Source: Escherichia coli
GTDB taxonomy: Bacteria > Pseudomonadota > Gammaproteobacteria > Enterobacterales > Enterobacteriaceae
Length of the DNA: 64,000 nucleotides
Assembly: GCF_048403405.1 (NCBI RefSeq)
Contig: NZ_CP183129.1
Reading direction: 5' to 3' (one strand)
Below, piece by piece: positions 1-64,000 of this stretch. The notes beneath the pieces were generated by a model, which had not been told where the DNA came from, made no database searches, and was given only the letters and a program-made list of their open reading frames with translations. Position 1 is the stretch's first letter, and every line of letters starts with the position of its first letter. The translations under genes were made by a program, and so were the position numbers.

Positions 1-1
1 A

Positions 2-448
2 GCGGTGGGCTACGGTCATGACCTTGCCGCGCGCGAGAGCATGTTGCTGGCTTCATGCATGGCGGGAATGGCGTTTTCCAGTGCGGGGCTTGGGTTATGC
101 CACGCGATGGCGCATCAGCCGGGGGCGGCGCTGCATATTCCGCACGGTCTGGCGAACGCCATGTTGTTGCCAACGGTGATGGAATTTAACCGGATGGTTT
201 GTCGTGAACGCTTTAGTCAGATTGGTCGGGCGCTGCGAACTAAAAAATCCGACGATCGTGACGCTATTAACGCGGTAAGTGAGCTGATTGCGGAAGTCGG
301 GATTGGTAAACGACTGGGCGATATTGGTGCGACATCTGCGCATTACGGCGCATGGGCGCAGGCCGCGCTGGAAGATATTTGTCTGCGCAGCAACCCGCGT
401 ACCGCCAGCCTGGAGCAGATTGTCGGCCTGTACGCAGCGGCGCAATAA
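2..448 (+). CDS. eutG: EutG, iron-containing alcohol dehydrogenase (C-terminal part; 5' end outside window)
   Basis: ORF 5..448 translation matches Fe-ADH C-terminus; frame is open to the window start; followed by eutH. Confidence 0.85.
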   Translation, partial: AVGYGHDLAARESMLLASCMAGMAFSSAGLGLCHAMAHQPGAALHIPHGLANAMLLPTVMEFNRMVCRERFSQIGRALRTKKSDDRDAINAVSELIAEVGIGKRLGDIGATSAHYGAWAQAALEDICLRSNPRTASLEQIVGLYAAAQ

Positions 449-461
449 AAGTGTACGGACA

Positions 462-560
462 GTCCCCTCGCCCCTTTGGGGAGAGGGTTAGGGTGAGGGG
501 AACAGAGTCGCGCCGGTGCAAACAATTACCCTCACCCCGGCCCCTCGGCTTCCAGAGTGA
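462..560. repeat. GC-rich imperfect palindromic intergenic repeat (cccctcgcccc/ggggagaggg; gggtgaggg/ccctcaccc)
   Basis: Inverted repeats read directly in the eutG-eutH spacer; family assignment not possible without a search. Confidence 0.3.
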
Positions 561-617
561 GGGAAAAACCCACTTTCAGCATTGGCAATAAATAACAACT
601 AACAGGGAGTAAAGGCG

Positions 618-1844
618 ATGGGAATTAACGAAATCATCATGTACATCATGATGTTCTTTATGCTGATAGCTGCCGTAGACAGGATCCTGTCGCAGTTCGG
701 TGGTTCTGCTCGTTTCCTCGGTAAGTTCGGTAAAAGTATCGAAGGATCAGGCGGTCAGTTCGAAGAAGGCTTTATGGCAATGGGCGCTCTGGGCCTGGCG
801 ATGGTCGGTATGACCGCGCTGGCACCGGTACTGGCTCACGTACTCGGGCCGGTGATTATCCCGGTTTACGAAATGCTCGGCGCAAACCCGTCAATGTTCG
901 CCGGAACACTGCTGGCGTGCGATATGGGCGGGTTCTTCCTCGCCAAAGAGCTGGCGGGCGGCGACGTAGCAGCGTGGCTATACTCTGGGTTAATTCTCGG
1001 GTCGATGATGGGGCCAACGATTGTGTTTTCCATTCCGGTGGCGCTCGGCATTATCGAACCTTCTGACCGTCGTTATCTGGCGCTCGGCGTGCTGGCGGGC
1101 ATTGTGACCATTCCGATTGGCTGTATTGCTGGTGGTCTGGTTGCTATGTACTCCGGTGTGCAGATCAACGGTCAGCCGGTGGAATTCACCTTTGCGCTGA
1201 TCCTGATGAACATGATCCCGGTACTTATCGTTGCGGTGCTGGTGGCGCTGGGGCTGAAATTCATCCCGGAAAAAATGATCAACGGCTTCCAGATCTTCGC
1301 CAAATTCCTCGTTGCATTGATCACCCTCGGTCTTGCTGCCGCGGTAGTGAAATTCCTCCTTGGCTGGGAACTGATCCCCGGTCTGGATCCTATCTTTATG
1401 GCCCCTGGCGACAAACCCGGTGAAGTGATGCGCGCCATTGAAGTTATCGGTTCTATCTCCTGCGTTCTGTTAGGGGCGTACCCGATGGTGCTGCTGCTGA
1501 CCCGCTGGTTTGAAAAACCGCTGATGAGCGTCGGTAAAGTGCTGAATATGAACAACATCGCGGCAGCTGGCATGGTGGCAACGCTTGCTAACAACATCCC
1601 GATGTTCGGCATGATGAAGCAGATGGATACCCGCGGCAAAGTCATCAACTGCGCCTTCGCCGTTTCCGCTGCTTTCGCCCTGGGTGACCACTTAGGCTTC
1701 GCCGCTGCCAACATGAACGCCATGATTTTCCCGATGATTGTCGGCAAGTTGATCGGCGGCGTAACGGCGATTGGCGTGGCGATGATGCTGGTGCCAAAAG
1801 AAGACGCGACCGCGGCCAAAACCGAAGCGGAGGCACAATCGTGA
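618..1844 (+). CDS. eutH: EutH, ethanolamine permease
   Basis: 408-aa polytopic membrane ORF in conserved eut context. Confidence 0.9.
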   Translation: MGINEIIMYIMMFFMLIAAVDRILSQFGGSARFLGKFGKSIEGSGGQFEEGFMAMGALGLAMVGMTALAPVLAHVLGPVIIPVYEMLGANPSMFAGTLLACDMGGFFLAKELAGGDVAAWLYSGLILGSMMGPTIVFSIPVALGIIEPSDRRYLALGVLAGIVTIPIGCIAGGLVAMYSGVQINGQPVEFTFALILMNMIPVLIVAVLVALGLKFIPEKMINGFQIFAKFLVALITLGLAAAVVKFLLGWELIPGLDPIFMAPGDKPGEVMRAIEVIGSISCVLLGAYPMVLLLTRWFEKPLMSVGKVLNMNNIAAAGMVATLANNIPMFGMMKQMDTRGKVINCAFAVSAAFALGDHLGFAAANMNAMIFPMIVGKLIGGVTAIGVAMMLVPKEDATAAKTEAEAQS

Positions 1845-3244
1845 ACACTCGCCAGCTACTGAGCGTCGGTATCGATATCGGCACCACCACCACCCAGGTG
1901 ATTTTCTCCCACCTGGAGCTGGTTAACCGTGCGGCGGTGTCGCAGGTGCCGCGCTACGAATTCATCAAACGCGAAATTAGCTGGCAAAGCCCGGTGTTCT
2001 TTACCCCTGTCGATAAACAGGGTGGTTTAAAAGAAGCGGAACTGAAAACCTTAATCCTGGAGCAATATCAGGCTGCGGGCATTGCGCCGGAAAGTGTTGA
2101 TTCTGGTGCCATCATCATCACCGGTGAAAGCGCGAAAACCCGCAACGCTCGCCCGGCGGTGATGACGCTCTCCCAGTCTCTGGGCGATTTTGTCGTCGCC
2201 AGCGCCGGGCCGCATCTCGAATCCGTGATCGCCGGTCACGGTGCCGGGGCGCAAACCCTTTCTGAACAACGGCTGTGTCGGGTACTGAATATCGATATCG
2301 GCGGTGGCACTGCGAACTACGCCCTGTTCGATGCCGGAAAAATCAGCGGCACCGCCTGCCTCAACGTCGGCGGTCGCCTGCTGGAAACCGACAGCCAGGG
2401 GCGCGTGGTTTACGCTCATAAACCGGGGCAGATGATTGTGGATGAGTGCTTCGGCGCAGGCACCGACGCCCGTTCGCTGACCGGCGCGCAGCTGGTGCAG
2501 GTTACCCGGCGGATGGCAGAGCTGATTGTCGAAGTGATTGACGGAACGCTTTCGCCGCTCGCGCAGGCATTAATGCAAACCGGTTTGCTGCCCGCAGGTG
2601 TTACGCCCGAAATCATTACGCTTTCTGGCGGCGTGGGCGAATGTTATCGCCACCAGCCCGCCGACCCGTTCTGTTTTGCCGATATCGGCCCGCTTCTGGC
2701 AACGGCGCTGCATGACCATCCGCGCCTGCGTGAGATGAACGTGCAGTTTCCGGCGCAAACCGTACGCGCCACGGTGATTGGCGCGGGTGCACATACCCTT
2801 TCGCTCTCTGGCAGCACAATCTGGCTGGAGGGCGTACAACTGCCGCTGCGCAATTTGCCGGTGGCGATCCCAATTGATGAAACGGATCTGGTGAGTGCCT
2901 GGCAACAGGCGCTGATTCAGCTGGATCTTGATCCCAATTCTGACGCGTACGTGCTGGCGCTTCCCGCCTCGCTGCCTGTGCGTTACGCCGCGGTACTGAC
3001 GGTCATCAACGCGCTGGTCGATTTCGTCGCGCGTTTTCCGAATCCGCATCCCCTGCTGGTGGTGGCCGGGCAGGACTTTGGTAAAGCTCTGGGCATGTTG
3101 TTGCGCCCACAGCTACAACAACTCCCGTTGGCAGTCATTGACGAAGTGATTGTCCGCGCGGGGGACTATATCGACATTGGTACGCCTCTTTTTGGCGGAT
3201 CGGTTGTGCCGGTGACGGTGAAATCACTCGCATTTCCTTCCTGA
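1841..3244 (+). CDS. eutA: EutA, ethanolamine ammonia-lyase reactivase
   Basis: 467-aa ORF overlapping the eutH stop by 4 bp. Confidence 0.9.
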   Translation: MNTRQLLSVGIDIGTTTTQVIFSHLELVNRAAVSQVPRYEFIKREISWQSPVFFTPVDKQGGLKEAELKTLILEQYQAAGIAPESVDSGAIIITGESAKTRNARPAVMTLSQSLGDFVVASAGPHLESVIAGHGAGAQTLSEQRLCRVLNIDIGGGTANYALFDAGKISGTACLNVGGRLLETDSQGRVVYAHKPGQMIVDECFGAGTDARSLTGAQLVQVTRRMAELIVEVIDGTLSPLAQALMQTGLLPAGVTPEIITLSGGVGECYRHQPADPFCFADIGPLLATALHDHPRLREMNVQFPAQTVRATVIGAGAHTLSLSGSTIWLEGVQLPLRNLPVAIPIDETDLVSAWQQALIQLDLDPNSDAYVLALPASLPVRYAAVLTVINALVDFVARFPNPHPLLVVAGQDFGKALGMLLRPQLQQLPLAVIDEVIVRAGDYIDIGTPLFGGSVVPVTVKSLAFPS

Positions 3245-3255
3245 GGGAACGACTT

Positions 3256-4617
3256 ATGAAACTAAAGACCACATTGTTCGGCAATGTATATCAGTTTAAG
3301 GATGTAAAAGAGGTGCTGGCTAAAGCCAACGAACTGCGTTCGGGGGATGTGCTGGCGGGCGTTGCAGCGGCAAGCTCACAAGAGCGCGTGGCGGCAAAGC
3401 AGGTGTTGTCGGAAATGACCGTAGCGGACATCCGCAATAATCCGGTGATTGCCTATGAAGATGACTGCGTGACGCGGCTGATTCAGGACGACGTTAACGA
3501 AACGGCCTACAACCAGATTAAAAACTGGAGCATCAGCGAACTGCGTGAGTATGTCCTGAGCGATGAAACCAGCGTGGACGACATTGCCTTTACCCGCAAA
3601 GGGCTGACCTCGGAAGTGGTTGCGGCGGTAGCGAAGATTTGCTCCAACGCGGACCTGATCTACGGCGCGAAGAAAATGCCGGTAATCAAAAAGGCCAATA
3701 CCACCATCGGTATTCCGGGCACCTTCAGCGCCCGTTTGCAGCCAAATGACACCCGTGACGACGTGCAAAGTATCGCTGCGCAAATCTACGAAGGGCTTTC
3801 CTTCGGGGTGGGCGATGCGGTGATCGGCGTCAACCCGGTGACGGACGACGTGGAAAACTTAAGCCGCGTGCTGGACACCATCTACGGCGTGATCGACAAA
3901 TTCAACATTCCGACCCAGGGCTGCGTGCTGGCGCACGTCACCACCCAGATTGAAGCGATCCGTCGTGGCGCACCGGGCGGGCTGATTTTCCAGAGTATCT
4001 GCGGCAGCGAAAAAGGGCTGAAAGAGTTTGGCGTGGAGCTGGCGATGCTCGATGAAGCACGCGCAGTGGGCGCGGAGTTCAACCGTATCGCCGGGGAAAA
4101 CTGCCTCTACTTCGAAACCGGACAAGGTTCGGCGCTGTCCGCTGGCGCTAACTTCGGCGCTGACCAGGTGACGATGGAAGCGCGTAACTATGGGCTGGCG
4201 CGTCATTACGATCCGTTTATCGTCAACACCGTGGTCGGTTTTATTGGGCCGGAGTATCTCTACAACGACCGCCAGATTATCCGCGCGGGCTTAGAAGATC
4301 ACTTTATGGGCAAGCTGAGCGGCATCTCTATGGGCTGTGACTGCTGCTACACCAACCACGCTGACGCTGACCAGAACCTCAACGAAAACCTGATGATCCT
4401 GCTCGCCACCGCAGGCTGTAACTACATCATGGGGATGCCGCTGGGTGATGACATCATGCTCAACTACCAGACTACGGCCTTCCACGACACCGCCACTGTG
4501 CGTCAGTTACTCAACCTGCGCCCGTCACCGGAGTTTGAACGCTGGCTGGAAAGCATGGGCATTATGGCAAACGGTCGCCTGACCAAACGGGCGGGCGATC
4601 CGTCACTGTTCTTCTGA
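3256..4617 (+). CDS. eutB: EutB, ethanolamine ammonia-lyase large subunit
   Basis: 453-aa ORF starting 11 bp after the eutA stop. Confidence 0.92.
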   Translation: MKLKTTLFGNVYQFKDVKEVLAKANELRSGDVLAGVAAASSQERVAAKQVLSEMTVADIRNNPVIAYEDDCVTRLIQDDVNETAYNQIKNWSISELREYVLSDETSVDDIAFTRKGLTSEVVAAVAKICSNADLIYGAKKMPVIKKANTTIGIPGTFSARLQPNDTRDDVQSIAAQIYEGLSFGVGDAVIGVNPVTDDVENLSRVLDTIYGVIDKFNIPTQGCVLAHVTTQIEAIRRGAPGGLIFQSICGSEKGLKEFGVELAMLDEARAVGAEFNRIAGENCLYFETGQGSALSAGANFGADQVTMEARNYGLARHYDPFIVNTVVGFIGPEYLYNDRQIIRAGLEDHFMGKLSGISMGCDCCYTNHADADQNLNENLMILLATAGCNYIMGMPLGDDIMLNYQTTAFHDTATVRQLLNLRPSPEFERWLESMGIMANGRLTKRAGDPSLFF

Positions 4618-4637
4618 TGACGCGGAGATAACACATC

Positions 4638-5525
4638 ATGGATCAAAAACAGATTGAAGAAATTGTACGCAGCGTGATGGCGTCAATGGGACAAGCGGCC
4701 CCCGCGCCGTCAGAAGCAAAGTGCGCCACCACCACCTGTGCGGCACCGGTGACCTCGGAAAGCTGCGCGCTGGATTTAGGCTCTGCGGAAGCAAAAGCGT
4801 GGATTGGCGTTGAAAACCCGCATCGCGCAGACGTATTAACAGAACTGCGTCGCAGCACCGTGGCCCGCGTTTGTACCGGTCGTGCCGGTCCGCGTCCGCG
4901 TACCCAGGCGTTGCTGCGTTTCCTGGCCGATCACTCTCGTTCGAAAGATACCGTACTGAAAGAAGTGCCGGAAGAGTGGGTGAAAGCGCAGGGCTTGCTG
5001 GAAGTCCGCTCTGAAATTAGCGACAAAAATCTCTACCTGACTCGTCCGGATATGGGCCGCCGCCTGTGTGCAGAAGCTGTTGAAGCGCTGAAAGCGCAGT
5101 GTGTTGCCAATCCGGACGTGCAGGTCGTTATTTCTGATGGCCTGTCAACTGATGCGATCACCGTGAACTACGAAGAGATCCTGCCACCGCTGATGGCGGG
5201 CCTGAAACAGGCCGGGCTGAAAGTCGGTACGCCATTCTTTGTTCGTTATGGTCGCGTGAAGATTGAAGATCAGATCGGTGAGATCCTCGGCGCGAAAGTA
5301 GTGATCCTACTGGTGGGGGAACGCCCGGGATTAGGGCAGTCAGAAAGCCTCTCCTGCTACGCCGTTTACTCGCCGCGTATGGCGACCACCGTTGAGGCCG
5401 ATCGCACCTGCATCTCTAACATTCACCAGGGCGGCACGCCGCCGGTTGAAGCCGCAGCCGTCATTGTGGATTTGGCGAAACGTATGCTGGAGCAGAAAGC
5501 ATCCGGCATCAACATGACCCGATAA
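4638..5525 (+). CDS. eutC: EutC, ethanolamine ammonia-lyase small subunit
   Basis: 295-aa ORF in operon context. Confidence 0.92.
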
Positions 5526-5534
5526 GGAGGCATC

Positions 5535-6194
5535 ATGCCAGCTTTAGATTTGATTCGACCGTCGGTCACCGCCATGCGGGTGATTGCCTCTGTTAACGCC
5601 GAATTTGCGCGTGAACTGAAATTGCCGCCGCATATTCGTAGCCTCGGGCTGATTTCTGCTGATTCCGATGACGTCACCTACATTGCGGCTGACGAAGCGA
5701 CCAAGCAGGCGATGGTCGAAGTGGTGTATGGCCGCTCGCTGTATGCGGGAGCTGCACACGGACCGTCACCGACTGCCGGTGAAGTGCTGATTATGCTCGG
5801 TGGGCCAAACCCGGCGGAAGTGCGTGCTGGTCTGGATGCGATGGTTGCGCATATTGAAAATGGCGCGGCTTTCCAGTGGGCTAATGATGCGCAAGATACG
5901 GCATTCCTGGCACATGTAGTTTCGCGTACCGGTTCTTATCTCTCATCAACCGCCGGGATCACGCTTGGCGATCCGATGGCGTATCTGGTGGCACCGCCGC
6001 TGGAAGCGACCTATGGCATTGATGCAGCCCTGAAATCTGCCGACGTACAGCTGGTGACCTATGTCCCGCCACCGTCTGAAACCAACTACTCGGCAGCATT
6101 TTTAACCGGTAGCCAGGCAGCGTGTAAAGCAGCCTGTAACGCCTTTACCGATGCAGTGCTGGAAATCGCGCGTAATCCAATCCAGCGTGCGTAA
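5535..6194 (+). CDS. eutL: EutL, microcompartment shell protein
   Basis: 219-aa ORF in operon context. Confidence 0.9.
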
Positions 6195-6200
6195 CGGAGG

Positions 6201-6707
6201 TTGCCGATGATCAATGCACTGGGATTGCTGGAAGTGGACGGCATGGTCGCCGCGCTAGATGCTGCGGATGCCATGCTCAAAGCAGCTAACGTTCGTCTGC
6301 TCAGTCACGAAGTGCTTGACCCTGGTCGCCTAACGCTGGTGGTGGAAGGCGATCTGGCGGCGTGTCGTGCGGCGCTGGACGCAGGTTGTGCTGCCGCGAT
6401 GCGTACCGGGCGTGTCATCAGCCGCAAGGAGATCGGTCGGCCAGACGATGACACCCAGTGGCTGGTTACTGGCTTTAACCGCCAGCCTAAGCAACCCGTA
6501 AAGGAACCCGACGCGCCAGTTATCGTCGCGGAATCTGCTGACGAGTTGTTGGCGCTGTTAACATCAGTACGTCAGGGAATGACGGCAGGAGAAGTGGCTG
6601 CCCACTTTGGCTGGCCGCTGGAAAAAGCCAGAAATGCGCTCGAACAGCTCTTTTCTGCCGGGACGTTACGTAAACGCAGTAGTCGTTATCGTCTCAAGCC
6701 CCATTAA
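6201..6707 (+). CDS. eutK: EutK, microcompartment shell protein with C-terminal extension
   Basis: 168-aa ORF, N-terminal BMC-like sequence MINALGLLEVDGMVAALDAADAMLKAANV. Confidence 0.88.
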   Translation: MPMINALGLLEVDGMVAALDAADAMLKAANVRLLSHEVLDPGRLTLVVEGDLAACRAALDAGCAAAMRTGRVISRKEIGRPDDDTQWLVTGFNRQPKQPVKEPDAPVIVAESADELLALLTSVRQGMTAGEVAAHFGWPLEKARNALEQLFSAGTLRKRSSRYRLKPH

Positions 6708-6752
6708 CCTGTCGGAGGTGCCGGGTGTCCTACAACACCCGGCATTAACATC

Positions 6753-7805
6753 ATGAAAAAGACCCGTACAGCCAATTTGCACCATCTTTATCATGAACCC
6801 TTACCCGAAAACCTGAAGCTCACGCCGAAGGTCGAAGTGGATAATGTTCATCAACGACAGACAACGGATGTCTATGAACATGCTTTGACAATTACCGCCT
6901 GGCAGCAGATTTACGATCAGCTGCATCCGGGCAAGTTTCATGGTGAATTTACGGAAATTCTACTCGATGATATTCAGGTTTTTCGTGAATACACCGGTCT
7001 GGCGCTGCGTCAGTCGTGCCTGGTCTGGCCGAATTCGTTCTGGTTTGGCATTCCGGCGACGCGCGGTGAGCAGGGATTTATCGGTTCGCAATGTCTGGGA
7101 AGCGCAGAAATAGCGACGCGCCCTGGTGGAACCGAGTTTGAATTAAGTACGCCGGATGATTACACGATCCTTGGCGTAGTGCTTTCTGAAGATGTCATCA
7201 CCCGTCAGGCTAACTTTTTGCATAATCCGGATCGGGTATTACATATGCTGCGTAGCCAGTCGGCGCTGGAAGTGAAAGAGCAGCATAAAGCCGCGCTGTG
7301 GGGCTTTGTCCAACAGGCGCTGGCGACATTTTGCGAGAACCCGGAAAATCTTCATCAGCCTGCTGTGCGTAAAGTGCTGGGGGATAATTTGCTAATGGCG
7401 ATGGGGGCGATGCTGGAAGAAGCGCAGCCAATGGTGACGGCGGAAAGCATCAGTCATCAGAGTTACCGTCGGTTGCTTTCCCGCGCCCGTGAATATGTGC
7501 TGGAAAACATGTCTGAGCCGGTGACTGTGCTGGACTTGTGTAATCAACTGCATGTCAGCCGCCGCACGCTACAAAACGCGTTTCACGCTATTTTAGGCAT
7601 TGGCCCAAATGCGTGGCTGAAACGCATTCGCCTGAACGCCGTACGCCGCGAACTGATAAGCCCTTGGTCGCAAAGCACAACGGTAAAAGACGCCGCCATG
7701 CAGTGGGGATTCTGGCATCTGGGGCAATTTGCCACGGATTACCAGCAGCTGTTTGCCGAGAAGCCGTCGTTGACGCTGCATCAGCGGATGCGGGAATGGG
7801 GGTGA
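6753..7805 (+). CDS. eutR: EutR, AraC-family activator of the eut operon
   Basis: 350-aa ORF with C-terminal AraC-type HTH. Confidence 0.9.
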
Positions 7806-7810
7806 GGGAG

Positions 7811-8713
<903 letters not shown>

Positions 8714-9583
8714 TTACCGCTTTCTCGAGTGTGCTTTCTGGTTGTCAAACCAGTGAAAATAACTGATCACGCCTTCGGCAATCGCTGTGGCGATTTTCTG
8801 GCGAAATGCCGCCGTGCCTAACAGCCGCTCTTCTTCCGGATTGGTGATAAACGAGGTTTCCACCAGCACCGAAGGAACCGACGGCGATTTCAACACCACA
8901 AACGCGGCTTGTTCGGTGTTGCGGCTGTGCAGTTTATGCACCGGCTTAATCTTCTTCAGAATATGCGAGCCGAGCGTCAGGCTGTTTTTAATAGTATCGG
9001 TTTGCACCAGATCAAACAGCACTTGCTGCAATAGGTGATCCTTGTCAGTCGCCTTTTTACCGGCAACTTCATCGGCGCGGTTTTCGCGTTCAGACAGGTA
9101 TTTCGCCATTGCGCTACTTGCACCGCGGTTAGAGAGGGCAAATACCGAAGCACCGGCAGCTTTCGGGTTGGTAAAGCCGTCGGCATGAATTGACATAAAC
9201 AGATCTGCGCCATGTTTATGGGCGATTTCAACGCGATCGTACAGTGGGATAAACGTATCGCCAGAACGCGTTAAACGCGCATCAATGCCATGATTACGCA
9301 AAATGGAACGGACGTTTTTAGCAATCGCCAGCACCACATGTTTTTCTTTCGAACCGTTGCGCCCGATCGCTCCGGTATCAATCCCGCCGTGGCCTGGATC
9401 GAGAACAACGACACGTTTGCCGCCAGATTTTTTGGCTTTCGGCTTGCTGTGTCCGTTGCTGGTTTTTAAAGGTTCGTCTTTGGCGATGGCTTGCGACATT
9501 CCTGACAACGTCAGCGCTGCAAGTCCGGCTTTCAGCACCTGGCGGCGCGAAGTGAGTGTTTTTAGTGGTTTAAAAGTGCTCAT
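8714..9583 (-). CDS. amiA: AmiA, N-acetylmuramoyl-L-alanine amidase
   Basis: 289-aa ORF with signal peptide and amidase_3 core. Confidence 0.9.
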   Translation of the reverse strand: MSTFKPLKTLTSRRQVLKAGLAALTLSGMSQAIAKDEPLKTSNGHSKPKAKKSGGKRVVVLDPGHGGIDTGAIGRNGSKEKHVVLAIAKNVRSILRNHGIDARLTRSGDTFIPLYDRVEIAHKHGADLFMSIHADGFTNPKAAGASVFALSNRGASSAMAKYLSERENRADEVAGKKATDKDHLLQQVLFDLVQTDTIKNSLTLGSHILKKIKPVHKLHSRNTEQAAFVVLKSPSVPSVLVETSFITNPEEERLLGTAAFRQKIATAIAEGVISYFHWFDNQKAHSRKR

Positions 9584-9796
9584 ACGGCCTGAGTTGTAAT
9601 AATAAAGTTCCAGATGTTATATCGTATCGCGTAATCCGTTACGACCGTTTGCTGTTGAGAATTGTTTTACTTTTCATTTCAATAGTTGACAACTCCCCAT
9701 TATGCCACTTTTTCAACCGATTTTCGTCAGATATTGGCTAATTCGACCGTTCACGCCATAATCAGCCTTTTAACCCGCAAAAAGGTAACGAATACC

Positions 9797-10222
9797 ATGG
9801 AGATACGCGTATTTCGCCAGGAAGATTTCGAAGAGGTCATCACCCTTTGGGAGCGTTGCGACTTGCTGCGTCCGTGGAACGATCCGGAAATGGACATCGA
9901 GCGTAAGATGAACCATGACGTCAGTTTGTTTCTGGTCGCTGAGGTGAACGGTGAAGTGGTCGGAACGGTGATGGGCGGTTATGACGGGCATCGCGGGTCT
10001 GCTTATTATCTTGGCGTGCATCCAGAGTTTCGTGGGCGTGGGATTGCTAATGCGTTGCTTAATCGGTTGGAGAAAAAGCTGATTGCTCGCGGCTGCCCGA
10101 AAATTCAGATCAACGTGCCGGAAGATAACGACATGGTGCTCGGAATGTATGAACGCCTGGGATATGAACACGCCGACGTGCTGAGTCTGGGTAAGCGTTT
10201 GATTGAAGATGAAGAGTACTGA
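9797..10222 (+). CDS. ypeA: YpeA, GNAT-family acetyltransferase
   Basis: ORF 9686..10222; start placed at internal Met ([14 protein letters not shown]) giving 141 aa. Confidence 0.85.
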
Positions 10223-10658
10223 GTTTCATCCTGTCCATTATGATGCACACGGTCGCCTGCGTTTACCCTTGCTCTTCTGGTTTGTGCTATTGCTTCAGGC
10301 GCGAACCTGGGTGCTGTTTGTCATTGCCGGTGCGTCGCGCGAGCAGGGTACTGCGCTGCTAAATCTGTTTTATCCCGATCACGATAATTTCTGGCTGGGG
10401 TTGATTCCCGGCATTCCGGCGGTGCTGGCGTTTTTGCTGAGTGGTCGGCGGGCTTCATTTCCCCGTATCTGGCATGTGCTCTATTTTCTGTTGCTGTTGG
10501 CGCAGGTGGTTTTACTTTGCTGGCAACCGTGGCTGTGGCTGAACGGTGAATCCGTTAGCGGTATCGGGCTGGCGCTGGTAGTGGCGGATATTGTGGCGTT
10601 AATCTGGCTGCTGACCAATCGACGTTTACGCGCTTGTTTTAATGAAGAAAAAGAATAA
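10209..10658 (+). CDS. yfeZ: YfeZ, inner membrane protein
   Basis: Hydrophobic ORF 10203..10658; start uncertain by 2 codons. Confidence 0.8.
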
Positions 10659-10718
10659 CGGCACTTTTTGGTGAATTTGCACTCCAAGCAACGTTATTGA
10701 ATAACCAAAGGAAGTGAC

Positions 10719-11294
10719 ATGAAATCGCTGCGTTTAATGTTATGCGCTATGCCGTTGATGCTGACCGGCTGTTCCACGATGTCGTCAGTTAACTGGTCTG
10801 CCGCTAACCCGTGGAACTGGTTTGGGTCGTCCACCAAAGTGAGCGAGCAGGGCGTTGGTGAATTAACGGCGTCCACACCACTGCAAGAACAAGCCATTGC
10901 CGATGCGCTTGATGGCGATTATCGCCTGCGCAGCGGAATGAAAACCGCGAACGGCAACGTGGTGCGCTTTTTTGAAGTGATGAAAGGCGACAACGTGGCG
11001 ATGGTGATTAACGGCGATCAGGGTACGATCAGCCGCATTGATGTGCTGGATAGCGATATTCCTGCTGACACCGGTGTTAAAATCGGTACACCGTTTAGCG
11101 ACCTTTACAGCAAAGCATTTGGCAATTGCCAAAAAGCTGATGGTGATGATAATCGTGCCGTCGAATGTAAAGCCGAAGGCAGTCAACATATTAGCTACCA
11201 GTTCAGCGGGGAATGGAGTGGTCCTGAAGGGTTAATGCCTTCAGACGATACCCTGAAAAACTGGAAAGTCAGTAAAATTATCTGGCGGCGTTAA
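10719..11294 (+). CDS. yfeY: YfeY, lipoprotein
   Basis: 191-aa ORF with lipobox LTGC. Confidence 0.85.
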   Translation: MKSLRLMLCAMPLMLTGCSTMSSVNWSAANPWNWFGSSTKVSEQGVGELTASTPLQEQAIADALDGDYRLRSGMKTANGNVVRFFEVMKGDNVAMVINGDQGTISRIDVLDSDIPADTGVKIGTPFSDLYSKAFGNCQKADGDDNRAVECKAEGSQHISYQFSGEWSGPEGLMPSDDTLKNWKVSKIIWRR

Positions 11295-11305
11295 TTTGCG
11301 TCTGA

Positions 11306-12289
<984 letters not shown>

Positions 12290-12310
12290 GCGTTTCTGAT
12301 TCATTGATTA

Positions 12311-12346
12311 AAGGCCAGCCAGTAACACAACTGACTGGCCTTTTTA
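12311..12346 (+). terminator. Rho-independent terminator after yfeX
   Basis: Hairpin aaaggccagccagt / actgactggccttt followed by a T-run. Confidence 0.6.
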
Positions 12347-12374
12347 TTACTGCTTTAACGCCGCATACACTTGA

Positions 12375-12464
12375 TCAACTACTTTCTGTCAGAACAGGGT
12401 ATTTTGCGGCGCTGACGCTACAGCTGACAGCCAGCAGAGAAAGATAGAGCATTGTCCGTTTCAT
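12375..12464 (-). pseudogene. yfeW: yfeW (PBP4B) 5' stub: 29 codons encoding a signal peptide (MKRTMLYLSLLAVSCSVSAAKYPVLTESS) then stop
   Basis: Short ORF starting 5 bp after the murP stop, in the position K-12 yfeW occupies; no room for a ~434-aa gene before yfeX. Confidence 0.45.
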
Positions 12465-12468
12465 GATA

Positions 12469-13893
<1,425 letters not shown>

Positions 13894-13896
13894 GGG

Positions 13897-14793
13897 TTAT
13901 TCCTTGTCTAAAACCTGACGAATAAAGCCGCCGTGTTGATCCAGGCGTTTTTTAGCTTCTGCGGCATCGAGATTTTTCAGCACCATCACAATGGCCGTTT
14001 TACAGTTGCGCTCGCAGGCAACCAATGCCGCTTCCGCTTGCTCTGCGCTACATCCGGTAGCGTTTTTGACGATATTGACCTGGCGCACATGCAGTTTTTC
14101 GTTGGTGGCGACCACATCGACCATCAGGTTGCCGAACACTTTGCCGGATTTAATCATCAGCCCGGTGGAGAGCATATTGAGCACCAGTTTCTGCGCTGTA
14201 CCTGCTTTCATCCGCGAAGAACCGGTAACCACTTCGGCACCTACAATCGGTGTAATGGCAAACTCTGCGGTGGTTGAAACGGCGCTCCCCGGATTACAGG
14301 AAATTCCCACTGTGCGGCAACCGAGCTGGCGGGCGTATTCCAGTCCGGCAATCACATACGGCGTACGACCGCTGGCGGCAATACCGACCACCACATCCTG
14401 TGCCGTTAAATTAATATTTTTCAGATCGTTAACGCCGCCTTCCCGGCTATCTTCCGCGCCTTCCACCGCGTGCTGAATGGCATATTCGCCGCCAGCAATC
14501 AAACCAACTACCAGGCCCGGTTTCACGCCGTAGGTCGGCGGACATTCACTGGCATCAAGAATACCCAGACGACCAGAGGTCCCCGCACCGATGTAAATCA
14601 GACGGCCGCCGCCGCTCACCTGGGCGTGAATAACATCGATCGCCGCTGCAATATCCGGCAGTACGCGCTCAACGGCGAGTGGTACGGTTTTATCTTCATC
14701 GTTGATAATCCGGCACATTTCCAGCGTCGAAACGCGGTCAATTTCAGCCGAGGCGGCATTCGAGCCTTCGGTAATCATCTTTTCAAGTTGCAT
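13897..14793 (-). CDS. murQ: MurQ, N-acetylmuramic acid 6-phosphate etherase
   Basis: 298-aa SIS-domain ORF. Confidence 0.9.
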
Positions 14794-14964
14794 CAGTGGT
14801 GACCTTAGTATTCACAATCAAATAATTGCATATTGATGGAATCATATATCTCAATTTGCTAGTTTTAAAGGAATCATTGAGTCTGAAATCACAGAGTGTG
14901 AAGAGCGTCAAAGGGCAAAATCCGTGTGCTATGCTGCGCGCAGGATGTGGTGAGGGAGTGGAAG

Positions 14965-15822
14965 ATGTTGTACCTGACGAAAATACGCAATGCGGAAAGT
15001 GAATTTACCGAGAACGAGCAAAAAATTGCTGACTTTCTGCGGGCCAACGTGAGTGAGCTGAAATCCGTCTCTTCGCGCAAGATGGCGAAACAGCTCGGCA
15101 TCAGCCAGTCGAGTATTGTGAAGTTTGCCCAGAAGCTCGGTGCGCAAGGATTTACTGAATTGCGTATGGCGTTAATTGGCGAATACAGTGCTAGCCGGGA
15201 GAAAACGAATGCCACGGCGCTGCACCTGCACAGTTCGATTACCAGTGATGATTCGCTGGAAGTGATTGCCCGCAAATTGAATCGCGAAAAAGAGCTGGCG
15301 CTGGAGCAAACCTGTGCGTTGTTCGACTACGCGCGGTTGCAAAAAATCATTGAGGTCATCAGTAAAGCACCGTTTATCCAGATAACGGGCCTGGGTGGGT
15401 CGGCGCTGGTGGGGCGCGATCTTTCATTCAAACTGATGAAAATTGGTTATCGTGTGGCCTGTGAAGCTGACACGCATGTACAAGCCACCGTTTCCCAGGC
15501 GCTGAAAAAAGGCGATGTACAAATCGCTATCTCTTACAGCGGCAGTAAAAAAGAGATTGTCTTGTGCGCCGAGGCAGCGCGAAAGCAGGGGGCAACGGTG
15601 ATTGCCATTACCTCATTAACCGATTCCCCGCTGCGGCGGCTGGCGCATTACACCCTCGATACCGTTTCTGGCGAAACCGAATGGCGCAGCTCGTCGATGT
15701 CCACCCGCACGGCGCAAAATTCTGTTACCGATTTACTGTTTGTTGGCCTTGTGCAACTCAATGATGTGGAGTCATTGAAAATGATTGAGCGCAGCAGTGA
15801 GCTAACGCAACGCCTGAAATGA
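14965..15822 (+). CDS. murR: MurR, RpiR-family repressor of murQP
   Basis: ORF 14926..15822; start placed at [14 protein letters not shown] (285 aa); divergent from murQ. Confidence 0.88.
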
Positions 15823-15950
15823 TGCATAAAGCAGCGACTGGATTGAGATTTTCCTGAATTAGTGAGCTGATCCGCAGCAATATTTTGTTTATCCTGTATT
15901 TTCAGAGGGAATGGAGTGTAACGCTCTGTATTAACAAGGAGAGCATTAAA

Positions 15951-16742
15951 ATGGGTAAACTCACGGGCAAGACAGCACTGATTACGGGCGCATTGCAGGG
16001 AATTGGCGAAGGAATTGCCAGAACTTTTGCGCGTCATGGCGCAAACCTAATCTTGCTGGATATCTCCCCTGAGATCGAAAAGCTGGCGGACGAACTGTGT
16101 GGTCGTGGTCATCGCTGTACGGCGGTTGTCGCCGATGTGCGTGACCCGGCGTCGGTCGCCGCAGCTATCAAGCGCGCGAAGGAAAAAGAAGGGCGCATTG
16201 ATATCCTGGTGAATAACGCAGGCGTTTGTCGTCTGGGCAGTTTCCTCGATATGAGCGATGAAGATCGCGATTTCCATATTGATATCAATATTAAAGGCGT
16301 ATGGAACGTCACGAAGGCGGTGCTGCCGGAGATGATTGCCCGCAAAGATGGCCGCATTGTGATGATGTCTTCGGTCACCGGCGATATGGTGGCGGACCCA
16401 GGTGAAACGGCGTATGCCTTAACGAAAGCGGCGATTGTTGGCCTGACTAAGTCGCTGGCGGTGGAGTACGCGCAGTCTGGTATTCGCGTTAACGCCATCT
16501 GCCCGGGATACGTTCGCACGCCAATGGCGGAAAGCATTGCCCGCCAGTCGAACCCGGAAGATCCAGAATCGGTGCTGACTGAAATGGCAAAAGCAATCCC
16601 GATGCGTCGCCTCGCCGATCCGCTGGAAGTCGGCGAACTGGCAGCCTTCCTCGCATCGGATGAATCAAGTTATTTAACCGGTACACAGAATGTGATTGAT
16701 GGCGGCAGCACACTGCCGGAGACGGTTAGCGTCGGCATTTGA
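15951..16742 (+). CDS. ucpA: UcpA, short-chain dehydrogenase/reductase
   Basis: ORF 15885..16742; start at MGKLTGKTALITG (Rossmann TGxxxGIG motif); 263 aa. Confidence 0.88.
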   Translation: MGKLTGKTALITGALQGIGEGIARTFARHGANLILLDISPEIEKLADELCGRGHRCTAVVADVRDPASVAAAIKRAKEKEGRIDILVNNAGVCRLGSFLDMSDEDRDFHIDINIKGVWNVTKAVLPEMIARKDGRIVMMSSVTGDMVADPGETAYALTKAAIVGLTKSLAVEYAQSGIRVNAICPGYVRTPMAESIARQSNPEDPESVLTEMAKAIPMRRLADPLEVGELAAFLASDESSYLTGTQNVIDGGSTLPETVSVGI

Positions 16743-16912
16743 TTCACCTCTGTTTCCTCCCTGCATTTGTGGGGAGGATTTCGTCTTGAACCCGGTTCTT
16801 ATTCCCTTTTCAACTTCCAAATCACCAAACGGTATATAAAACCGTTACTCCTTTCACGTCCGTTATAAATATGATGGCTCTTAGAAAGTCATTAAATTTA
16901 TAAGGGTGCGCA

Positions 16913-17929
16913 ATGGCCGTTAACTTACTGAAAAAGAACTCACTCGCGCTGGTCGCTTCTCTGCTGCTGGCGGGCCATGTACAGGCAACGGAACTGCTGA
17001 ACAGTTCTTATGACGTCTCCCGCGAGCTGTTTGCCGCCCTGAACCCGCCGTTTGAGCAACAATGGGCCAAAGATAACGGCGGCGACAAACTGACGATAAA
17101 ACAATCTCATGCCGGGTCATCAAAACAGGCGCTGGCGATTTTGCAGGGCTTAAAAGCCGACGTTGTCACTTATAACCAGGTGACTGACGTACAAATCCTG
17201 CACGACAAAGGCAAGCTGATCCCGGCCGACTGGCAAACGCGCCTGCCGAATAACAGCTCTCCGTTCTACTCCACCATGGGTTTCCTGGTGCGTAAGGGCA
17301 ACCCGAAAAATATCCACGACTGGAACGATCTGGTGCGCTCCGACGTGAAGCTGATTTTCCCGAACCCGAAAACGTCGGGTAACGCACGTTACACCTATCT
17401 GGCGGCATGGGGTGCAGCGGATAAAGCTGACGGTGGCGACAAAGCCAAAACCGAACAGTTTATGACCCAGTTCCTGAAAAACGTTGAAGTGTTCGATACC
17501 GGTGGCCGTGGCGCGACCACCACCTTTGCCGAGCGCGGGCTGGGCGATGTGCTGATTAGCTTCGAATCGGAAGTGAACAACATCCGCAAACAGTATGAAG
17601 CGCAGGGCTTTGAAGTGGTGATTCCGAAAACCAACATTCTGGCGGAATTCCCGGTGGCGTGGGTCGATAAAAACGTGCAGGCCAACGGTACGGAAAAAGC
17701 AGCAAAAGCCTACCTGAACTGGCTCTACAGCCCGCAGGCGCAGACCATCATCACCGACTATTACTACCGCGTAAATAACCCGGAAGTCATGGACAAACTG
17801 AAAGACAAATTCCCGCAGACCGAACTGTTCCGCGTGGAAGACAAATTTGGCTCCTGGCCGGAAGTGATGAAAACCCACTTCACCAGCGGCGGCGAGTTAG
17901 ACAAGCTGTTAGCGGCGGGGCGTAATTAA
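16913..17929 (+). CDS. cysP: CysP, periplasmic thiosulfate-binding protein
   Basis: 338-aa ORF with signal peptide; first gene of cysPUWAM. Confidence 0.9.
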
Positions 17930-18762
17930 TGTTTGCAGTTTCATCAAGACGCGTGCTGCCGGGCTTTACCTTAAGCCTCGGCACCAGTCTGCTGTTTGTG
18001 TGCCTGATTTTGCTGCTGCCGCTCTCCGCGCTGGTGATGCAGCTGGCTCAGATGAGCTGGGCGCAGTACTGGGAGGTGATCACCAACCCACAAGTGGTCG
18101 CGGCCTACAAAGTGACGCTGCTGTCAGCGTTTGTCGCGTCGATTTTTAACGGCGTTTTCGGTTTGCTGATGGCGTGGATCTTAACCCGCTATCGCTTTCC
18201 GGGCCGCACGCTGCTTGATGCGCTGATGGATTTACCCTTTGCGCTGCCAACGGCAGTCGCCGGTTTGACGCTGGCCTCGCTCTTTTCCGTGAACGGTTTT
18301 TACGGTGAATGGCTGGCGAAGTTTGATATCAAAGTCACCTATACCTGGCTGGGGATTGCGGTGGCGATGGCCTTTACCAGCATTCCGTTTGTGGTGCGTA
18401 CCGTGCAGCCGGTGCTGGAAGAGTTAGGCCCGGAATATGAAGAAGCGGCGGAAACGCTCGGCGCAACGCGCTGGCAGAGTTTCTGCAAAGTGGTGCTGCC
18501 GGAGCTATCTCCGGCGCTGGTGGCGGGCGTGGCGCTGTCGTTTACCCGTAGTCTTGGTGAATTTGGCGCGGTGATTTTTATCGCCGGGAACATCGCCTGG
18601 AAGACAGAAGTGACGTCGCTGATGATTTTTGTTCGCTTACAGGAGTTTGATTACCCGGCGGCGAGCGCGATTGCTTCGGTGATCCTCGCGGCATCCCTGC
18701 TGCTGCTGTTCTCAATTAACACTCTGCAAAGTCGCTTTGGTCGGCGTGTGGTAGGTCATTAA
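17929..18762 (+). CDS. cysU: CysU (CysT), sulfate/thiosulfate ABC permease
   Basis: 277-aa membrane ORF. Confidence 0.9.
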   Translation: MFAVSSRRVLPGFTLSLGTSLLFVCLILLLPLSALVMQLAQMSWAQYWEVITNPQVVAAYKVTLLSAFVASIFNGVFGLLMAWILTRYRFPGRTLLDALMDLPFALPTAVAGLTLASLFSVNGFYGEWLAKFDIKVTYTWLGIAVAMAFTSIPFVVRTVQPVLEELGPEYEEAAETLGATRWQSFCKVVLPELSPALVAGVALSFTRSLGEFGAVIFIAGNIAWKTEVTSLMIFVRLQEFDYPAASAIASVILAASLLLLFSINTLQSRFGRRVVGH

Positions 18763-19637
18763 TGGCGGAAGTGACACAGTTGAAGCGTTATGACGCGCGC
18801 CCGATTAACTGGGGCAAATGGTTTCTGATTGGCATCGGGATGCTGGTTTCGGCGTTCATCCTGCTGGTGCCGATGATTTACATCTTTGTGCAGGCGTTCA
18901 GTAAAGGGCTGATGCCAGTTTTACAGAATCTGGCCGATCCGGACATGCTGCACGCCATCTGGCTGACGGTGATGATTGCGCTGATTGCCGTGCCGGTGAA
19001 CCTGGTGTTCGGCATTCTGCTGGCATGGCTGGTGACGCGCTTTAACTTCCCCGGACGCCAGTTGCTGCTGACGCTGCTGGACATTCCGTTTGCCGTGTCG
19101 CCGGTGGTTGCCGGTCTGGTGTATCTGCTGTTTTACGGCTCTAACGGCCCGCTCGGCGGCTGGCTGGATGAACATAATCTGCAAATTATGTTCTCCTGGC
19201 CGGGAATGGTGCTGGTCACCATCTTCGTGACGTGTCCGTTTGTGGTGCGTGAGCTGGTGCCGGTGATGTTAAGCCAGGGCAGCCAGGAAGACGAAGCGGC
19301 GATTTTGCTGGGCGCATCTGGCTGGCAGATGTTTCGCCGCGTCACGCTGCCGAACATCCGCTGGGCGCTGCTTTATGGCGTGGTGCTGACCAACGCCCGC
19401 GCGATTGGCGAGTTTGGTGCGGTGTCGGTGGTTTCCGGCTCGATTCGCGGCGAAACACTTTCGCTGCCGTTACAGATTGAATTGCTGGAGCAAGACTACA
19501 ACACCGTCGGCTCCTTTACCGCTGCCGCGTTGTTGACGCTGATGGCGATTATCACCCTGTTTTTAAAGAGTATGTTGCAGTGGCGTCTGGAGAATCAGGA
19601 AAAACGCGCGCAGCAGGAGGAACATCATGAGCATTGA
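18762..19637 (+). CDS. cysW: CysW, sulfate/thiosulfate ABC permease
   Basis: 291-aa membrane ORF. Confidence 0.9.
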
Positions 19638-20724
19638 GATTGCCAATATTAAGAAGTCTTTTGGTCGCACCCAGGTGCTGAACGATATCTCACTGGATAT
19701 TCCTTCTGGTCAGATGGTCGCGTTGCTGGGGCCGTCCGGTTCCGGGAAAACCACGCTGCTGCGCATTATCGCCGGGCTGGAGCATCAAACCAGCGGGCAT
19801 ATTCGCTTCCACGGCACCGACGTCAGCCGCCTGCATGCGCGCGATCGTAAAGTTGGTTTCGTGTTCCAGCACTATGCGCTGTTCCGCCATATGACGGTGT
19901 TCGACAATATCGCTTTCGGCCTGACGGTGCTGCCGCGTCGCGAGCGCCCGAATGCCGCAGCCATCAAAGCGAAAGTGACAAAATTGCTGGAGATGGTGCA
20001 GCTTGCGCATCTGGCGGATCGTTATCCGGCACAGCTTTCCGGCGGGCAGAAACAGCGCGTGGCGCTGGCGCGTGCGCTCGCTGTGGAACCGCAAATTCTG
20101 CTGCTTGATGAACCGTTTGGCGCGCTGGATGCGCAGGTGCGTAAAGAGCTGCGTCGCTGGCTGCGTCAGTTACATGAAGAGCTGAAATTCACCAGCGTGT
20201 TTGTGACCCATGACCAGGAAGAAGCGACCGAAGTAGCCGATCGTGTAGTGGTGATGAGCCAGGGCAATATCGAGCAGGCTGATGCACCGGACCAGGTATG
20301 GCGCGAACCAGCGACCCGTTTTGTACTCGAATTTATGGGCGAAGTGAACCGCCTGCAGGGAACCATTCGCGGCGGGCAGTTCCATGTTGGCGCGCATCGC
20401 TGGCCGCTGGGCTATACACCTGCGTATCAGGGGCCGGTGGATCTCTTCCTTCGTCCGTGGGAAGTGGATATCAGCCGCCGTACCAGCCTCGATTCGCCGC
20501 TGCCGGTACAGGTACTGGAAGCCAGCCCGAAAGGCCACTACACCCAATTAGTTGTGCAGCCGCTGGGGTGGTACAACGAACCGCTGACGGTTGTGATGCA
20601 TGGCGACGATGCCCCGCAGCGTGGCGAGCGTTTATTCGTTGGTCTGCAACATGCGCGGCTGTATAACGGCGACGAGCGTATTGAAACCCGCGATGAGGAA
20701 CTTGCTCTCGCACAAAGCGCCTGA
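19627..20724 (+). CDS. cysA: CysA, sulfate/thiosulfate ABC ATPase
   Basis: 365-aa ORF with Walker [10 protein letters not shown] and LSGGQ signature. Confidence 0.92.
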
Positions 20725-20745
20725 TAGGTTGAGTGAATGTTAAAC

Positions 20746-20778
20746 GCCCGGAGGCGCTTCCCGCGATCCGGGCTTTTT
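20746..20778 (+). terminator. Hairpin plus T-run after cysA
   Basis: gcccgga ... tccgggc followed by ttttt. Confidence 0.4.
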
Positions 20779-20797
20779 AATGGCAAGGTTTGTAACC

Positions 20798-20835
20798 TGT
20801 AGGCCTGATAAGACGCGCAAGCGTCGCATCAGGCA
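20798..20835. repeat. REP (repetitive extragenic palindrome) unit
   Basis: tgtaggcctgataagacgcg...cgtcgcatcaggca. Confidence 0.7.
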
Positions 20836-20857
20836 ACACCACGTATGGACAGAGATC

Positions 20858-21769
20858 GTGAGTACATTAGAACAAACAATTGGCAATACGCCTCTGGTGA
20901 AGTTGCAGCGAATGGGGCCGAATAACGGCAGTGAAATCTGGTTGAAACTGGAAGGCAATAACCCGGCAGGTTCGGTGAAAGATCGTGCGGCGCTTTCGAT
21001 GATCGTCGAGGCGGAAAAGCGCGGGGAAATTAAACCGGGTGATGTGTTAATCGAAGCCACCAGTGGTAACACCGGCATTGCGCTGGCAATGATTGCCGCG
21101 CTTAAAGGCTATCGCATGAAATTGCTGATGCCCGACAACATGAGCCAGGAACGCCGTGCGGCGATGCGTGCTTATGGTGCGGAACTGATTCTTGTCACCA
21201 AAGAGCAGGGCATGGAAGGTGCGCGCGATCTGGCGCTGGAGATGGCGAATCGTGGCGAAGGAAAGCTGCTCGATCAGTTCAATAATCCCGATAACCCTTA
21301 CGCCCATTACACCACTACCGGGCCGGAAATCTGGCAGCAAACTGGCGGGCGCATTACCCATTTTGTCTCCAGCATGGGAACAACCGGCACCATCACCGGC
21401 GTGTCACGCTTTATGCGCGAACAATCCAAACCGGTGACCATTGTCGGCCTGCAACCGGAAGAGGGCAGCAGCATTCCCGGCATTCGCCGCTGGCCTGCGG
21501 AATATCTGCCGGGGATTTTCAACGCTTCGCTGGTGGATGAGGTGCTGGATATTCATCAGAGCGATGCGGAAAACACCATGCGTGAACTGGCGGTGCGGGA
21601 AGGAATATTCTGTGGCGTTAGCTCCGGCGGCGCGGTTGCCGGAGCACTGCGCGTGGCAAAAGCTAACCCCGGCGCGGTGGTTGTGGCGATCATCTGCGAT
21701 CGCGGCGATCGCTACCTCTCCACCGGCGTGTTTGGGGAAGAACACTTTAGCCAGGGGGCGGGGATTTAA
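20858..21769 (+). CDS. cysM: CysM, cysteine synthase B
   Basis: ORF 20780..21769; start placed at GTG (VSTLEQTIGNTPLVKL) giving 303 aa. Confidence 0.88.
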   Translation: MSTLEQTIGNTPLVKLQRMGPNNGSEIWLKLEGNNPAGSVKDRAALSMIVEAEKRGEIKPGDVLIEATSGNTGIALAMIAALKGYRMKLLMPDNMSQERRAAMRAYGAELILVTKEQGMEGARDLALEMANRGEGKLLDQFNNPDNPYAHYTTTGPEIWQQTGGRITHFVSSMGTTGTITGVSRFMREQSKPVTIVGLQPEEGSSIPGIRRWPAEYLPGIFNASLVDEVLDIHQSDAENTMRELAVREGIFCGVSSGGAVAGALRVAKANPGAVVVAIICDRGDRYLSTGVFGEEHFSQGAGI

Positions 21770-21771
21770 GA

Positions 21772-22231
<460 letters not shown>

Positions 22232-22244
22232 GAGAAAAAATTAA

Positions 22245-23096
22245 ATGAGTAGTTTGTTGTTGTTTAACGATAAGAGCAGGGCATTGCAGGCGGATATCGT
22301 CGCCGTGCAGTCGCAGGTAGTGTACGGCAGCGTAGGCAACAGCATTGCGGTGCCTGCTATAAAACAGAACGGCTTGAATGTCTTTGCCGTGCCGACTGTA
22401 TTGCTGAGCAATACACCGCATTATGACACTTTCTACGGTGGTGCGATTCCGGACGAATGGTTTAGCGGCTATTTGCGTGCGCTTCAGGAGCGTGATGCGC
22501 TGCGCCAACTTCAAGCAGTAACCACGGGCTATATGGGAACGGCATCGCAAATCAAAATCCTTGCCGAGTGGCTGATTGCGCTACGCAAAGACCATCCTGA
22601 CTTATTGATTATGGTCGATCCGGTGATTGGCGATATTGATAGCGGAATTTATGTCAAACCTGACCTTCCCGAGGCATATCGACAATATTTACTGCCTCTG
22701 GCGCAGGGAATTACGCCAAATATCTTTGAGCTGGAAATTCTGACAGGTAAAAATTGCCGCGATCTCGACAGCGCCATTGCTGCCGCAAAAAGTCTGCTTT
22801 CAGACACATTAAAATGGGTGGTGATTACCAGCGCCTCCGGTAACGAAGAAAATCAGGAGATGCAGGTGGTGGTGGTCAGTGCCGACAGCGCGAATGTTAT
22901 TTCCCATTCTCGGGTAAAAACGGACCTTAAAGGAACAGGAGATCTGTTTTGCGCCCAGCTTATCAGTGGCTTGTTGAAAGGTAAGAAATTAACTGACGCG
23001 GTACATAGCGCGGGATTACGCGTGCTGGAGGTGATGCGCTATACCCAGCAGCATGGCAGTGATGAATTGATTTTGCCGCCCCTGACGGAAGCATAA
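22245..23096 (+). CDS. pdxK: PdxK, pyridoxal/pyridoxine/pyridoxamine kinase
   Basis: 283-aa ribokinase-fold ORF. Confidence 0.9.
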
Positions 23097-23124
23097 AAAA
23101 ATGGCGCCCATCGGCGCCATTTTT
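23095..23124. terminator. Bidirectional rho-independent terminator between pdxK and crr
   Basis: aaaaaaatggcgccc atc ggcgccattttt. Confidence 0.7.
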
Positions 23125-23138
23125 CACTGCGGCAAGAA

Positions 23139-23648
23139 TTACTTCTTGATGCGGATAACCGGAGTTTCACCCACAGTTACGCTACCGGACAGTTTGATCA
23201 GTTCTTTGATTTCGTCCATGTTGGAGATAACAACCGGAGTCAGGGTAGACTTGGCTTTCTCTTCCAGCAGCGGCAGATCAAATTCAATGACAGTATCGCC
23301 AACTTTCACGCGCTGACCTTCTTCAGCAATACGCTTGAAGCCTTCGCCTTTCAGTTCAACGGTGTCGATACCGAAGTGGACGAACAGTTCAACGCCGCTA
23401 TCAGATTCGATAGAGAACGCGTGGTTGGTTTCAAAGATTTTACCAATGGTGCCGTCTACAGGCGCGACCATTTTGTTACCCGTTGGTTTGATAGCAATAC
23501 CATCACCAACGATTTTTTCCGCAAAAACGACATCCGGCACGTCTTCGATATTGACGATCTCGCCAGAGAGCGGAGCAATGATCTCAATAGTTCCGGTATC
23601 CTTCTTGTCGTCGGAAACCAGAGATTTCAGTTTATCGAACAAACCCAT
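23139..23648 (-). CDS. crr: Crr, PTS glucose-specific EIIA
   Basis: 169-aa [19 protein letters not shown]... Confidence 0.95.
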
Positions 23649-23688
23649 GATCTTCTCCTAAGCAGTAAATTGGGCCGCATCTCGTGGA

Positions 23689-25416
23689 TTAGCAGATTGT
23701 TTTTTCTTCAATGAACTTGTTAACCAGCGTCATTAACTCGTCCGTTGTCGGTTGAGCAAGAGCCTGCTCTGCTAACACCTTCGCATCTTCGAAGTTCGTG
23801 TTACGGATAATCTTCTTAATGCGCGGGATAGAAATGGCGCTCATAGAGAATTCGTCCAGACCCATCCCCAGCAACAGAAGTGTAGCACGTTCATCGCCAG
23901 CAAGCTCACCACACATGCCAGTCCATTTGCCTTCAGCATGAGAAGCATCAATAACTTGCTTGATCAAGTTCAGCACGGACGGTGACATTGGCTGGTAAAG
24001 GTGTGAAATCATATCATTACCACGGTCAACTGCCAGAGTGTACTGCGTTAAATCATTGGTGCCGATACTAAAGAAATCAACTTCTTTGGCTAAATGACGT
24101 GCAATTGTTGCGGCAGCCGGTGTTTCCACCATTACGCCGATTTCAATTGACTCGTCAAACGCTTTACCTTCGTCGCGCAGTTCCTGTTTGTAGATTTCGA
24201 TCTCTTTGCGCAGTGCACGCACTTCTTCAACAGAGATGATCATCGGGAACATAATGCGCAATTTACCGAAAGCCGAGGCACGCAGGATAGCGCGGAGCTG
24301 ATCGCGCAGGATCTCTTTACGATCCATCGCGATACGGATAGCGCGCCAGCCGAGGAACGGGTTCTCTTCTTTCGGGAAGTTCATGTATGGCAGCTCTTTG
24401 TCGCCGCCGATGTCCATGGTACGAACGATAACCGCCTGCGAGCCACACGCTTCAGCCACTGCTTTGTAAGCAGCAAACTGTTCTTCTTCAGTGGGCAGCG
24501 CGTCGCGGTCCATGAACAGAAACTCAGTACGATACAGACCAACGCCTTCAGCGCCGTTACGCTCTGCACCTTCAACGTCACGAACCGTACCAATGTTAGC
24601 GCACACTTCGACCTGGTGACCGTCCAGCGTAATAGCTGGCAGATCTTTCAGTTTAGCAAGCTCTGCTTTTTCAGAAGCCACTTGCTCCTGAACAGCGCGC
24701 ATTTTATCAATAACTTCGTTGGTTGGATTGACGTAAACCTGATTATTTACGGCATCCAGAATCAGATAGTCGTCATTTTTCACCTGAGAGGTGACGCTAC
24801 CGGTACCCACGATAGCAGGCAGTTCCAGAGAACGCGCCATGATAGAGGTGTGGGAAGTACGGCCACCCGCGTCGGTGATGAAACCCAGCACCTTCTTCAG
24901 GTTCAGCTGTGCAGTTTCGGACGGCGTCAGGTCAGCGGCAACCAGAATGACTTCATCCTGAATGGCGCTCAGGTCGATAATCTTCAGGCCCAGGATGTTG
25001 CGCAGCAGGCGCTTACCGATATCACGTACGTCAGCCGCACGTTCTTTCAGGTATTCATCATCCAGCTCTTCCAGGGCAGAAGCCTGACCTTCGATAACTT
25101 CATGAGCAGCTGCGTCAGCTGTCATGTGCTTATCTTTAATCAGGGCTATGATTTCCTGCTCCAGCTCCTCATCTTCGAGCAGCATAATATGCCCTTCAAA
25201 GATGGCTTCTTTTTCTTCACCGAACGTTTCACCAGCTTTCGTTTTGATCGTTTCCAGCTGGGCTGATGCCTTGGCACGACCGCTCAGAAAACGTTCAACT
25301 TCCTGATCAACCTGGTCGGCAGAAATTTTTTTCCGGTCAATGACAATTTCGTCTTCTTTCAGAAGCAGAGCTTTACCGAAAGCGATACCCGGGGATGCTA
25401 AAATGCCTGAAATCAT
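23689..25416 (-). CDS. ptsI: PtsI, PTS Enzyme I
   Basis: 575-aa ORF. Confidence 0.95.
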
Positions 25417-25460
25417 AACCCTACCTTACTTGTGACTGATTTTTAAAAGAACCCGGGAAA

Positions 25461-25718
25461 TTACTCGAGTTCCGCCATCAGTTTAACCAGATGTTCAACC
25501 GCTTTCTGCTCGTCTTCGCCTTCTGCGGAGATAGTCACAACGGTACCTTGAGTCAGGCCCAGAGTCTGCAGTTTAAACAGGCTTTTCGCGCTGGCGCTTT
25601 TGCCGTTGGAAGTCACAGTAATTTCAGAAGTGAAGCCCTTAGCTTCTTTTACAAACTGGGCAGCAGGGCGGGTGTGCAGACCGTTCGGAGCGGTAATGGT
25701 AACTTCTTGCTGGAACAT
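25461..25718 (-). CDS. ptsH: PtsH, HPr
   Basis: 85-aa [26 protein letters not shown]. Confidence 0.95.
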
Positions 25719-26101
25719 TGTATTTCCCCAACTTATAGGTTTAGTGTTGTGGAACTAAAGTCTAGCCTGGCGGTTCGACTTTAGCCTGTATTGTTAGCGC
25801 CAGTTTTTAACAGACGCGACGCACGAAGAGCGCAATACAGTCCATTGCTGGCGGGTGTTGACCGCTGACGTTTCGTACGTCATTAAACATTATGCCGCTA
25901 AAGGAAGAATTGAACCAAATCATAAAATCGATTCAGCTTTGGCTTTTCCTGTAACGATTAATTTCGCGCATCAAAATAATTAGTCTGGTTAAATACCAGT
26001 TCCGACAGGCTGAATCAATGCCAGGAGGGGCGAAAGTTTGAAGCAGGCCACAAAAAAGCACCTGAAAAGGTGCTTTTTTACGCATTTTTAACAAGCTGGC
26101 A

Positions 26102-27073
26102 TTACTGTTGCAATTCTTTCTCAGTGAAGAGATCGGCAAACAATGCGGTGCTTAAATAACGCTCACCCGATGACGGCAGAATAACCACAATATTCTTGTT
26201 GGTAAAGCTTTCATCTTCTTGTAGTTTCAACGCCGCAGCAACAGCTGCTCCAGAAGAGATACCTGCAAGAATACCTTCTTCTTCCATCAGACGACGCGCG
26301 GTAGAAATGGCTTCTTCATTGGTGATGCCAATGACTTTATCGACCAGCTTGAGATCGAGGTTAGCCGGGATAAAACCTGCGCCAATACCCTGAATTTTAT
26401 GCGGGCCAGGTTTAATCTCTTCACCAGCCAGTGCCTGGGCGATAACTGGAGAATCGGTTGGCTCAACGGCGACAGAGATAAGATCGGTCTTGCCTTTGGT
26501 GCCTTTAATGTAGCGGCTGACGCCAGTCAGCGTACCGCCAGTCCCAACGCCAGCAATAAATACATCAACCTGACCGTCGGTATCTTCCCAGATCTCCGGA
26601 CCGGTGGTTTTTTCGTGAATTTCAGGGTTTGCCGGATTGCTGAATTGTTGCAGCAGCAGGTATTTCTCTGGATTGCTGGCGACAATTTCTTCTGCTTTTT
26701 GGATTGCGCCTTTCATGCCTTTAGCACCTTCGGTCAGCACCAGGTTTGCACCTAACGCTTTCAGCAGCTTGCGGCGTTCAATACTCATGGTTTCTGGCAT
26801 GGTCAGGGTAAGTTTGTAACCGCGAGCGGCAGCGACATAGGCCAGTGCAATCCCGGTATTACCGCTGGTTGGTTCAACCAGTTCAACGCCTGGTTTCAGC
26901 ACGCCGCGCTTTTCGGCATCCCAAATCATGTTGGCACCGATACGGCACTTAACGCTGAAGCTGGGGTTACGAGATTCCACCTTCGCCAGAATGCGTCCGT
27001 TACCGATGCGATTCAGGCGAACCAGCGGCGTGTGACCGATAGTCAGCGAGTTATCTTCAAAAATCTTACTCAT
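26102..27073 (-). CDS. cysK: CysK, cysteine synthase A
   Basis: 323-aa PLP-enzyme ORF. Confidence 0.93.
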
Positions 27074-27257
27074 GGCCTGTCCTTAACTGTATGAAATTGG
27101 GATACAACAGGTAGCATAACCGCTCAGAGAATATGCGGAAGTAAGGATTTAGCATATCTATATGCAGAAGGGAAATAATGACATGCAAGATGGAATAAGG
27201 GGCGGCATAAGCCACCCCTGTTTCACACAAGCGGTTTACAAAATAACCGGTAGATTG

Positions 27258-28019
27258 TTACCGCCACATCGCGTGTTTATCGCGATAGCAATCGACCCAC
27301 ATCGCCGTCGCACCACAAACGGCAACGGGCATGATGAACAGATTAAGCAGAGGGATCATCGTAAACAGGCTGGTTAAAGCACCAAACTGCATATTGGTGA
27401 TTTTGCGTGTGCGCAGGGCGGTGCGCATCTCTTTAAACGGCACTTTGTGGTTATCGAAGGGGTAATCGCAATACTGGATGGCTAACATCCAGGCGCTAAA
27501 CAGGAACCATAGTACCGGCGCGACGGTTTGCCCAATACCAGGGATGAAGTAAAGAATTAGCAATACAATTGCGCGCGGCAGATACCAGGCAAATTTTTGC
27601 CATTCGCGTTTCATGATTCGCGGCACATCTTTCATGATACCGAAAATCCCGGTATCTGGCGGTGTAGCGCCAGTCAATCGTGCTTCCAGTTGTTCAGCCA
27701 ATAAACCGTTAAACGGAGCGGCAATCCAGTTAGCAATCGTTGAGAAGAAATAGCCAAACACTAACAGCACGGAGATGACTGCCAGAGGCCACAACAGATA
27801 GCTCAGCCATTGTAACCAGTCCGGAACATAACTCATGAGAGTCGGGATCCAGACATCGAGTTGCGTAAATAGCCACCAGAATGCGCCCCCCATCAACAAA
27901 ATATTGACCAGCAGCGGTAAAATAACGAAACGCCGAATCCCAGGTTGCGAGACGAGCTTCCAGCCTTGCGCAAAATAGTAAAAACCGCTGCGTGGGGCAG
28001 ATGTGAATGATGAAACCAT
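27258..28019 (-). CDS. cysZ: CysZ, sulfate transporter
   Basis: 253-aa membrane ORF. Confidence 0.9.
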
Positions 28020-28248
28020 AATCAGGATGAGCTCCTTTTGACCAATCCCAGGAAAATTCTGCGTATTTTACCGGGTAATTGCGCAATGGACAGTTAGGAT
28101 ATGTTCGAAAAAACAGCAAAAAGCACGATTTCATCTATCTTTGTGCTGTGAAAGTTAATAGTGCACTTGCACTTGAGGTAATCGGCAAATACTCTTAGTG
28201 AGTAAATGTTTGCCGTGGTGGCAAGGTGTTAGAACAACAGAGAATATA

Positions 28249-29247
28249 ATGATGCAGGATTTGCGTCTGATATTAATCATTGTTGGCGCGATCGCCATAA
28301 TCGCTTTACTGGTACATGGTTTCTGGACCAGCCGTAAAGAACGATCTTCTATGTTCCGCGATCGGCCATTAAAACGAATGAAGTCAAAACGTGACGACGA
28401 TTCTTATGACGAGGATGTCGAAGATGATGAGGGCGTTGGTGAGGTTCGTGTTCACCGCGTGAATCATGCCCCGGCTAACGCCCAGGAGCATGAGGCTGCT
28501 CGTCCGTCGTCGCAACACCAGTACCAACCGCCTTATGCGTCTGCGCAGCCGCGTCAACCGGTCCAGCCGCCGCCTGAAGCGCAGGTACCGCCGCAACATG
28601 CTCCGCGTCCAGCGCAGCCGGTGCAGCAACCCGTGCAGCAGCCTGCCTATCAGCCGCAGCCTGAACAGCCGTTGCAGCAGCCAGTTTCGCCACAGGTCGC
28701 GTCAGCGCCGCAGCCAGTGCATTCAGCACCGCAACCGGCACAACAGGCTTTCCAGTCTGCAGAACCCGTAGCGGCACCACAGCCTGAGCCTGTAGCGGAA
28801 CCGGCTCCAGTTATGGATAAACCGAAGCGCAAAGAAGCGGTGATTATCATGAACGTCGCGGCGCATCACGGTAGCGAGCTAAACGGTGAACTGCTTCTTA
28901 ACAGCATTCAACAAGCGGGCTTCATTTTTGGCGATATGAATATTTACCATCGTCATCTTAGCCCGGATGGCAGCGGCCCGGCGTTATTCAGCCTGGCGAA
29001 TATGGTGAAACCGGGAACCTTTGATCCTGAAATGAAGGATTTCACTACTCCGGGTGTCACTATCTTTATGCAGGTACCGTCTTACGGTGACGAGCTGCAG
29101 AACTTCAAGCTGATGCTGCAATCTGCGCAGCATATTGCCGATGAAGTGGGCGGTGTAGTGCTTGACGATCAGCGCCGTATGATGACTCCGCAGAAATTGC
29201 GCGAGTACCAGGACATCATCCGCGAAGTCAAAGACGCCAACGCCTGA
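28249..29247 (+). CDS. zipA: ZipA, cell division protein
   Basis: ORF 28198..29247; start placed at [13 protein letters not shown]; N-terminal anchor, P/Q-rich linker, FtsZ-binding domain. Confidence 0.88.
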
Positions 29248-29276
29248 TACACTTAAGGCAAATTAACTCCTCTTCG

Positions 29277-29300
29277 AACCCCCGCTTGTCGGGGGTTTTT
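29277..29300 (+). terminator. Rho-independent terminator after zipA
   Basis: cccccgcttgtcggggg followed by ttttt. Confidence 0.65.
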
Positions 29301-29308
29301 AGCATTGA

Positions 29309-31333
<2,025 letters not shown>

Positions 31334-31334
31334 G

Positions 31335-31553
31335 ATGGAAAAAGAGCAGCTGATTGAAATAGCCAATACGATAATGCCGTTTGGCAAATACAAAGGGCGT
31401 CGCTTAATCGACCTGCCGGAGGAGTATCTTCTGTGGTTTGCCCGCAAAGATGAGTTCCCGGCAGGGAAGCTCGGTGAGCTAATGCAAATCACGCTGCTGA
31501 TTAAAACTGAGGGGCTGACGCAACTGGTCCAGCCCCTGAAGCGTCCTCTTTAA
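31335..31553 (+). CDS. ypeB: YpeB, small conserved protein
   Basis: 72-aa ORF immediately after ligA. Confidence 0.75.
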   Translation: MEKEQLIEIANTIMPFGKYKGRRLIDLPEEYLLWFARKDEFPAGKLGELMQITLLIKTEGLTQLVQPLKRPL

Positions 31554-32548
31554 GCTTTATTGGCGCGGCTTTCCTGCTGCGCCTGTAACTGTTCGGTCTG
31601 GTGTTTGTATCGACGCGCCAGCACCGCACAGACCATCAATTGGATCTGATGGAAAATCATCAGAGGCAGCATCATCATACCGATCACCGATGTGGGGAAA
31701 AGAATGTTTGCCATCGGGATGCCATTTGCCAGACTCTTTTTCGAACCACAAAAGACGATAGTAATTTCATCTGCCTTATTGAAGCCCAGTCGGCGTGCCA
31801 TAAAGACGTTAACTACAATCACGATAGCCAGAAGAACGCAGCTGACCACCACGATAAACAGCAATGATCCCCAGCCAACTTTATGCCAGATACCATTAAC
31901 AACGGCTTCGCTGAACGCTGTATAAACCACCAACAGAATGGACGTCTGGTCAGTTTTCGCAATCCATTTTTTATTGCGTGACACCCAGCCACCAATCCAC
32001 GGCCGGGAAAGATGCCCCAACACAAACGGCAGCAGCAGTTGCAGCATAATTTTACCGACCTGCTCAAGGCTGCCTCCCGCACCGTGAACATTCATCACCA
32101 GACCAACCAGCAATGGTGAAAGGAAAATCCCCAACAGGCTGGATGCTGACGCAGAACAAACCGCTGCCGCAACGTTACCGCCCGCCATTGACGTGAAGGC
32201 GATTGCAGACTGCACGGTAGCGGGGAGAATGCACAAGTAGAGAAAACCGGAGTAGAGCATCGGGTCGACATCAACCGGTTTCCACCAGGCAAACAGCATG
32301 CCCAGAATCGGAAACAGCACGAAGGTGCTGCACATTACCCACAAATGCAGTCGCCAGTGCCCACCGCCAGCAATAATCGCCTCACGCGACAACTTCGCGC
32401 CGTGCATAAAAAACAGCAGGGCAATCGCTGCGGTGGTCAGATTTTCAAAGAAGGGGACGAAATCGCCTCTGGCCGGAAAGAAAGAGGCCAGCAACACCAC
32501 CGTGATCAGGGTTAAGGTGAAAGGATCGAGGATACGAAAAAGTTTCAT
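31550..32548 (-). CDS. yfeH: YfeH, bile acid:sodium symporter-family transporter
   Basis: 332-aa polytopic ORF. Confidence 0.85.
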   Translation of the reverse strand: MKLFRILDPFTLTLITVVLLASFFPARGDFVPFFENLTTAAIALLFFMHGAKLSREAIIAGGGHWRLHLWVMCSTFVLFPILGMLFAWWKPVDVDPMLYSGFLYLCILPATVQSAIAFTSMAGGNVAAAVCSASASSLLGIFLSPLLVGLVMNVHGAGGSLEQVGKIMLQLLLPFVLGHLSRPWIGGWVSRNKKWIAKTDQTSILLVVYTAFSEAVVNGIWHKVGWGSLLFIVVVSCVLLAIVIVVNVFMARRLGFNKADEITIVFCGSKKSLANGIPMANILFPTSVIGMMMLPLMIFHQIQLMVCAVLARRYKHQTEQLQAQQESRANKA

Positions 32549-32637
32549 AAAGACTCCAGATGATCGATGGTTCTATTGTGCTTCTTCCAGTTTGAGAAAT
32601 AAAATTGATTTATTGCATCCATTCATGAAGAAAACAG

Positions 32638-33564
32638 ATGAATTATTCTTTAAAACAATTAAAGGTTTTCGTCACAGTAGCGCAGGAGAAAAGTTTTAGT
32701 CGTGCAGGAGAGCGTATCGGCCTGAGCCAGTCGGCAGTGAGTCACAGTGTGAAGGAGCTGGAATATCATACTGGTGTTCGCCTGCTGGACAGAACCACGC
32801 GTGAAGTGGTGCTTACAGATGCAGGGCAGCAGTTGGCTTTGCGTCTTGAGCGACTGCTGGATGAACTGAACAGCACGTTGCGCGATACCGGGCGTATGGG
32901 GCAACAACTGAGCGGAAAAGTTCGGGTCGCTGCCAGCCAGACCATTTCCGCGCATCTTATTCCGCAATGCATTGCTGAAAGCCATCGCCGCTATCCAGAT
33001 ATTCAGTTTGTCCTGCACGATCGTCCGCAGCAGTGGGTGATGGAAAGTATTCGTCAGGGAGATGTCGACTTTGGCATCGTCATCGATCCAGGCCCAGTGG
33101 GCGATCTGCAATGTGAAGCGATTCTTTCCGAGCCTTTCTTTCTGCTTTGCCATCGCGATAGCGCTTTGGCCGTGGAAGATTATGTACCCTGGCAGGCATT
33201 ACAGGGAGCGAAATTGGTGTTGCAGGATTACGCGTCAGGCAGCCGACCGCTGATTGACGCAGCGCTGGCGCGCAATGGTATTCAGGCGAATATTGTGCAG
33301 GAGATTGGACATCCGGCGACGCTGTTCCCGATGGTAGCCGCAGGCATCGGCATTAGTATTCTTCCCGCACTGGCGCTGCCGTTACCTGAAGGTAGCCCGC
33401 TGGTGGTAAAGCGCATTACGCCGGTGGTGGAACGCCAGTTGATGCTGGTGCGCAGGAAGAACCGTTCACTTTCCACCGCCGCACAAGCGTTATGGGACGT
33501 GGTACGAGGCCAGGGCCGTGCGCTAATGGCTGGGCGGGAAGGGGAGCCGCTGTATCAGATATAG
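32638..33564 (+). CDS. yfeR: YfeR, LysR-family regulator
   Basis: 308-aa ORF with N-terminal LysR HTH. Confidence 0.88.
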
Positions 33565-33896
33565 ATATCGATCTGAGTCGTTTTTTCAACAGGATTTGGA
33601 AGGGATGCATTCAAAGACAAACGCTGCTCTTTCTCCTGCGCCTTTTCTGCCTGCTGTCTTTGCAACTGCGCCAGTTGTGTTTCCAGTAGGGTGATTTGCT
33701 GCTGAATCAATTCGGCCTGTTTTTGCTTGTCTTCAGCACTGCCGCTAGTGTCTGCAATCTCTTTAATTTGTTGAGTGAGTTTGATGATTTGCTGACTTAT
33801 CCGCGCAATTTGTGAAGCAACATCGCTACCTTCTGATGCCCTGTTACTACTCTGTGTTTGTATGGAAGGAATTGAAGTTGGAGAGATAGTGGCCAT
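33555..33896 (-). CDS. Hypothetical Gln-rich coiled-coil protein (FlxA-like), 113 aa
   Basis: ORF with heptad-like LQxQ repeats in the position where K-12 carries yfeN-xapABR; assignment by resemblance only. Confidence 0.4.
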
Positions 33897-33982
33897 TGTT
33901 CAGTCCTCGTCACTGTACGAGGTAATATCGGCAGAAGAACAAGGAACTTGAGAAGAAAAATCAATCTTACAAACCGCATATA

Positions 33983-34009
33983 GCAAAAAAGCGCCTTTAG
34001 GGCGCTTTT
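33983..34009. terminator. Bidirectional hairpin terminator after the tRNA cluster
   Basis: aaaaaagcgcc ttta gggcgctttttt. Confidence 0.65.
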
Positions 34010-34013
34010 TTAC

Positions 34014-34089
34014 ATTGGTGGGTCGTGCAGGATTCGAACCTGCGACCAATTGATTAAAAGTCAACTGCTCTACCAACTGAGCTAACGAC
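34014..34089 (-). tRNA. lysV: tRNA-Lys (UUU)
   Basis: 76 nt, reverse complement GGGTCGTTAGCTCAG...ACTTTTAATCA...CCACCA. Confidence 0.95.
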
Positions 34090-34093
34090 CCGA

Positions 34094-34169
34094 AGTGGTG
34101 GGTGATGACGGGATCGAACCGCCGACCCCCTCCTTGTAAGGGAGGTGCTCTCCCAGCTGAGCTAATCAC
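34094..34169 (-). tRNA. valY: tRNA-Val (UAC)
   Basis: 76 nt, anticodon loop CCTTACAAGG, 3' CCA. Confidence 0.95.
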
Positions 34170-34215
34170 CCACTTCGGTACTTCACATTTTTACAAGAAA
34201 TTTAGCTGGCGAGAA

Positions 34216-34291
34216 AGTGGTGGGTGATGACGGGATCGAACCGCCGACCCCCTCCTTGTAAGGGAGGTGCTCTCCCAGCTGAGCTAATCAC
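34216..34291 (-). tRNA. valX: tRNA-Val (UAC)
   Basis: Identical 76-nt copy. Confidence 0.95.
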
Positions 34292-34335
34292 CCACTTCTC
34301 AATTTCTTGCTACACGGCGGAGACTACATAAAGTA

Positions 34336-34411
34336 GTTGGTGGGTGATGACGGGATCGAACCGCCGACCCCCTCCTTGTAAGGGAGGTGCTCTCCCAGCT
34401 GAGCTAATCAC
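34336..34411 (-). tRNA. valU: tRNA-Val (UAC)
   Basis: Identical 76-nt copy. Confidence 0.95.
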
Positions 34412-34671
34412 CCCCGCTGTGTGGAGTCGCATTATAGGGAGAGTTCAAAATGAGTCAACGCATTTTCTAAAGAAATTGTTCGTTCGTCGTAAATTTAAGC
34501 AAGATGATCGCAAAACAGACCGTGTTGCGCAATTTGTCAACGAAAACAATAATGCGTAAGGTTGCAACCCGAACTACATTGAGGAATCAGGCGGGAGTGA
34601 TAGAATATCGCCCACTCAATTTTTCCAGGATTTGCCGGTTGTCGGCATCTTTCTAAACGTAAGGCCATTTC

Positions 34672-36087
34672 ATGAAAATCAAAACTCGCTTCGCGCCAAG
34701 CCCAACAGGCTATCTGCACGTTGGCGGCGCGCGTACTGCTCTTTACTCCTGGCTTTTTGCACGTAACCACGGCGGTGAGTTCGTGCTGCGTATTGAAGAC
34801 ACCGATCTTGAGCGTTCCACGCCGGAAGCTATCGAAGCCATTATGGATGGCATGAACTGGCTGAGCCTGGAGTGGGATGAAGGTCCGTACTTCCAGACCA
34901 AACGTTTTGATCGCTACAACGCGGTGATCGATCAGATGCTGGAAGAGGGCACAGCTTATAAATGCTATTGCTCTAAAGAGCGCCTGGAAGCGCTGCGCGA
35001 AGAGCAAATGGCGAAAGGTGAGAAGCCGCGTTATGACGGTCGCTGCCGCCACAGCCATGAGCATCATGCTGATGATGAACCGTGTGTTGTACGTTTTGCT
35101 AACCCGCAGGAAGGTTCTGTTGTTTTTGACGATCAGATCCGTGGTCCGATCGAATTCAGCAACCAGGAGCTGGATGATCTGATTATCCGTCGTACCGATG
35201 GTTCTCCAACCTATAACTTCTGTGTGGTGGTTGACGACTGGGATATGGAAATCACCCACGTTATCCGTGGCGAAGACCATATCAACAACACGCCACGCCA
35301 GATCAACATTCTTAAAGCACTGAAAGCGCCGGTACCGGTTTACGCGCACGTTTCTATGATCAACGGCGATGACGGCAAAAAACTGTCCAAACGTCACGGG
35401 GCGGTCAGCGTAATGCAGTATCGTGATGACGGTTATTTGCCAGAAGCACTGCTGAACTATCTGGTGCGTCTGGGCTGGTCCCACGGCGATCAGGAAATCT
35501 TCACTCGTGAAGAGATGATCAAATACTTCACCCTGAATGCCGTCAGCAAATCTGCCAGTGCGTTCAACACCGACAAGCTGCTGTGGCTGAACCATCACTA
35601 CATTAACGCGCTGCCGCCGGAGTATGTTGCTACTCAATTACAGTGGCACATTGAGCAGGAAAATATCGATACCCGTAACGGCCCGCAGCTGGCTGATCTG
35701 GTGAAACTACTGGGTGAACGCTGCAAGACGCTGAAAGAGATGGCACAGAGCTGCCGCTATTTCTACGAAGATTTTGCTGAGTTCGATGCCGACGCCGCGA
35801 AAAAACATCTGCGTCCGGTAGCGCGTCAGCCGCTGGAAGTGGTTCGTGACAAACTGGCCGCGATTACTGACTGGACCGCTGAAAACGTTCATCACGCTAT
35901 TCAGGCGACGGCGGATGAGCTGGAAGTGGGGATGGGTAAAGTTGGTATGCCGCTGCGTGTCGCCGTAACCGGTGCGGGGCAGTCTCCGGCGCTGGATGTT
36001 ACCGTTCACGCAATCGGTAAGACCCGCAGTATCGAGCGTATCAACAAAGCGCTGGCTTTTATTGCTGAACGCGAAAATCAGCAGTAA
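34672..36087 (+). CDS. gltX: GltX, glutamyl-tRNA synthetase
   Basis: 471-aa ORF with HIGH-type motif (PTGYLHVGG) and KMSK-type motif (KLSKR). Confidence 0.95.
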
Positions 36088-36103
36088 TTAGCGCATAAAA
36101 GAT

Positions 36104-36136
36104 AAACGGCAGGAGAGATACCCCTGCCGTTTTTTA
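36104..36136 (+). terminator. Rho-independent terminator after gltX
   Basis: aacggcagg agagatac ccctgccgtt followed by tttttt. Confidence 0.7.
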
Positions 36137-36210
36137 TTTATCCGGTGCGCCGTAAAACCCCGTCCTTCAGGGCGGGGATATAAGGCGCGGTTTTCCACCT
36201 GACCAGGTGT

Positions 36211-36630
36211 TTGCTGTTGTTCAATGTATTGGCGGATGACGGATATTGGCGCACCTCCGCAGCTACTGGCAAAATAGCCAGGACTCCACAAAACGCCTTT
36301 GTAGTAATACCTGACGGCAATATCTGGTCGATCTCGTCGCAGTCACCTACCCGATACGCCTTTGAGGCTGTTTACCAGACTGGATATCGCCAGTTTGGGA
36401 GGATAGTTAATTAACAAATGGACGTGATCTGGTTCGCCATCCATTTCAACCAGTTCAGCTTCAAAATCAGCACATACCTTTGAAAAGTAAGTGCGTAGTT
36501 TTTCTGTCGCGTCATGGTCAAAAATCTGGCGTCGGTATCTGGTGACAAAGACCAGGTGAACATGCATCAGGAAAACACAATGCCTTCCACGCCGGATATC
36601 GGTTTCTTTTTTCACAGACCAAAGTATCAT
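36211..36630 (-). pseudogene. tnpA: tnpA (IS200/IS605 Y1 HuH transposase) interrupted by an in-frame TGA at 36343-36345
   Basis: N-terminal ORF 36343..36630 carries HuH (PDHVHLLI); the same frame continues after the stop through RLRRDRPDIAVRYYYKGVLWSPGYFASSCGGAPISVIRQYIEQQ (ORF 36088..36291). Confidence 0.7.
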
Positions 36631-36637
36631 TTGGCCT

Positions 36638-37846
36638 GTGAAACGACTACAGGCATTTAAATTCCAGTTAAGACCCGGTGGTCAACAGGAGCGTGAAATG
36701 AGGCGCTTCGCAGGCGCATGTCGTTTCGTTTTCAATCGTGCTCTGGCGCTTCAGAATGAGAATCATGAGGCCGGTAATAAATACATCCCTTACGGGAAAA
36801 TGGCTTCCTGGCTGGTTGAGTGGAAAAACGCCACTGAAACGCAATGGCTTAAAGATTCGCCCTCACAGCCATTGCAACAGTCACTGAAAGACCTTGAGCG
36901 GGCTTACAAAAACTTCTTCCGGAAGCGGGCTGCTTTTCCCCGATTCAAAAAGCGGGGACAGAATGATGCATTCCGCTACCCGCAGGGCGTTAAGCTCGAT
37001 CAGGAAAACAGCCGTATTTTTCTGCCGAAACTTGGCTGGATGCGCTACCGGAATAGCCGTCAGGTCACGGGTGTTGTGAAAAATGTCACTGTCTGCCAGT
37101 CCTGCGGTAAGTGGTACATCAGTATTCAGACAGAAAGTGAAGTATCAACTCCGGTTCACCCTTCAGCATCAATGGTCGGGCTGGATGCTGGCGTGGCTAA
37201 ACTCGCCACGCTGTCAGATGGCACAGTCTTTGAGCCTGTAAACAGTTTTCAGAAAAACCAGAAGAAGCTGGCGAGACTTCAGCGACAGTTAAGCCGCAAG
37301 GTCAAATTCAGCAACAACTGGCAGAAGCAGAAACGCAAAATACAGCGACTGCATTCCTGTATCGCAAATATCCGCAGGGACTACCTTCATAAAGTCACAA
37401 CGACCGTCAGCAAAAACCACGCAATGATAGTCATTGAGGATTTGAAGGTCAGTAACATGTCAAAGTCAGCAGCGGGTACGGTCAGCCAGCCGCGGCGCAA
37501 TGTCCGGGCAAAATCAGGTTTAAACCGTTCGATACTGGATCAGGGCAGGTATGAAATGCGCCGCCAGCTTGAGTACAAGCAGCTCTGGCGTGGCGGTCAG
37601 GTGCTTGCTGTTCCGCCAGCGTACACAAGCCAGCGTTGCGCGTGCTGTGGTCATACAGCGAAAGAAAATCGCCTGTCACAAAGTCAATTCAGATGCCAGG
37701 TATGTGGATATACAGCGAACGCCGATGTAAACGGCGCTCGTAACATTTTAGCGGCGGGGCACGCCGTTCTTGCCTGTGGAGAGATGGTGCAGTCAGGCCG
37801 CCCGTTGAAGCAGGAACCCACCGAAATGATTCAGGCGACAGCCTGA
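36638..37846 (+). CDS. tnpB: TnpB (IS605 OrfB-type RuvC-like nuclease), 402 aa, GTG start
   Basis: N-terminal KFQLRP...FNRAL; RuvC-I GLDAGV, RuvC-II VIEDLK, CxxC...CxxC zinc finger (CACCGH...CQVCGY), Ruv[13 protein letters not shown]. Confidence 0.85.
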
Positions 37847-37901
37847 ACGTAGCAGGGATCCTCGTCATTCAGGGCGTGGAGGATGTCAAGCTGATTCATC
37901 T
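37700..37901 (+). ncRNA. Predicted TnpB-associated right-end guide RNA (omega RNA) region; extent not determined
   Basis: Inferred from the known organisation of IS200/IS605 elements (RNA overlaps the tnpB 3' end and right end, guide read from flank); no sequence-level proof here. Confidence 0.3.
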
Positions 37902-38170
37902 ATGTCGAGACGAGCAAGGAAATTACGAATTCCTTCGCGTGACAAAAATTGCGCAACTTTTTCCTGCTCACTGTGAGTCATGTTGTCTATTGCGCTGATG
38001 ATTTGCCGATAAGCAGGAGTGCGAATCCCCGGTGCGTATTCGGCAAGGGGTTCTTCGGCTTCCAGAAGCATCGGCGTGTTATGGAAGGCTGGCGTGTTCT
38101 GAATAAACTCGCAAACTTGCGTATCGACCAGAATAAGTCTGGCACGACCGCCTTTCACGCCAGGAAATTT
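37886..38170 (-). pseudogene. yfeD: yfeD 3' segment (codons 37-130) of an HTH-type DNA-binding protein split by the IS110-family insertion
   Basis: ORF 37886..38158 plus in-frame upstream codons KFPG; paralogous to yfeC. Confidence 0.8.
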
Positions 38171-38236
38171 AATGAGATGGTCACTCCCTCCTTCCCGGTA
38201 CTATGCTGAGGACAGGCTTTCATTCGGAGAACTATC

Positions 38237-39241
38237 ATGGAAAACATTGCGCTCATTGGTATCGATCTGGGTAAAAACTCTTTCCATATTCATTGCCAGG
38301 ATCGTCGCGGGAAGGCTGTTTACCGTAAAAAATTTACCCGGCCAAAGTTGATCGAATTTTTGGCGACATGCCCCGCTACAACCATCGCAATGGAAGCCTG
38401 TGGCGGTTCTCACTTTATGGCACGCAAGTTGGAAGAGTTGGGGCATTCCCCAAAGCTGATATCACCACAATTTGTCCGCCCGTTCGTTAAAAGCAATAAA
38501 AACGACTTTGTCGACGCCGAAGCTATTTGTGAAGCTGCATCGCGTCCGTCTATGCGTTTTGTGCAGCCCAGAACGGAATCTCAGCAGGCAATGCGGGCTC
38601 TGCATCGTGTCCGTGAATCCCTGGTTCAGGATAAGGTAAAAACAACCAATCAAATGCATGCTTTTCTGCTGGAATTTGGCATTAGCGTTCCCCGAGGAGC
38701 TGCCGTTATTAGCCGACTGAGTACCATTCTTGAGGATAATAGTTTGCCTCTTTACCTCAGCCAGTTATTGCTGAAATTACAACAGCATTATCACTATCTT
38801 GTTGAGCAGATTAAAGATTTGGAATCCCAGTTGAAACGAAAGTTGGACGAAGATGAGGTTGGACAGCGCTTGCTGAGCATTCCCTGCGTCGGAACACTGA
38901 CAGCGAGTACTATTTCAACTGAGATTGGCGACGGGAAGCAGTACGCCAGCAGCCGTGACTTTGCGGCGGCAACAGGGCTTGTACCTCGGCAGTACAGCAC
39001 GGGAGGTAGGACGACATTGCTGGGAATTAGTAAGCGAGGTAATAAAAAGATCCGAACTTTGTTGGTTCAATGTGCCAGGGTATTCATACAAAAACTGGAA
39101 CACCAGTCTGGCAAATTGGCCGATTGGGTCAGGGATTTACTGTGCCGGAAAAGCAACTTTGTCGTCACTTGTGCTCTGGCAAACAAGCTGGCCAGAATAG
39201 CCTGGGCCCTAACGGCACGACAGCAAACTTATGTAGCATAA
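38237..39241 (+). CDS. IS110-family DEDD transposase/recombinase, 334 aa
   Basis: N-terminal RuvC-like motifs (IGIDLGK, MEACG, DFVDAEA) and C-terminal domain with conserved Ser (VPRQYSTGG). Confidence 0.85.
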   Translation: MENIALIGIDLGKNSFHIHCQDRRGKAVYRKKFTRPKLIEFLATCPATTIAMEACGGSHFMARKLEELGHSPKLISPQFVRPFVKSNKNDFVDAEAICEAASRPSMRFVQPRTESQQAMRALHRVRESLVQDKVKTTNQMHAFLLEFGISVPRGAAVISRLSTILEDNSLPLYLSQLLLKLQQHYHYLVEQIKDLESQLKRKLDEDEVGQRLLSIPCVGTLTASTISTEIGDGKQYASSRDFAAATGLVPRQYSTGGRTTLLGISKRGNKKIRTLLVQCARVFIQKLEHQSGKLADWVRDLLCRKSNFVVTCALANKLARIAWALTARQQTYVA

Positions 39242-51522: not shown

Positions 51523-52559
51523 TGGATTTATCGCTATTAAAAGCGTTGAGCGAGGCAGACGCGATCGCCTCCTCGGAACAGGAAGTGCGGCAGATCCTGC
51601 TGGAAGAAGCGGATCGCCTGCAAAAAGAAGTGCGATTTGACGGCCTGGGATCGGTGCTGATCCGCCTCAATGAATCGACAGGTCCGAAGGTGATGATCTG
51701 CGCGCATATGGATGAAGTGGGATTTATGGTGCGCAGCGTCTCCCGCGAAGGGGCGATTGATGTGCTGCCAGTTGGCAATGTGCGCATGGCTGCCCGCCAG
51801 CTGCAGTCGGTGCGGATCACTACCCGTGAAGAGTGCAAAATTCCCGGTCTGCTCGATGGCGAGCGGCAGGGGAATGACGTTAGCGCTATGCGCGTGGACA
51901 TTGGCGCGCGCTCGTATGACGAAGTGATGCAGGCAGGAATTCGTCCAGGCGATCGCGTCACGTTTGATACCACTTTTCAGGTTCTCCCTCACCAGCGGGT
52001 GATGGGGAAAGCCTTTGATGATCGCCTCGGTTGCTATCTGCTGGTGACGTTACTGCGCGAACTGCACGACGCCGAACTGCCTGCGGAAGTGTGGCTGGTG
52101 GCAAGTTCCAGCGAAGAGGTGGGATTACGCGGCGGGCAAACCGCCACCCGCGCGGTGTCGCCGGACGTCGCCATTGTGCTTGATACCGCCTGCTGGGCGA
52201 AAAACTTTGATTATGGCGCAGCTAACCATCGCCAGATTGGTAACGGGCCGATGCTGGTGTTAAGCGACAAGTCACTGATTGCGCCGCCAAAACTTACCGT
52301 CTGGATCGAAACCGTGGCGGCAGAAATTGGCGTGCCGTTACAGGCGGATATGTTCAGCAACGGCGGCACGGACGGTGGGGCGGTGCACTTAACCGGTACT
52401 GGCATACCAACAGTGGTGATGGGGCCAGCAACCCGCCACGGACATTGCGCCGCATCGATTGCCGATTGCCGCGACATTTTGCAGATGCAGCAGCTTTTAT
52501 CTGCCCTTATTCAACGTCTTACGCGTGAGACGGTTGTTCAACTGACGGATTTCAGATGA
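51522..52559 (+). CDS. ypdE: YpdE, M42-family aminopeptidase
   Basis: 345-aa ORF. Confidence 0.88.
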
Positions 52560-52583
52560 TCTCCTGATTAACCCGGAGCGGTT

Positions 52584-55079
52584 ATGCTAACGATTCAATT
52601 TCTCTGTCCTCTGCCTAACGGTCTGCATGCTCGTCCGGCGTGGGAACTTAAAGAACAGTGCAGCCAGTGGCAAAGCGAAATCACCTTCATCAACCATCGC
52701 CAGAACGCAAAGGCAGATGCTAAAAGCTCGCTGGCGCTGATTGGCACTGGCACTTTATTTAATGACAGTTGCAGCCTGAACATTAGCGGCAGCGATGAAG
52801 AGCAGGCGCGGCGCGTGCTGGAAGAGTACATCCAGGTGCGCTTTATCGACAGTGACAGCGTCCAGCCGACGCAGGCAGAACTGACGGCGCATCCGCTGCC
52901 GCGTTCATTAAGCCGTCTGAATCCTGATTTACTGTACGGCAATGTGCTGGCAAGCGGCGTCGGCGTGGGTACGCTGACCCTGTTACAGAGCGACAGCCTC
53001 GACAGTTATCGGGCAATCCCGGCCAGTGCGCAAGACTCCACCCGGCTGGAGCACAGCCTGGCAACGCTTGCCGAGCAACTGAACCAGCAACTGCGCGAGC
53101 GTGACGGCGAAAGCAAAACTATCCTCAGCGCCCATTTGTCGCTGATCCAGGATGATGAATTTGCAGGCAATATCCGTCACCTGATGGCAGAACAGCATCA
53201 GGGGCTGGGGGCGGCGATCATCAGCAATATGGAGCAGGTTTGCGCCAAACTATCTGCTTCTGCCAGCGATTATCTGCGCGAGCGGGTCAGCGACATTCGC
53301 GATATCAGCGAACAGTTGCTGCATATCACCTGGCCGGAACTGAAGCCGCGCAATAATCTGGTGCTTGAAAAACCGACCATTCTGGTGGCCGAGGATTTAA
53401 CCCCTAGCCAGTTTTTGAGCCTCGATTTGAAAAATCTCGCAGGCATGATTCTGGAGAAAACCGGGCGCACCTCGCATACCCTGATTCTGGCCCGCGCCTC
53501 GGCGATCCCCGTTCTTAGCGGCCTGCCGCTGGATGCGATCGCGCGCTATGCCGGGCAACCGGCAGTGCTTGACGCCCAGTGCGGCGTGCTGGCGATTAAC
53601 CCGAATGACGCGGTGAGCGGTTATTATCAGGTCGCGCAGACGCTGGCGGATAAACGCCAAAAACAACAGGCGCAGGCCGCCGCGCAGCTGGCCTATTCCC
53701 GTGATAACAAGCGTATTGATATTGCGGCGAATATCGGCACCGCTCTGGAAGCGCCAGGCGCGTTTGCCAACGGCGCGGAAGGTGTCGGGCTGTTCCGTAC
53801 CGAAATGCTCTATATGGATCGCGACAGCGCGCCGGACGAGCAGGAGCAATTTGAAGCCTACCAGCAGGTGCTACTGGCGGCGGGCGACAAGCCGATTATC
53901 TTCCGCACGATGGACATCGGCGGCGATAAAAGCATTCCTTACCTCAACATTCCCCAGGAAGAGAACCCGTTCCTCGGCTATCGTGCGGTACGTATTTACC
54001 CGGAATTTGCTGGCCTGTTCCGCACTCAACTGCGGGCTATTTTGCGTGCCGCCAGTTTCGGCAACGCCCAGCTGATGATCCCGATGGTTCACAGCCTCGA
54101 TCAGATCTTATGGGTGAAGGGTGAGATCCAAAAAGCGATCGTTGAGCTTAAACGCGATGGCCTGCGTCATGCAGAGACGATTACGCTGGGTATCATGGTG
54201 GAAGTGCCGTCGGTGTGCTACATCATCGACCACTTCTGCGATGAGGTCGATTTCTTCAGTATCGGTTCTAACGATATGACCCAGTATCTGTATGCGGTCG
54301 ATCGTAATAACCCGCGCGTATCGCCGCTGTATAACCCGATTACGCCATCGTTCCTGCGCATGTTGCAGCAGATTGTTACCACTGCGCATCAGCGGGGCAA
54401 ATGGGTAGGCATTTGCGGTGAACTGGGCGGCGAAAGCCGTTATCTGCCGCTACTGCTTGGACTGGGCCTGGATGAGCTGAGTATGAGTAGCCCGCGTATT
54501 CCGGCAGTGAAAAGCCAGCTTCGTCAACTGGATAGCGAGGCGTGTCGGGAACTGGCGCGTCAGGCATGTGAATGCCGCAGTGCGCAGGAAATTGAAGCGT
54601 TACTCACCGCCTTTACGCCGGAAGAAGACGTTCGCCCACTGCTGGCGCTGGAGAATATCTTTGTTGATCAGGACTTTAGTAATAAAGAGCAGGCGATCCA
54701 GTTCCTGTGCGGCAACCTTGGTGTTAACGGGCGTACTGAACATCCGTTTGAGCTGGAAGAGGATGTCTGGCAGCGGGAAGAGATTGTCACCACTGGCGTT
54801 GGTTTTTGCGTGGCGATCCCGCACACCAAATCGCAGTGGATCCGTCATTCCAGTATCAGTATTGCCCGGCTGGTGAAACCGGTTGACTGGCAGTCAGAGA
54901 TGGGCGAAGTCGAACTGGTGATCATGCTGACGTTGGGTGCTAACGAAGGGATGAACCATGTGAAAGTCTTCTCGCAGCTGGCGCGCAAACTGGTGAATAA
55001 AAACTTCCGCCAGTCGTTGTTTGCCGCGCAAGATGCGCAAAGCATCCTGACGCTGCTGGAAACGGAATTAACCTTCTGA
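52584..55079 (+). CDS. fryA: FryA, PTS multiphosphoryl transfer protein (HPr-EI-EIIA fusion)
   Basis: 831-aa ORF; EI-like core similar to PtsI. Confidence 0.9.
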   Translation: MLTIQFLCPLPNGLHARPAWELKEQCSQWQSEITFINHRQNAKADAKSSLALIGTGTLFNDSCSLNISGSDEEQARRVLEEYIQVRFIDSDSVQPTQAELTAHPLPRSLSRLNPDLLYGNVLASGVGVGTLTLLQSDSLDSYRAIPASAQDSTRLEHSLATLAEQLNQQLRERDGESKTILSAHLSLIQDDEFAGNIRHLMAEQHQGLGAAIISNMEQVCAKLSASASDYLRERVSDIRDISEQLLHITWPELKPRNNLVLEKPTILVAEDLTPSQFLSLDLKNLAGMILEKTGRTSHTLILARASAIPVLSGLPLDAIARYAGQPAVLDAQCGVLAINPNDAVSGYYQVAQTLADKRQKQQAQAAAQLAYSRDNKRIDIAANIGTALEAPGAFANGAEGVGLFRTEMLYMDRDSAPDEQEQFEAYQQVLLAAGDKPIIFRTMDIGGDKSIPYLNIPQEENPFLGYRAVRIYPEFAGLFRTQLRAILRAASFGNAQLMIPMVHSLDQILWVKGEIQKAIVELKRDGLRHAETITLGIMVEVPSVCYIIDHFCDEVDFFSIGSNDMTQYLYAVDRNNPRVSPLYNPITPSFLRMLQQIVTTAHQRGKWVGICGELGGESRYLPLLLGLGLDELSMSSPRIPAVKSQLRQLDSEACRELARQACECRSAQEIEALLTAFTPEEDVRPLLALENIFVDQDFSNKEQAIQFLCGNLGVNGRTEHPFELEEDVWQREEIVTTGVGFCVAIPHTKSQWIRHSSISIARLVKPVDWQSEMGEVELVIMLTLGANEGMNHVKVFSQLARKLVNKNFRQSLFAAQDAQSILTLLETELTF

Positions 55080-55081
55080 CG

Positions 55082-55939
55082 TTAGCCCTGAAAACGGGCG
55101 CTGTACTCTCCCGGCGTCAGACCAAACTGACGCCGGAAAACGCGACAAAAATAGTCGCTATCCGGAAAACCGCAACGCTGCGCCACTTCATGAATCGACA
55201 GATGATATTTCTGCAAAATCATCCTCGCCTTCGCCATTCGCACCCAGCGAACATACTCGATAAAACGCATCGTCCCATGTTGGGCAAACAGTTTTGACAG
55301 ATGATTGGGCGTGATATTAAAAAACTGCGCCACGCTCTCGCGGGTGAGCGGCTGGGCATAATTATCCTGAACCCAGTTACAAATGCTGTGATAGAGAAAA
55401 TCGCTGCGCGGCTGCGAATTGCCCGGTGGCATATTCACCACGTTGCGGCAAAGATGCAGCAAACTTAACACCAGTGGCTGAATGATATTCTGCTCCAGCG
55501 GTGACCGGCTAAGATGGGTGAGGGCGGTAAGCATCGCTTCACCTTCACCGCGTTGCAGGCTGGGAAGCTGGATCTGGCGAGCAGGATGCAACAACGACGT
55601 GGTACGGCTATCGTAAAACGATAACCCAAGCCAGGTCGGTGCGAACACCAGGCTTAACAGCATCACCGGTTTGTTGTTGACCGGTAAATTAGCCGCGCGT
55701 GCCGGAATAAACAGCATTTCTCCTTCCACCATACGTTGCTGCTTTGCTTCCAGCAGATTGCCGTATTCGCCGCGTAGCACGATATCCAGACGGGGAAAAT
55801 CAATACATAAACTGCCCACTGGCAATGAGGCAGGCTGGCTGGCAAACCAGACGCGCCCCAGTAGTTGCGGGTTAAGCACCAGGCCGCTGAACAGATCGGC
55901 GAAAAATTGTTGATCGGCGGGCAAGCCTGGTGCTTTCAT
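55082..55939 (-). CDS. ypdC: YpdC, AraC-family regulator
   Basis: 285-aa ORF with C-terminal AraC HTH. Confidence 0.85.
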   Translation of the reverse strand: MKAPGLPADQQFFADLFSGLVLNPQLLGRVWFASQPASLPVGSLCIDFPRLDIVLRGEYGNLLEAKQQRMVEGEMLFIPARAANLPVNNKPVMLLSLVFAPTWLGLSFYDSRTTSLLHPARQIQLPSLQRGEGEAMLTALTHLSRSPLEQNIIQPLVLSLLHLCRNVVNMPPGNSQPRSDFLYHSICNWVQDNYAQPLTRESVAQFFNITPNHLSKLFAQHGTMRFIEYVRWVRMAKARMILQKYHLSIHEVAQRCGFPDSDYFCRVFRRQFGLTPGEYSARFQG

Positions 55940-55951
55940 GAAAGTTCCCGA

Positions 55952-56686
55952 TTAAAGATGCATTAACTGGCGGAATTCTTTAACTTTGCTGCGGCTGACC
56001 GGCACTTCAAAATCCAGATCTTTCAGCCGCAGAATATAGGTGTTATTAAACCACGGTTCGATCTCGCGGATTTTGTTCAGATTGACACAAAATGAGCGAT
56101 GGCAGCGGAAAAAATGCGACGGCGGCAGTTTGCTGCAAAATTCGGTAATGTTCATCGGCATTACGTAGGATTCACGCCGCGTATAGACAAAGGTCATTTT
56201 CTCGTGCGCTTCGGCGTAATAGATATCGTTAATTGGCGTGACGATGATTCGCTCATCTTTCACCAGATTAATGGTGTCATTCTCACGCGTTACCGTCGCG
56301 GCAGGCGTACTGCTGGTCTGCTGTTGCTGCCAGGCTGCTTCCAGTTTTTGCAGCATCCCGGTAATGCGTGACTCCTGATACGGTTTGAGAATGTAGTCAA
56401 ACGCCTCCAGTTCAAACGCTTCTACCGCATGTTCTTTCCACGCGGTGATAAACACAATAAACGGTTTATGGGCGAACTGGCTGATGTTTTGCGCCAGCAA
56501 CACACCGTCCAGCGACGGAATATTGATATCCAGAAAAATGGCGTCGACGCGGTTATGCTGCAAAAACTTCAACACGTCCAGACCGTCGTCAAAGGTGCCG
56601 ACAATCTCCATCTGGCTGTGCTCTTTAATTAGCCAGCTCAGTTCCTGTTGTGCCAGGAATTCGTCTTCAACAATGATGACTTTCAC
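55952..56686 (-). CDS. ypdB: YpdB, LytTR-family response regulator
   Basis: ORF 55952..56704; probable GTG start at VKVIIVEDEF; REC plus LytTR domains. Confidence 0.85.
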   Translation of the reverse strand: MKVIIVEDEFLAQQELSWLIKEHSQMEIVGTFDDGLDVLKFLQHNRVDAIFLDINIPSLDGVLLAQNISQFAHKPFIVFITAWKEHAVEAFELEAFDYILKPYQESRITGMLQKLEAAWQQQQTSSTPAATVTRENDTINLVKDERIIVTPINDIYYAEAHEKMTFVYTRRESYVMPMNITEFCSKLPPSHFFRCHRSFCVNLNKIREIEPWFNNTYILRLKDLDFEVPVSRSKVKEFRQLMHL

Positions 56687-56700
56687 AATATCACTCCGGC

Positions 56701-58398
56701 TCAAAGCAATAACGTAGCCTGTGAGGCGACTGGGGTGCGTTGGTTAGGAATGTAAAACGCAATTTCCGTTCCTGGTTTCAGGCGGCGGATATGCAGCCCC
56801 TCGCCATACAATAACTTCACGCGATGATGGACATTCAGCAGGCCAATTTTATTGCCCGGCATTTCGTTCGCTTCGACCCGCTCAATGACTTTTGGATCGA
56901 TGCCGTGCCCGGTATCCCGCACCGCAATGCGTACCCGATTACCGCACTCTGCAACGCTGATGGTGACAACGCCTTTACCTTTGCAAGGCTGAATACCGTG
57001 GACAATGGCGTTCTCCACCAACGGCTGGATCAGCAGGCTGGGAATGCAGCAATTCACCTCTTCATCAATATCATAGATAACCGTCAGCTTGTCGCCAAAG
57101 CGGGCCTGCTCAATGGCAATATAGTCTTTAATTTGATACAGCTCTTTTTTGATATCGATTTGCTCATCGTCTTTTAATTCAATGTTATAGCGCAGATAAC
57201 GCGACAGATTAAAGATCAGCTGGCGAGCGGTATCTGGATTCAGACGGATTGACGATGAAATAGCGTTCAGAGCGTTAAACAGAAAATGGGGATTAATTTT
57301 GCTTTGCAGAGCGCGAAGCTCTGCCTTATTTGCCATTTCACGTAACTGCTCGGCGCGTGAAACCTCCAGTTGCGTGGAGATGATTTGCGACAGACCAACC
57401 GCCATTTCCTGTAATGACGAGGTTATCTGATGCGCGTGGCAGTAGTAAATTTTCAGCGTTCCGGTCACAACGCCTTTCTCCCACAATGGGATCACCAGCA
57501 TGGAATGAATCTCTGGTGTGCGGTGGGCTTCATCATTGTTTTTAATGATGATTTTTCCGTAATTCATCGCCTGACGGGTAGTCGGGCTAATGAAGTCATC
57601 GCCATTCTGATAGTTATGTTCACCCACGCCAACATAGGCCAGCACATGATCGGTATTAGTAATCGCCACTGCATCGGCGTGAATGTCATCGCGGATAATT
57701 TCGCAGACCTTGCGTAATGACTCGCTATTGACATGGCGAAACAGCGGCAGCGTTTTGTTGGCGATATCCAGCGCCAGCTTGGCCTGCCGCGCGGCGCTGG
57801 CCTCTTTTTCGCCCTCAACGCTTTGCACCAGCAGCACAATAAAGCCGATACAGACGCTACCGAGGATCATTGGAATCCCGATTTTAGAGACGATATCGAT
57901 CCCCAATGCGGTAGTTGGTGCCCAGACAATCACCAGAATCATGGTCAACGTTTCACACAACATGCCGCCGAGAATACCGACGCGCCAGCGCTGTGCTTTA
58001 GGGATTTTCAGGTTGATCCAGCCCGATATACAACCCGCCAGAATGCTGGTGATAAAGCAGGGGATCGCCGTCACGCCGCCGATATCAATTAAATACCGGT
58101 GAATACCCGCAATCACGCCGGTAATAATGCCTACCCACGGGCCAAACAGAATTCCGCCTGACATCACCGCGATAATACGTACGTTCACCAGCGAGCCTTC
58201 TACGGGAACGCCGGACCAGGTGCTGAACAGGGCGAACAGCGAGAAAATGGCGGTAACGGCGAGCAGCTCTTTCGGTGAGTGTGCCGACTTGTGCAACAGT
58301 TCGCGAAACAGGCGGATACGGATGAGAAAGAACAGGCAGATAAGCATTAACGCTGCCCGATCGAAGACCGCCAGCAGCATGTTGAATATTTCGTGCAC
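56701..58398 (-). CDS. ypdA: YpdA, LytS-type sensor histidine kinase
   Basis: 565-aa ORF with 5TM receptor, GAF and HisKA/HATPase regions. Confidence 0.88.
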
Positions 58399-58774
58399 GG
58401 GTGACTCTGAATAAGGATTAAACCTCTATGATAGGTAACCTGAAGGCTGATGACCAGCAGGCCGTTTTTGAGGAAAAACCACAATTTTAAAAGGGGATTG
58501 AAAGATAAATGGTGTATTAGCAATGCATCTCTTGATAATGCACATCTGCTTGGTAAATTTATTGAAATTATAATGTTAATAAAATGAGTGGTAATTTTCT
58601 TGTTAGCGCAGATAAATTTCCTGTTTTTGAAGTGGAGTTCCTCATTTAAAGCCATTGATAAAAATGTTCTAAAACGCTGGACAGACAGAAATTAATCAGG
58701 CTATTTTCAAAACAGCCACCATCGTGGCAGCGTCGCTCGGACGGTCCGGGCGCTAACGTTAATCTGAGGAAATT

Positions 58775-60013
58775 ATGGCTGACACTCGCCATGAACGTCG
58801 CTTTACGCGCATTGATCGTCTCCCGCCCTACGTTTTTAATATTACCGCTGAACTGAAAATGGCTGCGCGTCGGCGCGGCGAAGATATTATCGATTTCAGT
58901 ATGGGTAACCCGGACGGTGCGACTCCGCCGCACATCGTCGAAAAATTATGTACTGTGGCCCAGCGCCCGGACACGCATGGTTACTCCACGTCACGCGGCA
59001 TTCCGCGGCTACGTCGCGCCATTTCCCGCTGGTATCAGGATCGCTACGACGTTGAAATCGACCCGGAATCAGAAGCCATCGTCACTATTGGTTCGAAAGA
59101 GGGACTGGCGCATCTGATGCTGGCGACGCTGGATCATGGTGACACGGTGCTGGTGCCGAATCCAAGCTACCCCATTCATATTTATGGCGCGGTGATTGCC
59201 GGGGCGCAGGTACGCTCAGTGCCGCTGGTGGAAGGTGTCGATTTCTTCAACGAACTGGAACGCGCCATTCGCGAAAGTTATCCGAAACCGAAGATGATGA
59301 TCCTCGGCTTCCCGTCGAATCCAACTGCGCAATGCGTGGAGCTGGAGTTCTTCGAAAAAGTAGTGGCGCTGGCGAAACGCTACGATGTGCTGGTGGTCCA
59401 TGACCTGGCCTATGCGGACATCGTCTACGATGGCTGGAAAGCGCCGTCAATCATGCAGGTGCCAGGTGCACGCGATGTGGCGGTCGAGTTCTTTACGCTG
59501 TCGAAAAGCTACAACATGGCGGGCTGGCGTATCGGCTTTATGGTTGGCAACAAAACGCTGGTCAGCGCCCTGGCACGTATTAAAAGCTATCACGATTACG
59601 GCACCTTTACGCCGTTGCAGGTGGCAGCGATTGCGGCGCTGGAGGGAGATCAACAGTGCGTGCGCGACATTGCTGAACAGTACAAACGCCGCCGTGATGT
59701 ACTGGTAAAAGGGCTGCATGAAGCGGGCTGGATGGTCGAAATGCCGAAGGCTTCGATGTATGTCTGGGCGAAAATCCCGGAACCGTATGCTGCCATGGGC
59801 TCGCTGGAATTTGCTAAGAAGCTGCTGAACGAAGCGAAGGTCTGTGTCTCTCCGGGGATTGGCTTTGGCGACTACGGCGACACGCATGTTCGCTTTGCAC
59901 TGATTGAAAACCGCGACCGTATTCGTCAGGCGATTCGTGGGATTAAAGCGATGTTCCGCGCCGATGGTTTACTACCCGCCAGCAGCAAACATATTCACGA
60001 AAACGCGGAATAA
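58775..60013 (+). CDS. alaC: AlaC, glutamate-pyruvate aminotransferase
   Basis: 412-aa class I/II aminotransferase ORF ([10 protein letters not shown]). Confidence 0.9.
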
Positions 60014-60032
60014 ACACCGACCTCAAAAATGC

Positions 60033-60061
60033 AAACAGGAGCCTGATGGCTCCTGTTTTTC
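60033..60061 (+). terminator. Rho-independent terminator after alaC
   Basis: aaacaggagcc tgat ggctcctgttt followed by tt. Confidence 0.7.
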
Positions 60062-60077
60062 ATTGCACAGTTTGCTT

Positions 60078-60149
60078 TTAGATCATCAGGGCAAAAGTAC
60101 CGGCCCAAACGATGACCATAAAAGAAATGCCCATAAAGAAATATTTCAC
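60078..60149 (-). CDS. ypdK: YpdK, 23-aa small membrane protein (GTG start; VKYFFMGISFMVIVWAGTFALMI)
   Basis: Short hydrophobic ORF read manually on the minus strand; assignment from memory of the K-12 small-protein annotation. Confidence 0.35.
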   Translation of the reverse strand: MKYFFMGISFMVIVWAGTFALMI

Positions 60150-60504
60150 TTTACATCTCTCCGCGTAATTACTGTTACGCCTGAATGACTTCATTACACC
60201 TGATACAGTGAGTTGACACCGGGCAAAACGACCTTAAAAGTCCTGTATTTTACCGTGGGCATCACCCCAGAATTCTGAGCTAAACTGCTCCAGACGGCGC
60301 TAATGTACGCCTAAAACTGAAACGAGACAAGAGGCATTTTCTTATTTACTTTTAGTAACTTACAGGTGTCTCATATCGGCGACAGTTTAATTTCTGACGG
60401 TAATAATTAGAGATTCAGCGAAGGAAAAAACCTTAAGAAAAAAGCCATAAAAACCATGAGGTTATTATGGCTGATTTGAGGAGGGAAAGAGTTAGAGCAG
60501 TTTG

Positions 60505-61425
60505 TTAAATGTATAGCGACGATTCTCCCACCGGGCGCGTTTTAAAGCGACGGTGGATCCAGAGGTACTGCTCCGGTGCGCGCATGATCTCTTTTTCGAT
60601 AATCTTGTTCATATAGGCAGCGGCTTGATTTTCATCTGCCGGGTAGCCTTCCATCTCTGGGGTAATGTACAAACGATATCCGCTGTAATCCGCTTTTCTT
60701 ACCATCGTTACGGTTAACATGGCTGCGCCAGAGAGACGTGAAAGGACATACGTACCATTGGTTGTGGCGACATTTTCCACCGCAAAGAACGGCGCGAAGG
60801 AGCTGCCTTTACGACCATAATCCTGATCGGGAGCAAACCATACCGCTTCACCTTTCTTCAGTGCACCGACAATGCCGCGCAGATTATTTCTGCCGATCAT
60901 CGCTTTGTTAGAGCGCATGCGCCCACGGGTCTGCACCCATTCCATCAGCTGATTATTATGTGGACGATAGGTAGCCATCATTGGTTGGCACAGTCCCATC
61001 ACGCGGCCGCCCAGCTCCAGCGACATAAAATGGACGCCGACAACCATTACGCCGCGATTTTGCATTTGTGCGCGTTTAAGGTTATCCAACCCTTCAACAT
61101 CAAACCATTTACGTACGCGACTGTCGGGCCAGAACCACGCCATGCCGGTTTCTACCAGCGCCATGCCGAGTGAACGAAAGTTTTCGGCAATCATCTTCTC
61201 GCGTTCTTCCGCAGAATGCTGTGGGAAACAAAGTTCCAGGTTTTTACGGGCGATAGATTCACGCCGTTTCAGGAATGGTCGCGCCATTGCGCCAATACGC
61301 GTGCCGAGAAAGCAGAGAACAGGATAAGGAAGCTGTACCCAAAGCCAGAGTACACCAAGCCCAAACCATGTGAGCCAGTAGCGAGGATGTAGAAACTCGC
61401 GGGAAAATTTGCATTGTGGAAACAT
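60505..61425 (-). CDS. lpxP: LpxP, lipid A palmitoleoyl-ACP acyltransferase
   Basis: ORF 60505..61491; start placed at MFPQCKFSREFLHPRYW giving 306 aa. Confidence 0.88.
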   Translation of the reverse strand: MFPQCKFSREFLHPRYWLTWFGLGVLWLWVQLPYPVLCFLGTRIGAMARPFLKRRESIARKNLELCFPQHSAEEREKMIAENFRSLGMALVETGMAWFWPDSRVRKWFDVEGLDNLKRAQMQNRGVMVVGVHFMSLELGGRVMGLCQPMMATYRPHNNQLMEWVQTRGRMRSNKAMIGRNNLRGIVGALKKGEAVWFAPDQDYGRKGSSFAPFFAVENVATTNGTYVLSRLSGAAMLTVTMVRKADYSGYRLYITPEMEGYPADENQAAAYMNKIIEKEIMRAPEQYLWIHRRFKTRPVGESSLYI

Positions 61426-61777
61426 AGTTACCTTCTGTAGATACGAATTGTTGTATCGCAGAAGATTCCATGTCGACAGCGGTACACTCAATTGGTTGGG
61501 CCATCATGTACGACAATGGTTCCTGTAAAGAGTGTAAAGACTAGTCAGGACATAACCACGAGGAGCATGAATGCGGTGGCTCTACTTTATCACTGGCTGA
61601 CTGCTTTCAGCTACTGATTATTAATCGTGCAAAGTAAAAAATTTTCCGCACGCAATAGCGTTGCATTTAACGTGCTGTTTTCATTGATGCTTAGCAAAAA
61701 TTGCCAGAGGTTAAGGATTGTCTTACTATTAAAGTGACTGAAGTTACAGGTTTTTTAGCGCGGCAGGAGGTTGAGCT

Positions 61778-62020
61778 ATGATTTATTTATGGATGTTTCT
61801 CGCCCTGTGTATTGTCTGCGTAAGCGGATACATTGGTCAGGTCCTGAACGTGGTATCGGCGGTCTCTTCTTTCTTCGGCATGGTGATCCTCGCTGCACTC
61901 ATTTATTACTTCACCATGTGGTTAACTGGCGGTAATGAACTGGTGACGGGGATATTTATGTTTCTTGCCCCGGCTTGTGGCTTGATGATTCGCTTTATGG
62001 TGGGGTATGGCAGGCGGTAG
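61778..62020 (+). CDS. yfdY: YfdY, small inner membrane protein
   Basis: 80-aa hydrophobic ORF. Confidence 0.75.
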   Translation: MIYLWMFLALCIVCVSGYIGQVLNVVSAVSSFFGMVILAALIYYFTMWLTGGNELVTGIFMFLAPACGLMIRFMVGYGRR

Positions 62021-62096
62021 TAGTTCAGGATGGATCATTTGGGCAGGTGTTCACATCAGCATCAGACATGATTGTTCACCTGCCGTGTGACAGACG

Positions 62097-62372
62097 CTAT
62101 CGCACAGGATGGATAAGATAATTCGCCTTTGTCGGAAAAGGGGGCGGAATTTCTTCTGTGAGGTTTAATGGTGGCGCATCTTCTCTCATCTTAAACAAAA
62201 TCGCCTGTGATGGCTGAAGTTTTGTAGAATGAGTTGTCGTCATCATTGACGTTTTTTCTGTCTCTTTATAGCTCGTCTCACTTCCACCACCAGAAATGGA
62301 AAATGCAAAAACATTGCATGCCATAATAGAGACCAATAAAAATAAGCTAAAAAGCATTAAGTTTACTTTCAT
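62097..62372 (-). CDS. ypdI: YpdI, small lipoprotein
   Basis: 91-aa ORF with signal peptide and lipobox-like MACN. Confidence 0.75.
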   Translation of the reverse strand: MKVNLMLFSLFLLVSIMACNVFAFSISGGGSETSYKETEKTSMMTTTHSTKLQPSQAILFKMREDAPPLNLTEEIPPPFPTKANYLIHPVR

Positions 62373-62513
62373 AGAAAGTTATCCTGAAAATGGTTCACTG
62401 AGAACCTACGATGTTATGGCTGTATTTACATTTAATTAATCAGTATTTACATCGATATAATAAATGACATCTCTTTGTGGTATATAAGAATAGTTCTCTG
62501 TGACAGGAAGCAT

Positions 62514-62531
62514 ATTCCTACAATTGTAAGA
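62514..62531. promoter_or_regulatory. EvgA-box-like inverted repeat upstream of yfdX (ttcctaca at tgtaagac)
   Basis: Resembles the 18-bp EvgA consensus TTCYTACA-N2-TGTARGAA; a second weaker copy at about 62554-62569. Confidence 0.45.
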
Positions 62532-62667
62532 CTAAAATACTTCTTGCGATAATAACTACAACTGTAAGATAACCCTTTCAAAATGAGCGTTGCTCTCTGA
62601 TTTCTCATTTCATGCTCACCCAATATGATGGCGGCGTTTTCTAAAACTGTTAAAGAATGAGGTAAGT

Positions 62668-63300
62668 ATGAAACGTTTAATTATGGCTACGATGGTCACA
62701 GCAGTTCTGGCATCTTCAACTGTATGGGCTGCTGATAATGCACCGGTAGCGGCACAACAGCAAACTCAGCAAGTTAAGCAAACCCAGAAAACGGCAGCAG
62801 CAGAGCGTATCTCTGAACAAGGTTTATATGCGATGCGTGACGTGCAGGTAGCGCGCCTGGCTCTGTTTCATGGCGATCCGGAAAAGGCAAAAGAACTGAC
62901 CAATGAAGCTTCAGCTTTGTTGTCAGATGACAGTACCGAATGGGCAAAGTTCGCTAAGCCAGGTAAAAAAACCAATGTCAATGATGACCAATATATTGTC
63001 ATTAATGCATCTGTCGGAATTTCTGAGAGTTATGTAGCGACACCCGAAAAAGAAGCCGCGATAAAAATTGCCAACGAAAAAATGGCGAAAGGGGATAAAA
63101 AGGGCGCAATGGAAGAGCTGCGCCTGGCCGGTGTTGGCGTAATGGAAAACCAATATCTGATGCCGCTCAAACAGACTCGTAATGCACTTGCTGATGCGCA
63201 GAAACTGCTTGATAAAAAGCAATACTACGAGGCAAACCTGGCGCTTAAAGGTGCGGAAGATGGAATCATCGTCGATAGCGAAGCACTGTTTGTGAACTAA
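62668..63300 (+). CDS. yfdX: YfdX, periplasmic protein
   Basis: 210-aa ORF with signal peptide. Confidence 0.85.
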
Positions 63301-63543
63301 CGCTGACAGGCAGTATATTGAGGTAAAGGATTTAACTCCCTCCAGCCGACAATTTTTTATGACCACAATACGACAGGTTGTGGTCATAAAATTATTTGGC
63401 GCTCGCGGTTCTATAAACTCGCATTTTATCTTCTTCAAAGTAAACCGCAATAATCCCGTGTCATCACAAATCATTTATTATGTTATGTTTTATGGTACGC
63501 TTTAAAAGGCGTAATCATACCCTTACTTGTAAATCACCGGCGC

Positions 63544-63561
63544 TTCTTACAGTTGTAAGAA
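63544..63561. promoter_or_regulatory. Perfect EvgA-box palindrome upstream of frc (ttcttaca gt tgtaagaa)
   Basis: Exact match to both half-sites of the EvgA consensus, about 250 bp upstream of the frc start. Confidence 0.55.
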
Positions 63562-63812
63562 TAACATCACAAATGTCGCGGCTCTCTCTGATTACCGCGA
63601 ACCAATATTTATCATATTCTTCTTTTCGTCCTCACTACTTACCATGCAGAAAGGAATTGGAAGTGGCGATGAAATGATTTTCAGCACTTGATACAGGAAT
63701 TTAAAAATATCGAGTGCAGCTACGACGATATTTTGCGGATTATTTATAGAGGGCGTTATGCCTTAAATAAACGCTAAATTAACATATATTTAATTAACTA
63801 ATAGGTATTGCT

Positions 63813-64000
63813 ATGTCAACTCCACTTCAAGGAATTAAAGTTCTCGATTTCACCGGTGTGCAATCTGGCCCATCTTGTACTCAGATGCTGGCCTGGTTTG
63901 GCGCTGACGTCATTAAAATTGAACGTCCCGGCGTTGGTGACGTAACGCGTCACCAGCTGCGAGATATTCCTGATATCGATGCGCTTTACTTCACCATGCT
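63813..64000 (+). CDS. frc: Frc, formyl-CoA:oxalate CoA-transferase (N-terminal part; continues past window end)
   Basis: Manual translation [63 protein letters not shown]; start position uncertain by 1 bp. Confidence 0.8.

What the first reader, a model, noticed from the sequence alone, without database searches (positions are those of the whole stretch)
63544..63561. Perfect 18-bp EvgA-box palindrome upstream of frc
ttcttaca gt tgtaagaa matches both half-sites of the EvgA consensus exactly, about 250 bp upstream of frc; a related half-site pair (ccttac tt gtaaat) lies about 20 bp upstream of it. This fits the known EvgA control of the acid-resistance yfdX-frc-oxc cluster.
Basis: partly seen in the sequence, partly recalled or inferred. 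Interest (0 to 1): 0.3.

Follow-up and report, generated by a model that had tools for sequence, protein, structure and literature searches.

The report
Known EvgA binding site upstream of frc
The 18-bp inverted repeat is real and is almost certainly the already published docking site where the acid-sensing regulator EvgA switches on the E. coli oxalate/formyl-CoA acid-resistance genes, so it is a correct but ordinary finding.

Summary
The sequence TTCTTACAGTTGTAAGAA is at 63544-63561, 252 nt before the frc ATG (63814), in the 513-bp yfdX-frc spacer of an E. coli chromosome. It matches all 16 specified positions of the EvgA consensus (4.6e-5 expected per window). The arms are 8+8; the central GT is not symmetric.

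The other consensus-like sites in the extended locus lie upstream of yfdX (two) and in the evgA-emrK spacer, all EvgA-controlled regions. The box is invariant in 8 diverse E. coli strains. It is 100% identical in 5239 of 5407 records over alignments that include it. It recurs 274-277 nt (box start to ATG) before frc in two distant lineages with the same gene cluster. It is absent upstream of frc in five enteric genera whose loci show no consensus match.

Published work says EvgA binds inverted repeats before yfdX and yfdWUVE and binds the frc promoter region. The primary papers were not readable, so the identity with the published site is inferred.

I infer a promoter with -10 TATTCT at 63615-63620 and a start near 63627, placing the box at about -74.5.

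Verdict: already known; low interest.

The parts
63544..63561 (.). EvgA box TTCTTACA-GT-TGTAAGAA (half-sites 63544-63551 and 63554-63561), upstream of frc
   Evidence: 0 mismatches to the consensus. Invariant in 8 E. coli strains. 100% identity in 5239 of 5407 records over alignments that include it. Orthologous boxes in L129 and L132. Equals K-12 NC_000913.3 2,493,506-2,493,523.
63562..63586 (+). Conserved stretch between the box and the TCTGAT element (TAACATCACAAATGT... invariant in E. coli); role unknown
   Evidence: Invariant run of 34 bp covering the box plus 15 downstream bases. Identical TAACATCACAAAT in L129.
63587..63592 (+). TCTGAT, invariant promoter-proximal element at box start +43..+48; role unknown
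   Evidence: Present in 6 of 6 promoter instances across four lineages. Related TCYNNT at the same offset in K-12 safA, ydeP and emrK.
63591..63596 (+). Predicted weak -35 (ATTACC, 18-bp spacer)
   Evidence: Inference. The orthologous ATTACA-18-TATTAT is the only + strand promoter-like site in the L129 spacer. The TTAC core is conserved in three lineages.
63615..63620 (+). Predicted -10 hexamer TATTCT of the EvgA-dependent frc promoter
   Evidence: TATNNT at box start +71..+76 in 6 of 6 instances. TAnnnT at +70 or +71 in K-12 emrK, safA and ydeP. The spacer sequence varies while its length is fixed.
63627..63627 (+). Predicted transcription start (plus or minus 2 nt), giving a leader of about 187 nt and the box centre at about -74.5
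   Evidence: Inference from the -10 position. Not verified against published start-site mapping.
63814..64000 (+). 5' end of frc (formyl-CoA transferase); runs off the window end
   Evidence: RefSeq annotation of matching genomes.
62668..63300 (+). yfdX coding sequence (210 aa)
62515..62532 (.). EvgA box 1 upstream of yfdX (TTCCTACAATTGTAAGAC, 1 mismatch)
62553..62570 (.). EvgA-like box 2 upstream of yfdX (TAACTACAACTGTAAGAT, 3 mismatches), in the same register to TCTGAT and the -10 as the frc box
   Evidence: (best in-register similarity 43/90, z about 4.6).
62624..62629 (+). Predicted yfdX -10 (TATGAT), 71 nt after the box 2 start
63355..63391 (+). Strong hairpin after yfdX (15-bp stem), terminator-like; separates the yfdX and frc transcription units
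   Evidence: (-25.7 kcal/mol, z -7.7). Compensatory A/T to G/C change in strains ECOD1 and SMS-3-5. Stem kept in L129.
63521..63534 (.).

Best explanation
The 18-bp inverted repeat is the high-affinity operator for a dimer of phosphorylated EvgA, a NarL/FixJ-type response regulator, with one helix-turn-helix per 8-bp half-site.

Mechanism. When EvgS senses mild acidity it phosphorylates EvgA. EvgA binds this site and activates a weak sigma-70 promoter about 60 bp downstream. That promoter drives frc-oxc-yfdV-yfdE, the proton-consuming oxalyl-CoA/formyl-CoA cycle. yfdX upstream has its own EvgA boxes, its own promoter and a strong terminator-like hairpin, so frc is a separate EvgA-controlled unit.

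Shown here: the site, its statistical specificity, its conservation, and its fixed spacing to downstream elements.

Taken from the literature: EvgA binding to the frc promoter region, and EvgA/EvgS-dependent induction.

Inferred: the -35 (ATTACC, 63591-63596), the -10 (TATTCT, 63615-63620), a start near 63627, the box centred near -74.5 (an upstream, class-I-like activator position), and a leader of about 187 nt.
For: Sequence and statistics.

Clustering: the only other consensus-like sites in 29 kb of the extended locus lie in the yfdX upstream region and the evgA-emrK spacer. The experimentally studied safA and ydeP upstream regions carry the same box with 1-2 mismatches.

Conservation:
- The box is invariant in 8 diverse E. 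coli while flanking bases vary.
- It is 100% identical in 5239 of 5407 records.
- It is retained 274-277 nt (box start to ATG) before frc in two diverged lineages that carry yfdX-frc (L129-131 with the whole cluster through an evgS-like gene, and L132), although the spacers are only about 70% identical.
- It is absent (best 5-7 mismatches) within 600 bp upstream of frc homologues in Dickeya, Mangrovibacter, Moellerella, Providencia and Atlantibacter.

Fixed geometry: box, then TCTGAT at +43, then TATNNT at +71, in 6 of 6 promoter instances. The same -10 offset occurs in K-12 emrK, safA and ydeP. The L129 orthologue scores as ATTACA-18-TATTAT, the only + strand promoter-like site in that spacer.

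Literature:
- PMC3720670: EvgA binds inverted repeats before yfdX and yfdWUVE.
- PMC8147483: EvgA binds the frc promoter region.
- PMC4283999: frc and oxc top the genes induced in constitutive evgS mutants, and EvgA sites are found only at known targets.
- PMC10746267: yfdX, frc, oxc and yfdV are induced by acid.
Against: - The primary papers with the gel shifts and footprints (Masuda & Church 2003; Itou et al. 2009) were not available, so I could not confirm base by base that the published frc site is this 18-mer.
- The promoter and start site are predictions. The consensus scan found no + strand promoter-like site in the E. coli spacer downstream of the box.
- A genomic SELEX study picked a different hexamer pair upstream of the box (window 63425-63454) for RNA polymerase alone.
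- The Klebsiella cluster, which sits next to an EvgS-like kinase gene, has no frc box, so the box is not universal wherever EvgS homologues occur.
Confidence: 0.9

Rival explanations
1. EvgA binds here but works mainly by displacing H-NS from this AT-rich spacer (counter-silencing), not by recruiting RNA polymerase from a fixed upstream position. This is a variant of the mechanism and does not exclude the best explanation.
For: The spacer is 63% A+T. Shimada 2014 (PMC3946193) flags the frc/yfdX spacer as H-NS-bound and as bound by RNA polymerase holoenzyme alone.
Against: The strictly conserved spacing, with no indels over about 105 bp in three lineages and the same box-to-(-10) distance in seven promoters, points to a stereospecific contact rather than simple displacement.
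Confidence: 0.2
2. The repeat is used by, or shared with, another NarL/FixJ-family regulator of the acid network, such as RcsB (alone or with a partner) or GadE, rather than EvgA alone.
For: The right half-site plus flank, TAAGAATAACATCA, matches 11 of 14 positions of the RcsB element KMRGAWTMWYCTGS quoted in PMC6394985. That match is by my own inspection.
Against: That degenerate pattern at 3 mismatches hits 486 places in the window against 307 expected by chance, so the resemblance carries no information. The site fits the EvgA consensus perfectly, and published statements name EvgA.
Confidence: 0.04
3. It is a chance palindrome with no function.
For: One perfect 8-2-8 inverted repeat of any sequence is expected per roughly 64 kb, and exactly one is seen.
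Against: The specific consensus is expected 4.6e-5 times per window. It sits in a cluster of like sites before EvgA-induced genes. It is invariant while its flanks vary, and it is kept in diverged lineages.
Confidence: 0.01
4. It acts as an RNA hairpin in a transcript reading through from yfdX.
For: It lies downstream of yfdX on the same strand.
Against: An 8-bp stem with a 2-nt loop is sterically disfavoured. The real read-through barrier is the strong hairpin at 63355-63391. In L129 and L132 the half-site changes are not compensatory: TTCTGACA pairs with GGTAAGAA in L132.
Confidence: 0.01

Closest known systems
EvgA boxes of E. coli K-12 (ydeP, safA-ydeO, emrK/evgA, yfdX, yfdW = frc; Masuda & Church 2003, cited in PMC3720670)
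   Same: Same 18-bp inverted-repeat consensus. Same regulon. Same distance from the box to a -10-like hexamer (+70 or +71 from the box start) in frc, yfdX, emrK, safA and ydeP. The K-12 sequence is identical to the window's.
   Different: Nothing substantive; this appears to be that very site in a non-K-12 strain. It is the only one of these sites with 0 mismatches (yfdX 1, safA 1, ydeP 2, emrK 2).
BvgA-activated promoters of Bordetella (fha, ptx); BvgA is the EvgA homologue. From my own knowledge, not tested here.
   Same: An inverted repeat of heptad-like half-sites well upstream of the -35, used as the primary high-affinity site of a phosphorylated NarL/FixJ-type dimer.
   Different: BvgA promoters rely on cooperative filling of secondary low-specificity sites down to the -35. 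Whether EvgA does this between 63562 and 63590 is unknown. The half-site sequences differ.
NarL 7-2-7 sites (from my own knowledge)
   Same: Two inverted half-sites separated by 2 bp, bound by a dimer of the same protein family.
   Different: A different heptamer (TACYYMT), a different signal and a different regulon.

Membership tests
EvgA box (EvgA operator) | 18-bp inverted repeat fitting TTCYTACA-NN-TGTARGAA | tested here: met
   0 mismatches at 63544-63561. The consensus itself is from my memory of Masuda & Church 2003. It was validated here because it recovers the yfdX, emrK/evgA, safA and ydeP upstream regions and nothing else in 64+29+12 kb at 2 mismatches or fewer.
EvgA box (EvgA operator) | Lies upstream of a gene induced by EvgA/EvgS activation | tested here: met
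   Position: 252 nt before the frc ATG. Induction comes from the literature: PMC4283999, PMC3720670, PMC10746267.
EvgA box (EvgA operator) | Cognate evgA/evgS present in the genome | tested here: met
   evgS and evgA lie about 5-9 kb beyond the window end in the 99.9% identical genome GN02461 and in K-12. They are not inside the window itself.
EvgA box (EvgA operator) | Specific physical binding of EvgA (gel shift or footprint) | not testable with these tools
   Reported in secondary sources for the frc promoter region (PMC8147483; PMC3720670). The primary papers were not held.
EvgA box (EvgA operator) | Mutation of the repeat lowers EvgA-dependent expression | not testable with these tools
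   From memory, this was done only for ydeP and b1500-ydeO in Masuda & Church 2003. I know of no such test for frc.
EvgA box (EvgA operator) | Evolutionary conservation as a regulatory site | tested here: met
   Best register has 7 mismatches and the arms are 2 bp too close. It is polymorphic and not conserved.

The most novel reading that the evidence does not exclude
EvgA-activated promoters share a rigid, previously unremarked module: the box, then an invariant TCTGAT-like element 43 bp after the box start (about -40 to -35), then a -10 hexamer 71 bp after the box start. The module is kept across E. coli frc and yfdX, a mobile island in genomes labelled Yersinia, an unidentified enteric contig, and Klebsiella yfdX. 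If real, the TCTGAT element would be a second required contact (a further EvgA protomer, the alpha C-terminal domain or sigma), and the module could be used to predict EvgA/KvgA regulons in other genera. It may already be described in Itou et al. 2009, which I could not read.
Probability: 0.2. Interest if true: 0.3.

Novelty: already known. Interest (0 to 1): 0.1.

Why it matters
The finding confirms that a reader working from sequence alone located the operator that ties the oxalate/formyl-CoA acid-resistance genes to the EvgS/EvgA acid sensor. It adds nothing to the known E. coli network.

The modest added value from this work is comparative. The site and its exact spacing to the downstream promoter elements are kept across genera. 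frc is a transcription unit separate from yfdX. Testable coordinates are now available for the frc promoter and start site.

Tried and rejected
1. Primary literature. Masuda & Church 2002 and 2003, Itou 2009, Ma 2004, Eguchi 2007, Nishino 2003 and Fontenot 2013 are not held. Full-text searches for the 18-mer, 'TTCPyTACA' or 'EvgA box' found nothing relevant. I therefore relied on secondary statements.

2. Genome-contig scan. I used a degenerate pattern for the Frc motif [10 protein letters not shown]. The motif turned out to be conserved far beyond enterics (Burkholderiales, Streptomyces, Mycobacterium). Cross-lineage orthologues were obtained through YfdX homologues instead.

3. RcsB-box resemblance of the right half-site. 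Rejected as uninformative: 486 hits against 307 expected.

4. Alternative -10 candidates. TATCAT (63610-63615) and TAACAT (63562-63567) are not conserved in L129 or L132. The second would also put the box at a repressor-like position.

5. Sigma-E reading of TCTGAT. No GGAACTT-like -35 lies 16 nt upstream (inspection).

6. Structured RNA in the leader. No credible Rfam match: one sub-threshold miRNA-family hit on the post-yfdX hairpin, 27 bits against a gathering score of 92. The leader fold z-score is only -2.1.

7. Start-site data. The Cappable-seq supplement (PMC4782308) is truncated in storage, so this locus could not be looked up.

8. The 65-aa ORF 63480-63677 that spans the box. It is not annotated in any RefSeq record examined and was not pursued.

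Full report
**What is there.** The window is an E. coli chromosome segment. Bases 62600-64000 are 99.9% identical to strain GN02461 and 97.4% identical to K-12 MG1655, and 5416 of 5426 complete E. coli genomes carry the region. yfdX occupies 62668-63300. frc starts at 63814 and runs off the window end. The two genes are separated by a 513-bp, 63% A+T spacer. At 63544-63561 the sequence is TTCTTACAGTTGTAAGAA. The two 8-bp arms are perfect reverse complements. The central GT is not symmetric, so it is an 8-2-8 inverted repeat rather than a full palindrome.

**Chance.**
- The consensus TTCYTACANNTGTARGAA (recalled from Masuda & Church 2003) is matched with 0 mismatches.
- The expected number of perfect matches is 4.6e-5 per window and 0.0036 per 5-Mb genome.
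- At up to 3 mismatches the window has only three hits: 62515 (1 mismatch) and 62553 (3 mismatches), both just upstream of yfdX, and this one. Shuffles give 0.46.
- A perfect 8-2-8 repeat of arbitrary sequence is expected about once per 64 kb, and one is seen. The symmetry alone is therefore not significant.
- From memory, the consensus was built from a handful of sites that include this one, so the exact match is partly circular.
- Independent support comes from context, conservation and the literature.

**Context and positive controls.** A 29-kb stretch from the near-identical genome and from K-12 shows the full cluster yfdX-frc-oxc-yfdV-yfdE, then evgS-evgA on the opposite strand, then emrKY. 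In it the consensus (up to 3 mismatches) hits only four places: the two yfdX sites, the frc site, and one site in the evgA-emrK spacer. In 12 kb of K-12 around ydeP and safA-ydeO, the boxes before safA (1 mismatch) and ydeP (2 mismatches) are recovered, plus one 3-mismatch hit inside ydeO. The pattern therefore marks the known EvgA-controlled spacers almost exclusively. K-12 carries the identical 18-mer at NC_000913.3 2,493,506-2,493,523.

**Literature.**
- Mullins et al. [quoted passage not shown] - Johnson et al. 2014 found frc and oxc among the most induced genes in constitutive evgS mutants. They found EvgA sites only at already known targets (PMC4283999).
- Roggiani et al. 2017 use the yfdX promoter as a reporter directly activated by EvgA (PMC5706723).
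- Mild acid induces yfdX, frc, yfdV and oxc (PMC10746267).
- The primary papers were not held. That this 18-mer is the published frc site is therefore an inference. It is a strong one, because nothing else in the spacer comes closer than 7 mismatches.

**Conservation within E. coli.**
- In an alignment of 8 diverse strains (K-12, O157, O111, SMS-3-5, B2-type strains and others) the box is invariant, as are the next 15 bases.
- In the same alignment, positions 2, 4 and 6 bp upstream of the box vary.
- A 34-bp query centred on the box finds 5407 records.
- Of these, 5239 are 100% identical over an alignment that includes the whole box.
- About a thousand of those differ only in the bases just upstream of the box.

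**Conservation across lineages.** YfdX homologues led to three further versions of the cluster.
- L129-131, genomes labelled Yersinia alsatica. YfdX is 83% identical. The cluster is flanked by IS1 and an integrase gene and is followed by an EvgS-like kinase gene. The box is TTCTTACACGCGTAAGAA, starting 277 nt before the frc ATG.
- L132, an unidentified enteric contig. YfdX is 68% identical. The box is TTCTGACAGAGGTAAGAA, starting 274 nt before the ATG. A symmetric variant, TTCTGACATCTGTCAGAA, lies before yfdX.
- The three spacers are only about 70% identical overall. They align without any indel from the box through about 105 bp downstream.
- Klebsiella (L133/134) has the same genes next to an EvgS-like kinase gene, but only 123 bp between yfdX and frc and no frc box. 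Its yfdX is preceded by TTCCGACAATTGTCATCC.
- frc homologues in Dickeya, Mangrovibacter, Moellerella, Providencia and Atlantibacter have nothing better than 5-7 mismatches in 600 bp upstream.

ccttacttgtaaat (63521-63534) is present, but its TTAC/GTAA arms are 2 bp closer than in the consensus. The best 18-bp register has 7 mismatches, and no half-site there reaches 2 mismatches or fewer. It is polymorphic in E. coli: K-12 reads CCTTGC, M1/5 reads GTACAT, SF-468 reads AACCTT. It is not conserved in L129 or L132. It also does not correspond in position to yfdX box 1: its centre is 25 bp from the main box, whereas the two yfdX boxes are 38 bp apart. I reject it as an EvgA site.

**How it probably works (inferred).**
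- Anchoring sequences on the box start shows that the frc promoter and the yfdX box-2 promoter are similar in register. The best ungapped match of the two spacers is exactly this register, 43 of 90 identities against 24.4 plus or minus 4.0 for other offsets.
- Six instances were compared: E. coli frc, L129 frc, L132 frc, E. coli yfdX, L129 yfdX and Klebsiella yfdX.
- All six share an invariant TCTGAT at +43..+48 and TATNNT at +71..+76.
- K-12 emrK, safA and ydeP also have a TAnnnT at +70 or +71 and a TCYNNT at +43.
- In the three frc orthologues the hexamers are kept while the 17-18-bp spacer sequence between them differs. That is the usual signature of a sigma-70 promoter.
- In L129 the scan tool reports ATTACA-18-TATTAT at exactly this place as the only + strand promoter-like site in the spacer.
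- For the window this gives a -35 of ATTACC (63591-63596), a -10 of TATTCT (63615-63620), a start near 63627, the box centre at about -74.5, and a leader of about 187 nt.
- For yfdX the same geometry gives a start near 62636 and a 32-nt leader with a normal Shine-Dalgarno sequence, which is plausible.
- The position suggests an upstream, class-I-like activator.
- Because the spacer is A+T-rich and flagged as H-NS-bound (PMC3946193), relief of H-NS silencing may contribute.
- That same study's hexamer pick for RNA polymerase alone (TTTATA-18-AATAAT in K-12, window 63425-63454) lies upstream of the box. It is a prediction made under a broad SELEX peak.

**Transcription units.** A 15-bp-stem hairpin follows yfdX at 63355-63391 (-25.7 kcal/mol, z -7.7). 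It keeps pairing through a double A/T to G/C change in two strains, and the stem is kept in L129. Together with the separate box and promoter, this fits yfdX and frc-oxc-yfdV-yfdE being separate EvgA-controlled units, as Mullins et al. describe them.

**Verdict.** The main interpretation is supported and already published. The secondary element is not supported. Novelty: already known. Interest: low. The only mildly new points are the cross-genus conservation of the site and the fixed box-TCTGAT-(-10) geometry, whose TCTGAT element I cannot explain.

Noticed in passing
window 62515-62532 and 62553-62570: Two EvgA-consensus matches (1 and 3 mismatches), 38 bp apart centre to centre, upstream of yfdX. 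The weaker, promoter-proximal one has the same register to TCTGAT and the -10 as the frc box.
   Followed up: partly
window 63587-63592 and 62596-62601; L129, L132, L133: Invariant TCTGAT 43 bp after the box start in six promoter instances from four lineages, with related TCYNNT in K-12 safA, ydeP and emrK. It lies just upstream of the predicted -35. Role unknown.
   Followed up: partly
window 63355-63391: Very stable hairpin after yfdX (-25.7 kcal/mol, z -7.7) with a compensatory double substitution in strains ECOD1 and SMS-3-5. Its only Rfam hit is a sub-threshold miRNA family (27 bits against 92), which is spurious.
   Followed up: partly
L129 1-18615, L130, L131: The whole yfdX-frc-oxc-yfdV-yfdE-evgS-like cluster sits next to IS1, other transposase genes and a phage-type integrase in assemblies labelled Yersinia alsatica. 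This suggests the acid-resistance module moves horizontally. IS1 appears to have removed the distal yfdX box.
   Followed up: no
L133/L134 8881-8898 and 9624-9748: In the Klebsiella version of the cluster yfdX and frc are only 123 bp apart with no box between them. yfdX is preceded by TTCCGACAATTGTCATCC (core palindrome GACAATTGTC), with TCTGAT and TATTAT at the same offsets as in E. coli. This may be a KvgA-type variant of the box.
   Followed up: partly
L132 39-990 and 1123-1140: An unidentified enteric contig has hdeA and an hdeD-like gene directly upstream of yfdX, and uses TGACA/TGTCA half-site variants in its boxes.
   Followed up: no
window 63536-63543: About a thousand E. coli genomes differ from the window in the bases immediately upstream of the box (for example CTGACAC against CCGGCGC), while the box itself stays identical.
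   Followed up: partly
window 63425-63454: The hexamer pair picked by a genomic SELEX study for RNA polymerase holoenzyme alone (TTTATA-18-AATAAT in K-12) lies about 90 bp upstream of the EvgA box. The window strain reads TTTATC in the first hexamer. The same table marks the spacer as H-NS-bound.
   Followed up: no
window 63645-63692 and 63480-63677: Two unannotated ORFs: a 15-codon ORF in the predicted frc leader and a 65-codon ORF spanning the box. The leader also has several GGA motifs (AAGGAA, TGGAAG, CAGGAA) that are invariant in E. coli but not kept in L129 or L132.
   Followed up: no
L003-L122: The Frc N-terminal motif [10 protein letters not shown] is encoded in many Burkholderiales, Streptomyces and Mycobacterium genomes, far beyond enterics. 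For that reason a degenerate DNA pattern for it was a poor way to collect Escherichia relatives.
   Followed up: no
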